From Candidatus Eiseniibacteriota bacterium (GTDB lineage: Bacteria; Eisenbacteria; RBG-16-71-46), in contig JBBRLX010000002.1 of NCBI GenBank assembly GCA_038231135.1, forward strand, positions 64,001 to 128,000: a stretch of DNA of 64,000 bases, in the 5' to 3' direction. Below the pieces are notes generated by a model. It saw only the letters and a program-made list of their open reading frames with translations. It was not told the DNA's origin and ran no database searches. Position numbers and translations under genes: made by a program. Below are positions 1 to 64,000 of the stretch, piece by piece; positions within the stretch are counted from its first letter, which is position 1, and each line of letters opens with the position of its first letter.

Positions 1-681
1 GCGGTACCCCGAGCCCATCACGATCTTCCACCAGTCCTCGGCCGTGCCCACCGCATGCGTGCCCGCCTCGGCCACCGCCTCGGCGCCCGCGATGCCGGCC
101 TTGTGGAACAACTCGAGCAGCTGGGCGGGCTCGGTCATGTCGTCCCACGGATTGAACGCCTTGTAGAGCTCGGGCCGCTCGACGCGCACGGCGTCCCAGA
201 ACACCCCGTTCATGCGCTCGAACAGCCGCGGCCCCCACATGGTCACCGCGATGCGGCCGCCCGGCTTTACTCCGTGCCATAGCGCCTTGAGTCCGCGCAC
301 CTTGTCGGGCAGGAACGAGACGCCGAACACGCACACTCCCACGTCGAAGCTGCCGTTCGACAGCTCCATCTGCTCGAAGTCGCCCGGCCGGAACTCCAGA
401 TTCGTGAGTCCCAGTTCCGTGGCCTTGGTGCGGCCCAGCGCGACCAGCTTGTCGGCGAGATCGACCGCCAGCACGCGGCCCGTCGGGCCGACGGCACGGG
501 CCGCCGGAATCGCGGACGCGCCGGTGCCGCTGCAGACGTCGAGCACGCGCTCGCCCGGAGCGAGATTCAATCGCTCGATGGTGGCGCTGCCGAACCGGTT
601 CCAGAACGACAGCGCGTCGTCGTCGTAGTGATCCGCCGCGGCGTTGTACAACTTCGCCGTGCGTCGATTGGCTTCTTCCAT
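1..681 (-). CDS. Class I SAM-dependent methyltransferase (UbiE-like), 3' end truncated by window edge
   Basis: Translated by hand (not in the ORF track because no stop lies inside the window): MEEANRRTAKLYNAAADHYDD...RVLDVCSGTGAS (SAM motif I)...GSFDVGVC...VKPGGRIAV. Confidence 0.88.
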   Translation of the reverse strand, partial: MEEANRRTAKLYNAAADHYDDDALSFWNRFGSATIERLNLAPGERVLDVCSGTGASAIPAARAVGPTGRVLAVDLADKLVALGRTKATELGLTNLEFRPGDFEQMELSNGSFDVGVCVFGVSFLPDKVRGLKALWHGVKPGGRIAVTMWGPRLFERMNGVFWDAVRVERPELYKAFNPWDDMTEPAQLLELFHKAGIAGAEAVAEAGTHAVGTAEDWWKIVMGSGYR

Positions 682-900
682 GAGATACCCCTGGGGGTGG
701 ACGGCCAGCATGGGCACTCTACCGGTTCGGCGCCGAACGGCCTATCCGGTCCGGCCAGGATGCCGATCGCGACTCCGGGGGTGCCGAACGGCCATGAATT
801 GGAGCCATCTCGAGGTTTGTGCGAAGCTGCGCCCCCGGCGTTCGTCCGCGGTGTCCGCGGGCATCCCGGGCCGTCCCCATCCGAGGAGCCGTTCGCCGCG

Positions 901-1446
901 ATGCCGTCCTCCGAGCACTGGCAGATCCCGCGCGTCGTGGACGTCATCGTCCGCGAACAACCGCGCTCGGTGCTGGACGTGGGAGCCGGCTGGGGCAAGT
1001 ACGGCGTGCTGTCGCGCGAGTATGCGAACCCGAACCGGGTCGACGCAATCGACGCGAACGAGCCGCGCTATCCCGTCTACGATCATGTCTACCGCGGCGA
1101 CATCGTGACGATCGACACGCTGTTGCCGAACGACGGGTTCCGGTATGACCTCGCGCTGTTCATCGACACGATCGAGCACCTGGAGAAACCACAGGCGTGG
1201 ACGCTGCTCGACCAGCTCACCCGCCGCGCGCGCCGCGTGCTGGTGACGACGCCGTGGGGCTTCCGCCACCAGGAGATCCCGGGCCAGCCGTTCGAGACCC
1301 ATCGCTCCGGCTGGTTGCCGTGGGAGTTCAAGGCCCGCTACGACGTGCACCGCACCCAGGTATTCCCGGGGCACTTCACGAAGCATCTGCGGTTGCCGCG
1401 GTTGTGGCAGATCTTGGTGTTGGTGGGGGCCCGCGGAGGCGGCTGA
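901..1446 (+). CDS. Class I SAM-dependent methyltransferase
   Basis: SVLDVGAGWGKYG motif I, DTIEHL post-II motif, RVLVTTP; ATG at 901 chosen within ORF 628..1446. Confidence 0.8.
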   Translation: MPSSEHWQIPRVVDVIVREQPRSVLDVGAGWGKYGVLSREYANPNRVDAIDANEPRYPVYDHVYRGDIVTIDTLLPNDGFRYDLALFIDTIEHLEKPQAWTLLDQLTRRARRVLVTTPWGFRHQEIPGQPFETHRSGWLPWEFKARYDVHRTQVFPGHFTKHLRLPRLWQILVLVGARGGG

Positions 1447-1479
1447 GCCGAACCGGAGCCCGCCTGCTGGAAGGGACAC

Positions 1480-2079
1480 GTGCGTAAGCTGCAGATCCTT
1501 GTCGTCGGCGGCGTGATCGTCACCCTGGTGTCTCTCGGGGTAGCGACCGGGTCGATGCTCGAGGTCGGACGTCTGAAAACGCGCCTCCGGTCGGCCCAGG
1601 CTCATGCCGATTCTGCTTCCTCATGGATGAGCGCCTTTCGTGATTCGCTGGCACACGGAGGCACGGCGCCACCCGTGCCCGCATACGCTGCCGGACACGA
1701 CAGCACCTGGTACGTGATGCTTGCCCGGAGTTCCTCGGCGCTGGAACACTTCTGGCACGAGCAGGCGATGAAGGCCCGGGCCTCGGGCAACATGATGCTG
1801 AGCAAAGGCGAGATCGAGAGCCTGCGTCGACAGGGACTGCAAGATCCCGTGGAGGATCTCCGGCACGACCTCGTCGCGCATCCAGAGCTGATTCCATACC
1901 GACCGACGCATGGCGAATTTCAATTCCTCGCCCCGGAAGAGATTGTGCTTCTACCCGGTTCCTGGGTATGCGCCTACTTCGAAGATGGAATGGTGCCTGG
2001 CCATCTTCTCCTTCGCTACCAGGTGCTGCCCGGCGGAAGGATCGTTTGGAGGCGCCTCGATGGGCAGCTCCAGAATTGA
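1480..2079 (+). CDS. Hypothetical protein with N-terminal membrane anchor
   Basis: 199 aa; GTG start preceded by AAGGGA; hydrophobic N-terminal segment followed by a soluble domain. Confidence 0.65.
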   Translation: MRKLQILVVGGVIVTLVSLGVATGSMLEVGRLKTRLRSAQAHADSASSWMSAFRDSLAHGGTAPPVPAYAAGHDSTWYVMLARSSSALEHFWHEQAMKARASGNMMLSKGEIESLRRQGLQDPVEDLRHDLVAHPELIPYRPTHGEFQFLAPEEIVLLPGSWVCAYFEDGMVPGHLLLRYQVLPGGRIVWRRLDGQLQN

Positions 2080-2119
2080 TGACTTGGACGCGGCGTTCCG
2101 CGAGAGTTGAGGCGATGCG

Positions 2120-2899
2120 ATGAGCCGGGTTCGAAGGATTCTGCTTGTGGTTCCACTGCTCAGCGTCATTGCGATTGGCGCGGTTGAGGCGAGCGTCGGG
2201 GGGCCTGCGCTGGCGGAGCTGCTCGGCTGGGATGCGCGCGCATCGAAGGTGTTCTTCCGAATCCAATACGTCGACGAGGGCAACCAGCCACCGAGAGTCT
2301 TCTGCTTCGACCTCGCTGCCCGGAAGCCGGCGCAGCTCACCCGCGTCTCGTGGAGTGAGCGTGACCGGCAGGACTCACTCTACGATGCGAACCTGGCGGC
2401 ATTGCGCCGCCGACTCCGACCGCTCGACGAGCATCTCTGTGAGACCATTCCCGCCGAGACCATCGTCATGGGAGTGGACACGTCGAGGACCCGCAACGGT
2501 CCATGGGCTCGCTATCACGTCCGTGTGAGGGACCCAATGTGCCTCGGAGACGCCACCCTCGAGATGACAACCGTAGGCGATCCGTGTGTTCGCCTGATCC
2601 GCCAGTGGACCATTCCAGGCCGCAGCGAGCGGATTGCGCTGGTGTCGTTCCGTGGTCTTCCGTATGAAACAGGGTACGAGGTCCAAGTGCCGGTCCTGCT
2701 TCCGCGCCCGGGAGAGCCCGCTCGCAACGTCGAGTTGCCGAAACGAGACCCGGGAGTAGCCGTTCACCATGCCTCATCGCAGGACGCACAGGCGTGCCGT
2801 CTGACGTTCGACTCCGCGCTCGAGTCGTACCCAGTAGAGCCCGGGCGCAAGAGCGCGATCGGGTTCGAGTCCGACCACGTGGTGCCCGCGACCCAGTGA
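2120..2899 (+). CDS. Hypothetical secreted protein
   Basis: Signal-peptide-like N-terminus (MSRVRRILLVVPLLSVIAIGAVEA); GAGG upstream; last 126 nt overlap the convergent gene. Confidence 0.55.
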   Translation: MSRVRRILLVVPLLSVIAIGAVEASVGGPALAELLGWDARASKVFFRIQYVDEGNQPPRVFCFDLAARKPAQLTRVSWSERDRQDSLYDANLAALRRRLRPLDEHLCETIPAETIVMGVDTSRTRNGPWARYHVRVRDPMCLGDATLEMTTVGDPCVRLIRQWTIPGRSERIALVSFRGLPYETGYEVQVPVLLPRPGEPARNVELPKRDPGVAVHHASSQDAQACRLTFDSALESYPVEPGRKSAIGFESDHVVPATQ

Positions 2900-4855
2900 T
2901 CCGACCGGCCACGACCCCAGGCGGCGTCCCGCCAGGTCCCACAACGCAAGCGTGGCGGGAGCCGAGCTGGTGAGGTCGAACGCGATCTTCGGCTCGCCGT
3001 TCACGGGATTGGTCTCGGGCCCCTCCAGGCGAAACGCGAGGTCGCTGCCAACGAGCAGCGAGACGCTCGACACCACGGTGCGCATGCTACCCGTCACGAG
3101 TTGGAGCGAGTAGGTGTAGCGTTCGCCCTCAATGACGTCACGGTCCTCGAGCGTGATGCGGCCGGTGCCGTCGGGCAGAGCGGTCGCGAGCTGGACCCAG
3201 TCGCCTGCCTGGTGGCGGCGTTCGACCTGGAAATGGCCCGGCAAGCCGGGATCGACGAGCCAGGTGATGCGGGCCGTGCCCGACGACGCGTCCGCGGCGA
3301 CCAGTGACGCCAGCGTCGCGGTGGTCCCGTTGGCGGGTACGTGCGTGCTGTAGATCTGTTGAGGATCGACCCGGCCGTCGCCCCAGGCCACGATCGCGCC
3401 ACCGTTACCATCGGCCACGATCGCCGGAAACTCCTGCTGGCCCGCGGCGGCACAGGCTGGAAATCCACCGATGGGCCAATGCCCCGCCAGCGTTCCCGTC
3501 GCGGTCACGCGCTGGACATAGATGTCGTCGTCGGTGCCGTTGCGCCCGTCCTGCCAGGCCAGCAGCAATCCGCCATGTCCATCGGGAGCGATCGCGATGT
3601 GCCGCTGGTCCCCCGGCGCCGTACAGATCGGAAGTCCATCCGCCGGCCAACCGGGAGCGAGCGTTCCATCGCCCCTCACGTGTTGCGCGTAGATGTCGCC
3701 GGTGCCGGTTCCGGTGCTGTCTCGATAGTCCACCCAGGCCACGAAAGCGCCGCCCGCACCATCGGTCGCGACCGAGGTAATTCCGACAGGAGTTCCGTAG
3801 TAATTCAGCGTTCCGCCCGGCGCGCTCGGATGCGAGCACACGAGCAGCCCGTCGGCTGGCCAGCCCGCGGCCGTGCTGTCGTTCGATAGGTAATGCTGTC
3901 CGTAGATCTGATTCGTCCTCGTGTCGTGCCAGAACACCAACGCACCACCGCTGCCGTCGGAGGCGATTCCGGGGTCTCCGCCGATGCCCCTGAACGGCCG
4001 GGTGATGGTGATGTTGTCACCCACCTGGACGTGGACGCCGAATGCTCCCCCGTTGGGCTCCGGCAATTCCGCATACAGGACGAACATGCCACGGCCGCTG
4101 TCGGGGACGATGCCAATCGCCCATTGGGAGGTATTGGGAACGTTGACGGCGATACCACCGGACCATCCGGTGTCTGGCGCGCCGCTGGTGGCCAGGCTCA
4201 TGGCGACGAGATCTTCGTGAGGAGCCCGATGCGTATGAGTCATCGCAAGTAATACGCCGCCATCGGGGCTCGTCGTGAGCGCCGGCGCGGTGTCGCCGGA
4301 TACGCCCTGCACAGCCGCCGGGGCGTCGCCGAGGCGGGCTGCCTCGACCAAGGGCTCTCCATAGAAGTCGATGCCCCCGGTCGGCCATCCCGTGGCATCG
4401 GTTCCCTGGCCGGTCATGTGATTCAGGACGAGACCGAGACCGGGGTTGAACGGATCATGCATCGAGGCCGCGAGATAGGCCCCACCCTGCCGGTCCGCCG
4501 CCATGACCGCGTCTTCGTCCATGGAGCAAATGAAGCGTCCCGATTCCGGCCAGCCGGGCCACACCTCGCCGGCAGGCGTTCGATGTTGCGCGAACTGGCC
4601 TGCCCGATTTCCACCCTCGATCCAGGAATAGATCGCGCCGCCGGCGCCGTCGGGCACCATCACGACCTGCACTTGTCGTCCGAGCGATGGGGCGACGGGG
4701 GCTCCGTTGTCCACCCATGTGGACGCGCGCAAGCTGAATGCGGAGCTGCTGGGAGCGATCGATGCGACGATCGTGAGCGTGACAATCAGCGTCGCGGGGA
4801 GAAGAGCGGGCGCGAAACACGCATGCCGGAAACGTGACTGCGGAACCGAGGCCAT
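2774..4855 (-). CDS. Secreted repeat (putative 8-bladed beta-propeller) protein with T9SS-like C-terminal domain
   Basis: Signal peptide; 8 repeats of DGxGGhhhhW...IYxQH...GWPxxG; C-terminal NP...LWDLAGRRL...GLYWVRL...TARLCVLR; start placed at MASVPQ. Confidence 0.8.
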   Translation of the reverse strand: MASVPQSRFRHACFAPALLPATLIVTLTIVASIAPSSSAFSLRASTWVDNGAPVAPSLGRQVQVVMVPDGAGGAIYSWIEGGNRAGQFAQHRTPAGEVWPGWPESGRFICSMDEDAVMAADRQGGAYLAASMHDPFNPGLGLVLNHMTGQGTDATGWPTGGIDFYGEPLVEAARLGDAPAAVQGVSGDTAPALTTSPDGGVLLAMTHTHRAPHEDLVAMSLATSGAPDTGWSGGIAVNVPNTSQWAIGIVPDSGRGMFVLYAELPEPNGGAFGVHVQVGDNITITRPFRGIGGDPGIASDGSGGALVFWHDTRTNQIYGQHYLSNDSTAAGWPADGLLVCSHPSAPGGTLNYYGTPVGITSVATDGAGGAFVAWVDYRDSTGTGTGDIYAQHVRGDGTLAPGWPADGLPICTAPGDQRHIAIAPDGHGGLLLAWQDGRNGTDDDIYVQRVTATGTLAGHWPIGGFPACAAAGQQEFPAIVADGNGGAIVAWGDGRVDPQQIYSTHVPANGTTATLASLVAADASSGTARITWLVDPGLPGHFQVERRHQAGDWVQLATALPDGTGRITLEDRDVIEGERYTYSLQLVTGSMRTVVSSVSLLVGSDLAFRLEGPETNPVNGEPKIAFDLTSSAPATLALWDLAGRRLGSWPVGSLGRGHHVVGLEPDRALAPGLYWVRLERGVERQTARLCVLR

Positions 4856-5038
4856 CGGGAACCCCCTGCGGAAGAGCGAACGGCTGGCTTTAAAGCAGTA
4901 ACCAGGGAACCCGGCGACCTCCATCAGGGTGGCGTGTCCAACACGATTGTCGCCCCGTGCAGACGGATCGTGCAAGCAGACGTGCAGGTGACGCCGCGGA
5001 AGGACTCTACCGCGGCGTCCACCCCGCACGCATCCGCA

Positions 5039-6739
5039 TCACCGGCACACGACGAGGCGCGTCGTCGAGGAGCGGTCAGCCCCGCTCATGCGAATGAAAT
5101 ACAGACCCGCCGCTACGTTCCGACCGCGGTCGTCGCGCAGGTCCCAGTGCAGCGTGCGCGCGCCGGACTCGAGATTGCCCTCCACGAGCAATCGAACCCG
5201 GCGCCCCGTGAGGTCCTGAATGGACAGCGAGGCATGCTGCGGCCGCGCGAGCTGGAGCGTGAGCGCGACGTCGGTGCGCGCGGGATTGGGCCACGCGCGT
5301 AGCGAACCGGCTGCAACGGAGCCAGGGGTGACGCCCAGGTTACCCGAGACTGGGACCCTGCCCACGAACACCCCATAGTTGGTGACGTCCTCCCAGCCGG
5401 CGAATGCGCCACCCGCACCATCCGACGTGATGCTCGGGTAGCCCTGGGCGCCCGGAGCGATCGAGACCGCCCGGCCCGCCGCCGGCCATGCCGGGTCGAT
5501 CGCGCCGTTCCCGAGGACGTGCTGCGAATAGATATCGAGAGCCTCATCGGCGGTGCCCCACACCACGATCGCGCCGCCTACTCCATCGGACAGCGCGGCG
5601 GGCGCGGCGTTCGCCACCGCGAGCGACCGGCCACCGGCGGGCCACGCCGGGTCGCTCACACCAGCGGAGGACAGGTGCTGGACGCGGATCAAGCTCGCGT
5701 CCTGATATACGGCCAGCACGCCATTGCCGGCATCGCGAAGCACTGCCACCAATGCCTGGCTGTTGGCGGTCGGATCGACCGCGAGCCCGGTCACGGGCCA
5801 GGCCGGATCCAGAGTTCCCCCGGCGAGCACGTGATGTAGGTACGTCTGGGTCGAGGATCCCCGGCTGTCGTCCCAGGCCACGAATACCCCGCCGGAACCG
5901 TCGATGACCGTCTTCCCATTCCCCTGCGAACCGGGCGCGGTGCATACGGCGAGACCATTGCTGGGCCAAACAGGATCCGCGGTTGCGTCGGGGAGCATGT
6001 GATGGACGTAGATGTCGCGCTCGTTGGGCTGCGACGGAACGAAGGTCTGCCAGGCGACGAATGCTCCACCTGCCAGGTCCGGCGACATCGCCGTGACGTT
6101 CTGGGAGTTGGATGCGTTGCAGATCTTGGAGCCCAGATCGTCCAATGGCGAGACCGAACCCAGTTGGTCCGCGTGCGCCGCGTAGACGTCGTTGTCCGTG
6201 CTGCCCCGGAAGTCCTGCCAGCTCGCCAACGCTCCGCCCGTCCCATCGGAAACCGCGAGCGGGCGCTTCTGATTGTACGCAGCGGCGCACATCAAGGCCC
6301 CGCCCGCGGGCCAGGCGGCATCGAGGTCGCCACCCTCCAGTATGTGAAATGCGTAGGTCCGCCACTGGCCGCCGCTCTTGGTATCGTTACAGACCAGCAC
6401 GACGCCACCGTGCCCATCGGCCATCAGCGCCGGAGCATTCGACTGCTGGTTGTTTTGATCGGGGACGATACCCGCGACCGGCCAGCGCGAATCGATGTCA
6501 CCCGAGCCCAACACGTGCTGCACGTGGATCAGGCCGAATGGACTGGTGGCGAACCACGCGACGAACAGGCCGCCAGATCCGTCGGCCTCCACGACGGGAA
6601 CCGTGGGATTCGCGACGTAGGAGATGCGCAGGCCCTGTGGAGGATCGTAGGACCAGGCGGCGTGCGCAGCCGGGCTCAGGAGAGCCGAAGAGGCGAGCGC
6701 GGCGAGGAGAATCGACGAGGAACGAGTGTAGCTTCGCAT
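5039..6739 (-). CDS. Paralogous secreted beta-propeller repeat protein with FlgD-Ig/T9SS-like C-terminal domain
   Basis: AHA signal cleavage site; 8 DGxGG/DPAWPxxG repeats; AWPNP...DLTGRRVRLL...WDLRDDRGRNVAAGLYFIRM; GGAGGG RBS. Confidence 0.88.
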   Translation of the reverse strand: MRSYTRSSSILLAALASSALLSPAAHAAWSYDPPQGLRISYVANPTVPVVEADGSGGLFVAWFATSPFGLIHVQHVLGSGDIDSRWPVAGIVPDQNNQQSNAPALMADGHGGVVLVCNDTKSGGQWRTYAFHILEGGDLDAAWPAGGALMCAAAYNQKRPLAVSDGTGGALASWQDFRGSTDNDVYAAHADQLGSVSPLDDLGSKICNASNSQNVTAMSPDLAGGAFVAWQTFVPSQPNERDIYVHHMLPDATADPVWPSNGLAVCTAPGSQGNGKTVIDGSGGVFVAWDDSRGSSTQTYLHHVLAGGTLDPAWPVTGLAVDPTANSQALVAVLRDAGNGVLAVYQDASLIRVQHLSSAGVSDPAWPAGGRSLAVANAAPAALSDGVGGAIVVWGTADEALDIYSQHVLGNGAIDPAWPAAGRAVSIAPGAQGYPSITSDGAGGAFAGWEDVTNYGVFVGRVPVSGNLGVTPGSVAAGSLRAWPNPARTDVALTLQLARPQHASLSIQDLTGRRVRLLVEGNLESGARTLHWDLRDDRGRNVAAGLYFIRMSGADRSSTTRLVVCR

Positions 6740-6854
6740 GAATCCCTCCAGGGTCAGGGTGCGATGGGGGGATGGACACTCTCAGTATTCTACTGATTAA
6801 GGACCGTGTCCAGAAAGTGAAAACTGCCTCGATAGCTTCCCAGAGTTTCCGGGC

Positions 6855-7856
6855 TCATTGACAATCGTTTACATTTCGGAGCCGTCGGTCCAATGGGCCC
6901 GTGGGTCCACGACCAGGCTCAACGTGGGCCGCCCCCGCTCCCCGATGCACCACCAGCTCCACCACGTCCGGCCGCGCGTAGTGCCCCGACACGTCGAGCG
7001 TCCACCGCGGCCCGGTGAGCCGCGCCGGGTCGATCTCCGCGTAGAGGATCCCCTCCTGCTCGTGGAGCGGGCCCGCCAGGAACTTGCCGTCGGGATCCAC
7101 GATCGCGCTGTCGCCGGGGTTGATCCATGCGCGGTCCGCCGGGTAGCGCTGCTTGAACGCATAGCGGTCCGGAATGTCGTCGCGGTGCACGGCCTGGCAG
7201 CAGCCGATCACCACGACGCGGCCCTCTTTCGCCACGTGCCGCAACGTCGAGGTCCACGGCTCGCCGCGATCCCAGGTGGCGGCGACGTGGATCTGGGTGC
7301 CGTCCTGATACAGCGCCTGCCTCGCCAGCGGCATGTAGTTCTCCCAGCACACGAGGCCCGAGACGCGGCCGAACGGCGTGGCATGGGCGCCCAGCGTGCT
7401 GCCGTCGCCGGCGCCGTGCACCAGGCGCTCGCCGCCGGTGGGCACCAGCTTGCGGTGGCAGCGCACGATCGCGCCCTGGTCATCGAAGAACAGCAGCGAG
7501 TTGTAGAGCGTCGCCCCGCCGCGCTCCCGGTTGCGCTCGTTGATGCCGATCACGACCCACGCGCCGGCGTCACGTGCGGCGCGGCCGAGGCGTTCGGTCG
7601 ATGCGTCCGGCACCGATACCGAATTCGCGAGCAGCTCGGCATAGAGCGCGTCGCGCTCCTTGCGATCGCCGGGCGGCAGCAGCCAGGTCCAGTCGGGATA
7701 AGCCGGCACGAACGCCTCGGGAAACGCGATCAGCCGTGCGCCCTCGCGCCCGGCTTCGGCGATGCGTTCGCACGCCTTGTCCACGGTGGCCTCGCGGTCG
7801 AGGAACACCGGCGCCGCCTGAACTGCGGCAATTCGAAACGAGGCAGCTGGGTTCAT
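6855..7856 (-). CDS. Nitrilase (carbon-nitrogen hydrolase family)
   Basis: Glu-Lys-Cys triad motifs FPEAF, HRKLVPT, CWENYMPL; C-terminal DVSGHYARPDV. Confidence 0.92.
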   Translation of the reverse strand: MNPAASFRIAAVQAAPVFLDREATVDKACERIAEAGREGARLIAFPEAFVPAYPDWTWLLPPGDRKERDALYAELLANSVSVPDASTERLGRAARDAGAWVVIGINERNRERGGATLYNSLLFFDDQGAIVRCHRKLVPTGGERLVHGAGDGSTLGAHATPFGRVSGLVCWENYMPLARQALYQDGTQIHVAATWDRGEPWTSTLRHVAKEGRVVVIGCCQAVHRDDIPDRYAFKQRYPADRAWINPGDSAIVDPDGKFLAGPLHEQEGILYAEIDPARLTGPRWTLDVSGHYARPDVVELVVHRGAGAAHVEPGRGPTGPLDRRLRNVNDCQ

Positions 7857-7935
7857 GGATCCTCCGAACCTGTGGGCCGCCCGCTGCCCGGCCCGCTGCG
7901 TTACGCTCGCATGGCCCGTCGCTTCGCGACGAGAA

Positions 7936-10900
7936 TCACGTGGTCTTCACCATGTAGTACGTGGCCGCCGGATGATGGACGACGATCGCGCTCGTCGACG
8001 CCTCGGGCACGAGCTGGTAGGCACTGGTGAGCGTCACGCCGATCGCCGTGTCGGGATGCAGCAGCTTGAACAGCTTCGCCTGATCCGCGAGCTCCGGGCA
8101 CGCGCTGTAGCCGAACGAATAGCGCTTGCCACGCTCGGGCTCGAGGCCCAGCTCGCCGCGGATCTTCTGGTGGTGCCATTCGGCAAGGCCTTCGGCTGCC
8201 GATACGCCGAGCCCGTGCACGAACAGCGCCTCGGCGTATTCGCCGCGCTGATCGAGTGCGGCACCCAGCTCGTCGACGTAGGGACCGACGGTCACCACCT
8301 GGCAGGCGAGCACGTCGAACCGGCTGGAATCGGCGGGCTGGAAGTAGTCCGACAGGCACAGGCCCTCGCGATCGTCCTGGCGCGGGAACGTGAACCGCAC
8401 GATCTCCTCGATCTTGCCGCGCGGGGTCAGCGAGTTCGGCGTGAACGCGGCGGGGTCGAACACCACGAGATCCTGCCCCTCGCTCTGCACGGGGAAGTAG
8501 CCGTACACCGCCGCCGGCTTGAGCCAGCCCTTGTGCTCGGCCTCGCGCTCGAGCTTCAACCGGCGCGGCTCGAAGTCCTCGCGGATCAGCCTGTCGTACT
8601 CCGCGCCGCTGCCGCGCGCGCCCCAGTGCAGCCGGTACAGCGTCTTGAGATCGATGCCGGCATACATGCCGGCGAACGACACGTCCTTGGTCCCGGTCAC
8701 CCGCGCTCCCCAGAACGGCGGGGACGGCACGGGGACGTTGCGGTCGACGAGCACCTTGAAGTCGCGCTGCTGCGCCGACGCCGCGGCGGAGCGCGCCTCG
8801 AGCTGCGACGACTGGGTCTTGAATTCGAACGCCTCCTTGCGGGAGCGCTCGACGGCCGCGGAGCGCTGCTCGGGATCGATCAGCTCGTTCATGGTGTCGA
8901 GGCCTTCGAACGCGTCCTTGCAATAGAACACGCCCGGGGAATAGAACACCTCGCCGTCGACGAGCGCCGTGCGCCGGCCGAAATTGCGATTGATCGCGGC
9001 GCCACCGATCAGCAGCGGGTACTTGAGCCCGGCGCGGTGCAGCTCGCCGACGCAGATCGGCATCTGCTTGCTCGTCGACACCAGCAGCGCCGACAGGCCG
9101 ATCGCGGTGGCATCGACCTCCTTCGCCTTGTCGAGGATCTTCTGCACCGGCACCTGCTTGCCCAGGTCGAACACGGTGAACCCGTTGTTCGACAGGATCG
9201 TCTTCACCAGGTTCTTGCCGATGTCGTGCACGTCGCCGTACACGGTGGCGAGCACGACGCGCCCCTTCGACACGTCGTCCTGCTTCTCGAGGTAGTTCTC
9301 GAGCTGCGCCACGGCGCGCTTCATCACCTCGGCGCTCTGGAGCACGAACGGCAGGATCAGCTCGCCCGAGCCGAACTTGTCGCCCACCTCCTTCATCGCC
9401 GGCAGCAGCACGGTGTTCAGCACCACGACCGGATCCTGGCGCTTTACCGCCGCGTCGACCAGCGCCTCGATGCCGCCCGGCTTGCGGTGCAGGATCTGGT
9501 AGTGCAGCCGCTGCTCGATCGTCATCGCCGCCAGCTCGGACTCCTCCTGCTTCTCGCGGCCCTCGGACGTGCGGCCCTCGAAATGCTGGATGAAGTTCGT
9601 GAGCGCGTCGGGAGTCCGATTGAAGATCAGGTCCTCGGCGAGCCGCTTGTCCTCGGCGGCGATCTCGGCATAGGGATCGATGTGCGCCGGATTCACGATC
9701 GCCATGTCGAGGCCGGCCTGCACGCAGTGGTACAGGAACACCGAGTTCAGCACCGCGCGCGCCTCGGTGCCGAGCCCGAACGACACGTTCGACACGCCGA
9801 GGCTGGTGAGCACGCCCGGCAGCTCCGCCTTGATGCGGCGGATGCCCTCGATGGTCTCGACGGCCGACGTCAGGAACTCCGCGTCGCCGGTGGCGAGCGT
9901 GAACGTCAGGTCGTCGAACACCAGCCGCTCCGGCGGCAAGCCGTACTCGTTCGTCACGATGTCGTGGATCTGCCGGGCCACCTCGAGCTTGCGATCCGCC
10001 GTCTTGGCCATGCCGGTGGGATCGATCGTGAGCGCGATCACCGCGGCGCCGTACCGCACGACCAGCGGCATCACGGCGTCGATGCGCTCGCGGCCATTCT
10101 CCATGTTGATCGAATTGATCAGGGCGCAGCCGGGATACGCCTTGAGCGCCTCCTCGATGACGTTCGCCTCGGTGGAGTCGATCACCAGCGGCGCCTCGAC
10201 GGACAGCGCGAGCTTCTTCACCAGCCGGCGCACCTGCGACGCCTCGTCGGTGCGCTCGGTCAGCGCCATGCACACGTCGAGCGTGTGGGCGCCGCCCTCC
10301 ATCTGCTCGCGCGCGACCGGGATCATCTCCTCGATGCGGTCCTCGAGCGCCAGCCGCTTCACCCGGCGCGAGCCCTGCGTGTTCAGGCGCTCGCCGATGA
10401 GCATTGGCGCCGGCTCCTGCCGCATCGACGTCGCGGTCATGCCGCTCGACAGGTACCAGCCGCTGCGGCCGGGGCGCGGCGTGGGCGCGCGCTGCCCGAT
10501 CGCCGCGGCCAGCGCGCGGATGTGATCGGGCGTGGTGCCGCAGCAGCCCCCGACGATGTTCACGCCCAGCTCGACGACGAATTCGCGCAGCGTCTCCGCC
10601 ATCGGGTCCGGCTTCATCGGATACAACGTGCGCCCGCCGTCGTTGATCGGCAGCCCGGCATTCGGGATCACGTGGATCGGCGTGCCGGCGTTCTGCGACA
10701 GGTAGCGCACGGAATCCCGCATCAGGTCGGGACCCGTCGAGCAGTTGAGTCCGATGATGTCGGCACCCATCGCCTCGAGCGTCGCGAGCGCGCCGCGGAT
10801 GTCGGTGCCCAGCAGCATGCGGCCGGTGGGATCGAGCGTGACCGAGCACTGCAGCGGCACGCGCCGGCCGGTGGCGGCCATCGCCGCGCGGGCGGCCAGC

Positions 10901-11427
10901 ATCTGCGCCTTCATCTCGAGGATGTCCTGGCAGGTCTCGAGGATCAGCACGTCGGCGCCGCCCTCGATCAGGCCGCGCGCCTGCCCCTCGAACGCGGGGA
11001 TCAGGTCCTCGAGCCTCAGCTTGCCGAGATCCGGATCCTCGGACGACGGCAGGTAGCCGGACGGTCCCATCGAGCCGGCCACGAATCGCGGCCGGCCGTC
11101 GGCCTGCTCGAACCGGTCGGCGACCTTGCGCGCCGTGGCCGCCGCGGCCCGATTCAGCTCGAGCGTCTTGTCGCCGATCCCCCATTCCTCGAGCCGGGTC
11201 TGCGACGCCTGGAAGGAGTTGGTCTCGACGACGTCCGCGCCCGCTTCGAAGTAGTCGGCGTGGATCGCCTCGACGACGTCGGGGCGGGTCAGCGACAGGT
11301 AGTCGTTGCAGCCTTCCTTGCCGCCGAAGTCCTCGATCGTGAGGTTCCGGGCCTGGATCTGGGTGCCCATGCCGCCGTCGTAGAGCAGCACGCGCTGGCG
11401 GAGGGTCTCGAGCAGACGGCTCGTCAT
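7936..11427 (-). CDS. metH: Cobalamin-dependent methionine synthase
   Basis: DGGMGT, GLNC and GGCCGT Zn ligands, IGERLN pterin domain, GDVHDIGKNLV B12 motif, RYSFGYSACP activation domain. Confidence 0.97.
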   Translation of the reverse strand: MTSRLLETLRQRVLLYDGGMGTQIQARNLTIEDFGGKEGCNDYLSLTRPDVVEAIHADYFEAGADVVETNSFQASQTRLEEWGIGDKTLELNRAAAATARKVADRFEQADGRPRFVAGSMGPSGYLPSSEDPDLGKLRLEDLIPAFEGQARGLIEGGADVLILETCQDILEMKAQMLAARAAMAATGRRVPLQCSVTLDPTGRMLLGTDIRGALATLEAMGADIIGLNCSTGPDLMRDSVRYLSQNAGTPIHVIPNAGLPINDGGRTLYPMKPDPMAETLREFVVELGVNIVGGCCGTTPDHIRALAAAIGQRAPTPRPGRSGWYLSSGMTATSMRQEPAPMLIGERLNTQGSRRVKRLALEDRIEEMIPVAREQMEGGAHTLDVCMALTERTDEASQVRRLVKKLALSVEAPLVIDSTEANVIEEALKAYPGCALINSINMENGRERIDAVMPLVVRYGAAVIALTIDPTGMAKTADRKLEVARQIHDIVTNEYGLPPERLVFDDLTFTLATGDAEFLTSAVETIEGIRRIKAELPGVLTSLGVSNVSFGLGTEARAVLNSVFLYHCVQAGLDMAIVNPAHIDPYAEIAAEDKRLAEDLIFNRTPDALTNFIQHFEGRTSEGREKQEESELAAMTIEQRLHYQILHRKPGGIEALVDAAVKRQDPVVVLNTVLLPAMKEVGDKFGSGELILPFVLQSAEVMKRAVAQLENYLEKQDDVSKGRVVLATVYGDVHDIGKNLVKTILSNNGFTVFDLGKQVPVQKILDKAKEVDATAIGLSALLVSTSKQMPICVGELHRAGLKYPLLIGGAAINRNFGRRTALVDGEVFYSPGVFYCKDAFEGLDTMNELIDPEQRSAAVERSRKEAFEFKTQSSQLEARSAAASAQQRDFKVLVDRNVPVPSPPFWGARVTGTKDVSFAGMYAGIDLKTLYRLHWGARGSGAEYDRLIREDFEPRRLKLEREAEHKGWLKPAAVYGYFPVQSEGQDLVVFDPAAFTPNSLTPRGKIEEIVRFTFPRQDDREGLCLSDYFQPADSSRFDVLACQVVTVGPYVDELGAALDQRGEYAEALFVHGLGVSAAEGLAEWHHQKIRGELGLEPERGKRYSFGYSACPELADQAKLFKLLHPDTAIGVTLTSAYQLVPEASTSAIVVHHPAATYYMVKTT

Positions 11428-11653
11428 GGGGCATCCCTTGGAAACGTGGGGTTGGGGGCAGGCCGCTCGGGCCTGAGCTTCAGCAGGTTCGGGTAACCCG
11501 TAAGACTATCGGAGGCCCACCGGGCCTGCAAACCCGGGGCCGGGGACGGTCCGCGGGGCCGGGGTGCGGCCGGCGGCCGGCCGGTGTTAGTGTACAAGTG
11601 TAGATGTGCCGCGCCGCTCCGTGATTCACGCGAGTCACCATGACGGAGGCTTC

Positions 11654-12193
11654 ATGACGACCAATCCGATCGCAAGCTCGACCGTCACCAAGGCCCGGCT
11701 CTCGGATGTGCTGCTCGATGGACTGTTCGCCGGCATGATCGGGGCCGTCGTCGTGGCGGTGTGGTTCCTGGTGCTGGACCTGGCGCGCGGCCGGCCGCTG
11801 TGGACCCCGGCGCTGCTCGGCAACATGCTGCTGCACGGCAGCGCGGCCGCCCAGGCCGGCACGGCGGTCAATCCGCTGGAGGTGGCGGCCTACACCGCGT
11901 TCCACTTCCTCGCGTTCATCGTCGTGGGTGTCGCATTGTCCTACATGGTGACGCTGTTCGAGCGGTTCCCGATCATGTTCTTCGTGTTGCTCGTGCTGTT
12001 CGTGTGCCTGCAGGCCGGGTTCTTCGTATTCGACGCGGTGCTCGGCGCCGAGCTCATGCACCAGCTCGGCTCGTGGACGGTGGTCGTGGCGAACCTGCTC
12101 GCGGCCGGCAGCATGGCGTTCTACCTGTGGCGGCGCCACCCCAGCGTGCTGCGCGGCGTGGAACACCTGTGGGACGACGACCAGGACCAGTAG
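11654..12193 (+). CDS. Hypothetical integral membrane protein (about 4 TM)
   Basis: GGAGG RBS before ATG 11654; several hydrophobic helices. Confidence 0.75.
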   Translation: MTTNPIASSTVTKARLSDVLLDGLFAGMIGAVVVAVWFLVLDLARGRPLWTPALLGNMLLHGSAAAQAGTAVNPLEVAAYTAFHFLAFIVVGVALSYMVTLFERFPIMFFVLLVLFVCLQAGFFVFDAVLGAELMHQLGSWTVVVANLLAAGSMAFYLWRRHPSVLRGVEHLWDDDQDQ

Positions 12194-12212
12194 CGCGGGG
12201 AGGCGAACGGTA

Positions 12213-12923
12213 ATGGGATTTCTCGACGGCAAGGTCGCGCTGGTCACCGGCGGCAATCGGGGCATCGGCCGCGGCATCGCCGAGGGGCTGAGCCGTGAGG
12301 GCGCCACGGTCGTGCTCACGGCGCGCACCGCCGCGGCGGCGGACCAGGCGGCGAAGGAGATCGGCAACGACGCGATGGGCGTGGCGTGCGACGTGCGCTC
12401 CCACGAGCTGGTGCAGCGGCTGTTCGCCGAGGCCGCGCGCCGGCATGGCGGCGTCGACATCCTCGTGAACAACGCGGGCGTCGGGGTGTTCGGGCCGGTG
12501 GCCGACATGGACCCCGAGGACTGGCGCGCCACGATCGAGACGAACCTGAACGGCGTGTTCTACTGCTGCCGCGAGGCCATTCCCCAGATGAAGCAGCGCG
12601 GCGGCGGCTACATCTTCAACATCAGCTCGCTGGCCGGCAAGAACCCCATGCTGAACGCCGCGGCGTACAACGCCAGCAAGTTCGGGCTCAACGGCTTCAG
12701 CGAGGCGCTGATGATGGAGGTGCGGTACGACGGCATCCGCGTGTCGTACCTGATGCCGGGCAGCGTCGCGACCGAATTCGGGCGCGGCACGGCGGTCAAG
12801 TCCGACTGGGCGCTCACGCCCGCGGACGTGTCGGACGTGGTGCTGGATCTGCTGCGCTCCCCCGCCCGGGCGCTCTACAGCCGCGTCGAGATGCGGCCCA
12901 GCCGTCCGCCACGCAAGACGTGA
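12213..12923 (+). CDS. Short-chain dehydrogenase/reductase
   Basis: TGGNRGIG, NNAG, YNASK catalytic motif. Confidence 0.93.
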   Translation: MGFLDGKVALVTGGNRGIGRGIAEGLSREGATVVLTARTAAAADQAAKEIGNDAMGVACDVRSHELVQRLFAEAARRHGGVDILVNNAGVGVFGPVADMDPEDWRATIETNLNGVFYCCREAIPQMKQRGGGYIFNISSLAGKNPMLNAAAYNASKFGLNGFSEALMMEVRYDGIRVSYLMPGSVATEFGRGTAVKSDWALTPADVSDVVLDLLRSPARALYSRVEMRPSRPPRKT

Positions 12924-13113
12924 ACTCCGGGGCTCACCCCGCGCCGGCGGCGGCGTACCCGCGCCCGTCGAATCGGCGTTGAGCCCGGGGGACGAGTCCG
13001 GTAACGTCTCCGCCGTTCCCTTGCACACCGTCCGTCGGTCCTCCCGTGCCTCACGCGGAGGTGGCCGTTCGCGTGCCCCGATGCCGGCGCACCGTTTTTC
13101 AGGAGGATGCCCA

Positions 13114-15192
13114 GTGAGACCCGTCCGAGGATTCGCCGTTGCACTGCTCGCCGCCGGCATGTGCGCCGCGGCGGCGCAGGCCGCCACGACCCCGACCGCC
13201 CGGCCTTTGGCCACGAAAGCGAAAGGATCCATGACCCAGACCGAGACCGCGTCCAGTGCACCGTTTTGGACCGGCAATCCCGGCCCGGAGGCGTTCCGCG
13301 CCGCCCAGGAGGAGCGCCTCGACCGCGCGCGCGCGCTGATCGCGAAGCTGGCCGCCTCGAAGCCCCCGTACACCGTCGAGACCACGCTGCGCGTGTTCGA
13401 CAACGCGCAGCTCGAGCTCGACGCCGTCGGCGCGCAATCGTCGCTGATGGAGAACGTGCATCCCGATTCCGCACTCCGCACCGCGGCCGAGAAGCTGTCG
13501 CAGGAAGCCTCGGCGCTGGGCACCGATCTGTCGCTGAACCACAAGGTGTACGAGGCGCTATCGGCGATCCCGACCACGGGCCTCGACGCCGAGACGAAGT
13601 ACTACGTCGAGAAGACGCTGCGCGACTTCCGGCTGTCGGGTGTCGACAAGGACGACTCGACCCGCGCGCGGATCAAGGCGCTGAACGACGAGCTGGTGGT
13701 GATCGGGCAGGAGTTCGCGCGCAACATCCGCGAGGACAAGCGCCCATTCACGTGGGACGCCACCGACCTGGCGGGCCTCCCGGACGATTTCGTCACCCGC
13801 CACAAGGCCGACGCGCAGGGCAAGGTGACGCTGACGGTCGACTATCCCGACGCGGTGCCGGTGTTCAGCTACGCGAAGAGTGAGGCGCTGCGCAAAAAGA
13901 TGTTCATGGAGTACAACAATCGCGCGTTCCCGAAGAACATGGACGTGCTGACGCGCATGATCGGACGGCGCCACGAGCTGGCGACGCTGCTCGGGTTCAC
14001 GAACTGGGCCGACTACACCACTGCGAACAAGATGGTCGGCACCGCGAAGAACGCCCGTGACTTCATCGACAAGATCGTGGACGCGTCGAAGGAGCGCGCG
14101 GCGGCGGACTACACCGTGCTGCTCGCCCGCAAGCAGAAGGACGTGCCGGACGCGAAGGTCGTCAACGCGTGGGAGACGTCCTACTACAACGAGCTGGTGA
14201 AGAAGTCCGACTACAATTTCGACTCGCAGAAGATGCGGCCGTACCTGCCGTACGACGAGGTGAAGCAGGGCGTGCTCGATCTCGCGAGCCGCATGTTCAC
14301 CGTGACGTTCAAGCGCGTGCCGGACGCGCCGGTGTGGGACAAGTCGGTCGAGTGCTACGAGATGTGGGACGGCGGCAAGCTCGCGGGGCGGTTCTACCTC
14401 GACATGCATCCGCGCGCGGACAAGTACAACCACGCGGCGCAGTTCGACGTCCGCACCGGCCTCAAGGGCCGCCAGATTCCGGAGGCCGCGCTGATCTGCA
14501 ACTTCCCGGGTGGCGATCCCGGCGAGCCGGGGCTGATGGAGATCAGCGACGCGACCACGTTCTTCCACGAGTTCGGCCACCTGCTGCACTCGCTGTTCGC
14601 GGGCCAGCACCAGTGGATCGGCACCGGCGGCATCCGCACCGAGCAGGACTTCGTCGAGGCCCCGTCGCAGCTGCTCGAGGAGTGGATGAAGGACGGCAAG
14701 GTGCTGCAGACGTTCGCGCGCCAGTACCAGACGCACGAGCCGATTCCCATGGAGCTGGTGCAGCAGATGAAGCGCGCGAACGAGTTCGGCAAGGGGCTCG
14801 GCGTGCGCCGCCAGATGGTGTACGCGAACACCTCGCTGTCCTACTACGATCGCGACCCGGCCCAGGTGGATCTCGACGGCACGATCAAGCAGCTCACCCA
14901 GGAGTATCAGCCGTTCCCGTTCGTCGACGGCACGCACTTCGAGTGCTCGTTCGGCCACCTCGACGGCTATTCGGCCGTGTACTACACGTACATGTGGTCA
15001 CTGGTGATCGCGAAGGACATGTTCAGCGCGTTCGACAAGTCGAACCTGCTCGATCCCAAGGTGCCGACGCGGTACCGGCAGATCGTGCTGGCTCCGGGCG
15101 GCTCGATGCCCGCGGCGCAGCTCGTCCAGACGTTCCTCGGCCGGCCGTTCGGCTTCGAGTCCTACCGGGCATGGCTGAACGAGGCGAATTGA
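13114..15192 (+). CDS. Secreted M3-family metallopeptidase (thimet oligopeptidase-like)
   Basis: AGGAGG RBS before GTG 13114; signal peptide; FYLDMHPR, FHEFGH, DFVEAPSQ, GYSAVYYTYMWS. Confidence 0.92.
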   Translation: MRPVRGFAVALLAAGMCAAAAQAATTPTARPLATKAKGSMTQTETASSAPFWTGNPGPEAFRAAQEERLDRARALIAKLAASKPPYTVETTLRVFDNAQLELDAVGAQSSLMENVHPDSALRTAAEKLSQEASALGTDLSLNHKVYEALSAIPTTGLDAETKYYVEKTLRDFRLSGVDKDDSTRARIKALNDELVVIGQEFARNIREDKRPFTWDATDLAGLPDDFVTRHKADAQGKVTLTVDYPDAVPVFSYAKSEALRKKMFMEYNNRAFPKNMDVLTRMIGRRHELATLLGFTNWADYTTANKMVGTAKNARDFIDKIVDASKERAAADYTVLLARKQKDVPDAKVVNAWETSYYNELVKKSDYNFDSQKMRPYLPYDEVKQGVLDLASRMFTVTFKRVPDAPVWDKSVECYEMWDGGKLAGRFYLDMHPRADKYNHAAQFDVRTGLKGRQIPEAALICNFPGGDPGEPGLMEISDATTFFHEFGHLLHSLFAGQHQWIGTGGIRTEQDFVEAPSQLLEEWMKDGKVLQTFARQYQTHEPIPMELVQQMKRANEFGKGLGVRRQMVYANTSLSYYDRDPAQVDLDGTIKQLTQEYQPFPFVDGTHFECSFGHLDGYSAVYYTYMWSLVIAKDMFSAFDKSNLLDPKVPTRYRQIVLAPGGSMPAAQLVQTFLGRPFGFESYRAWLNEAN

Positions 15193-15230
15193 TGTAGCGC
15201 CGCCGGCTTGCCGGCGGCCGTATCGATACG

Positions 15231-15270
15231 ACGAAGCCGCGCGACCGAACCATGGGTCGCGCGGCTTCGT
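15231..15270. terminator. Perfect 16-bp hairpin between convergent genes, probable bidirectional terminator
   Basis: acgaagccgcgcgacc-(8 nt)-ggtcgcgcggcttcgt; no U-tract. Confidence 0.65.
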
Positions 15271-15294
15271 GCATGGCGCCGACGGCGCGTCGCG

Positions 15295-16371
15295 TCAGCC
15301 CGCCGCCTTGCTGCTCTCCCCCGGCCTCACGGTGCCTGCCAGCTCATCGGCGTGGAACGACGAGCGCACCAGCGGCCCCGAGGCGACGCTCTCGAAGCCC
15401 ATCGCCTCGGCCTGGTCGCGCCAGTAGGCGAACCGGTCGGGATGGACGTACTCCACGACGGGCAGGTGCTGCGGCGACGGCCGCAGGTACTGGCCGATCG
15501 TGAGCAGGTCGCAGCCGTGGGCGACCAGGTGCTCGAGCGTGAGCATCAGCTCGTCGTGCGTCTCGCCGAGGCCTAGCATGATCCCCGACTTGGTCTTGAT
15601 GCCGGCGCCGCTCTGCTTCACGCGCTGAAGCAGCTCGAGCGAGCGCGAGTAGCGCGCGCTGGGGCGCACCAGCGGGTGCAGCCGCTCCACGGTCTCGATG
15701 TTGTGGTTGATCACCTCGGGTCGCGCGTCGATCACGCGCTCGAGGTCGTCGGCGTGGCCGCGGAAGTCCGGGATCAGCACTTCGATCACGGTGGTCGAGC
15801 GGCGGCGGATCTCGCGGATCACGTGGGCGAAGATCGTGCTGCCGCCGTCGGCGAGATCGTCGCGCGCCACCGACGTGATCACCGTGTGCCGGAGGCCCAT
15901 GCCCGCCACCGCTTCACCGACGCGGCGCGGCTCGTCCCAGTCGACGTAGCCGTTGGGCCGGCCCGGCGCCACGGCGCAGAATCCGCAGCGACGTGTGCAC
16001 AGGTCGCCGAGGATCATGATCGTCGCGGTGCCGCGCGACCAGCAATGGCCGAGGTTCGGGCAGCGCGCCTCCTCGCACACGGTGACGAGCCGCTGGGACC
16101 GCAGCAGCGCCTTGGTCTCGGCGTATTCGCCCGCGCCCGGCAGCTTCACCTTGAGCCATTCCGGCAGCCGGCGATGCCCGCCCGCGGCCGCCGCGTCGGC
16201 GCCGATCCCCGCCCCCGAGCCCGACGCGCAGCCGCGCGTGCGCGGCGCCACCGGCAGGCGCTGCGGCACCGCGGGCCGCGGCGCGCCGTACACGCGGATC
16301 TCGGGATGGGCTCCGGCGGCCGCCGGAGCCGGCGCAGCGGAGGCGTTCAGGATCGGGAGTTCGTCACTCAT
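15295..16371 (-). CDS. lipA: Lipoyl synthase
   Basis: CEEARCPNLGHC auxiliary cluster motif, CTRRCGFC radical-SAM motif, RSSFHA. Confidence 0.96.
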   Translation of the reverse strand: MSDELPILNASAAPAPAAAGAHPEIRVYGAPRPAVPQRLPVAPRTRGCASGSGAGIGADAAAAGGHRRLPEWLKVKLPGAGEYAETKALLRSQRLVTVCEEARCPNLGHCWSRGTATIMILGDLCTRRCGFCAVAPGRPNGYVDWDEPRRVGEAVAGMGLRHTVITSVARDDLADGGSTIFAHVIREIRRRSTTVIEVLIPDFRGHADDLERVIDARPEVINHNIETVERLHPLVRPSARYSRSLELLQRVKQSGAGIKTKSGIMLGLGETHDELMLTLEHLVAHGCDLLTIGQYLRPSPQHLPVVEYVHPDRFAYWRDQAEAMGFESVASGPLVRSSFHADELAGTVRPGESSKAAG

Positions 16372-16375
16372 TCTT

Positions 16376-17536
16376 TCAGTCCTTCGCCATGGAGCCGGGC
16401 GTGATGTCGCCGGTGCCCTTGAGCGCCAGCATGCGATCGAGCGCGATGCGCGCGTCGCGGCGGATGTCGTCGGGCACGCGGACCGGGTTCACGACGTGCC
16501 CGGCGGCGAGGTTCTCGAGCGTCCACAGCAGGTGCGCGGGATCGATGCGGTTCATGGTCGCGCACGGGCACACGTTCTTCTGCAGCGAGCGGATGTGCTG
16601 GCCGGGATGCTCCGCCGCCAGCCGGTGGACCAGGTTGATCTCGGTGCCGATCGCCCACGACGCGCCGGCCGGCGCGCGCTCGACCTGCTCGATGATGAAT
16701 TCGGTCGAGCCCACGAGGTCGGCGTTCTGCACCACGTCGTACGGACATTCGGGATGGACCAGCACCTTCACCGCGGGATCGGCGGCCCGGATCTCGTCGA
16801 TCTGGCGGCGTGAGAACTTGGTGTGCACCGAGCAGAACCCGCGCCACAGGATGATGCGCGTCTCCGGGCGGAACGCGCGGGCGTTCACGCCGTCGAGGTC
16901 CTCGACGCGGAAGTCCCACTCCGCCATGTGGTCGAGCGGCACGCCCATCGCGCTCGCGGTGTTGCGGCCCAGGTGCTGGTCGGGGAAGAAGAACACGCGC
17001 GGCTTGCGCGCCCACGCCCACTCGAGCACCGAGCGCGCGTTGGACGACGTGCACACCACGCCGCCGCGGGCGCCGCAAAACGCCTTGAGCGCGGCGGTCG
17101 AGTTCATGTAGGTGATCGGGACGATGGTGTCGCCGTGGACCGCGGTGAGCCGGTCCCACGCCTCTTCCACGTCCTCGATGATCGCCATGTCGGCCATCGA
17201 GCAGCCGGCCTTCATGTCGGGCAGGATCACGGTCTGGTGCGGCTGCCGCAGCACGTCGGCCGATTCGGCCATGAAATGCACGCCGCAGAACACGATGAAC
17301 TCGGCGTCGGGCTGGCCGGCGGCGAGCTGCGCCAGCTTGAACGAGTCGCCGCGCACGTCCGCGAACTCGATCACGCTGTCGCGCTGGTAGTGATGCCCGA
17401 GCACGACGACCCGCTTGCCCAGCGCGCGGCGCGCGGCCCGCGTGCGCTCGCGAATCTCGTCGGCCGCCAGCGTGGCGTAGTCCGAGAACGGGCGGGCGCC
17501 CGGGGCGGGAGGTGCCGTGACGGTGAGCGGGGACAT
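16376..17536 (-). CDS. nadA: Quinolinate synthase A
   Basis: GHHYQR, FCGVHFMAE, AGCSMAD, CSVH, HPEC, CPCATMNRI. Confidence 0.96.
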   Translation of the reverse strand: MSPLTVTAPPAPGARPFSDYATLAADEIRERTRAARRALGKRVVVLGHHYQRDSVIEFADVRGDSFKLAQLAAGQPDAEFIVFCGVHFMAESADVLRQPHQTVILPDMKAGCSMADMAIIEDVEEAWDRLTAVHGDTIVPITYMNSTAALKAFCGARGGVVCTSSNARSVLEWAWARKPRVFFFPDQHLGRNTASAMGVPLDHMAEWDFRVEDLDGVNARAFRPETRIILWRGFCSVHTKFSRRQIDEIRAADPAVKVLVHPECPYDVVQNADLVGSTEFIIEQVERAPAGASWAIGTEINLVHRLAAEHPGQHIRSLQKNVCPCATMNRIDPAHLLWTLENLAAGHVVNPVRVPDDIRRDARIALDRMLALKGTGDITPGSMAKD

Positions 17537-17547
17537 GCCGGGCTCCG

Positions 17548-17988
17548 TCAGTCGAGCTTGCCGGGCACCGGACGCCGCGACGCGAAGCCGCCGTCGAGCG
17601 TGTGCCAGTGCTTCACGTCGGTCTCACCCATCAGCCAGCACAGGAAGATCAGGCGGTCGCCCTTGAGTGAGTAGAAATCGACGAGGCCACGCTCGAGATC
17701 CTTCACGATGCAGCCGCGGCGATGAATGCGCTCGACGCCGTGCCGGATCCGGTCCGCCAGCGCGTCGCGGCGCGCCAGCTGCGCCGTGAGCTCGTGGGCG
17801 TCGGGGTTGTCCGCGCTGGCGCCGGCGATCGCGAGCTGCAACACGTCGATCCGCGACTCCACGCGGCCGAGTTCGCGCCGCGCCTGGACCATGGCCTCCA
17901 ACTCCGGCTGGATCTCCTCCGCGGTGCGGTTCGCCTCGTCGACGGTGAACAGCGTGAGCTTGACCCGCCGCCGGTCAGTGTCCGCCAC
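17548..17988 (-). CDS. DUF2203-like protein
   Basis: FTVDEAN, coiled coil, GCIVKDLERGLVDF, FLCWLMGE, HWHTLDGGFASR; GTG start overlaps the iscA stop. Confidence 0.8.
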   Translation of the reverse strand: MADTDRRRVKLTLFTVDEANRTAEEIQPELEAMVQARRELGRVESRIDVLQLAIAGASADNPDAHELTAQLARRDALADRIRHGVERIHRRGCIVKDLERGLVDFYSLKGDRLIFLCWLMGETDVKHWHTLDGGFASRRPVPGKLD

Positions 17989-18379
17989 AGCCACAACCCC
18001 CGCCGCCACAGCCGCAACCCCCGCCCGCATGCGAGTGGGGTTCAGCCGGCGCTTCGTCCGTCTGGAACGAGCGTCCGCAGCCGCAGCCGCTCGATGCCTT
18101 GGGGTTTGTGATCGTGAAACCGGACGCCTGCAGCGTCTCGACGTAGTCGATCTTCGCGCCGTCGAGGAACGTGGCGCTCTGCGGATCGACGAGCACCCGG
18201 ATGCCGCCGAACTCGCCGACCCAGTCGCCGGCTTCCGCCTGCGGGGCCAGCATCATTCCGTATTCGTAGCCCGAACAACCGCCGGCGTGAACCGCCACGC
18301 GCAGCCCGAACACCGGCTCGGTCTGCTGGGCGATGACTTCGACGATCTTGCGGGTCGCGGTATCGGTCACCGTAATCAT
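17975..18379 (-). CDS. iscA: A-type Fe-S cluster carrier (IscA/ErpA/HesB family) with Cys/Gly/His tail
   Basis: AGGCSGYEY and NPKASSGCGCGRSF; AGGAG RBS before ATG 18379. Confidence 0.9.
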   Translation of the reverse strand: MITVTDTATRKIVEVIAQQTEPVFGLRVAVHAGGCSGYEYGMMLAPQAEAGDWVGEFGGIRVLVDPQSATFLDGAKIDYVETLQASGFTITNPKASSGCGCGRSFQTDEAPAEPHSHAGGGCGCGGGGCGCGGH

Positions 18380-18401
18380 GAGAACTGTCTCCTGATGAGT
18401 T

Positions 18402-19130
18402 TCACGCTGCCGAGCCCCGGAACTCCACGACGCCGGCGATCGGGCGGACCCGTTCCCGCGGCAGCCATTGAAGCGGGTCGAAGCCAAATTCGCCGGCGAA
18501 TTCGCGGGCGACCTGCTCCCGAACCTGTTCCAGGCCCGGCGTTTGCGTTCCTTGCGCTGCACAGCAGGCCGCCAGCGACGTCATGCGCACGCCGCGCAGC
18601 CCGCAAGGGTGGATGAGATCGAAGTCGGCCAGATCGGGCGCTACGTTGAGGGCGAAACCATGATAGCTGACCCAGCGCCGGACCGCGATTCCGATGGACG
18701 CGATCTTGTCGTCGCCCACCCAGACGCCGGTATTGCGGGCCGATCGCCCGGCCACGATGCCGTACGCGGCAAGCGCCTGGATCAGTACTTGTTCGATGCC
18801 CCGCAGGTACTTGTGGAGGTCCCGTCCTCGTGAGTTCAGGTCGAGAATCGGGTACCCGACGAGCTGCCCCGGGCCGTGCCAGGTGACGTCGCCGCCCCGG
18901 GCCACCTCGAACACCTCGATGCCGCGGGCGCTCAGGGTCGCGGGGCTCGCCAGGAGCGCCCCCGCGCTCGGATTCCGGCCCACGGTGAGCACCGGGGGGT
19001 GGTCCGGAAACAGCAGCCAGTCCCCGGTGTCCCCGGCCGCACGGGCCTGTACGAGGCCCTCCTGCAGCTCGAGGCCGTCCCGGTAGGAAGTGGGACCCAG
19101 ATGACAGGCATGGAGCGTGGTCACAGACAC
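18402..19130 (-). CDS. lipB: Octanoyltransferase
   Basis: HPPVLTVGR, RGGDVTWHGPGQLVGYP, KIASIG, HGFALN, PCG. Confidence 0.95.
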   Translation of the reverse strand: MSVTTLHACHLGPTSYRDGLELQEGLVQARAAGDTGDWLLFPDHPPVLTVGRNPSAGALLASPATLSARGIEVFEVARGGDVTWHGPGQLVGYPILDLNSRGRDLHKYLRGIEQVLIQALAAYGIVAGRSARNTGVWVGDDKIASIGIAVRRWVSYHGFALNVAPDLADFDLIHPCGLRGVRMTSLAACCAAQGTQTPGLEQVREQVAREFAGEFGFDPLQWLPRERVRPIAGVVEFRGSAA

Positions 19131-19148
19131 GAGCCTATCACCGGCCGC

Positions 19149-19182
19149 AAAAAACCGGGCCGCCCGGAGCCCTGGCCCCGGT
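19149..19182 (-). terminator. Probable intrinsic terminator after the E2 gene
   Basis: Imperfect GC-rich hairpin followed by U6 on the minus strand (aaaaaa on +). Confidence 0.5.
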
Positions 19183-19210
19183 CATCACCGCCCGATCGTG
19201 ACCGGCCGGC

Positions 19211-20593
19211 TCAGGCGTAGAACCACAGCAGTTCCGGGCGCTCGAGCAGCTCGCAGATCCGCCGCAGGAACTTGACCGCCACCTCGCCGTCGATCACCCG
19301 GTGATCGAACCCGATCGCCAGGTTCATCATCGGCCGCGCGACGATCTGGCCATCGCGAACCACCGCCCGCTCCTGGATCTTGTGGACCCCGAGGATCGCC
19401 ACCTCGGGCACGTTGATCACCGGGGCCGAGTTGATCGCGCCGAACACGCCGGCGTTCGTGATGCTGAACGTGCCGTCCTGGATGTCGTCGGGCTTGAGCC
19501 GTTCGGCACGGGCCCGGGCGGCCAGGTCGTTCACCTCCGCCGCGAGCTGCGCCACGTTCTTGCGGTCGCAGTCCTTGATGTTGGGAACGATCAGCCCCTT
19601 GTCGTCGCGGCCCACGGCCATGCCGATGTTGTAGTACTTCTTGAGCACGATCGCGTCGCCCTTCACCTCGCCGTTCACCCACGGGAATTCCTTGAGCGCG
19701 AACACCGACGCCTTGATGAAGAACGGCATGTAGGTGAGCTTGACGCCGTGCGCCTCGAGCCGGGGCGCGTATTCCTTGCGCAACGCGACCAGCGCGGCCA
19801 TGTCGGCCTCGTCGAAGCAGTGGGTGTGCGCCGCCGTGTGCTTCGCCTTCACCATGTTCTCGGCGATCAGCCGCCGCACCTTGGTGAACGGCACCGTCTC
19901 GGTGCGTTCGCCGGACGCGGCGGGTGCTGCGCTCGCGGTGAGGAACCCCGGCAGCGGCCCGGGCGCGGCGGCCGGAGCCGCCGTACGCGACGGGGCCGCG
20001 GGTGCGGGCGCCGCGGTCCGGTTCTGCAGGTAATCGAGCAGATCGTCGCGCGTCACGCGGCCCGAGACGCCGGAGCCGGCGATGCGCGTCAGCTCGTCGA
20101 GCGCCACGTTCTGCTCGCGCATGATTTTGCGCACCGCGGGCGACAGGCTGCGCTCGTGCTCCAGGTCGGTGCCGTTGCCGGCGCCGGACGCGGCCGCCTG
20201 CAGCGGTGCCGGCGCGCGCGACGCCGCCACGGGCACCCGTGAGCCGCCCGCCGGGGCGGGAGCCGCGGGCGCAGCGGGCGCCGGCGCAGCCGCAGCGGTA
20301 GCCTTCGCGGCCGCGGGCGTCGCGGCGGCGGGAGCGGGCGTCGCGACGGCGTCACCCGCGGACGCGAGCACGCCGATCTCGGTGCCGACGAGCACGGTGG
20401 TGCCTTCCTGCACCACGATCGACTGCAGCGTACCCTCGGCCGGCGACGGGATCTCGACGTTGATCTTGTCGGTCTGGATCTCGACCAGCGGCTCTTCCTT
20501 GCGCACGCGGTCCCCGACCGCCTTGAGCCACTTGGAAACGGTCCCCTCGGCGACGCTCTCCCCGAGCTGGGGCACGACGATGGATACGCTCAT
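19211..20593 (-). CDS. Dihydrolipoamide acyltransferase (E2) of a 2-oxoacid dehydrogenase complex
   Basis: Lipoyl domain EIQTDKINVE, Ala/Pro linkers, subunit-binding SPAVRK..GSGVSGRVTRDD, catalytic DHRVIDG; substrate specificity cannot be determined. Confidence 0.93.
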   Translation of the reverse strand: MSVSIVVPQLGESVAEGTVSKWLKAVGDRVRKEEPLVEIQTDKINVEIPSPAEGTLQSIVVQEGTTVLVGTEIGVLASAGDAVATPAPAAATPAAAKATAAAAPAPAAPAAPAPAGGSRVPVAASRAPAPLQAAASGAGNGTDLEHERSLSPAVRKIMREQNVALDELTRIAGSGVSGRVTRDDLLDYLQNRTAAPAPAAPSRTAAPAAAPGPLPGFLTASAAPAASGERTETVPFTKVRRLIAENMVKAKHTAAHTHCFDEADMAALVALRKEYAPRLEAHGVKLTYMPFFIKASVFALKEFPWVNGEVKGDAIVLKKYYNIGMAVGRDDKGLIVPNIKDCDRKNVAQLAAEVNDLAARARAERLKPDDIQDGTFSITNAGVFGAINSAPVINVPEVAILGVHKIQERAVVRDGQIVARPMMNLAIGFDHRVIDGEVAVKFLRRICELLERPELLWFYA

Positions 20594-20684
20594 GATTCCC
20601 TGGCCTCCCCTGAAATCCTCCGCCCGCGGGCGGTATGCGTTGCGGTCGGGTGGCGCCGCGCTGCCTGCGCGGCCCGCGCCGTCG

Positions 20685-21239
20685 TCAATGTCCCACCGGC
20701 AAGTTCGATCCTGTGGCACGCTGCTGGTTGCGATGTTCGAGCCGCACCCGCCGGCGCTCCTTCGCCCGGGAGTGCTCGTCACGCTCGGTGTCGGTTTCGA
20801 GTTGCAGCGGCGGCACCGCGACCGGCCGCCGGGTGATCGCGTCGATCGCCACGAACGTCACGTAGGCGGTGCTCGTGTGGCGTCGCTCCCCGGTCAGGAA
20901 GTCCTCCGAATCGACATCCACGCAGATCTCCATGCTGCTGTGATCGACCAGCGTGATGTGGGCGCGGATCAGCGCGAGCTGGCCCACGAGGATCGGTGCC
21001 TGGAACGACATCTCGTCGATCGCCGCCGTGACCACGGGACAGCGGCTATGCCGACTTGCCACCACCGCGGCGGCCAGATCGATCCAGTGCATCACCGTGC
21101 CGCCGAGCACGCTGCCGTGGACGTTGGCCTGGTGCGGCAGCACCAGCTCCGCCATCTCCGTGGCCGAGTCCGCGACGCGGCGCGGCGGCAGCGCGGTGTC
21201 GGGCGCGGCGAGGATCGGGTCTCCCTTAGGTCGTGGCAC
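20685..21239 (-). CDS. Acyl-CoA thioesterase (hotdog fold)
   Basis: VLPHQANVHGSVLGG..IDLAA, VTAAID, AYVTFVAID. Confidence 0.9.
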   Translation of the reverse strand: MPRPKGDPILAAPDTALPPRRVADSATEMAELVLPHQANVHGSVLGGTVMHWIDLAAAVVASRHSRCPVVTAAIDEMSFQAPILVGQLALIRAHITLVDHSSMEICVDVDSEDFLTGERRHTSTAYVTFVAIDAITRRPVAVPPLQLETDTERDEHSRAKERRRVRLEHRNQQRATGSNLPVGH

Positions 21240-21300
21240 GAATCGGGATTATAGGGACCGGATCGGACGGGGCGCAACGGACGGGGACAACCCATTAAAA

Positions 21301-21331
21301 CGGCCGGCCGTCCACGAAGGACGGCCGGCCG
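21301..21331 (-). terminator. Intrinsic terminator
   Basis: Perfect 13-bp stem cggccggccgtcc/ggacggccggccg followed by UUUU on the minus strand, just after the stop at 21357. Confidence 0.75.
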
Positions 21332-21356
21332 GTGAAACCATGCTGGTTCCGCGACG

Positions 21357-23450
21357 TCAGTCGGTGATGACCGTCCGCGTCGTGCGCACCTCACCGTTCG
21401 CATGCAGACGGTAGAAGTACATGCCCGAGCGCACCTGCTTGCCGCTCGCGTTCAGACCGCTCCAGGACTTCTGATAGATGCCGGCTTCCATCCGGCCGGT
21501 GGCGATCGTCGCCACGTGACGGCCGAAGATGTCGTACACGCCGAGGTCGACCTGCGTCGCCCGCGGCAGCGAGAACTGGAAGTTCACCGTACGCGCCGGG
21601 TTCGGGAACGCGGAGAACGACAGCGCTCCCGCGAACTGCGATCCGACACCCGCCGGGTTCTTGATCACGATGTCGGCCTGCGACCTGGGAGCCACCCGGA
21701 AGCTGGGGGTGCTGGTGCTGGTCGTGTAGTGGATCACGCCGGTCACATCGACCAGCGTGCCGGGTGCGGGATAGCTCGCCGCGACATTCGGGCCGAGCAC
21801 CAGGTTGATGTTCTCGCAGAACATCGTGTCCGGGTACAACGGCGCCGGACCGGCGACGTGGAAGCCGGTGGTCGGCAGCGGGATGAACCGCTGAACCACC
21901 TTCACGTTCTGCAGCTTGACCAGCTCGGACAGGTAGTCACGCGCGCTGTTGATGTTCTGGTCGGCGTCGCAGGTGTCGTAGCTGGCGAGCGCGATCCGCA
22001 TCTTGATCGGCGCCGGAACGCCCGGCGTGCCGACGTCGCGCACGTACTGGACGGACGCGAACTCGTTCTCACTGAAGAACTCCTCGGACGCGCCGGCGAT
22101 CACGTACTGGTGACCCAGGGTCAGCGCGACCGGCGGTGCGAACACCGTGATGCCGCGGTGGTCGGCGGCCGGGCTCAACGGAGTCGGATCTTCCATGTAG
22201 TACAGGTTGCCAAACACGCCCGTCACAATGCCGGTCACCGTCGAGCGCGGTCCGAACAGGCCGTTCGTGAACTGGCCGAGCGCGCCCGCGTAATTGGACT
22301 TGTCGTGGCAGGGATTCGCGGCGAGCGAATCGGGGTTCGGCGACGACATCTGACCGGTGGTGAGCAGACCGGCGAGGAACGTGGAATTCACCGGCGTCGT
22401 CATGGTCTTGTTGTTGGCGACGCCCGTGATGCCATTGACCTGGATGGTTTCCTGCGAGCCGTCCAGCAGACCGGTCGTCACGTTGAGAATCACCGCACTC
22501 GTGCCGTCCATCACCGCCGAATTCACGGTGCCGAACGAAGCCAGCGTGTAGTTGGCCGTGTTCGTGGCGGTGCCCACGGTCACGTCGCGGTCGAACACGA
22601 CGCGGTACTGCGTGTCGGTGATCGAGTACGCGTCGGAGACACCGGGCGGCACGTTGTCGATGATGTCGGCGGCGTCACGCGGCATGATGCGGAATCCGCG
22701 CGTCGCCTCATTGCCGATGCCGGACACCTGGGTCAGGATCGTGCCCAGCGCCGGCGGCACGATGGTCGTGAGCTTGCCGAAGTCGAGGAACACCGAGTCG
22801 CTCGGGGCCGCGTCGCGGACGACGAGGCAGGCCTTGAACAGGTTCGAGTCGCCGACGCGCGCCACGCGGACGGGGCCGGTGAGCCTCACCAGCGCGCTCA
22901 CGTAGGGGGCGAACGTGGTGTTGGTGGGCAGCTCGTTCAGGTCCGTGGTATTGCCGGAGAAGAATCCCGGCAGCGGACGGCCGCTGACGATCTTGCGGAG
23001 CACGATGTTCGGGCTCGAGAAGTTGTTGTTCGGGGCCTCGAGCTCGGTGTCGCCGGCGAACTGGGCGACGCGCGCGAACTCGACGCGGATCGAGTCACCG
23101 CGCTGGAAGTTGTAGACCGGCCGCATGTTCGTGCCGTGGGTGAACACGTCGATACCGCTGTTCTGTCCGCCCGACGACTGCTGGATGTAGACATCGAAGC
23201 CGGTCGGGTTTTCGTCGAAGCCGGTGATGATGCCGCCGACACCGTTCACAGTGTCACCGATGGCGCCCGCGGCGCCGGTCTGCGGCGCGCAGGAGGCTGC
23301 GGTGTTCAGCAGCGACTTGAGGCGAATGATCGACAACGTATCCGTACATGTGACGTGATCCGAATTCGGATACGACGTAAACGCAAACGCGGCACTGGCT
23401 ACGATCAACATCGTGGCCGCGCCAAGAGCAGTAACAAGCAACTTCCTCAT
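21357..23450 (-). CDS. Secreted protein with repeated OB-fold-like modules, an Ig-like segment and a FlgD/T9SS-like C-terminal domain
   Basis: AFA signal site; two GIxTG..Yh(Q/E)..GIxVF modules resembling YhcR/ExeM-type OB folds; AFPNP...YDIFGRHV...SGMYFYRL C-terminus; GAGG RBS. Confidence 0.8.
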   Translation of the reverse strand: MRKLLVTALGAATMLIVASAAFAFTSYPNSDHVTCTDTLSIIRLKSLLNTAASCAPQTGAAGAIGDTVNGVGGIITGFDENPTGFDVYIQQSSGGQNSGIDVFTHGTNMRPVYNFQRGDSIRVEFARVAQFAGDTELEAPNNNFSSPNIVLRKIVSGRPLPGFFSGNTTDLNELPTNTTFAPYVSALVRLTGPVRVARVGDSNLFKACLVVRDAAPSDSVFLDFGKLTTIVPPALGTILTQVSGIGNEATRGFRIMPRDAADIIDNVPPGVSDAYSITDTQYRVVFDRDVTVGTATNTANYTLASFGTVNSAVMDGTSAVILNVTTGLLDGSQETIQVNGITGVANNKTMTTPVNSTFLAGLLTTGQMSSPNPDSLAANPCHDKSNYAGALGQFTNGLFGPRSTVTGIVTGVFGNLYYMEDPTPLSPAADHRGITVFAPPVALTLGHQYVIAGASEEFFSENEFASVQYVRDVGTPGVPAPIKMRIALASYDTCDADQNINSARDYLSELVKLQNVKVVQRFIPLPTTGFHVAGPAPLYPDTMFCENINLVLGPNVAASYPAPGTLVDVTGVIHYTTSTSTPSFRVAPRSQADIVIKNPAGVGSQFAGALSFSAFPNPARTVNFQFSLPRATQVDLGVYDIFGRHVATIATGRMEAGIYQKSWSGLNASGKQVRSGMYFYRLHANGEVRTTRTVITD

Positions 23451-23762
23451 GGGAACACCTCTCGTTGAAGTGGGACCGGGTTGCGACACGTACTCTTAGC
23501 GCTCGTTTGGAAGGCGGTACCTCGTTGCACTCCCGCAACTCTCGCGCAGACGAGAAGTTGGTGTGCGAAGATTGGACAAGCCCATGCAAAGCATAACAAG
23601 CCGCGACGGGATGGGTCGAACAAAATGCATGAGTCGCTTGAGTTTCGACCGTGTAACGAGTTCGCGGAATCGGGGGAGAGTTTCAGGGTTCGAAACTTCG
23701 ATCGCCGCTGTGAACCGATGCTACCTGAACCACACAAAGGGTAGGGTCAGACGACCCTTCCG

Positions 23763-25208
23763 TCAAGGCCCAGTCAATCCCAGCAGCCCGAAAATCTTGA
23801 GGAGGACGAGGCTCGCACGCTGACCCGCGACCGCCGTTCCCGACACCATGGGGTAGGTATCCACGATCATCCGGCCCCCATGCGGCTGCGGCACGTTGAG
23901 ACCGACCGCCATGTCGATCGCATTGTCCTGCGAAAACGTGTGGGCGGGGACCACAGCGAGGATCTGCGAGGCGTCGCGGGTCAGGAACCCGCGCATGCCG
24001 CCGACGATGCGCCGGTTCACGAGGCTGTCCGAGAGCGTCGGGAACAGCACGGTTCCGGAACCGGACAGCCCCCATGCCGCCGACGAGTCGGGCACGGGGA
24101 AGAACTGGAACACCCCGGCGCAGTTGAGATACCGGTCCGCGAAGTCCAGGGACAACGCCCCGTTCGTGTTCGGCGTCGCGATCAGGGCGAGCGACTCGAT
24201 GAGCATGCGGCCGCCCTGGTCCAGGTAGGGGCCGATTCCGTCCCCGAAGCTCCCCAGCGTTTTCGAGGACAACGTCTGTTCGCCGTGATACCAGACCACG
24301 GTCTCGAACTGGTCGAGCGTCTGCTCGAGGTCCCTGGCCGACCGGAACGGCTGATTCACCGCCAGGTGCAGCACCGACCAGTCGCCGGCCAGGAGCCCGG
24401 CGTTCGCGATGGCATGGACGTAGAGCGTGTCGTTGCGGAACTTCGCCGCATCGTTGCTGGGCAGGTCGTCCACGAGCAGCAGCCGGGCCCGGGCCCCCGT
24501 GACCGGGGCGCGGACGTACCACCGCACGCTGTCGACCGAGCCGAGCATGCCGCCGTCGTCGATGCCCTGGATGTAGAGCGTGCGGAAGCCCGACTTATAG
24601 ACGCCGTTCTCGAGAAACTTGGCGCTCGGCAGCGTGAACGTGAAGCTGTTCGCGACCACCGCCTCGTCCTCGTGCCCGTTGAGCCACACGCGGCTCACGA
24701 CCTTGTTGGCGTCGCCGTCGGGATCCGACACCGTCCACTGGATGGTGATCGACGCGAACGTGGTGTCGGAGCGGTCGGCCGAGTTCGGCTTGGTGACGAT
24801 CCGCACCACGGGCGGGGTGTTCCTGAAGTTGAACACCTGGTGCGCCGGGTCCGGGTCCTTCACGCCCTTGTCGTCGATCGCGCGCGCCTCGAACACCGCA
24901 GACGTGAATCCGGTCGGGGCGAGCACCGTGATCAGGCTGTCGGTGAGCGTCGTGAACCGCCACGCGGAGTCGGCCGGAGCCGCGGGGTTGAGCAAGCGGA
25001 CTTCGTAGCCGGCGATATAGCCGCCGGCCTCGGTTCCGAACCAGTGCATGTGGACGACGTGGTTCACGGTGTCCACCGGTCCCTGGATGAAGATGATCGT
25101 GTGCGGCGCGGAATTCGGGCGCAGGACGCCCTTGATCCCGCACCCGGCCACGGCGAGTGCCGCGAGCGCGAGCCCCGCCCAGAGTCCCTCCATCGAGATC
25201 CGGCGCAT
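23763..25208 (-). CDS. Putative lipoprotein (Ig/FN3-like N-terminal part)
   Basis: Lipobox VAGC; FEARAIDDKGVKDPDPA and SDPDGD; real gene is the 3' part of ORF 23763..26918. Confidence 0.8.
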   Translation of the reverse strand: MRRISMEGLWAGLALAALAVAGCGIKGVLRPNSAPHTIIFIQGPVDTVNHVVHMHWFGTEAGGYIAGYEVRLLNPAAPADSAWRFTTLTDSLITVLAPTGFTSAVFEARAIDDKGVKDPDPAHQVFNFRNTPPVVRIVTKPNSADRSDTTFASITIQWTVSDPDGDANKVVSRVWLNGHEDEAVVANSFTFTLPSAKFLENGVYKSGFRTLYIQGIDDGGMLGSVDSVRWYVRAPVTGARARLLLVDDLPSNDAAKFRNDTLYVHAIANAGLLAGDWSVLHLAVNQPFRSARDLEQTLDQFETVVWYHGEQTLSSKTLGSFGDGIGPYLDQGGRMLIESLALIATPNTNGALSLDFADRYLNCAGVFQFFPVPDSSAAWGLSGSGTVLFPTLSDSLVNRRIVGGMRGFLTRDASQILAVVPAHTFSQDNAIDMAVGLNVPQPHGGRMIVDTYPMVSGTAVAGQRASLVLLKIFGLLGLTGP

Positions 25209-25210
25209 GA

Positions 25211-27199
25211 TCAGAAGTTCTCCCGGTCGGATTTCACGATCAGGAACTTGCCGGTCTGCCGCTTCTTCGTGCGCTTGTCCTCGATCGCCCACATGTAGAG
25301 CCCGGTCGCCGCGGCCTGGCTCTGGCGGGTGATGAGGTCCCAGCCGAACGTGGTCCCCGACAGCACCGCCTTCACGTCGGTGCCGGGGCGGAAGATGCCC
25401 CGGGCATTGCGGCCGTCGTACGTCGCGCCGTTGAAGTCGGTCTCGAACACCAGGTCCCCGGATAGCGTGTAGATGTGGATCGTGCATTCGGTCGGCAGGT
25501 TCGCGAACCACAGGTAATGGTCCCGCGCCTGTTGCGCCCGGTCCCACGACGTCTCGACGCGATAGGGGTTCGGGAACACCGTCACGCTGTTCGGGGCGAC
25601 CTCGCCGGGTGCCGGCGCCGGCACCCCCGCCAGCTCGTTCTGGGCGAAGCCGCTCTCGAGCGACTCGATGTCCTGGGTGCCGAGATCGTAGGCCGTCACC
25701 GCGGTGAAGTACTTGAAGCCGTCGCGGAGGTGATCGATCGTGAACCGGTAGTGGTAGGTGACGCCGTCGATCACCAGCGGCTGGGCCAGCCGCACGGCAT
25801 CGAGGCCGGTGTTGAACCCGGTGGTGTCGTTGACGCCCCCCTTGAGGTCGAACTGCGCCGCCTGGTCCAGCGAGTCGCGGCTGCTGCCGATGTAGATGCG
25901 GTAGCCCTCGAAGTCCTTGCCGATCGGGCTCGTGCGGTCGATGAAGTTCTCCGCCGAATCGTCCCAGTAGTAATCGAGCGCATGATCCCTCGCCACGACC
26001 TTGAACTGCGGGGAGGGCGGCGGCACGGGCACGATGTAGTGGAGGTCGTAGGCGCGCTGGGCGGTGACCGCCCGCTTCGCGAGTTCCGCCGCAGTCGTGC
26101 CGCCGATGTAGGCGAAGTCCACGGAGATGCTGTCGCCCGGATTGACCGTGAAGAACGGCCCTACGGCCAACAGGCTCACGGGATCGCCGGTCCCCGGCGC
26201 GAGGCTGTCGGGCAGCGGGTTGAGATTGGTCTTGAGGCCGCTCGCCATCAGCACGTACTTGAGCGAGTCCTCGGAGCGTGCCGGATCGCCCGGGGCATAG
26301 TTCCAGGCCTGGAACGTGACCCGCTTGTCGGTGGTGTCGCTGACGTTGCCGGGCTTGACCCCGAGCAGCTTCATGCCCACCAGCTCCGGCACCAGGTCGA
26401 ACCGGCATTGCGCGGGGAACGGCCGGCCCTGGCAGAACCGCTCCGTCTCCATGCTCAGCGAGTCCACGTAGCCGATGAGCTTCTTCGAGAACCACCCGCT
26501 CGGCGGCACCTGGCTCTGCAGCCGCATGTTGCCGCTCGCGAACTCGTCGTACATGCCGAAGTACAGGCCGCGCAGCGGCGGGCCGTCGTTCTTGATGACG
26601 TAGTGGAAGATGACGAAGTGCGCGTAGTCGGAGAACGACCACGCGAACGTGTACTGGGTCACGATCACATTCAGCGGGCGGTGGCGCTTGCGGCGGTCGG
26701 CCGGGCGGTCGCTGTACTGCGAGATGTAGTCGGTCTCGCTGATCGCATCGCGATCGAAGAACCGGCTGTTCGGCAGCGTCGACCGCGCGCCGACCGACAG
26801 GCCGGCGGGGGTGAATTCGCTGGCGGCGGCGCTGCTGGAGCCGGCCGAACCGTCCTCGGCCGCGATCGTGACGCCGATGAACGCGCCGTCCTCGTCCGCC
26901 GACAGCGCGCCGATCCACGGGCCGCCGCGCACCATGTGCATGTGGCTCGAGCCCAGCGGGTATTCGAACGACGGCGCGAACGACGAGAAGTTCGTGCCGA
27001 TGAAGCCGTAGTTCGTGAGCGTCATGCCCACCTTGTTCGCGGTCAGCACGCGGGCGGCATACTGGATCGAATCGCCGGTGGCCGTGACGCGCTCCGCACC
27101 GTACGGTTCGGGAAGCAGCGGATGGTCCACGGCGGCGCGCGCGGAGGTGGCGAGCAGGGCGGCCGCGGCCGTCGCGAGCAGGATCGAACGGGTATGCAT
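25211..27199 (-). CDS. Secreted protein with T9SS-like C-terminal sorting domain, TonB-receptor operon associated
   Basis: Signal peptide ending ARA; PxPPPSP..DFEGYRIY..YxAVTAYD FN3-like region; VFPNPY...FANLP...IYTLSGDLV...WDL...GLY C-terminus; TGATG overlap with upstream stop. Confidence 0.85.
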   Translation of the reverse strand: MHTRSILLATAAAALLATSARAAVDHPLLPEPYGAERVTATGDSIQYAARVLTANKVGMTLTNYGFIGTNFSSFAPSFEYPLGSSHMHMVRGGPWIGALSADEDGAFIGVTIAAEDGSAGSSSAAASEFTPAGLSVGARSTLPNSRFFDRDAISETDYISQYSDRPADRRKRHRPLNVIVTQYTFAWSFSDYAHFVIFHYVIKNDGPPLRGLYFGMYDEFASGNMRLQSQVPPSGWFSKKLIGYVDSLSMETERFCQGRPFPAQCRFDLVPELVGMKLLGVKPGNVSDTTDKRVTFQAWNYAPGDPARSEDSLKYVLMASGLKTNLNPLPDSLAPGTGDPVSLLAVGPFFTVNPGDSISVDFAYIGGTTAAELAKRAVTAQRAYDLHYIVPVPPPSPQFKVVARDHALDYYWDDSAENFIDRTSPIGKDFEGYRIYIGSSRDSLDQAAQFDLKGGVNDTTGFNTGLDAVRLAQPLVIDGVTYHYRFTIDHLRDGFKYFTAVTAYDLGTQDIESLESGFAQNELAGVPAPAPGEVAPNSVTVFPNPYRVETSWDRAQQARDHYLWFANLPTECTIHIYTLSGDLVFETDFNGATYDGRNARGIFRPGTDVKAVLSGTTFGWDLITRQSQAAATGLYMWAIEDKRTKKRQTGKFLIVKSDRENF

Positions 27200-28386
27200 C
27201 ACGGGCGCCTCTTGTAGCGGATCACCTGACCCCGGCCCAGGTCGGCGACGTACGCCAGGGAGTCGTCGACACCGATGGCGATGGGATCGAGCAGCGGCAG
27301 GTTGTCGGAATTCTTCTCGATGTTCACGTCCTGCAGGTAGGTACCGTAGGTGTCGTACCGGACGATTCGCTGGTTGTGCCGGTCGACCACGTACAGGAAG
27401 CCGGACTCGTCGACGGCGACACCCTGCGGGGCGTCGAAGCTGGTGCCGGTGGGCGTCTCGCTGCCGTCCACCTTCGTGATCCCGACGCCGGCCAGCGTGG
27501 TCGCGATCAGCTTCGCCTTGTTGTTGCCACGGTCGGCCACGAACACCGCGCCCCCGCGCGTCGGCGTCCACGTGGTCCCGCGCGGATCGGACACCGACGA
27601 GTTGCCGGTGCCGTCGAGCACCACCCAGGTGGTGTCCCGGTGCCAGTTCGCCCCCGGCATGTGGATGTCACCGATGCCCGGATACTTGGGACCCGGCGCG
27701 TAGCGGTAGACCCGCGAGATGAACTTGCGGGTGCGGATGCGCGGGTCGACCATCGAGGTGTCGAGCACCACGGCGATGCCGGATACGTAGACGTTGCCCA
27801 GGTCGTCGGCCGCGATGCCGTTGACGACCGCGATCGTGGTGTCGGTGAACGTCGACACCGTGTCGCCGCCGCTGATGCCGTATTCGCGCACCCGCCAGAT
27901 CGCCGAGTAGTCGAGGACGATGCTGGGCCGGCCGTCGTGCACGGTGTCCGGGCGGCAGGTGCCGCGCTCGGGGTCGAACTTGGCGAGGCACGAGTCGCCC
28001 TCGTCGAGCACGAACAGCTTGTTCCGGGCCGACGCGATCGCGACCGGATTGAACAGCGTCCGCGGCGCGTTGAAGAACGGCGAGCCGATCGGCACCGGCT
28101 GGGTGAACGGATACAGCCGGACTTCGCCGCGCGGGGTCTGCGGTCCGCCGCTGCCGCCGTGGTTGAACAGCAGGAACAACTGGGAGCCGGTGCCGCGCGT
28201 GATCATCACGTCGCGGATGCCGTCGAGGCCCTTCCACGTCGCCAGCATGGCGTAGCTCTTGTCGCTCGGCACCGGGGCGTTGTTGCGGCGCTCGGTCGGC
28301 AGCTCGAACTTGCCGCCGCAGCCGGCGGCGAGCCCGATCGCGAGCAATCCCACGCCCACTCCCGCCAGCACGCTCGCGCGGCGCAT
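27199..28386 (-). CDS. NHL-repeat beta-propeller lipoprotein
   Basis: Lipobox AAGC; FDAPQGVAVDESGFLYVVDRHNQRI, VFVADRGNN; TGATG overlap with upstream stop. Confidence 0.85.
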   Translation of the reverse strand: MRRASVLAGVGVGLLAIGLAAGCGGKFELPTERRNNAPVPSDKSYAMLATWKGLDGIRDVMITRGTGSQLFLLFNHGGSGGPQTPRGEVRLYPFTQPVPIGSPFFNAPRTLFNPVAIASARNKLFVLDEGDSCLAKFDPERGTCRPDTVHDGRPSIVLDYSAIWRVREYGISGGDTVSTFTDTTIAVVNGIAADDLGNVYVSGIAVVLDTSMVDPRIRTRKFISRVYRYAPGPKYPGIGDIHMPGANWHRDTTWVVLDGTGNSSVSDPRGTTWTPTRGGAVFVADRGNNKAKLIATTLAGVGITKVDGSETPTGTSFDAPQGVAVDESGFLYVVDRHNQRIVRYDTYGTYLQDVNIEKNSDNLPLLDPIAIGVDDSLAYVADLGRGQVIRYKRRP

Positions 28387-29396
28387 CAGAACGTCACCCC
28401 GAGCGAGAACCGGTGGATGGCGCCGAGGAAGCCGCCGTCGGTGTACGCGTAATCGAGCGTGCCGTGCAGCGAGGCCAGGTCGCCCGCGAAGCCGGCGCCG
28501 GCGCTGAACTTGAGATCGTCGGAATTGAAGTTGTAGCCGGTGCGCAGCGCGAACACGCGGCGGATCGACCACTCCGCGCCCGCCTTCATCTGCTGGCGGT
28601 TGTCGGCAGGCTGATTCATCTCGATCGCCGTGGTCAGGCGGTTCGTCGAGTTCTCGATCGGTTCGAACGCCAGTCCGTACCGGAAGCTGAGCGGCGGGTC
28701 GAACCCGTCGTACTGCCGCACCTCGCCGCTGTAGGGCGACACGTAGCGGCCGGCCGGCTTCAGCTCGGAGCCGAAGTTCGACAGCGAGGTCGCGATCCGG
28801 ATGCTGCCGATGCCGAGATAGAAGATGGAGCCCACATCGTAGAGGATGGCGCTGGTGGTCGGGCCGCCGAGCTGGGAACCCAGGTCCTCGCGGATGTACT
28901 TGGCCCCCACGCCGACCAGCAGCTTGTCGGTCCAGCGCCGCGCGTACGCCGCGCCGGCGACGAAGTCGGAGTAGGTGAACTGCCGGCCGGTGCCGAACGG
29001 ATCGAGGTCGGTCGTCTCCTGGACGGTGGTGCCGAGCACGCCGAACTGCAGGCCGATCGAGCCGCCGAGCCGCTTTGACGGGATCACCAGCGTGAGGTGG
29101 TCGTAGTGGATGTCGGCCGGCCAGTCGGCGTGCGACTCCGAGATCACCCGGCGCTGCAGCGATGCCAGCCCGGCGACGTTCCAGTAGATCGCGCTGGGGT
29201 CGTTCGCCACCGCGACGAACGTCTCCCCCATGCCGGTGGCGCGTGCCCCGACGCCGATGCGCAGGAACGTGCCCGACGCGGTGCCCGCGCGCTGCCCGCC
29301 GAGGTCGTTCTGGGCCGACGCCGGAGCGTGCGCCAGCATCAGCCATAGCCCCGCGGCCACCGCGGCCCGCAACAGCCGGCGATCAGAAGTCGACAT
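28386..29396 (-). CDS. PorV/PorQ-family (FadL-like) outer-membrane beta-barrel
   Basis: FLRIGVGARATGMGE, DPSAIYWNVAGL, LRTGY, DYAYTD..LGAIHRFSLGVTF terminal Phe. Confidence 0.85.
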   Translation of the reverse strand: MSTSDRRLLRAAVAAGLWLMLAHAPASAQNDLGGQRAGTASGTFLRIGVGARATGMGETFVAVANDPSAIYWNVAGLASLQRRVISESHADWPADIHYDHLTLVIPSKRLGGSIGLQFGVLGTTVQETTDLDPFGTGRQFTYSDFVAGAAYARRWTDKLLVGVGAKYIREDLGSQLGGPTTSAILYDVGSIFYLGIGSIRIATSLSNFGSELKPAGRYVSPYSGEVRQYDGFDPPLSFRYGLAFEPIENSTNRLTTAIEMNQPADNRQQMKAGAEWSIRRVFALRTGYNFNSDDLKFSAGAGFAGDLASLHGTLDYAYTDGGFLGAIHRFSLGVTF

Positions 29397-32178
29397 CGAG
29401 CTGCAACCTCCATTGGGCGCCGGGGCCGTAGTTCGACGGGTCGTCGACCGTGCCGGTCCGGACGAAATCATTGAGGCCGTTGACGTGGTTCGGATCGAAG
29501 GCGCCCTTGCCCCATACGTAACCCTGGCCGGTGACCGGATCCACCCGGTAGATCAGATGGGCGTTGAAGATGTTGGTGCCCTGGACACTCAGGTCGAACC
29601 GGCGGCTCATCAGCTGGAAGTAGTGATTCAGCTTGAGGTCCGTCGTGATCTGGAACGGCGCATTCTGCGAATACGGCAGGCCGATCGGGTTCTGACGCGA
29701 GATGTCGGACGGCGTGTAGGCGCGACCCGACGTGCCCTGCACGAACAGGTTGAGGCCGGTCTGCTTGAGGAAGCCGAATCCGTGCGGGGCTTCCTTGTCG
29801 TACCGCACGTCGAAGTTCGCGGACACCTTGTGCGGCCGGTTCCAGCTCACGAACACCTCGGACAGGCGGGTCTCCGAGCTGCCGCCGATCTCCTGCAGCG
29901 CCCGCTCCTCGTTCGGATTGCTGCTCTTGCCCTTGGTCTGCTGGTACGAATACGACAGCTTCGCCGACCAGTGGTTCGAGCGCCGCTTCTCGACCTCGAC
30001 CTCGAGCCCCTTGGATCGCGAGAAGTGCCCGTTGAGATAGATGAAGTACGACTGGATGTTCGTGCCGCTGAGCGGGTCGACGCGGGTCGCGCTGGGATAG
30101 TCGTAGACGTCACGCACGAAGAACGTGAGATTCACCGCCGCGGTCGGCAGGAACTGGTGTTTGGCGCCGACCTCGTAGTTCACCGAGATCTGCGGGTTCA
30201 GGTTCGGGTTGCCCTGCAGCGGGAACGACTCGCTCGAGATCGAGTTGAGCTTCGAATAGACGTAGCGGTACGACGGGATCTGGGTGAACTGCCCGTAGTT
30301 GAAGAAGAAGCTGCTGTTCTCGGTGATCGGATGCGACACGATCACGCGCGGCGACACGTGGACCTTCGTGCGCCGGCCGAACAGCGACTGGGTCTCGCTG
30401 TAGAAGCCGTTGCGCTCCTCGGCGGCGATGTTGTGGCGCGCGGTGTCGGCGAGCGCCGCCTCGGCTTCGCGCCCGATCACCCAGTAGTCGGCGCGCACGC
30501 CGACGTTGGCGACGAAGCCCTCGTACTCCAGCCGGTCGCGCAGGAACAGGTCGCCGATCCACGGGTGCGCGATCCACAGGTCGTGCGACTGCCCGAGCCC
30601 GTTCTTGTCGAAGATCCACGGATACTCGATGTCGAGGTACTGGACGGTCTGGAACTGGTGCTCGATGCCGAACTCGACCTCGTTGTGGTGCATGCGCTGG
30701 GTGAGGTTCCAGTTGAGTCCCCAGCTCGTCGTGCGACGGTCCGCCCACTGATAGTTGTCGCCGGTGTCGTTGAAATAGTCGTTCCGGCGCGGATCGCCGA
30801 CGGGGAAGCTGCGATCGTCGGGTTCGACGAAGTCCTGCCACATCTTGCCGCCGACGTCCTGGCGCTGGGCGTAGAAGTACCGCGAGATCTGGGCTTCGGT
30901 GTAGCCGGTGGTCGACAGCGTGCGCCGCCACTGCAGCTCCGACGTGACGTTGTCCTCGAAGAACGTGGCGGCGTGGTCGATGCGGTGCGCCCACTGCCAC
31001 GGGTACGCGGGGTCGCCGAGATCGCCCTGCGCCGAGAGGAACGTGCGGCTGAAGCCCTGGTCGATCGCGATGCGCTTCGAGTACGAGTAGTTGAGCTTGT
31101 CGGTGTCGTTGGGTTTCCACTGCAAGCCATAGCGGCCGGCCCAGCGGTTGTCCTGCGACGGCGACCAGTAGTCGGGGTAGGTGAACTTGTGGCCGAAGAA
31201 CGAGTCCTCGTAGCTGGACTTGAGCCGCGGATGCAGATAGGGCGGCAGCAGCGTGCGATCGAGCAGGCTCGCGTTCTTGTCGTTGAGGTAGCTGAACCGG
31301 GTCTCGAACAACGATCCCGACACGTCGAGAATCGTCGAGAACGAACCGGGCAGATGGATGCCGACGCGGTTCAGGAGCGGTGTCCACAGCGGATCGGGGC
31401 CGCTGGTGACGAGCTGCCACGCCCGCCCGCCGTAGCTGCCCGACGATGTCGTGAGGCCGAGCTGGAACTTGTCGGTGCCGTCCTTGAGCTTGATCTCGAC
31501 CACGCCGGACAGCGCGTTGCCGTAGCGCACGTCGTAGGCGCCGGTGGCAACGTTGACCTCGGACACCGAGCGCGCGTTGAGCTGGCCCGCCGTGGACTGG
31601 CCGGTGACGAGATCGCGGTTCGCGACGCCGTTCACGACGAACACCGTCTCGTCGGCGCGGCCGCCGCGGATGTGGATCTGCTCCGCGTCGGTGCTGACGC
31701 CGGCCTGCTGCTGCAGCACGTCGCCCACCGTGGTGACCGCCAGGTTGCGGATGTCGTTCGCGGTGACGCTGCGGAGCGTGGCGCCCTGCTTCACCTCGAC
31801 GAGACGCCGCTCGGCCGTGACCTCGACGGTCTTCTCCTCGCGCACAATGATGTCCTCGAGCTGGAAGTTCACCGGGATCGGCTTGCCGGCGGTGACCACG
31901 ACTCCCGGCTGCGAGCCGGGCTTGTAGCCGAGGAACTGGACGCGCACTTCATAGGTGCCGACCGGCACGCCCGTCACGAGGTAGTCGCCCTCGGAGCTCG
32001 TGAGCCCGCCCCGCTGGGCGCCGACCACCGTCACGGTAGCGAACGGAATCGCGTGGCCGGTCTTCTTGTCGGTCACCCGGCCCGAAACGCTGCCCTTGTC
32101 CTGGGCGAGCGCCGGCAGGGCGAACGCCAGGAACACGAGGGTGATGAAGAGTCGGCTCACGTAACCAAGTCTGGGCAT
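29383..32178 (-). CDS. TonB-dependent receptor with N-terminal carboxypeptidase-regulatory-like domain
   Basis: GSVSGRVTDKKTG, plug motif IHIRGGRADE...YGNALSGVV, GNPNLNPQ...YEVG, terminal Phe. Confidence 0.92.
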   Translation of the reverse strand: MPRLGYVSRLFITLVFLAFALPALAQDKGSVSGRVTDKKTGHAIPFATVTVVGAQRGGLTSSEGDYLVTGVPVGTYEVRVQFLGYKPGSQPGVVVTAGKPIPVNFQLEDIIVREEKTVEVTAERRLVEVKQGATLRSVTANDIRNLAVTTVGDVLQQQAGVSTDAEQIHIRGGRADETVFVVNGVANRDLVTGQSTAGQLNARSVSEVNVATGAYDVRYGNALSGVVEIKLKDGTDKFQLGLTTSSGSYGGRAWQLVTSGPDPLWTPLLNRVGIHLPGSFSTILDVSGSLFETRFSYLNDKNASLLDRTLLPPYLHPRLKSSYEDSFFGHKFTYPDYWSPSQDNRWAGRYGLQWKPNDTDKLNYSYSKRIAIDQGFSRTFLSAQGDLGDPAYPWQWAHRIDHAATFFEDNVTSELQWRRTLSTTGYTEAQISRYFYAQRQDVGGKMWQDFVEPDDRSFPVGDPRRNDYFNDTGDNYQWADRRTTSWGLNWNLTQRMHHNEVEFGIEHQFQTVQYLDIEYPWIFDKNGLGQSHDLWIAHPWIGDLFLRDRLEYEGFVANVGVRADYWVIGREAEAALADTARHNIAAEERNGFYSETQSLFGRRTKVHVSPRVIVSHPITENSSFFFNYGQFTQIPSYRYVYSKLNSISSESFPLQGNPNLNPQISVNYEVGAKHQFLPTAAVNLTFFVRDVYDYPSATRVDPLSGTNIQSYFIYLNGHFSRSKGLEVEVEKRRSNHWSAKLSYSYQQTKGKSSNPNEERALQEIGGSSETRLSEVFVSWNRPHKVSANFDVRYDKEAPHGFGFLKQTGLNLFVQGTSGRAYTPSDISRQNPIGLPYSQNAPFQITTDLKLNHYFQLMSRRFDLSVQGTNIFNAHLIYRVDPVTGQGYVWGKGAFDPNHVNGLNDFVRTGTVDDPSNYGPGAQWRLQLDVDF

Positions 32179-32329
32179 TTGGGTAGTTCGGGTGGGCGCT
32201 CGGAAAGGAAGCTTGAACGTATCAGAACATCGAACCGCTTCAAAGGGACTTAGTGTCAGATTCACAGCGGGTTCGGACGGCGGGGCCGGGTCAAAAGCGG
32301 GCGGGGCCCGACACGCGGAAACCGCCGGG

Positions 32330-33403
32330 TCAATAACTCGCCCGCCGGTCGTAATCGTCGGGGTACTCCTCCATGAACACCCGGTCGATCTCGAGGTTCA
32401 CCTCGCGCAGCAAACGGGCCTTCTGCGCGTAGGGCAGGAACGAGCTCTTGAAACCGTTGAGGATGATCCGCTTGAGCTCGTAGGGGCTCAGGTGGAACGC
32501 CCGCGCCGCCAGCCCGAGTTCCTTGCTCACCGTGGTGGCCGACATCAGCCGGTTGTCGGTGTTGAGCGTCACCCGGAGGCCGAGCTTGTTGTACTGGCGA
32601 AACGGATGGCTCTTGAGCGTGCTCACCACGCGCGTCTGGACGTTCGACGTCAGGCACACCTCGAGCGGGATGCGGTGGTCGTTGACGAACCCCATCAGGT
32701 CCGGATCCTCGATCAGCCGCGTGCCGTGCCCGATGCGGTGCGCGCCACAGTAGTGCAGCGCCTGCGCGATGCTCGCCGGCCCGAACGCCTCGCCGCCGTG
32801 GACCGTGGAGTTCACGTTGTTCAGGATGATGATCTGGAACGCCCGGCGATGAGCCTTGGCGGGATAGTCCTTCTCCTGGCCGGCGAGATCGAAGCCCAGC
32901 ACACCCTTGTGCTTGTACTCGACGGCCAGCTCGGCGAGCTGCACCGATTTGCGCGGGTCCATCGAGCGGATGCCGCAGATGATGACGCCGGTGGACACGC
33001 CGTACTTGGCGCCCGCGTCCTTGAGGCCCGCGATCACGGTCTCGACGATCACGTCATAGGGCAGTTTCTTGCGCCGGTGCAGGATCGGCGAGTACCGCAC
33101 CTCGAGGTGCCGCACGCGCTCGGCCGCGGCGTCCTCGACCAGCTCCCACGCGATGCGATACAGCGCATCGCGCTCCTGCATCACGCTCAGCGTGTAGTCG
33201 AAGATCGCGAGGTAGTCGGCGAGATTGCGGGTGCGCTTGCCGGCTTCGAGGATGCGCGTGAGCTTGGGCAGGTTGCGGGTCGGCAGCTTCACGCCCTGGG
33301 CGTCGGCGAGCTCGAGCACGGTGCGCGGCCTGAGGCAGCCGTCGAGATGACAGTGCAGATCGGTCTTCGGCAGCTTCTCGATGACGTGCTGGGTCAGGCG
33401 CAT
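32330..33403 (-). CDS. add: Adenosine deaminase
   Basis: LPKTDLHCHLDG, GFDLAG, TVHGGE, RIGHG, EVCLTSN, NTDN. Confidence 0.93.
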   Translation of the reverse strand: MRLTQHVIEKLPKTDLHCHLDGCLRPRTVLELADAQGVKLPTRNLPKLTRILEAGKRTRNLADYLAIFDYTLSVMQERDALYRIAWELVEDAAAERVRHLEVRYSPILHRRKKLPYDVIVETVIAGLKDAGAKYGVSTGVIICGIRSMDPRKSVQLAELAVEYKHKGVLGFDLAGQEKDYPAKAHRRAFQIIILNNVNSTVHGGEAFGPASIAQALHYCGAHRIGHGTRLIEDPDLMGFVNDHRIPLEVCLTSNVQTRVVSTLKSHPFRQYNKLGLRVTLNTDNRLMSATTVSKELGLAARAFHLSPYELKRIILNGFKSSFLPYAQKARLLREVNLEIDRVFMEEYPDDYDRRASY

Positions 33404-33460
33404 GTGGACTCCGGGGTCACGCGGGGACGCGCATGCGGCGCGCGGCGGGACGACCGGGCG

Positions 33461-34030
33461 TCACCGCGCACTGCGTTCCAGCGCCATGATCTTCTGCACC
33501 CGCCGCTCGTGGCGTCCGCCACCGAACGGCGTCGCCAGGAACAGCCGGGTCATGCGGCTCGCGAGCCCGCGATTCACGACCTTGGCGCCGAGCGCCATGA
33601 GGTTGGCGTCGTTGTGCTCGCGGGCGTTGAGCACCGTCGCGGCGTCGTGGCACAGGGCGCAGCGCACGCCTGAGATCTTGTTGGCCGCCATCGTGGACCC
33701 GATCCCGGCCGCGTCGATCACGATGCCGCGGGCGCAGCGGCCGCTCGCGACTGCGCGCGCCACCGCCGCCGCATAGTCGGGATAGTCGACGGCATCGGTC
33801 CCGGAATGGGTGCCGCAGTCCTCGAGCGTCCAGCCGAGTTCCTCAGTTACGTAGCGCTTCAACAATTCCTTGAGCGCGTAGCCGCCGTGATCGGAGCCGA
33901 TCGCCAGGCGTCGTGCGGCCTGGGCCCCCGGGGCAGGCGGGTTCGCCGCCGGGCGCGGGTCCGCCGCGAGCGCGCGTTCCACCGCCTCCCGTACCAGCTT
34001 CCGCACCTTCGTCTCGTCGACCTCCGCCAT
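33461..34030 (-). CDS. rpiB: RpiB/LacA/LacB-family sugar-phosphate isomerase with N-terminal extension
   Basis: IGSDHGG, VDYPDY, GIGSTMAANK, AREHNDAN, FGGGRHERRV; start at MAEVDE. Confidence 0.88.
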   Translation of the reverse strand: MAEVDETKVRKLVREAVERALAADPRPAANPPAPGAQAARRLAIGSDHGGYALKELLKRYVTEELGWTLEDCGTHSGTDAVDYPDYAAAVARAVASGRCARGIVIDAAGIGSTMAANKISGVRCALCHDAATVLNAREHNDANLMALGAKVVNRGLASRMTRLFLATPFGGGRHERRVQKIMALERSAR

Positions 34031-34163
34031 GGCGCGCGAGTGTAGGAAGCGGGTCCGGCGATGGTCAAGCGCGCGCGGCGCTTTTGGTTGAGGAACCCCG
34101 CCGGCTCGCCTAAGCTCAGCCACTCTCCCCGACCTGGTTCTGGTACCCCTGCGAGGTTCAGCC

Positions 34164-35546
34164 TTGAAATTTCGCCCGTTGCCCGCCCGTTTCGTCGCCG
34201 GCGCCTCGCTGGTTCTGCTCCCGTTGCTGGCGGGAATCGCCGCCGCCGCCGACACCGCGGGCCCCCAGCGGCTGTCCGACGGCACCACGGTCGAGTCGTG
34301 GGCGCTACCCAATGGCATCCAGGTGGTGGCACGCGACGTTCCCGGCGCAGCCGGCGTGGCGCTGACCCTGGCCTACGGCCTCGGCACCGAACAGGATCCG
34401 GCCGGGCGCGAGGGCTGGACGCAGTTGCTCGCCCACGTCGATTTCCTGAGCGCCGCCGGCGAGTTTCCCGAGCGCTCGCTCGACGCCATGGGTTCGATCC
34501 GCCCGCTGGGCTGGCGCATCGAGGTTGGCCGCCGCTACACGCGCCTGACCGAAGTCGGCGGCCTCTCCCAGTTCCCCGGCATGCTCCATCAGATGGCGCA
34601 ACGGGTGAAGTCGCCGGCGCCGAGTGCGAAGGTGCTGGCCGAGGCCCGCAAGGCGGTCCAGGCGCAGCTCGCCACCAATTATCGCGACCGGGTGGCATTC
34701 GCGCTCTTTTACAACGTGCGCGAGACGAACGCGAGCGCCGCGCGCTACGCGACCGGCAAGGGCATCGAGGGTGCGAGCCTGCGGGAGGTCCAGGACGCGA
34801 TCCGGTCGTGGTACGTGCCCGCCAACGCCGTGCTCAGCCTGGCGGGGGACCTGCGCGGCACCGGCGTCGACCTGCGGCGGCTGATCGCGAACGAGTTCGG
34901 CGTGCTCGCACCGGGGTCGCGCGCGACGTTCCCGCCACCCGTGCCTCCCGCGCCCGGCATCCACACGGGAATCCGAACGGACCTGGACGAGCCGGCGGGC
35001 GTGATCGGCATCATCGCTCCGGCGCTGTCGGACACCTCGCATCCTTCGTTCTTCGTGAATGCGATGGTGGTGGGTTCCCTGCTCACCGCGCGCTGGGGCC
35101 GGAGCGACGCGTTCCCGGCCCGGTTCCAGTATTCGCTGCTCGACGATCCCGATCTGGTGCGCCTCTATCCGCCCGTCACTCCCAGCGACCTCGATTCGAC
35201 ACGCATCCGCGAAGAGTACGGGGAGGGCCTGCTCGATCTGGCGAAATCGACGATGACGTTCGACCAGTTCAGCACGCTGCACGACGGCGTGGTGTGGCTG
35301 CTCGGTGGACCGTTGCCCCCCGAACTCGCCCGGCGCGCCGCGACCGATTCCGGCGTGCTCGCGACGCTCAGCACCACCGCGGCGATGCGCGTCCTGTGGG
35401 GCGGCGACGCGTTCTGGACCGCATACCGGAACCGGTACCTCGCGATCGACCGGCCGGCGTTCGCCCGCTGGGCCGACTACTTCCGCGACTCCCGGCACCA
35501 GGCGCAATTCATCTTCGTCCCGGACTACCTGACGAAGAAGCCGTAG
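34164..35546 (+). CDS. Secreted M16 (insulinase)-fold protein, probably non-catalytic
   Basis: Signal peptide; LPNGIQVV, G..DPAGREG, WYVPANAVLSLAGD; HxxEH position reads QLLAH. Confidence 0.75.
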   Translation: MKFRPLPARFVAGASLVLLPLLAGIAAAADTAGPQRLSDGTTVESWALPNGIQVVARDVPGAAGVALTLAYGLGTEQDPAGREGWTQLLAHVDFLSAAGEFPERSLDAMGSIRPLGWRIEVGRRYTRLTEVGGLSQFPGMLHQMAQRVKSPAPSAKVLAEARKAVQAQLATNYRDRVAFALFYNVRETNASAARYATGKGIEGASLREVQDAIRSWYVPANAVLSLAGDLRGTGVDLRRLIANEFGVLAPGSRATFPPPVPPAPGIHTGIRTDLDEPAGVIGIIAPALSDTSHPSFFVNAMVVGSLLTARWGRSDAFPARFQYSLLDDPDLVRLYPPVTPSDLDSTRIREEYGEGLLDLAKSTMTFDQFSTLHDGVVWLLGGPLPPELARRAATDSGVLATLSTTAAMRVLWGGDAFWTAYRNRYLAIDRPAFARWADYFRDSRHQAQFIFVPDYLTKKP

Positions 35547-35622
35547 CGCGGACGCCGGGCGTCCGACGATCGCCGTGCGGCGCGTTGCCCCGAGCCGAAC
35601 GCGATGCTACGTTGCGACACGC

Positions 35623-36276
35623 ATGTCTCGGCGCATCCTCATCGGAATCGCGGGCGGATCCGGCTCGGGGAAGACGCTCGTCGCGCGGACCATCGTGCGC
35701 GAGCTCGGCTCCGACCGCGTCGTCGTCATCGATCAGGATTCCTACTACAAGAACCTCGAGGACGTGCCGTTCCGCGACCGTGAATCGCGGAACTTCGACC
35801 ATCCCGACGCGTTCGACAACGACCTGCTCAAGCGCCACATCCGGGACCTGCTCGACGGCCACCCGATCGAGCAGCCGATCTACGACTACTCCGATCACCG
35901 CCGGCTGCCCGAGACCCGCCTGGTCGGCGAGCACCTGGTGATCGTGCTCGAAGGCATCCTGATCTACGTCGATCCCGAGCTGCGAGCACTGATGGACATC
36001 AAGCTGTTCATCGACGCCGACCCCGACGTGCGGTTCATCCGCCGCCTGCGCCGCGACCTGACCGAGCGCGGCCGGTCGGTCGACAGCATCGTGCGCCAGT
36101 ACGAAGAGAGCGTGCGCCCGATGCACCTGCAGTTCGTGGACCCCACCAAGCGCCACGCCGACCTGATCGTGCCCGAGGGCGGCCACAACACCGTCGCGAT
36201 CGACCTGGTGAAGTCGAAGATCCGGGAATTGCTGAGGGAACGCGGGGTGGCGCCGATTCCGGCGGCGGGGCGCTAA
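35623..36276 (+). CDS. udk: Uridine kinase
   Basis: IGIAGGSGSGKT, QDSYY, NFDHPDAFD, RRLRRDLTERGR, ADLIVPEG. Confidence 0.95.
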   Translation: MSRRILIGIAGGSGSGKTLVARTIVRELGSDRVVVIDQDSYYKNLEDVPFRDRESRNFDHPDAFDNDLLKRHIRDLLDGHPIEQPIYDYSDHRRLPETRLVGEHLVIVLEGILIYVDPELRALMDIKLFIDADPDVRFIRRLRRDLTERGRSVDSIVRQYEESVRPMHLQFVDPTKRHADLIVPEGGHNTVAIDLVKSKIRELLRERGVAPIPAAGR

Positions 36277-36280
36277 ACCC

Positions 36281-38341
36281 CTACCGTCCCATCGCCATCG
36301 CTGTTCGCGGCACGTTGCGTCTTCGCGGCCGGCGACGTTCCGCCGACAGCAGGTGCCAGACGCGCAACACCTCCGCCACCGACCACGCCTGGGCGAAGCA
36401 GCCGCGCGGCGTGTGGGGCGGGTCGCCGTCGGCGATCTCGGGCAGCGAGCCCACGCCCGACTGGGCGATCAACTGCGCCATCGGCTCGAGGAACGCGAGC
36501 GCCCGGTCGCGGTCGCCATGGACGCGCTCGTGCGCGATCGCGAACGACGGCAGCAGCCACGTCCAGACCGTGCCCTGATGGTACGCGGCATCGCGCTGGC
36601 GCGGATCGCCGGCATAGGTTCCGACATAACCCGGATCCGCAGGCGACAGGCTGCGCAGACCGTGCGAGGTCAGCAGGTGCCGCCCGCACACGTCGACGAC
36701 GGCGCGGCGCTGCGCGGCGTTCAGCGGGCTGTCGGGCAGGGATACGGCGAAGATCTGGTTGGGACGGATGCGCGCGTCGTCGCCGCCGGGGCCGTCGAGC
36801 ACGTCGTAGAGACAGCCGGAGCCGGCATTCCAGAATCGCGCGAACGACCCTTCAACCCGTCGCGCGCGCGCAACGTGCCGCGCTCCGTCGTGTCCCAGCC
36901 GCCGCGCGAACGCGGCCATCGCGATGGCCGCGCCGTACCACAGCGCGTTCACCTCGACGCACTTGCCCTCGCGCGGGGTCACGGGAACGCCATCGACACG
37001 GGCGTCCATCCATGTGAGCGCCACGCCGCCGCCACCGTTCTTCAGCAAGCCGTCGTGGGCGTCGACGCCGATGTTCCACCGGGTGCCGCGCTCGCAGGCG
37101 GCGATGATGCCCTCGAGCACCGGGAACGCCTCGGCGAGGAACGCGGCGTCGCCGGTCGCGTCGAAGTGGGCGCGCACCGCATGGATCAGCCACAGCGCCG
37201 CGTCCACCGTGTTGAACTCCGGCGCGTCGCCGCGCTCGGGGAACGTGTTCGGCAGCATGCCGTCGCTCACGAGCCGCAGCCACGTCGCGAGGATCGCGCG
37301 CCCCACCTCGGGACGGCCGGTCGCGAGCGTCAGGCCGGGCAGCGCGATCATCGTGTCGCGGCCCCAGTCGGCGAACCACGGATAGCCGGCGATCACCGAG
37401 TGGCCGCCCGGGTCGAACACGCTCGAGCGCTCGACGACGAACGCGTCGGCCGCGAGCACCAGCCGGCGCACCCACGGCGGCGCCAGCCGCGACGCGGTGG
37501 GCTGCGCGCGCTTCCACGCGTCGAGCACGCTCTTCTCGTGCGCGCGCCGGCGGGTCAGCGCGGCGATCCGCGCGAGCGGCGCAGTCTCCGCGGCGCCGGC
37601 ATCGCGGCGCGTGCTCGCGACCAGCGTGAACGTCTCGCCCGGCTTGAGCCGCGTCACGACCTGGCCCACGTACACATGGTCCTCGCTCGCGTCGAACCCG
37701 CGCTCGGCTTCGAGCGGCAGCGCGTACCCGCGATACCACTCCGCAGCCGGCCGGAATTCCGCGTTCACGCCGAGCAGCCACAGCGGCGTCGCGCCGTCCG
37801 TCACCTCGACCCGGATGCCGCCCGCCGCGGGCTCCACCCGCGGAACACCCACGCCGCGGCGCGTCGCGCCGTGCACGTCGCGATGATCCACGATCGGCTC
37901 GAGCGTGAGGCGCACGGGCTCGGGAGCGGTGACGAGCCGGTACTGGATGCACGTGGTGTTCTCGCCCTGCTCCATCCAGATGCGCTTCTCCAGCCGCACG
38001 TCGCCGATCGCCCAGGTCCAGACCGGCACCGTGTCCTCGAGCCGGAACGCTTCGAGGTTGAGGTAGCCGGCGGGCGTCACGGCGCCGCTGGCCCACACGT
38101 TGGTGTCGAGTGCCACGGAGCGGTCCTGCCAGTCGATCCGCTCCCCCAACTTGGCCAGCATGAGCGTGCGACCGAGTGGCGGATGGAGGGCCGCGACCAG
38201 CAGGCCGTGGTAGCGGCGCGAGATGGCGCCCGTCACCGCACCCGCGGAATAGCCGCCGATGCCGTTGGCGACGAACCATTCGAGGCGGCCCGCGCGGGCG
38301 GGATCCCCGAGCGCGTCACGGCCAAACGCGAGATCGGTCAT
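36281..38341 (-). CDS. Glycogen debranching enzyme (amylo-alpha-1,6-glucosidase)
   Basis: EWFVANGIGGY, RRYHGLL, IAGYPWFADWGRDTMI, LTWMDA, YHQGTVW, QAWSVAE. Confidence 0.92.
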   Translation of the reverse strand: MTDLAFGRDALGDPARAGRLEWFVANGIGGYSAGAVTGAISRRYHGLLVAALHPPLGRTLMLAKLGERIDWQDRSVALDTNVWASGAVTPAGYLNLEAFRLEDTVPVWTWAIGDVRLEKRIWMEQGENTTCIQYRLVTAPEPVRLTLEPIVDHRDVHGATRRGVGVPRVEPAAGGIRVEVTDGATPLWLLGVNAEFRPAAEWYRGYALPLEAERGFDASEDHVYVGQVVTRLKPGETFTLVASTRRDAGAAETAPLARIAALTRRRAHEKSVLDAWKRAQPTASRLAPPWVRRLVLAADAFVVERSSVFDPGGHSVIAGYPWFADWGRDTMIALPGLTLATGRPEVGRAILATWLRLVSDGMLPNTFPERGDAPEFNTVDAALWLIHAVRAHFDATGDAAFLAEAFPVLEGIIAACERGTRWNIGVDAHDGLLKNGGGGVALTWMDARVDGVPVTPREGKCVEVNALWYGAAIAMAAFARRLGHDGARHVARARRVEGSFARFWNAGSGCLYDVLDGPGGDDARIRPNQIFAVSLPDSPLNAAQRRAVVDVCGRHLLTSHGLRSLSPADPGYVGTYAGDPRQRDAAYHQGTVWTWLLPSFAIAHERVHGDRDRALAFLEPMAQLIAQSGVGSLPEIADGDPPHTPRGCFAQAWSVAEVLRVWHLLSAERRRPRRRNVPRTAMAMGR

Positions 38342-38485
38342 GGGCCTCAAGTCCTCCCTGGAATGCGGCGGCGAATCGTCGGCGCCTGAACAGCCTGACG
38401 GTGGATTCGAGCCATAGTAGCGCAGCCGGCGGCCGCCCGTCAGCACTCGTTGACACTCGTGAAGGGCTGGGGATAGCGTGCGGAC

Positions 38486-39283
38486 ATGAGCGAACCCACG
38501 CCACCCTACGCCGGCACCGGCTGGATCGAAGTCATCGTCGGCAGCATGTACAGCGGCAAGACCGAGGAGCTGATCCGCCGGCTGCGGCGCGCGCAGATCG
38601 CCCGCCAGCGCGTGGAGATCTTCAAGCCCGCGATCGACGACCGCTACGCGCGCGACCAGATCGTGTCGCACAGCGAGCTGCGGATCCCGTCGCGCACCGT
38701 GAAGACGGCGAAGGACGTGCTGCGCCACGCGCACGAGGCCCAGGTGATCGGCATCGACGAGGGCCAGTTCCTGGGCCCCGGGCTCGTCGCCGTATGCCAG
38801 CGACTCGCGAGCAGCGGCAAGCGCGTGATCGTGGCGGGCCTCGACCAGGACTACATGGGCCGGCCGTTCGACCCGATGCCGCAACTGCTCGCGATCGCCG
38901 AGTACATCACGAAGACGCTGGCGATCTGCATGGTGTGCGGCGCGCCGGCGAACCGCACGTATCGCAAGGTGAAACGTGGCGGCCGCGTGGTGGTGGGCGG
39001 CACCGAGCTGTACGAGGCCCGCTGCCGGCGCTGCTACGAGCTCGGCGCCCGCGCCAAGGCGCCCGCGCTCGATGCGCCGTCGCCGCCTGTATCCCGCAGC
39101 CGGCCGCTCGCCGCGGCGCCGCGTTCGCGGCGGCCGGCGCGCGGCCGCCCCACTCGCAGTACCGGCACCGCAGCTTCGCCCCGACGCTCCTCCGGAGGTA
39201 CCGCCCGTGTCCCGACGCAGACTGATCCTCGCCGCGGCGCAGCTCGCACTGGTGTGCGCGCTGCTTCCGGGTTGCGCTCCTAA
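38486..39283 (+). CDS. tdk: Thymidine kinase (TK1-like) with low-complexity C-terminal tail
   Basis: [32 protein letters not shown] and YEARCRRC Zn motifs. Confidence 0.93.
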
Positions 39284-40244
39284 ACAGGCGGCCACCGGGG
39301 CCGCGTCCGGCGCCCCCGACACCACGCTCAAGGTCGGGCTGGTGTTCGACGTCGGCGGTCGGGGTGACAAGTCGTTCAACGACGCCGCCTATGCCGGCCT
39401 CGAGCGCGCGAAGCGCGAACTCGGCATCCCGTTCACCACGCTCGAGACCGGCGAGGGCGCGGACCGCGAAGCCGCGATGCGCCAGCTCGCAGCCGGCGGT
39501 TCGCAGCTGGTGTTCGGCGTGGGGTTCCTGTTCTCGGACGACATCAAGCGCCTCGCCGCCGAGTTCCCCGCCGTGAAGTTCGCGTGCATCGACTTCACCG
39601 TCACCCCGGGCGAATCCCTGCCGCCCAACCTCACGGCGCTCAAGTTCCAGGAGGAGCAGGGCTCGTTCCTGGTGGGCGCGCTGGCCGCGGAGTTGTCGAA
39701 GACCGGCAAGCTGGGATTCGTCGGCGGCATGGAGATCCCGCTGATCAAGAAGTTCGAGGCCGGGTATCGCGCCGGGGTTACGGCGGTGAAGCCGTCGACC
39801 CGCGTGATCGTGAAGTACGCGGGCACCACCGGCACCGCGTTCAAGGACCCGACCAAGGGCAAGGAGCTGGCGCTCGCGGAGTACCACGAGGGCGCGGACA
39901 TCATCTTCCACGCCTCGGGCTCCACCGGCCTCGGCGTGTTCGAGGCGGCGCGCGAGTTGAACAAGCTGGCGATCGGCGTGGACTCGGACCAGGCCGACGA
40001 GGCCCCGGGCCACGTGCTCACGTCGATGGTGAAGCGCGTCGACACCGCGGTGTTCGAGTGCATCCACCAGACCGCGTCCGGACAATGGCACGGCGGTGTC
40101 CAGGTGTTCGGCCTCGGCCAGCACGGCGTGGGCTGGGTCTATGACGCGAAGAACCAGGCGCTGATCCCGCCACCGGTCAAGGCGCTGGTGGATTCGCTCG
40201 AGCGCGAGATCGTCGCCGGCCGGATCACCGTCCCCGACCACTAG
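39207..40244 (+). CDS. BMP-family (nucleoside) ABC transporter substrate-binding lipoprotein
   Basis: GGAGG RBS before GTG 39207; lipobox [28 protein letters not shown]. Confidence 0.9.
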
Positions 40245-40309
40245 ACGCGCATGCGCTCCCCGGCCCGCCGCATCCGGATGACGCATCCCTTAGGGGCCGG
40301 GCCACGCCG

Positions 40310-41200
40310 ATGAACGCGGCGTGGACGGACCTCGGCGACGGGGTGCTGGTGCGCCAGAGCCGGCGCTACGCCATGAACAGCGTGGCGCTGCTCGATCCCG
40401 AACACTCGGTACTGGTGGACCCAGGCATCCTGCCGTCCGAGCTCGACGACATGGCCGCGGTGGTGGCCGCCGTGGCGCCGCGCGCGGTGACGCTGATCTT
40501 CTCGCATCACCACTGGGACCACGTTCTCGGCCGCACCTGGTGGCCCCAGGCCGACACGCTCGGCCACGACGGCTTCGCGACCGCGCTCACGGCCGACGCC
40601 GCGCACGCCGTGGACGAGGCGAATCGCGTCGCCACCGAGGCCGGCGAGCGCTGGCCCCAAGCCTACCGACCGTTCGAGCCCGACCACGCGGTGAGCGGGC
40701 TCCACTTCCGCCGCATCGATCCGTGGCGGCTGGTGCTGCGCAGCGCGCCCGGGCACTGTCCCACCCAGCTCAACGTGCACCTGCCGGACAAGGGCATCCT
40801 GATCGCCGGCGACATGCTGTCCGACATCGAGATCCCGGGGCTCGACACAGAGCCCGGCGTCTATCGCGCGTCGCTCGAGGCGCTGATGCCGATGGTGGAC
40901 GGTGGCGCGATCGAAGTCATCGTGCCCGGTCACGGCGCGCTCGCCCGCGGCCAGGCCGCCGTGCGCGAGCGGTTCCGCGCCGACCTCGACTACCTCACCG
41001 TGATCGAGCGCGCCGCCCTGGACGCGCGGGCCAGAGGGCTCGACGCCGAGGCCGCCGCCGCGTCGCTCGCCGGCATGGACTACGCGGGCAAGACCAACCC
41101 CGAATATCCGACCGCGAAGCTCCACCACCGGAACGTGCTGCTCGCGTACCGCGTGGCGGCGGCCTCGCATGGCAATGGCCAGGTGCCCCGGAACCGCTGA
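40310..41200 (+). CDS. Metallo-beta-lactamase-fold hydrolase
   Basis: SHHHWDH, APGH, AGD, VPGHG. Confidence 0.88.
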   Translation: MNAAWTDLGDGVLVRQSRRYAMNSVALLDPEHSVLVDPGILPSELDDMAAVVAAVAPRAVTLIFSHHHWDHVLGRTWWPQADTLGHDGFATALTADAAHAVDEANRVATEAGERWPQAYRPFEPDHAVSGLHFRRIDPWRLVLRSAPGHCPTQLNVHLPDKGILIAGDMLSDIEIPGLDTEPGVYRASLEALMPMVDGGAIEVIVPGHGALARGQAAVRERFRADLDYLTVIERAALDARARGLDAEAAAASLAGMDYAGKTNPEYPTAKLHHRNVLLAYRVAAASHGNGQVPRNR

Positions 41201-41224
41201 CCGCCGGGGGACGGGAGAGCTCCG

Positions 41225-42487
41225 ATGCCGCGCGAGAATCTGAACCCCTACGCCATCGCCCAATCGCAGTTCGCCCGCGCCGCCCAGCGCCTCCGCCTCG
41301 ACCAGGGCCTGCGCGCGATCCTGTCCACGCCGAAGCGCGAGCTGACGGTGTCGATCCCGGTGCGCATGGACGACGGCAACTATCGCGTGTTCGCCGGCCA
41401 TCGCGTGGTGCACAACATGTCGCGGGGCCCGGCGAAGGGCGGCATCCGGTTCCATCCCGATGTGTCGATCGACGAGGTGAAGGCGCTGGCGTCGTGGATG
41501 ACCTGGAAGTGCGCATGTCTCGACCTGCCGTTCGGCGGCGGTAAGGGGGGTGTGGTGGTCGACCCGCACCAGTTGTCGCACGGCGAGCTCGAGCGGCTCA
41601 CGCGGCGCTACACCAGCGAGATCCTGCCGCTGATCGGACCCGAGCAGGACATCCCGGCGCCCGACGTCTACACCGACTCCCAGACCATGGCGTGGATCAT
41701 GGACACCTACAGCATGACCAAGGGCACGACCACGCTGGGCGTGGTCACCGGCAAGCCGCTGGCGCTCGGCGGCTCGAAGGGCCGCAATGCCGCCACGGCG
41801 CGCGGCGTGCAGTTCACGCTGCGCGAGGCCTGCCGCGCGCACAAGCTGGCGCTCGACGGCGCCACGGTCGCGATCCAGGGCTACGGCAACGCCGGCAGCC
41901 ACCTCGCGGACCTGCTGCACGCCGAGGGCGCGCGCATCGTCGCGGCGTCCGATTCGGGCGGCGGCATACACCAGCCGAAGGGGCTCGATCCGGCGAAGCT
42001 GCGCGCCCACAAGGAGCGGCGCGGCGCGCGCGTCAGCCTCAAGACGTTCAAGCCGGGCACGCCGGTCACGAACGCGCAACTGCTGGAGCTGCCGGTCGAC
42101 ATCCTGGTGCCGGCGGCGCTCGAGAACCAGATCACGTCGGTGAACGCGGCCCGGGTGAAGGCGAAGATCATCGCCGAAGCCGCGAACGGCCCCACCACGC
42201 CGATGGCCGACGACACGCTGTTCCGCCGCGGGCGCACGGTGATCCCCGACATCCTCGCGAACGCCGGCGGCGTCACCGTGTCGTACTTCGAGTGGGTGCA
42301 GGACTTCTACTCGTTCTTCTGGGAGGAGAACGAGGTGGACAACCGGCTCGAGAAGTACATGGTGCGCGCGTACCGCGACGTCGCGGAGCAGGCCGCGCGC
42401 TTCAAGTGCAGCCTGCGCGACGGCGCCTACGTGCTCGCGGTGGGGCGCGTGGCCGAGGCGACCCGCGTCCGCGGCATCTTCCCCTGA
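41225..42487 (+). CDS. gdhA: Glu/Leu/Phe/Val dehydrogenase, probably glutamate dehydrogenase
   Basis: GPAKGGIRF, MTWK, GGGKGG, DIPAPD, QGYGNAG, EAANGP, NAGGVTVSYFEW. Confidence 0.9.
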   Translation: MPRENLNPYAIAQSQFARAAQRLRLDQGLRAILSTPKRELTVSIPVRMDDGNYRVFAGHRVVHNMSRGPAKGGIRFHPDVSIDEVKALASWMTWKCACLDLPFGGGKGGVVVDPHQLSHGELERLTRRYTSEILPLIGPEQDIPAPDVYTDSQTMAWIMDTYSMTKGTTTLGVVTGKPLALGGSKGRNAATARGVQFTLREACRAHKLALDGATVAIQGYGNAGSHLADLLHAEGARIVAASDSGGGIHQPKGLDPAKLRAHKERRGARVSLKTFKPGTPVTNAQLLELPVDILVPAALENQITSVNAARVKAKIIAEAANGPTTPMADDTLFRRGRTVIPDILANAGGVTVSYFEWVQDFYSFFWEENEVDNRLEKYMVRAYRDVAEQAARFKCSLRDGAYVLAVGRVAEATRVRGIFP

Positions 42488-42536
42488 GGCGGCGCGGGCT
42501 GGCGTACCGGGGGCGGCGTCGTTACGCTCAGCCGGA

Positions 42537-44047
<1,511 letters not shown>

Positions 44048-44051
<4 letters not shown>

Positions 44052-45154
44052 CCGGACCCGCCGCCACGGCAGCGCCGGCCGGCGGCCCGGCGGCCGCGCC
44101 GCGCGCCGTCACAGCGCGCCCGCGCCTAGCGGCGGCGCTCGAGCTGGCGGCGCCGCTCGCGGCGGTCGCGCTCGCGCTGCTGGCGGGTGCCGTGCTGATC
44201 GCGCTGGCGGGCGAGGACCCGCTCGCGATCTACGGTTCGATCCTGCACGCCTGCCTCGGCACCGGCTACGGCTTCGGGCAGATGCTGTTCAAGGCGACGC
44301 CGCTGGTGTTCACCGGCCTCGCGGTCGCGGTCGGGTTCCGTGCCGGCCTGTTCAACATCGGCGCCGAGGGCCAGCTCTACCTGGGCGGCTTCGCCGCCGC
44401 GCTCGCGGCGGTGGCGCTGGCGGGCGCCCCCGGACCCGTGCAGCTCGTGGGCGCGCTGCTCGCCGCCGCCGCGGCGGGCGCGGCGTGGGCCACGATCCCC
44501 GGAGTGCTCAAGGCGCGGTTCGGGGCCCACGAGGTGATCAACACGATCATGCTGAACTTCATCGCGATGCAGCTCGTGGCGTTCCTCGGCCGCTACGCGT
44601 ATCAACCGGGCACCGTGCGGACCGCCACCATCCCGGCGGGAGCGGTGATCCCGCGGCTCGACGTGTGGTTCCCGGCACTGCACGGGTCTCCGGCGAACCT
44701 GTCGCTGCTGCTCGGGCTCGGGCTCGCCCTCGCCACGGCCTGGCTGCTGTTCGGCTCGCGCCTCGGCTACGCGATCCGCGCCGTGGGTCTCAATCCGGCC
44801 GCGGCCGAATATGGCGGCATCGCGATCGGCTCCACGCACACCGCGGCGCTCGCGCTGTCGGGTGCTCTGGCGGGCCTCGGCGGGGTCAACTTCGTGCTCG
44901 GCTACAAGCAGTTCTTCGAGCAGGGGTTCTCGGCCGGCGCCGGGTTCCTCGGCATCGCGGTCGCGCTGATCGGCCGTAACCAGCCGCTCGGCGTGATCGT
45001 GGCGGCGCTGTTCTTCGGCGGCCTGTCCTACGGCGGGCTGGTGATCAACGACCGCGTGCCGCGCGAGCTGGTCGAGATGCTCACCGCGCTCGTGATCCTG
45101 TTCGCGATCACGCTGCAGCAGGTCATGACCCGCGCGGCGCGGAAGCTGCGATGA
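44048..45154 (+). CDS. Nucleoside ABC transporter permease
   Basis: ATGA overlap with upstream gene; GLFNIGAEGQ, HEVINTIMLN, GFLGIAVAL. Confidence 0.9.
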
Positions 45155-46053
45155 TGGAACTGCTGCTGTTCGTCGCGGCGGCGGTGCGCATCAGTGTGCC
45201 CTACACGCTGGGCGCCGTGGGCGCCGGGTTCAGCGAGCGCGGCGGCGTGGTGAACATCGGCATCGAGGGCATGATGCTGAACGGCGCGCTCGGCTACGTG
45301 CTGGGCGCCTGGTACTCGGGCCACGCCACGCTCGGGCTGTTGGCGGCGGTGGTGGCCGGCGTCGTGACGGCGGCGCTGCACGCGCTCGTCACCGTGCGGT
45401 TCCGCGCCGATCAGATCACGAGCGGGCTCGGCATCAACCTGCTCGCCGCCGGCCTCACCAAGTACGTGCTCGTCGAGGTGTTCCATTCCTCCTCGAACTC
45501 GCCGCGCGTGCCGGGGCTCGAACTGCTGCCGGGTCTCGCGGCGGTGCCGGCCGTGGGCACGGTGCTGGGCGCGCCGCTGGTGCTGCTCACCGCCCTGCTG
45601 GTGATCGGCGTCCAGTGGCTGATGTTCCGCTCGGTGTTCGGCTTGCGGCTGCGCTCGATCGGCGAGCGCCCCGAGGCGGCGGCGACGCTCGGCCTGTCGG
45701 TGACGGCCTACCGCACGGCGGGGGTGCTGATCTCGGGCGCGCTCGCCGGCCTCGCGGGCGCGTGGCTCGCGAGCGAACAGCATTCGTTCACCGACGGCAT
45801 GACCGGCGGCCGCGGCTACATCGCGCTCGCGGCGATGATCGTCGGCAAGTGGTCGCCGGCGGGCGCGGTCGCGGCCTGCCTGCTGTTCGGGGCGTCGGAG
45901 GCGCTGCAGATCACGCTGCAGGGCGTCGCGTTCCCGAACGAGCTGCTGCAGATGCTGCCGTATCTCGTGACGATGCTCGCGCTGGCCGGCTGGATCGGAC
46001 GCTCGGTGCCACCGCGCGCGGTGGGCGTGCCCTACGACCCGGAGTTGGGCTGA
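45151..46053 (+). CDS. Nucleoside ABC transporter permease
   Basis: ERGGVVNIGIEG, GLRLRSIGERP, GRGYIALAA, MLPY. Confidence 0.92.
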   Translation: MMELLLFVAAAVRISVPYTLGAVGAGFSERGGVVNIGIEGMMLNGALGYVLGAWYSGHATLGLLAAVVAGVVTAALHALVTVRFRADQITSGLGINLLAAGLTKYVLVEVFHSSSNSPRVPGLELLPGLAAVPAVGTVLGAPLVLLTALLVIGVQWLMFRSVFGLRLRSIGERPEAAATLGLSVTAYRTAGVLISGALAGLAGAWLASEQHSFTDGMTGGRGYIALAAMIVGKWSPAGAVAACLLFGASEALQITLQGVAFPNELLQMLPYLVTMLALAGWIGRSVPPRAVGVPYDPELG

Positions 46054-46054
46054 C

Positions 46055-47875
46055 ATGGCGCGTCCGCGCGGCCCGTGGATCCTGCTGCTGACCGTCGCGG
46101 CGCTGTGCATCGCCACGTCGGTCACGTTCCCGATCTACGATCCCGACGTGTGGCAGCACCTCGCCGTCGGCCGCTGGATCTGGCAGGCCCACGCGCTGCC
46201 GCACCAGGAGATCTGGACGTGGCCGACCTATGGCACGCCCGCCGTCACGCCGTCGTGGCTGTTCCGCGTGCTGCTGTGGCCGGCGTGGGCCGTGGGCGGC
46301 GTCGCCGGGCTCGAGGCGTGGCGCTGGGTCACCACGCTCGTCACGTTCGCCGTGCTGGGACTCACCGCGCGCCGCATGGGGGCCGGCGGCACGGCGACGG
46401 TGGTGCTGCTGGTGGTGGCGGCGCTGATCTGGCGCCAGCGGTCGATGGTGCGGCCCGAGACCCTCACGGCGATCCTGCTCGCGCTGGAACTGTGGATCCT
46501 CGAGTGCCGCCGCGAGGGACTGCGCGACGACACGCCGTGGCTGGTTCCTCTGCTGTGGATCTGGGTGCAGGCGCACGTGTCGTTCGTCTTCGGGTTCGCG
46601 GTGCTCGCGATCTACGCCGCCGACGCGTCCCTCGGGCCTCGCCGGTCGTTCCGGCCCGCGCTGGCACTGGCCGCCGCGGCGGCGGTCGCGTTCCTCAATC
46701 CCTATGGCTCGGGGCTGGTGTGGCAGCCGTTCGAATTCCTGCTGCACCAGCGCAACGAGCCGCTGTTCCGCAGCATCGACGAGCTCCAGCGCGTGAACTG
46801 GACGCTGAACGACCGCAACGGCCTGCCGGTGCTGATGGCGGGGTGGATCGTGCTGGTACTCGTCGGCGTCGCGCGCCGCCGCGGCGACCGCGTCGAGGGG
46901 GTGATGTGCGCGGTGTTCACGGCGCTGGCACTCGGCTCGCAGCGGTTCACCGGGTTCTACGCGCTGGTCGCCGCGGTGTTCGTCGCGCGCGACGTCACGC
47001 GGCTGGCGTCACCGCCGCGCCGCGCCGCGCGGAACGCCGGCCGGCAGGACGTGCGTCAGGGTGCGCCGCCCGCCGCGCCGCCGCACGCGCTCCGCTGGAC
47101 GCAGGCCGCGATCGCCGCCGCCGCGTGCGTGCTGGTGTGCGTCCCCGAGTGGTCGCGCCCGGCTCCCGCGCTGGGCCTGGGGCTCGACCTCGGCGGCTAC
47201 CCCGTCGAGGCCTGCCAATTCGTCACGGCGCACGGCGTGCGCGGGCGGGCGTTCAACGTGTTCTACCACGGTGGCTACCTGCTGTGGCGGTTCGGCGCGG
47301 CGCTTGACCGGCTGCCGTTTATCGACGTGCACCAGGCGGGAACGCCGGAGCTGCGGGCCGCGTACGTCGCGGCGTTCGCGAGCCGGCCGGGCTGGCAGGC
47401 GCTCGATCGCGCGCACGCGTTCGACTGGGTGGTGCTGCCACGCCGGCAGGCCCCGGGTGACAGCCTGCTCGATGCCCTCGACGAGGATCCGGCGTTCGCG
47501 CGCGTGTTCGTCGACGACGACGCCGCGCTGTACGTGCGGCGCGCGGGCGCCATGGCGATGGTCGCGGAGCGCTGGGCTTACCGCCTCGTGCCCGGCGGCG
47601 CCGCCGGCCTCGATCCGCTCGGCCGCGCGTGCGAGCGCGACACCGCGCTGCGCGCGGCCACCGGCGCCGAGCTGGAGCGCGCGATTCAGGGCTCGCCACG
47701 CCATGCCCGCGCCGCAAGTCTGCTCGCGAACGTCGCGCTGCTCGATGGCCGGTTCGCGGACGCGCGCCGGCTGCTGCTCGAAGCCCGCCGCGTGGCGCCC
47801 GACACCCCGAAGGTCACGGAACGCCTGGCGATGATCGCGGCGCGCGATTCGAGCCACGCGCCGGGGGGGCGCTGA
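46055..47875 (+). CDS. Polytopic membrane protein, probable GT-C-fold glycosyltransferase with C-terminal TPR-like helices
   Basis: DPDVWQHLAVGR, RPE, LNPYG, GGYLLW; many TM helices. Confidence 0.65.
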   Translation: MARPRGPWILLLTVAALCIATSVTFPIYDPDVWQHLAVGRWIWQAHALPHQEIWTWPTYGTPAVTPSWLFRVLLWPAWAVGGVAGLEAWRWVTTLVTFAVLGLTARRMGAGGTATVVLLVVAALIWRQRSMVRPETLTAILLALELWILECRREGLRDDTPWLVPLLWIWVQAHVSFVFGFAVLAIYAADASLGPRRSFRPALALAAAAAVAFLNPYGSGLVWQPFEFLLHQRNEPLFRSIDELQRVNWTLNDRNGLPVLMAGWIVLVLVGVARRRGDRVEGVMCAVFTALALGSQRFTGFYALVAAVFVARDVTRLASPPRRAARNAGRQDVRQGAPPAAPPHALRWTQAAIAAAACVLVCVPEWSRPAPALGLGLDLGGYPVEACQFVTAHGVRGRAFNVFYHGGYLLWRFGAALDRLPFIDVHQAGTPELRAAYVAAFASRPGWQALDRAHAFDWVVLPRRQAPGDSLLDALDEDPAFARVFVDDDAALYVRRAGAMAMVAERWAYRLVPGGAAGLDPLGRACERDTALRAATGAELERAIQGSPRHARAASLLANVALLDGRFADARRLLLEARRVAPDTPKVTERLAMIAARDSSHAPGGR

Positions 47876-49651
47876 ATGCCGCGCCCGCGTCCCCCGCATC
47901 CGTCGCACCCGCCGAACCCCGGACCCGCGCCGTCGCGGGCGCCCGACCGCGGCCGGCGCCCGGCGGGCACGACCCGCCGGCGGTTCCCCGAACTACCGGT
48001 GGTGGCGGTGCTACTGCTCCTGCACGCCTGCCTGCTCGGCTGGGGCATCGCGCGCAATTCGGTGACGTTCGACGAGAATTTTCATCTGGCGTCGGGAGTC
48101 GCCGCGGTGACCCGGGGCGATTTCTGGATCTCGGTGGTGAATCCGCCGCTGGTCAAGGAATGCATGGCACTGGCGGCGCTCGCCGCCGGCGCGCAGCCGC
48201 CGCCCGATTCCGCGCTCGTGGCGCGCGATCAGTTCATCGCCGGCGAGGCGTTCATGCGCGCCAACGCCGCGCACTACCACCGGGTGTTCGCGGCGGCCCG
48301 CTGCGTGACCGCGGCGCTGTCGATCGCGCTCGCGGTGCTGATCTGGCGGTTCACCCGCCGGCGCTACGGCGTTCCCGCCGGCGTGTTCGCGCTGGCGCTG
48401 TACTCGCTGATCCCCGACGTGCTGGCCCACGGCGGCCTCGCCACGCTCGACATCGCCACGACGCTGCTGCTGTTCGCCGGCATCGTTGCCTATCTCAGAT
48501 TCGCCCGGTCGGGCGCGTGGCGCGACCTGCTGTGGCTGGCGCTGGTGGTCGCGGCGGCGTTCGCGACCCGGTTCAGCGCGTGGCTGCTGCTGCTGGTGCT
48601 CGCCGGGCTCACGGTGCCCGCGATCGCACTGCGCGCCGCGCCGCGGCCGGGGCGGCTCGTGGCGGGCGTGGTACTGCTGCTGCCGGTGGCGCTGCTCGCG
48701 CTGCACCTCGCCTATGGCGGACACGGCCACTGGCGGCCGCTGGCGCAGGACCGTTTCGACTCGGCGTCGTTCCGCCGCCTCGAGGCCCGGTGGCCGCACC
48801 TGGTCCTGCCGCTGCCCGAGGTCTATCTCGCGGGGCTCGATCACCAGGCGCTCGAATCGCAGGGCATCGTCCCGACCTACGTATTCGGCCGCGCGACGCT
48901 CGATCCCGTTCCCTGGTATCCGTGGCTGGCGATCGCGGTGAAGTGGCCGCTGGCGCTGTGGGGAGCGTTCGTGGCCGCGCTGGTGGCGTGGCTTTCGACG
49001 CGGCGCCGCGTGGATCCCGCCGGCCGGCGCGAGCGCCGGTTCGAAACCCTCGCGCTGCTGGCGCTGCCTGTGGCGCTGATCGCCACGCTGATGTTCGCGG
49101 TGCGGCTCAACGTCGGCGTGCGGTACCTGCTGCCGGCGCTGCCGCCACTGATCGTGCTCACGGCCGGCACGCTCCTGCCGCCGGGCAACGTGCCGCGCCG
49201 CCGGTTGGCGATCGCGATCGCGATCGCCGGGCTGGCGCTCGCCGAAACGGCGTTCACCGCGCCCTGGTACCTGGCGTTCTTCAACGCGATCGGCGGCGGC
49301 CCCGGCAACGGCGACCACATCGTCAACGATTCGAACGCCGACCTGGGGCAGGGTCTGATCGCGCTGCGGGAGGACCTGGCCCGGCTCGGCGTCCGGCGGG
49401 TGTACCTGGCCTACCACGGCAGCACGGATCCGGCCGTGTACGGGATCGATTACATTCCCTACCTGGGGGGCATGCCTGGGTCCGGGAGCGACTGGCTGGC
49501 CGTCAGCAGCTACTACTTCGTCGGGCTGAATCAGCGCATGATGACCCAGCGAGGCCGCACCCCATTCGTGCAATTGGACTTCCACGAGCTGGCGGATCGC
49601 CCGCCGGCGGCTCGTCCGGCCCGTTGCATGTACTTGTTCCGGATTCGTTGA
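47876..49651 (+). CDS. GT39/ArnT-like (PMT) membrane glycosyltransferase
   Basis: TFDE motif after the first TM helix, NPPLVK, ATLD, GVRYLLP, DSNADLGQ. Confidence 0.8.
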   Translation: MPRPRPPHPSHPPNPGPAPSRAPDRGRRPAGTTRRRFPELPVVAVLLLLHACLLGWGIARNSVTFDENFHLASGVAAVTRGDFWISVVNPPLVKECMALAALAAGAQPPPDSALVARDQFIAGEAFMRANAAHYHRVFAAARCVTAALSIALAVLIWRFTRRRYGVPAGVFALALYSLIPDVLAHGGLATLDIATTLLLFAGIVAYLRFARSGAWRDLLWLALVVAAAFATRFSAWLLLLVLAGLTVPAIALRAAPRPGRLVAGVVLLLPVALLALHLAYGGHGHWRPLAQDRFDSASFRRLEARWPHLVLPLPEVYLAGLDHQALESQGIVPTYVFGRATLDPVPWYPWLAIAVKWPLALWGAFVAALVAWLSTRRRVDPAGRRERRFETLALLALPVALIATLMFAVRLNVGVRYLLPALPPLIVLTAGTLLPPGNVPRRRLAIAIAIAGLALAETAFTAPWYLAFFNAIGGGPGNGDHIVNDSNADLGQGLIALREDLARLGVRRVYLAYHGSTDPAVYGIDYIPYLGGMPGSGSDWLAVSSYYFVGLNQRMMTQRGRTPFVQLDFHELADRPPAARPARCMYLFRIR

Positions 49652-49819
49652 ACCCCGATCCACCCCGCGACGAATTGACGACCGCCTGATACATGACCGA
49701 TGCTCACCGTCGATGATCTCGTCGTGAGATCGGAGTCGCGGTGGATCGCGTCCGAATCACCCGGGCAATTCCCGAGTTCCGGAACATCGCTGAGCCGTTT
49801 CCATCATCCGAGTGGGATC

Positions 49820-50659
49820 ATGAGCATGCGTGGCACCTTCGCAATCGTGACGTTGGCTCTTGGCGCCCTGCTGGCGTCAGGCAGCGCCGCGCATGCCGAA
49901 GTTGCGGGCTCGGGATTCGAGCACGCCGGGCTGTTGTCCAACCACGGCCGGCTCGAAGTTCGCGCGCATCACCCGCTCAAGCTCACCCCGGCGCTCCGCG
50001 CCGCGACGCAGCGCGATGACCGGCGCCACGGGCGCCACCGCCTGCATCGCCACCGCTACGCCGCCGCCCGTCACGAGCTGACCCGGTCGGCCGCCAACGG
50101 CATCCCGGCGGCTCCGGCGCCGACGCATTCGCACTCGCTGCCCGCCCGGGTTCCGGTCGCGCATCAGCTGCGCGGCCACGACGGTGGCCCCAGGTCCTCG
50201 CCGCGCCATGCCGCGGCGACGGCGTGGGTCGATCCCACCGTGTACCAGCCGATGGGCATCGCGATGTACGAAGCCTCCCTGCCGGTCGATCGTGTGGAGC
50301 TGTGGCGCATCACCAGCCGCGGGCCCCCAGCCGCCGCCCTCGATGGCGCCCTGCTTCCCTCCGAATTCGCGCAGCGCCCACTAGCAGCCTTCCCCGGCGC
50401 GCGCCTCCACACCTTCCTACCCTGTTCGACCCGGCATGAGACCCTGGCCTTTGGACCCGGCTCCGCCTCGTCCGTTGCGGACCTGACCGCCCGGTCCGCC
50501 ACCGCCTCGCGTGAGCGCGCCGTCTCCGCCACGCGCCTGAAGTTCTCGAATGTTCCCCAACCCTGTTCCCTCGAAGCTCGTTACGAGCTTCACTGCGCGC
50601 CGGCTGAGGGCCCGGCCGCGGACGTCCCCGTGCCCTCATGCAGTGGAGGCAGTTCATGA
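49820..50659 (+). CDS. Hypothetical secreted His/Arg-rich protein with internal RGPP motif (possible leader/arrest peptide)
   Basis: Signal peptide ending AHA; RGPP encoded at 50318-50329; stop overlaps next ATG (ATGA); codon usage is atypical in the 3' part. Confidence 0.5.
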   Translation: MSMRGTFAIVTLALGALLASGSAAHAEVAGSGFEHAGLLSNHGRLEVRAHHPLKLTPALRAATQRDDRRHGRHRLHRHRYAAARHELTRSAANGIPAAPAPTHSHSLPARVPVAHQLRGHDGGPRSSPRHAAATAWVDPTVYQPMGIAMYEASLPVDRVELWRITSRGPPAAALDGALLPSEFAQRPLAAFPGARLHTFLPCSTRHETLAFGPGSASSVADLTARSATASRERAVSATRLKFSNVPQPCSLEARYELHCAPAEGPAADVPVPSCSGGSS

Positions 50660-51090
50660 AGCGTTTCCTGTCCCTGTCGTTGAGCCTGGTTGCCCTGTTG
50701 GCCGTCACGTCGTTCGCCGTCGCCGCGGATACCGCCACGCCTCCGGGAACCAGCACGGTTGGCAAGGTGAAGTCGCACACGGCGCACGCCGCGCGTTCCG
50801 TCGCCAGCGGCACGAAGAAGGCTGCCGTGGCCACCGGTGATGCCGTCGAGGACGCCGGTTCCGCCGTGGCGAAGACGCCGGGCAAGATCGCGTCGGCCAT
50901 GACGCCGAAGATCGACATCAACAGCGCGAGCAAGGACGACCTGATGAAGCTCAAGGGCGTCGGCGACGCGACGGCGGACAAGATCATCGCCGGCCGTCCG
51001 TACAAGATGAAGTCGGAGCTGTCGACGAAGAAGATCGTGAATCGTGCGACGTACGCGAAGATCCGCATGCACGTGATCGCGAAGCAGTAA
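50656..51090 (+). CDS. Secreted helix-hairpin-helix (ComEA-like) DNA-binding protein
   Basis: GGAGG RBS; signal peptide; IDINSASKDDLMKLKGVGDATADKIIAGRPY. Confidence 0.88.
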   Translation: MKRFLSLSLSLVALLAVTSFAVAADTATPPGTSTVGKVKSHTAHAARSVASGTKKAAVATGDAVEDAGSAVAKTPGKIASAMTPKIDINSASKDDLMKLKGVGDATADKIIAGRPYKMKSELSTKKIVNRATYAKIRMHVIAKQ

Positions 51091-51105
51091 CTCGGTTGTA
51101 TAACG

Positions 51106-51133
51106 GCGTCGCCCCGGGATTCCGGGGCGACGC
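51106..51133 (+). terminator. Perfect 12-bp hairpin between the two HhH genes
   Basis: gcgtcgccccgg-gatt-ccggggcgacgc; no U-tract. Confidence 0.5.
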
Positions 51134-51221
51134 AATCGAACCGGGGCATCCGCCCCACCGCTCGCGATGTTCGAGGGCACGCGAACGGGAAGCCAGCGCC
51201 CTCGTTTCAGGAGATCATTCG

Positions 51222-51611
51222 ATGAAGCGCACTCTGGGTATCACGTTGAGCGCACTGTCGCTCGTGCTCGTCGCGTCGGCCGCGTTCGCGGACGACGCCC
51301 CGGCGACGCCGGCGACCAGCGCCCCGGCGCAGGCCACGACGGACAACACCACGAAGACCGAGACCACAACCAAGACCGAGACCACCAAGAAGACGATGCA
51401 CCACAAGAGCTCCGCAATGTCCAAGCACGCGAAGGTGGATCTCAACTCGGCGTCGAAGGAAGACCTCGCCAAGCTGCCGGGCGTCGGCGACGACGGCGCG
51501 GACAAGATCATCGCGGCGCGTCCGTTCAAGACGCGCGCGGAGCTGCTGTCGAAGAAGGTCGTGACCCGCTCGGAGTACAAGAAGATCCACGGCTGGGTGA
51601 GCGCGAAGTAA
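51222..51611 (+). CDS. Second secreted helix-hairpin-helix (ComEA-like) DNA-binding protein
   Basis: AGGAG RBS; signal peptide ending AFA; Thr-rich linker; VDLNSASKEDLAKLPGVGDDGADKIIAARPF. Confidence 0.88.
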   Translation: MKRTLGITLSALSLVLVASAAFADDAPATPATSAPAQATTDNTTKTETTTKTETTKKTMHHKSSAMSKHAKVDLNSASKEDLAKLPGVGDDGADKIIAARPFKTRAELLSKKVVTRSEYKKIHGWVSAK

Positions 51612-51696
51612 CGAACACGCTGGCGCCGCGTGCGCCGGTTCCACGGCCGCTGACAGCGGTCGTAAGGAACCCGGAGTTCGAGCGCCGGACTGGATT

Positions 51697-51918
51697 GCAC
51701 GCTCCGTATACCGACTTCGTGGTGACGAGGGGTCCCGCGAGGCACGGGTATGGAGCGTGCGTAAGCTGAAAAAATAGCACGCTCCGGCATACCGGCTTCG
51801 TGGTGACGAGGGGTCCCGTGGAGTACGGGTACGGAGCGTGCGTGAGTTGGGAATGCACGTTTTGTCCTACCGGTTTCGTGGTGACGAGGGGTCCCGCGGG
51901 GCAGGAGACAGAGCGTGC
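51697..51918 (+). repeat. Three tandem ~64-nt structured repeats with an invariant 22-nt core
   Basis: Units 51697-51760, 51777-51841, 51855-51918; core ttcgtggtgacgaggggtcccg at 51716, 51797, 51875; each unit bounded by gcacg...cgtgc inverted arms; U6 at 51925-51930. Confidence 0.9.
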
Positions 51919-51947
51919 TTCCCGTTTTTTGGGCGTGGCGCCGGCCG

Positions 51948-54002
51948 CTACTTCAGCAGCTCGACCTTCGTGATGCGGTCGCCCTGGACGATCGCGCGCA
52001 CCACGTCCATGCCGCGCGTCACACGCGCGAAGATCGTGTACTTGCCGTTCAGGTGCGGCTGGGGCGAGTGGGTGATGAACCACTGGCTGCCGCCGGTGTC
52101 CTTGCCCGACAGCGCCATGCCGACCATGCCGGGCTCGTACCGCAGCCGGTTGTACTCGCAGCGGATCGTGTAGCCCGGCCCCCCGGACCCCGTGCCGGTG
52201 GGGTCGCCGTCCTGGATCACGAAGTTCGGCACCACGCGATGGACCGCCCGGCCGTCGAAATAGCCGCGCGCGGCGAGCCGGGCGAAGTTCTTGACCGTCT
52301 GCACCGCCGCGTCGCGGGCGAACGCCCACTCGATGTCGCCCTTCGTGGTGTGGAGCACGGCCCCCCGCCACGGGGACGGGTCCTCGAACCCGGCGTCATA
52401 GCTGGCGGCGGGCGGCGGCGCGGGATGCGCGTGCTCGACGCTGTCGGCGAATGCCGCGCCCGCGAGCTGCTTGAGCGCGTCGCGGATCGCGATGCGGGCA
52501 TCGGCGTCGGGATCGTGCACGTGCGCCTCGTAAACGCGGGCGAGGTCCGGAATCACCGCCTTGTCGCCGATCTCGCCGAGCGCCGACGCCGCGGATGCGG
52601 CATAGAGCACCGAGCTGTCGGCGAGGCCCGCCCGCAACGTGGGCAGGGCGTCCGCGGCCTTGAGCGTGCCGAGCGCCTCGGCGGCGGTCATGCGTTCGAA
52701 CAGCGGCCGCCCGGGCGCCGTGCGCTCGAGCAGCAGCGGCGTCGCGCGGGCGGCCGGCAGCTGGCCCAGCGCCTGGAGCACTGCGACGCGGGTGTAGATC
52801 GACGGATCGTCGAGCAGCGGCTTGACCGCCGAGATGGCGATGACGCCGGCATGCCCGATCAGTGCGCGCGCCACCGCGCCGCGCGTGGCGGCGTCGGGAT
52901 CGGCGAGCCGGCCGGCGAGTGAATCCACCGCGGCCCCGCGCAGCGTGGTGTCGGCCGCCGTCCACACGAACCGCGCCGCCAGCACCCCCGCCGCCGTGAC
53001 CCGGACATGGGGATCCGCGTGGCCGAGCGCCTTCACCAGGTCGGGCAGGCACGCCTCGCAGGTGGAATCGCCGATCAGCTCGAGCCCGCGCAGCGCGTTC
53101 ACCACCACCGCCGATTCCCTGTCGTCCAGCATCGCGAGCAGGGCCGCGGTGCCGCGCGGAGACTTCTCGCGGCCGATCGTGCGCGCTGCATAGGCGCGCG
53201 ACAGCCAGTCTGCGTCGCGGGTGTGCGTCATCATCGCCGGGACCACCCGATCGGGTGCCGGAATCTTCTCCAGCGCGAACAGCACGCGCCAGCGCACCCC
53301 GGCGTCGGGATCGCGGTGGTGCGCGAGCAGCGCGTCGAGCGCCGTGGAATCGGCCAGCCGCCACAGCGCCACCGCCGCCTCGCCGCGCAGCGCCGCCGAG
53401 CGGTCGCCGAGGAACGCGGCCACGCCCCGGGTGGCGGCGTGGTCCCCGAGCTTGCCGAGTGCTTCGATTGCGAGCTGCCGCAGCGCGGGCGTTCCGGTGG
53501 CCAGCACGGCTTCGAGCGCGGGGCGAGCCGAGCGCTGGCCGATCTGGCCGAGCGCGAACACCGCCTCCTCCCGCACCGCCGGCGTCGGGTCGCGCAGCAA
53601 CGGCAGCAGGCCGGTCACCGATGTCGAATCCTGCAGCCGTCCCACCGCGAGTGCGGCGCGGGCGCGCACCACGGCGTCCCTGGCGCGGAGCTCGGGCGCG
53701 AGCACTTCGGTCCATGGCCGGCGCTGATCCTCGGCGATCGCGATCGCGCGCCACGCCGCCGCCCGGGCCGTGGTAGCGGCCGTCCGGGCGCGGGCCGCCG
53801 CGGGATGCGTGGCGGCCGGCCGAGTGGACGCGGTGGTGGCCCGGCGGGCAGGCGCGGCGGCGGCACCGGCGGTCCTGGTGGCCGCGGACGTACCCGACGC
53901 CCCAGCGGCACCCGCGGCCGTCACGGATCCCGGCAACCCCGCCACGCACAGCGCCACGGCGACCAGCCCGGCTGCGAGTTCCGCGCGGCCGCGCGTGCTC
54001 AC
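51948..54002 (-). CDS. Secreted HEAT-repeat protein with C-terminal cyclophilin-type PPIase
   Basis: GTG start overlaps upstream stop (GTGA); VRxxAxxALG HEAT repeats; HRVVPNFVIQDGDPTGTGSGGPG, DTGGSQWFI, HLNGKYTIF. Confidence 0.88.
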   Translation of the reverse strand: MSTRGRAELAAGLVAVALCVAGLPGSVTAAGAAGASGTSAATRTAGAAAAPARRATTASTRPAATHPAAARARTAATTARAAAWRAIAIAEDQRRPWTEVLAPELRARDAVVRARAALAVGRLQDSTSVTGLLPLLRDPTPAVREEAVFALGQIGQRSARPALEAVLATGTPALRQLAIEALGKLGDHAATRGVAAFLGDRSAALRGEAAVALWRLADSTALDALLAHHRDPDAGVRWRVLFALEKIPAPDRVVPAMMTHTRDADWLSRAYAARTIGREKSPRGTAALLAMLDDRESAVVVNALRGLELIGDSTCEACLPDLVKALGHADPHVRVTAAGVLAARFVWTAADTTLRGAAVDSLAGRLADPDAATRGAVARALIGHAGVIAISAVKPLLDDPSIYTRVAVLQALGQLPAARATPLLLERTAPGRPLFERMTAAEALGTLKAADALPTLRAGLADSSVLYAASAASALGEIGDKAVIPDLARVYEAHVHDPDADARIAIRDALKQLAGAAFADSVEHAHPAPPPAASYDAGFEDPSPWRGAVLHTTKGDIEWAFARDAAVQTVKNFARLAARGYFDGRAVHRVVPNFVIQDGDPTGTGSGGPGYTIRCEYNRLRYEPGMVGMALSGKDTGGSQWFITHSPQPHLNGKYTIFARVTRGMDVVRAIVQGDRITKVELLK

Positions 54003-57000
54003 GGAGTGCTCGAAGCGTCCGGTTCGATGGCGTGGTGCGGCTTGCGGAGTTTCACGAGCCGGCCCTGCTCCACCACGTTTCCGGATCCGCTCTTGGCCAT
54101 CAGCTTGTAGAAGTAGATGCCGTTCGCGATCTTCTGGCCCTCGGCGTCGCGGCCGTCCCACGGGATCTGGTGGTAGCCGGGCTCGAGACCCCGTTCCGAA
54201 TGTTCGTAGATCAGGCGCCCCGCGATCGTGAACACGCGCACCAGCAGATCGAACGGCTGGGAGCCCGTGAACTCGAACGAGAAGCGCGTGCCCAGGTCGT
54301 CGTCGAACGGATTCGGGAACGCCATCAGATTCTGCAGCCGGGCGTGATCGGAGACCACGAAGTGGTATTCCGAGATCAGGTTCGCGCCGAGGCTGACCTT
54401 GAGGTCGTAGTCGCCCGCGGCGTAGGGCGCGTGCGTCCAGGCCAGCAGCCACTCGCGGCGCGTGGTGTCCTGCTGGAACGGTTGTGCCGTGAACGTGAGC
54501 GGCACGCCGTTCAGCAGGAGCTGGATGTCGGTGACGGGGTCGATCGGGCTCGGCGACAGCAGCTCGAGCGACAGGTTGGCGTCGCTGCGCACGGCATCGC
54601 CCGACCGGATCGCGACGTTTTCCGACCGCAGCACGGTCCCCAGCTCGAACACGATCGCGAACGCGGTCGGCAGGCCGTTCCGATCGGTGGTGCGGATCAC
54701 GTAGCGATAGGACCCGGCACTGAGACCGGCCTGATAGCTCAGGTGGTAGCGGCGGCCGCCCTGCACGGTGTCCGGAAACGCGGGCGTCACCGTGTAGGCC
54801 GCGGCCGGGATCAGGTGGGTGCCGGTGCCATCCTGCAGCTCGAGCGTGAGAGTCTTCAGCTCGACGTTCGACACCACGTCGGCCTCGATCCGCAGCGTGT
54901 CGCCGGACGACGCCAGCCGCACCGGCTCGCCGTTCGTGACCGGCACGCCGTTCGCCGTCACCAGCACCTCCGGCGAGCCGATCGAGATGCGCGTGGCCGG
55001 GTCGCCGAGCAGGGCGTACGTGTAGCCGACGAGCTGCTCGTACACGTTGCCCGCCTCCTCGGAGTAGGTGTCCTCGAGCGCCAGCGCGACGGCCTCTCCG
55101 AGCACGACGCGGGCGCCGTGCTCGCCGACGCCGGGATCGAGCGCCGGGTTCGCGAACAGGTGGTTCGCGAACCGGGTGTTGAGGTGCGGGCTGCCATCGT
55201 TGGCCGGCAGGATCTCGAATCCGACCGAGGCCCACGACGCGATCGAGCCGCGATTCGGCAGCATCACCATGTCCTCGCCCAGCGACGGGCCGATGTTGTC
55301 CTTGTTCTCGTGCCACGCCGCGAAGCCGTTTGGATGGCACGAGAACGCGGTGAACAGGAACGGCTTGTCGACGTTGGTGAACAGCTCCTTGTCGTCGTTC
55401 ACGCCGCGGTTCACGTACAGGTCCTCGTGCGCGAGCACGTACTGGTTCGCGTGGCCCTGGTAGTTCCACCACATCCGGCCCTCGTTCAGCCGCTGGAAGA
55501 TCAGCGGCGTCACCGTGGCGTGGCTGCGGCGCTGCGTGTCGGTCCAGCTCACGCGGCAGGTGTCGCCCTGGAAGTCGAGCGTGTAGGGCTCGTTGCGCAG
55601 GTAGTAGGTGACGTCGAACACCTCGACGTTCATGTCGCGCAACCCCGCGTGGTCAATGATGATCGAACGACAGGAGTCGCTGAGCGCCTTGAACACCAGC
55701 TCGTAGGTCTTCTCGCAATACTGGGTCGTGCTGCCGCCGAAGCCGTCGAACGTCGTGGTCGAGTACTTGTCGTCGGCGAGCAGCAGCACGTCCTTGCGCC
55801 AGGTCTGGTCGGGCGTGAGGTTCTCGTACTTGACCAGTTTGCCGACGACCGCCGTCAGGTCGTCGTGCGAGTCGGCCGGGATGCGGCCCAGGAAGATGCT
55901 GGGCAGGCTCGGCGTCTCGAAGCTCACGAGCCAGTTGTCGCACGGCACGATCTCGCGGGCATCGCCCGAGAACACCGGACCGAACAGCTTGTACGTGGGC
56001 ACGTAGTCGGTGCCCGACAACCCGTCGTAGTTCAGCGGGTCCTCGCTCGCGTCGCCGAGCAGGATCGCGAACTCCGAGTTCCACGCGTTGAACGCGTACT
56101 CGAAGAACCGCCGCAGCGCATACGGCGAGCGGCGGCCGCCGTTGAATTCGTCGTCCACCGCCTCGAGCGGCGCCACCAGCACCTTGTAGCCCTGCGCGCG
56201 GCGCATGTCGGCCAGCGTGTTCGCCGCGTCCAGCCACGCCTCGGGCACGACGATCAGGTAGTTGGGGCTCGTGGCGCCGGCGAGGTTGCGCCGGATCACC
56301 GCCGTGATGCGTTCCGGAGCCAGCACCTTGGGCGTGTCGTACACGACGTAGCTGCGCTTCTCGCCGCCGCTCGAGTCCTGGAATGCGAGCGTGTACTCCG
56401 CGCCGTCGAACGTGATGTGCGACGGATCCACGTCGAGCCGCACCGGGTTCAGCGAATCGGTGACGTCGTAGGCCCGGAGGCCGCCGGCGACGAACCCCGA
56501 GGCCTGCACTTCGTACGCGCCCGCGGCGTTGCCGTTCGTGCACGACAGCACGCCCCCGATGGCCCGGTAGTAGCGCCAGTAGGTCAGCTGGAACCAGTCG
56601 AGCGATGCATATGACAGCAGGTTGGCCCCCGAGCGCCCCCAGGTCTTGAACACGTTCGTCGGGCCCTCGGTGAGCGCGGAGCCGTGCAGCGTCGCTGTGG
56701 CGCGGAAGTCCTGGTAGCCGAACCACCGCGCCGAGTCGGCGATCGAAGTCGTGGCCCCGCGGAAATTGCGCACGTCGGCCCACACCGCATGGTTCGAGTT
56801 CTGGCTGCCCCCCCAGTTCACGACAAACTGCACCTGCTTCGTGGTGTCGAGGTCGTCGGTCTCGAACGGGAACGAATCGCGCCGCGAATAGAACAGCACG
56901 TCGGACCAGTGGAACTGGTCGGTGTTCGTGTCGGGCGGGAACCGCGTGTACTGGACGTTCTGTTCGAACTTCTGGAGGAACGGATACGAGAACAGCACCG

Positions 57001-58147
57001 GCGGGCCCGAGAGATTGCGCCAGCCCGGCCGCGACGCCATCCGCAGCGCCGGCCGGTCGGTGATGTACGTGGCGTACAGCACGTCGCCCTCGCCCCACTG
57101 GCGCTGCCAGAAGTTCACCCGCGAGCGCTGGGCCCAGCTCTGCACGAATGCCAGGATGCGGTCGCCGGCGTCGAACACGCCGTTCGCGTTTGCGTCGTCG
57201 AGTTCGATCGGCAGCTCGATCGTGGCGTACGCCGGATCCGCGTGTTCGATGAACTCGTGACGATGGACGCTCACCTGCCCCACCGGAACGCCCGCGGGGA
57301 ACCCGCTGGCGGCGAGATCCTCGAATCGGAACGCGTAGACGCCCGAGGTGTCGGTCAGCAGCCGGACTTCGGTGTGGGTCTCGTCGAACCCGGTGACGCG
57401 GGCGGCGCCGAGCGCCCCCGTACGGCGGCCCGCGGCGTCGTCGAACAGCGACGAGCGGCCGGAACGCAGCGGCTGCGCGCGCGCGCGCCAGGCACGGGAG
57501 TCGCGGAAATTGAGCACCGCGGTCTCGAGCACCGGATCCCAGTGCGCGTCCGGCGACGACACGCCGTCGGTCACCCGGCCACCCACGAAATCCACGCGCA
57601 CCGTCATGCTGCGGTGCACGGTGAGCCGGCCCAGGCTCTCGTCGTAACGGAACGGGTGCACGTGCACGGCCACGAGCCGCTGGCGGCGCAGCACGTAGGG
57701 AGTCGACGCATCCGCGGCCTGCGCGGGCCACGGCCCGTCGCGAATCGGATCGACCGGCTCGATCACCGGGATCTGATCCGCGCTGCCCGGGTCGCCTTTT
57801 AGCGCCGGGCGGCCATTCGGGGCGAGCCGCACGTCCTTCGACTCCTCTGCCGACGTTCCCAGCACGCGCACGACCGCGCGCGCTCCCGGCGGCAGCGCCA
57901 GCGTGACGGATGCGAACGGCAGCGCCGGCCGGCCGGGGGTGCGGTCGGCGCCGCCGAGCACCGCGTGGAGTAGGCTGCGGGCCTCGGCCGCGGGTTCAAG
58001 GTCGTAGCCCGGGACCTCGAGCTGCAGCGTGACCCCGGTGGCATCCGAGCGGACGAGGCGAAGCGGCCCGGCGAGCGAGGGCCCGGCGAGGGCGATGGAC
58101 GCAAGGAACGCGGCGAATGTGCCGAAAAGGCGGGAATGAAGGGTCAT
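53999..58147 (-). CDS. C25-family cysteine peptidase (gingipain/PorU-like) with propeptide and FlgD/T9SS-like C-terminal domain
   Basis: Signal peptide; PGRPALP propeptide; YLIVVP, ILLGDA, LGRIP, catalytic NYQGHA and AFSCH, LLGDPA; C-terminal AFPNPF...WDGRD...NGIYFYK. Confidence 0.88.
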   Translation of the reverse strand: MTLHSRLFGTFAAFLASIALAGPSLAGPLRLVRSDATGVTLQLEVPGYDLEPAAEARSLLHAVLGGADRTPGRPALPFASVTLALPPGARAVVRVLGTSAEESKDVRLAPNGRPALKGDPGSADQIPVIEPVDPIRDGPWPAQAADASTPYVLRRQRLVAVHVHPFRYDESLGRLTVHRSMTVRVDFVGGRVTDGVSSPDAHWDPVLETAVLNFRDSRAWRARAQPLRSGRSSLFDDAAGRRTGALGAARVTGFDETHTEVRLLTDTSGVYAFRFEDLAASGFPAGVPVGQVSVHRHEFIEHADPAYATIELPIELDDANANGVFDAGDRILAFVQSWAQRSRVNFWQRQWGEGDVLYATYITDRPALRMASRPGWRNLSGPPVLFSYPFLQKFEQNVQYTRFPPDTNTDQFHWSDVLFYSRRDSFPFETDDLDTTKQVQFVVNWGGSQNSNHAVWADVRNFRGATTSIADSARWFGYQDFRATATLHGSALTEGPTNVFKTWGRSGANLLSYASLDWFQLTYWRYYRAIGGVLSCTNGNAAGAYEVQASGFVAGGLRAYDVTDSLNPVRLDVDPSHITFDGAEYTLAFQDSSGGEKRSYVVYDTPKVLAPERITAVIRRNLAGATSPNYLIVVPEAWLDAANTLADMRRAQGYKVLVAPLEAVDDEFNGGRRSPYALRRFFEYAFNAWNSEFAILLGDASEDPLNYDGLSGTDYVPTYKLFGPVFSGDAREIVPCDNWLVSFETPSLPSIFLGRIPADSHDDLTAVVGKLVKYENLTPDQTWRKDVLLLADDKYSTTTFDGFGGSTTQYCEKTYELVFKALSDSCRSIIIDHAGLRDMNVEVFDVTYYLRNEPYTLDFQGDTCRVSWTDTQRRSHATVTPLIFQRLNEGRMWWNYQGHANQYVLAHEDLYVNRGVNDDKELFTNVDKPFLFTAFSCHPNGFAAWHENKDNIGPSLGEDMVMLPNRGSIASWASVGFEILPANDGSPHLNTRFANHLFANPALDPGVGEHGARVVLGEAVALALEDTYSEEAGNVYEQLVGYTYALLGDPATRISIGSPEVLVTANGVPVTNGEPVRLASSGDTLRIEADVVSNVELKTLTLELQDGTGTHLIPAAAYTVTPAFPDTVQGGRRYHLSYQAGLSAGSYRYVIRTTDRNGLPTAFAIVFELGTVLRSENVAIRSGDAVRSDANLSLELLSPSPIDPVTDIQLLLNGVPLTFTAQPFQQDTTRREWLLAWTHAPYAAGDYDLKVSLGANLISEYHFVVSDHARLQNLMAFPNPFDDDLGTRFSFEFTGSQPFDLLVRVFTIAGRLIYEHSERGLEPGYHQIPWDGRDAEGQKIANGIYFYKLMAKSGSGNVVEQGRLVKLRKPHHAIEPDASSTP

Positions 58148-58162
58148 GAACGTCCGGAGTGT

Positions 58163-59509
58163 ATGAAGGTGCGTGAGAAGCGGTCAAACATGGGGGTGGT
58201 GCTGTTGGTTTCGGCTCTCGGGGCCCTGCCCTTGAAGGCCCTGGCGGCGCCGCCCGACACCGTACTCGCCACGGTCGGCCCCAGCGCCATCACCGCCGCC
58301 GAATTCCGGCACGCCTGGCAGGAAACCCACCCGGACCGGTCTCACGAACGCCTTACCCCGCAGGCGGTCCGGGGGTTTCTCGAAGTTCTGGTCGACCGGG
58401 CCCTGATCCGCGCCGCCGCGGCCCGCAACCCGTCGCCGTGGACCGCGGCGGACAGCGCCGCCTTTGCCGCCGACGAGGACCGCATGGTGCTGGGCGGGGC
58501 GCTGCGACAACTGCTGGCCGGGACGCGCGCCGCGGCCCGGGACACCGCCATGGACGAAGGCGCGCTCGGCGTGCTCGCCCGCGAGCAGGTCATGGCGGTG
58601 CTGGCTCCGGTCTACGACGAACCGTTGCTCGCGCGCATCGCGCGGTCGTTCCGCGGCCTGCCGCGGCCGGCGCCCAATGCGTCGCTCGCCGCCCAGCTCC
58701 GGATGCTGTCGGCGCTGCCGGTATTCGACCCCACCGACCGCGATGCCACGCTGGCGCGCACCACGGGCGCGGGCGCCTATACCGTCCGGGACCTCGAGCG
58801 CCAGTGGGCGGGGCTGTCGCCGGCCTACCGGCCCCGGGTGGTGGCGGCGGAGCAGGTGCGCGATCTGGTCGCGAACGGGCTGTTCGAACGCTGGCTGCGC
58901 CGCACCGCGCGCGAGCAGCACGCCGCCCAGGCCCCCGCGGTCCTCGCGGAGCTCGAGCGGGAGCGCGAGGCGATCGCGATCGACCACCTGATGGCGCGCG
59001 AGATCCACGAGCGCATCGTTCCCGACACCGCGGCGGTCGAGCGCTGGTTCCTGAGCCGGGCGACCCGCTGGACGCTGCCGAAGCGCTACCTCGTCACCCG
59101 GCTGGTGATCGGCGACCGGCGCGCGGCGTTGGGCATGTCGAACACGCTCAGGGACGCCGCCGCCGCCGAGAGCCTGGTGGCCCGGGCGCAACGGCGCGGT
59201 GTGCGCTATCGCGGCGAGATCTCCGCCCTCACCGATTCGGCGGACTTCGAGCGCGCCCGGCGCACGCGCGTGGGTGCCGTGACCGGTCCCGATTCGACCG
59301 CCGACGGCTGGGCGGTGTTGCGGGTCGACGCCGTGCTGCCGGCCCGGCGCCGGACCTGGGCCGAAGCGCGCGACGACGCGATGGGGGCGTGGTACGCCGA
59401 ACGCAGCGCCGAACGTCTGGAGGCCCTGCTGGCCCGGGAGCGGCGCACCACGCGGATCCGCAGGCCCCCGCTGCCGGCGGCGCTGAGCGCCGGACTCACC
59501 GAGCCCTGA
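58163..59509 (+). CDS. Secreted SurA/PpiC-like foldase, degenerate parvulin
   Basis: Signal peptide; DTVLATVG..IT..EF; VTGP..T.DGWAVLRV; paralogous to the next gene; start uncertain (58163 or 58190). Confidence 0.65.
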   Translation: MKVREKRSNMGVVLLVSALGALPLKALAAPPDTVLATVGPSAITAAEFRHAWQETHPDRSHERLTPQAVRGFLEVLVDRALIRAAAARNPSPWTAADSAAFAADEDRMVLGGALRQLLAGTRAAARDTAMDEGALGVLAREQVMAVLAPVYDEPLLARIARSFRGLPRPAPNASLAAQLRMLSALPVFDPTDRDATLARTTGAGAYTVRDLERQWAGLSPAYRPRVVAAEQVRDLVANGLFERWLRRTAREQHAAQAPAVLAELEREREAIAIDHLMAREIHERIVPDTAAVERWFLSRATRWTLPKRYLVTRLVIGDRRAALGMSNTLRDAAAAESLVARAQRRGVRYRGEISALTDSADFERARRTRVGAVTGPDSTADGWAVLRVDAVLPARRRTWAEARDDAMGAWYAERSAERLEALLARERRTTRIRRPPLPAALSAGLTEP

Positions 59510-59608
59510 GGGCCTTGACGCTGATTTCGTGCGCCTTCTAGACTCGCTGGCCTCACCTCCCCCCATACTCCCGCAACCCATGAAGGCGCCGTGCGCCCTG
59601 GAGACTCG

Positions 59609-61477
59609 ATGAAGCGTGAGCTCATGGCTGTCACCTGTCTGGCGTGTCTGGCCCTGACCCTGAACCTGGCGCTCGCGGCGGCGGCGCCCAAGAGCCCGCG
59701 CGCACGGAGCGCGACCGGCACCACCCGGACGACGGCGGGCTCCCACGCAGCCTCCAGGACTGGCTCCAAGACAGCCTCCCAGTCTGCTGCGCGCCCGGTG
59801 AGCGCCGGCTCTGGACATGGGCCCGGGGTCCCCGACGCGGTGTCCTTACCGCTGCTGTCCGACTCGGACGTGCTCGCCCGGGTCGCGGACCGGGTCATCA
59901 CCGTCAAGGACTTCAACGACGCCTACTTCAACGGCGATCCCGAAGCCCGCCCCGGCACCGACAGCCTGAGCCGGGTCGGGTTCCTGACCAGCATGGTGAA
60001 CAAGGAGGTCCTGGGACTCGTGGCGCTCAAGATCGACAAGCCGCTCGAATTCGAGGACCGCACCACGCTGCGCGACCATACGAACCGCGTGCTGTCGAAC
60101 GTGCTGTACGCGCGGATGGTGATCGATTCGGTGCAGATCACCGACGCGGACATCGCGAAGATGTACGAGCAGTTCAAGTACGAGGTCCATCTCAAGCATA
60201 TTCAAGTCGCCGACCACGCCACCGCGGAGCAGGTGCGCCACGAGCTGCAGTCGAGGCGGTTGCCGTGGAGCGTCGCGGTCCGCAAGTACTCGGTGGCGCA
60301 GGACCGCGAGCGGGATGGCGACATGGGCTGGCGGGGACGGCTCGGGATGGACGCCACGATCGCCGCCGCGGTATGGGAACTCAAGCCGGGGGAACTGTCG
60401 GAGGTGCTCGAGGACCCGCAGGGCTTCCACGTCCTGATGGTGTCGGAGCGCAGGCCGACCACGGCGCCGGCGCTCACGCCGTTGCGCTCGATGATCCATG
60501 ACCAGATCCTCGGACTGCGTGCCGGCGAGCGCCAGCGCGACATCCAGGTGCGGCTGATCTCGAAGGTGAACGTCGTCTACGACGAAGCGAACATCCGCTG
60601 GGCGTCGGGCAAGTTCGAGCGGGCCGTGTCCATGACCTCCGACGGCCAGGCCCCGACGATCGAGATCAATCCGAATCTGCCCGACGTCACGACCACCGAC
60701 CGCGCCCGCGTGCTGGCGCACTACAAGGGCGGCCAGGTCACCATGGACCAGTTGCTGCACGCCTACGAGAGCATGCCCACGATGCTGCGGCCGGCGATGA
60801 ACACCGTCGCCGCCGTGGAGGAGCAGGTCCAGGCGATCATCCTCGAACCCACGATGCTCCAGCTCGCGTACGATCGCGGCCTCGACAAGGATCCCGAGGC
60901 GGTGTCGCTGATCCGCAAGAAGCGCGAGGAACTGCTGGTCACGCACATGTTCCAGGACTCGATCCAGTCGCGCGTGAAGGTGACCGCCGCCATGCGCCAC
61001 AAGTATTACGAGGACAACAAGAAGGGGTATTTCACGTTCCCGCACGTGCAATACGCCGCGTTCTCGGTCCATTCCAAGGCGGGGGCGGATTCGCTCAAGG
61101 CGCGGCTGCTGCGCGGCGAGAAGGCCGAGGCGATCCTGCTCGCGGATTCACTCGCGGGCGTGAAACGCGGCTCGATCCAGGGGCGGTTCCAGAGCGAGCA
61201 TGGTCCCTATCAGAAGGTGCTGTTCGAGGAGCTGAGGCCGGGACAGGTGACGACGGATGGGCCCGACCGGTCCGGCGACTACATCGTGCTCCAGTCGATC
61301 GCGTTCGATGGCGGCCACCAGCTGACGTTCGCGGAGGTCGAGCGCTCGCTGGACGAATCGCTGCAGAACGCGGAGGCCGACCGCATGCTCCAGCAGTTCA
61401 TCGCGCGGCACGCGAAGGCGTATCGCGTCGAGGAGCATCCCGAGCGCGTCATGCACTTCCGGCTCAGCGCCGGCTGA
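59609..61477 (+). CDS. Secreted PpiC-type peptidyl-prolyl isomerase (SurA/PrsA-like, two modules)
   Basis: GGAG RBS; VLARVADRVITVKDF, HLKHIQV, KYS...DGDMGW, LKPGELSE, GFHVL. Confidence 0.85.
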   Translation: MKRELMAVTCLACLALTLNLALAAAAPKSPRARSATGTTRTTAGSHAASRTGSKTASQSAARPVSAGSGHGPGVPDAVSLPLLSDSDVLARVADRVITVKDFNDAYFNGDPEARPGTDSLSRVGFLTSMVNKEVLGLVALKIDKPLEFEDRTTLRDHTNRVLSNVLYARMVIDSVQITDADIAKMYEQFKYEVHLKHIQVADHATAEQVRHELQSRRLPWSVAVRKYSVAQDRERDGDMGWRGRLGMDATIAAAVWELKPGELSEVLEDPQGFHVLMVSERRPTTAPALTPLRSMIHDQILGLRAGERQRDIQVRLISKVNVVYDEANIRWASGKFERAVSMTSDGQAPTIEINPNLPDVTTTDRARVLAHYKGGQVTMDQLLHAYESMPTMLRPAMNTVAAVEEQVQAIILEPTMLQLAYDRGLDKDPEAVSLIRKKREELLVTHMFQDSIQSRVKVTAAMRHKYYEDNKKGYFTFPHVQYAAFSVHSKAGADSLKARLLRGEKAEAILLADSLAGVKRGSIQGRFQSEHGPYQKVLFEELRPGQVTTDGPDRSGDYIVLQSIAFDGGHQLTFAEVERSLDESLQNAEADRMLQQFIARHAKAYRVEEHPERVMHFRLSAG

Positions 61478-61502
61478 TCGGCGGCGCAGGCCCTGGAGAC
61501 GA

Positions 61503-61526
61503 ATGCCCGTCGCGGACGGCGGGCAT
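61503..61526. terminator. Hairpin between convergent genes
   Basis: atgcccgtcg-cgga-cggcgggcat (10 bp, one G-U). Confidence 0.45.
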
Positions 61527-61552
61527 CGTCCCGGTTCGGCCCGTGTGCCCCG

Positions 61553-62293
61553 TCAGCGATACAGGCCCTTGATCGTGCCCCAGGTGGTGTTGCGGACCGG
61601 CGTGCTGCTCGGGCAGTTGGCGACGGCCGAATTCTGCCAGGTGACGTAGTTGCGGTCCTTGGGCGTCGTCAGCACGGGATCGTTGTTCTGATCCGGCGGC
61701 TGGAACAACTGGATGCTGTTGAACACGATGCACGCCTCCTGCGAGCAACCGGCGCAGGATCCGCCACCGAGGGTCTTCGAACGCGCCAGATTCACCTTGA
61801 ACGCGTAGTACTCGGTGGCCGAGTCCACCGGACCACGGTTGTCGATGGGAACGGCACACGTCACGCGCAGCCGCCCGCGATTCGCGCTCTGGAACCCCGA
61901 ATCCCAGGCGGTGCCGCCGGCCGCCTGACCGACGTAGAAGTCGGCGCAGGTGAACGGGCCCGCGGTGAAATCGAAGCTCGTCGACATGCCGGTGGTGCCG
62001 CGACATTCGGCGGCGCCGTGCCGCCACCAGTCGGGAAGCGTGGCGCCCACCTTCACGTCGAGCTGGGCGGTCATCCCGAGGAACTGCGTCACGCCCGCTG
62101 GCGGCGTGAACGACGCGAGCATTGAAAACGGCAGGCCGGAATTGCTGTTGCAGTCGAAGGTCGCCGAGGCCGCCCCGGCAGTCCCGCAGTCGTTCCACGA
62201 CAGGTTGATTCCGCTCACGTTCACTCCGGCGGTTGCCAGCCCCGAAAACGCCATCAACGCCAGCCCCGCCATCCCGAGCATCCTGCTCTTCAT
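61553..62293 (-). CDS. Secreted Cys-rich protein with C-terminal TWGTIKGLYR tag
   Basis: GAGGAGG RBS before MKSRMLG; signal peptide; paralog of the next two genes. Confidence 0.85.
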   Translation of the reverse strand: MKSRMLGMAGLALMAFSGLATAGVNVSGINLSWNDCGTAGAASATFDCNSNSGLPFSMLASFTPPAGVTQFLGMTAQLDVKVGATLPDWWRHGAAECRGTTGMSTSFDFTAGPFTCADFYVGQAAGGTAWDSGFQSANRGRLRVTCAVPIDNRGPVDSATEYYAFKVNLARSKTLGGGSCAGCSQEACIVFNSIQLFQPPDQNNDPVLTTPKDRNYVTWQNSAVANCPSSTPVRNTTWGTIKGLYR

Positions 62294-62470
62294 CGGTTCC
62301 TCCTCGCGAGCCCCTTTTTGTTGATCACGCCACACGATGCAGGCGCGGGGCGGAAACGCGCGCCACGCGGATGGATCCCAGGCCGGATCGCACCGTACCA
62401 CGCAGCGCCGATGGCGGGACACTCGCGCGCCGATTCGCCGTCACCGGGACGGACTCCACGGCGCCGCCCG

Positions 62471-63223
62471 TCAGCGATAGAGTTGCTTGATCCTGCCCCA
62501 GCTACTTGCACGCACGGGCACCGCCGCGCAATCGGCGCCGGTCCCATGGCTCCAGACCGCGATGTTGGCGGCGAGCGGCCCGGGCGTCTCGAGCAGGATC
62601 TCGGTGGGAACGCTCTTCGGACCACGCAGCAGCTTGATGCTGTTGAGCACGAGGCAGGCGGCTTGCTGACAGCCCGCACACTGGTCGGGGACCACGGTGT
62701 GCTGGTTGCCGATCAGCAGTTTGAGCGCGTAGTACACGGTTCCCGCGGCGATGACCCGTGCCGAGTCCGAGCGGATCGCGTAGGTGCCGACCATGCGGGC
62801 CTGGTCGTCGCGCGAGTGCGGAAATCCGGGGTAGTAGAAGATCGCCACACCCGAACCCAGATTGCGCCACGGATCCGCGCAGGCGCTCTCGTTCGAAAAA
62901 TCCCCGCTCACCCGCAGTTGGCCGTCGCGGCAGTGGCCCTCCTGCATCTGCCACCAGTCGGACAGCGCCCCCTGGCCGCTCTGAAAGTCGACCGTGATCT
63001 CGATGCCGATCACGTTGTCGACCGTCTGGCCAACCGTGAACGAGCTGACCAGCGCGTTCGCGCCGTCGTTGGTCTGGCAGATGCCGACCGCGTCGCGGGA
63101 CCCGGAACCGAGCGCGCAGTCGTCCCAGTTCAGGAATAGCTGCCCGTCGAACGCGTAGGCTTGGGGGAGATGGAACAGCGTCGCCGCCAGCACCAGCAGG
63201 CACGCACGGAATCGGGTTCGCAT
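62471..63223 (-). CDS. Secreted Cys-rich protein with C-terminal SWGRIKQLYR tag
   Basis: Signal peptide ending AYA; LNWDDC, DWW, CAGC..ACLVLN conserved with the paralogs. Confidence 0.82.
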   Translation of the reverse strand: MRTRFRACLLVLAATLFHLPQAYAFDGQLFLNWDDCALGSGSRDAVGICQTNDGANALVSSFTVGQTVDNVIGIEITVDFQSGQGALSDWWQMQEGHCRDGQLRVSGDFSNESACADPWRNLGSGVAIFYYPGFPHSRDDQARMVGTYAIRSDSARVIAAGTVYYALKLLIGNQHTVVPDQCAGCQQAACLVLNSIKLLRGPKSVPTEILLETPGPLAANIAVWSHGTGADCAAVPVRASSWGRIKQLYR

Positions 63224-63310
63224 GCGTCTGAGCTTAACCGCTCCGGCAACGCGCGCAACCAGTTCGCGACGGGCGCGGTGAGCGATCCCAGCGCGCCGGC
63301 GCACCAAACG

Positions 63311-63342
63311 CCGAAGCGACCGTCTTGCGACGGTCGCTTCGG
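63311..63342 (-). terminator. Perfect 14-bp hairpin downstream of the 63368 gene
   Basis: ccgaagcgaccgtc-ttgc-gacggtcgcttcgg; GCAA tetraloop on the minus strand. Confidence 0.7.
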
Positions 63343-63367
63343 AGGTGTTGCAGTGCTGTGTTCGAGA

Positions 63368-64000
63368 CTAGCGGTACAGGCTCTTCACCTGTCCCCACGT
63401 GCTGACCCTCGTGGGGGTGCTGTTCTGGCACCCGGGGGGGCCAGAAACAGGCGACTGCCAGGTCACGTAGTTCCGGTCGGCAGGATTCGTGATGACCGGG
63501 TCGTTGTTCTGATCGGGCGGCTGGAACAGCTGCAGCTCGTTCAGCACGATGCAAGCCGGGTTCGCGCAGCCGACGCAGCTACCCGCGCCGGTCGTCTTCG
63601 CCCGCAGCAGGCTCACCTTGAACGAGTAATACTCGGTCGACGCGTCCACCGGGCCGCGATTGTCGATCGGCACTGCGCACGTGATCCGCAGACGTCCGCG
63701 GTCCGCCGTGCCGAAGCCCACGTCATACGCGCTGCCACCGGCCGCCGCACCGGCGAAGAAGTCGGCGCAGATGAACGGTCCACCCGTGAAGTCGAAGGAC
63801 ACCGACAAACCGGTCGTGCTGCGGCAGAAGCCGGTGCCGTGCGCCCACCAATCCGGCAGCACCGCCGCGTCCGTCTTGATGTCGATCTGGCCCGACTCGC
63901 CCAGGAACTGGTCGATGCCCGCCGGTGGAATGAACGAACCGATCATGACGAACGGTGCGCCGGCGTTGCTGTTACACGCAAACGTCGTGTTCTGTGTGCC
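63368..64000 (-). CDS. Cys-rich protein with C-terminal TWGQVKSLYR tag, 5' end truncated by window edge
   Basis: Frame stays open to the window end (GTQNTTFACNSNAGAPF...); very similar to 61553..62293. Confidence 0.85.
   Translation of the reverse strand, partial: GTQNTTFACNSNAGAPFVMIGSFIPPAGIDQFLGESGQIDIKTDAAVLPDWWAHGTGFCRSTTGLSVSFDFTGGPFICADFFAGAAAGGSAYDVGFGTADRGRLRITCAVPIDNRGPVDASTEYYSFKVSLLRAKTTGAGSCVGCANPACIVLNELQLFQPPDQNNDPVITNPADRNYVTWQSPVSGPPGCQNSTPTRVSTWGQVKSLYR

Follow-up and report, generated by a model that had tools for sequence, protein, structure and literature searches.

An undescribed family of tandem RNA hairpins behind small helix-hairpin-helix genes in Eisenbacteria, and its possible role as a protein-binding decoy

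Introduction

What is the role of a short stretch of DNA in which one structured unit of about 64 nt is written three times in a row, behind two small genes and facing a convergent one? The locus lies in a 64,000-nt stretch of a Candidatus Eiseniibacteriota genome (contig JBBRLX010000002.1, positions 64,001 to 128,000), which we refer to as the window; the genome itself (G000) comprises 4.09 Mb at 69% GC and is 93% complete. A preliminary description, made from the letters alone, had proposed a multimeric structured RNA outside the known families or, alternatively, a REP/MITE-like element. In the literature searched, apart from motif catalogues in supplements, we found no description of it under Eisenbacteria noncoding RNA or RNA motifs, and no account of such a locus under comEA with tandem hairpins, sarcin-ricin decoys, non-canonical CsrA sites or UTR-derived sRNA with an arrest peptide.

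Results

A single array of three units

The three tandem units and their invariant 22-nt core were found as described, with core spacings of 81 and 78 nt and linkers of 13-16 nt (Table 1); with up to 3 mismatches allowed, the core matched three times in the window and never in 100 shuffles. Every sampled word of the region was also present in two DNA sequencing runs, either of which may be the source of the assembly; no RNA run was among those listed as containing it, which speaks neither for nor against transcription. No second copy was found in the G000 assembly by mismatch search, BLAST or covariance model, and of 1502 sites in a loose apex scan of this genome 34 passed, none of which looked unit-like by eye outside the array. 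The loop was not over-represented as an uptake-type word (8 observed, 7.3 expected). A low-complexity array of GC-rich repeats of about 15 nt was seen elsewhere in the genome (G000:C11:102700-103000). In searches of Rfam 15, which the preliminary description had suggested, the best score over the array was for nrdJ (18.6 bits against a gathering threshold of 40.3, E 2.8), so that no family, ribozyme families of Rfam included, was matched there; the homologous units described below gave no match either. No tRNA was found in the window and no sigma-70 promoter between 50400 and 52200.

The hairpin ahead of the array and the U6 tract behind it, both previously remarked upon, are present, and the former is unconserved in homologs and skipped in one sequencing-run contig. 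The U6 tract is likely to be the tail of an intrinsic terminator; a consensus terminator scan made no call there, and three metagenome loci (L041, L056, L058) likewise have U-rich tails behind their last unit.

Table 1. Features of the locus, with positions counted in the window
Feature	Position	Strand	Remarks
Leader ORF	49826..50659	+	hydrophobic N terminus; RGPP at 50318-50329, then C-rich stretch; overlaps start of first HhH gene
First small HhH_3 protein, 144 aa	50656..51090	+	signal-peptide-like N terminus (by eye)
Second small HhH_3 protein, 129 aa	51222..51611	+	signal-peptide-like N terminus (by eye)
Upstream hairpin	51637..51671	+	present in window; outside the conserved element
Unit 1	51697..51760	+	long bulged hairpin (predicted); apex C-(GAGGG)-G at 51726-51732; z -6.1
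Linker 1	51761..51776	+	A6 at 51769-51774; on the minus strand, U tract behind a hairpin
Unit 2	51777..51841	+	long bulged hairpin (predicted); apex 51807-51813; z -4.5
Unit 3	51850..51922	+	core unit 51855-51918, stem lengthened by GGAA/UUCC; apex 51885-51891; z -4.3
U6 tract	51925..51930	+	after last unit; T6 in DNA
HEAT-repeat/cyclophilin gene	51948..53948	-	convergent; context; start provisional

Each unit is predicted to form one long unbranched hairpin

At minimum energy each unit was predicted to fold as RNA into a single unbranched hairpin of 25-27 pairs with bulges, in which UUCGUGG is paired to a variable CCGYGRR. These folds were more stable than those of shuffled sequences (z in Table 1), and all three units folded better on the plus than on the minus strand, the strand preference put forward earlier. 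Among all 27 units assembled below, the sense strand folded better in 26, with 78 G-U pairs against 4 A-C mismatches, a difference to be read with the caveat that any G-rich strand folds better than its own complement.

The preliminary description had correctly observed that the closing stems change in sequence while pairing is kept, and had drawn within them a three-way junction with an inner YUUCGU/ACGAGG helix and a possible UACC-GGUG pairing. On an alignment of seven units (the three of the window and four from L041, L056 and L058), the long hairpin had 98% of cells paired with 3 two-sided pairs, a value as high as this being reached in 0 of 500 shuffles. The inner helix of the junction was 76% paired with zero two-sided changes, 2 of its 6 pairs being broken in 4 of the 7 units, and exactly where it is broken the long hairpin shows a G-C/A-U swap. 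As the homologs are broken in the inner helix but paired in the long hairpin, they decide between the two folds; the junction was also 4.6-14.3 kcal/mol costlier in all seven units. Neither the junction nor the UACC-GGUG pairing was supported as the main fold. Branched folds were obtained with DNA parameters for unit 2, in the form drawn earlier, and for two homologs. In one soil-run contig (X7), standard pairs take the place of one A.C mismatch and of one G-U pair in the long hairpin, and two other pairs are broken.

A second branched fold (YACCG/YGGUG with CCGUG/CACGG) was 95.7% paired, lacked two-sided changes within the helices peculiar to it and cost 4.9-19.1 kcal/mol more; it could still be a folding intermediate. 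A stem enclosing the whole array was inconsistent among homologs. One long, bulged, unbranched hairpin per unit therefore folds best of the models compared, this fold and the plus strand as the RNA strand being predictions.

Related units share position and apex

Searches for the exact core in collections of genomes, viruses and metagenomes gave no match, nor did plasmids and phages; none of 18 loci from a looser scan was real, and the window-type core was absent from all 205 other genomes examined in the phylum. Window-type covariance models, applied to 60 and 88 other genomes with only 79 and 54 candidates scored in each, recovered no kin, their matches in L034 (G026), L035-L038 and L068 being weak and judged to be chance, and a 13-base pattern was too short to inform. 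A loose pattern run on metagenome collections gave 21 loci, of which three were real (L041, L056 and L058, with 4 units), all directly behind the same HhH gene. As the models had missed kin in other genomes, the wider family was found through synteny. The resulting set comprises 27 units in 18 loci, with 1-3 copies per locus directly 3' of a gene for a putatively secreted HhH protein, drawn from 3 metagenome contigs and 15 genomes of 5 genera (g1, g2 with 11 genomes, g4, g20 and g21), which are non-independent since 11 of the 15 belong to one genus; it consists of 16 sense-strand loci and two loci found later.

The constant part of these units is the apex C-(GWGGG)-G, so that the 22-nt core, taken earlier as the conserved feature, is not retained across genera beyond its apex. 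GWGGG is present in 27/27 units, the seven bases CGWGGGG being invariant by construction as this motif defined the set, and the pair beneath the closing C-G is A-U in 7, G-C in 16 and A.C in 4. Between the window and the metagenome contigs, DNA identity is about 71% for the HhH genes and 50-71% at four-fold sites, and it averages 83% for the units, whose apex is invariant. Contigs from soil runs X4, X5, X6 and X7 (those of the first two looking like one and the same) match parts of the array with 80-95% identity.

We surveyed the region 3' of the HhH gene at 60 loci (the window, 3 contigs and 56 from kin). CGWGGGG stood on a hairpin within 330 nt past the HhH stop in sense in 16/60 loci and in antisense in 1, with 1-9 in 20 shuffles, a count which is partly circular as the motif was picked post hoc. 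In these 16 the hairpin lies 41-114 nt behind the stop. The unit was absent in the other 44/60, and is thus dispensable.

Nineteen units carry GUGGG; 8/22 of their pairs had two-sided changes, with 0/500 shuffles as high, in a test on 12 of the 19 chosen since they are alignable and in which relatedness alone can beat the shuffle control. The covariance-model search suggested in the preliminary description recovered no other copy in the genome and no kin in other genomes, which came by synteny instead. Stems of the window and GUGGG types align poorly. Both types share position, length and apex, which suggest a common origin, and usually also a bulge or mismatch 1-3 pairs below the loop. A 15-base GUGGG apex scan gave 18 matches in 12/206 genomes, 14 at the HhH locus and 4 elsewhere, against 15 control matches by our count.

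Some further features of these loci were noted. The same apex occurs on hairpins antisense to flanking genes in L159 (position 1501), L163 (position 1501) and L005, within chance counts; such antisense sites lie behind a dehydrogenase-like gene in G069 and between frr- and uppS-like genes in G075 (both judged from translations), and that in L005 (G016) is inverted at the HhH locus. The spot behind the last unit takes insertions, with an HNH-type gene in L041 (1622-2560) and a different extra gene in L056 (1692-2222), both convergent and directly adjacent. In L015 (G004) a 27-nt direct repeat, distinct from the hairpin and present twice, stands behind it and reads on the other strand as the end of a short hydrophobic peptide.

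The units follow a probable arrest-peptide operon

The two genes upstream, previously called ComEA-like, encode proteins that match Pfam HHH_3 above its cut-off and score far under the cut-off of the comEA model, so that the name is justified at domain level only. The unannotated leader ORF ahead of them had no Pfam or NCBIfam match. An ORF with RGPP or RAPP precedes the HhH gene in 42/62 loci by a strict pattern, some of the misses having short flanks; the motif is usually followed, after 64-111 codons, by a stop close to the start of the next gene, and the stretch after the motif has 39-51% C and 24-33% G. Arrest-peptide leaders as presented in PMC12992588 have RGPP/RAPP with a C-rich stretch, which the HhH-locus leaders match, and the Rho-attenuation model outlined for CruR in PMC9426467 fits the layout, so that the leader is likely, from its sequence, to encode an arrest peptide. 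As in operons such as CruR-bfrG, an exported-type leader with the motif and a stretch richer in C than G precedes a cargo; the locus differs in the distance from motif to stop in most loci and in a cargo of HhH gene plus RNA hairpin. The main text of PMC12992588 mentions neither 'ComEA' nor 'helix-hairpin-helix'.

In G065 and G070, from two sub-lineages, a RAPP leader and the hairpin are kept with no HhH gene between them. The HhH protein is apparently dispensable in cis, although the gene may simply have been deleted there not long ago, the hairpin remaining by chance. The leader-like ORF of G075 and G076 stops short of the motif, and the stretch fetched behind it contains neither an HhH gene nor a hairpin. 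With two cases each, both patterns are suggestive only. In G001, of the same genus, the whole block between a TPR-bearing gene and the cyclophilin gene is gone.

Comparison with known systems

CRISPR arrays alternate short repeats and unique spacers about 25-45 nt long, integron attC sites have RYYYAAC...GTTRRRY ends with one site per cassette gene, and type III toxin-antitoxin RNAs are repeats upstream of a co-oriented toxin gene. Here units are 64 nt with 13-16-nt linkers, the attC ends are absent with no genes between units, and the next gene is convergent. The earlier view of a plus-strand structured RNA, neither attC nor CRISPR, was supported. The sarcin-ricin motif (GAGA tetraloop with AGUA/GA bulged-G) was absent when compared with the genome's own 23S. 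That 23S gene (L081:1501-5503, G000:C10) measures 4003 nt against a 2925-position model, and its insertion is probably an intron with a homing endonuclease; a 210-aa ORF (3603-4235) has what we take to be a LAGLIDADG-like motif and no NCBIfam match.

The array is most like decoys of the CsrB/RsmZ type as set out in PMC4005645, with several stem-loops in a row and C-G-closed loops of 5 nt that are rich in purines and vary at the second base. It differs in a loop of GWGGG (27/27 units) instead of A(N)GGA, in stems of about 21-29 bp instead of short ones, in 1-3 copies within an mRNA 3' end, and in a presence in only part of the CsrA-bearing genomes. The core bases of A(N)GGA are not replaceable according to the same source and both A are G here, so that a CsrB-like working is possible and membership is not indicated. 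Of nine GGA between 51612 and 51947, eight are predicted to be paired at least in part. CsrA itself, which requires the GGA that the loop lacks, is an unlikely partner; its gene is found in 83/89 genomes of the family (in G000 at L080, G000:C1:164849-165007) and does not track the hairpin, and FliW was not found in G000 at 93% completeness. As in the 3'-UTR-derived sRNAs MicL and SdhX, in the accounts consulted, a structured segment between stop and terminator could be released, with the difference that the array has tandem long hairpins and no single-stranded seed.

Discussion

The array belongs to a real, undescribed RNA hairpin family whose sequence, position, conservation, compensated stems and copy number of 1-3 are direct observations. 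Its function we infer. A fixed loop on a freely changing stem, repeated in tandem, has the look of a protein-binding site, and a protein-binding site is therefore what we propose. Our preferred reading, held tentatively and a little short of even confidence, is a protein-binding decoy at the 3' end of an mRNA, with a CsrB-like layout without GGA. The stem would hold up the C-(GWGGG)-G loop for an RNA-binding protein and added copies of the unit would be added sites. The array would be co-transcribed with the leader-HhH operon, as is suggested by one run contig in which the first unit begins only about 12 nt after the stop codon, its expression would be controlled by ribosome stalling at RGPP, and it may survive as a stable 3' fragment of the mRNA.

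The main rival to the decoy, unlikely in our judgement but the most serious of the alternatives, is that the units are a cis-acting 3' cap whose long stems would stop 3'-5' exonucleases and terminate transcription between the convergent genes, the loop being kept as a stable fold or as a site for a factor acting only on its own mRNA. U tails follow the last unit in four window-type loci, where it doubles as a terminator-like stem, the A6 of linker 1 gives a terminator-like site on the minus strand, and many unit-less kin have a plain GC hairpin at the same spot, which the base of the unit resembles in L125 and L128. Terminators and barriers, however, need no fixed loop, and in 6/18 loci (L146-L149, L151 and L184, by reading) the last unit has another long hairpin behind it, so that the unit need not be the terminator; it is also retained where the HhH gene is missing. 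An extension of the decoy reading, to which we give a slightly lower probability than to such a cap, is that the hairpin RNA and not the HhH protein is a true output of the arrest switch, a stall at RGPP leading to read-through and release of a decoy RNA whose GWGGG loops would titrate a protein with an undescribed loop code, which would explain why leader and hairpin are kept in two lineages after loss of HhH.

It is improbable that the G-rich loop is instead a seed for a C-rich RNA, such as the rut-like stretch after RGPP in its own leader, giving attenuation feedback. The longest complement between apex and own leader averaged 5.75 nt, compared with 3.7-4.0 for shuffles and 2.9 for leaders of loci without the hairpin; the observed mean was reached in 0/300 shuffles of one kind and in 3, 10 and 6 of 400 in others, with matches of 10-11 nt in L135, L144 and L184. 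Yet 4/16 loci have no match, positions are unconserved, 17/400 shuffles reach the value when drawn by lineage group (leaders of other groups giving 4.4), and a 5-nt loop on a very stable stem makes a short seed, so that this statistical support is weak and comes with no conserved site. An origin as a locally amplified hairpin acting in DNA (REP, MITE, attC-like or a transposon end) is very improbable and is largely refuted. REP/BIME elements with RAYT are imperfect palindromes in tandem in intergenic 3' regions, and the units share with such elements their terminal inverted arms and tandem copies; the extra genes in L041 and L056, the antisense apex sites and a single Y1 transposase-like gene in the genome also fit. 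The array is nonetheless longer than these, confined to one locus in G000, with no linked transposase and no copies flanking a RAYT/Y1 gene, and 5 genomes from genus g2 gave no sign of dispersal (16 matches, 25 in the control); its G-U bias is strongly to one strand, and DNA folds were about half as stable and inconsistent. The flanks of the Y1 gene (G000:C11:108721-109062), which stands directly after a lexA-like gene (judged from translation) and is possibly domesticated, are single-copy and unlike the unit. Least credible is that the apex mimics the 23S sarcin-ricin loop as a decoy for a ribotoxin or elongation factor. In four metagenome units 11/13 apex bases match the genome's own loop in register, a chance of about 1e-5 per fixed position, but 66/600 random 13-mers reach 11/13 somewhere in the rRNA locus, the window units are one base short, and 19 GUGGG-type units have no resemblance. 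Certain adenines define the sarcin-ricin motif, and those are changed here.

The array thus brings to light an uncatalogued family of structured RNA, for which the fold has been corrected and a conserved loop defined, from a lineage for which we found no RNA biology in the literature, although its narrow distribution limits the weight it can bear. If the decoy reading is true, the family would point to an RNA-binding specificity other than GGA, and if the link to the leader is true, an arrest peptide would control a non-coding RNA and not only a protein gene.
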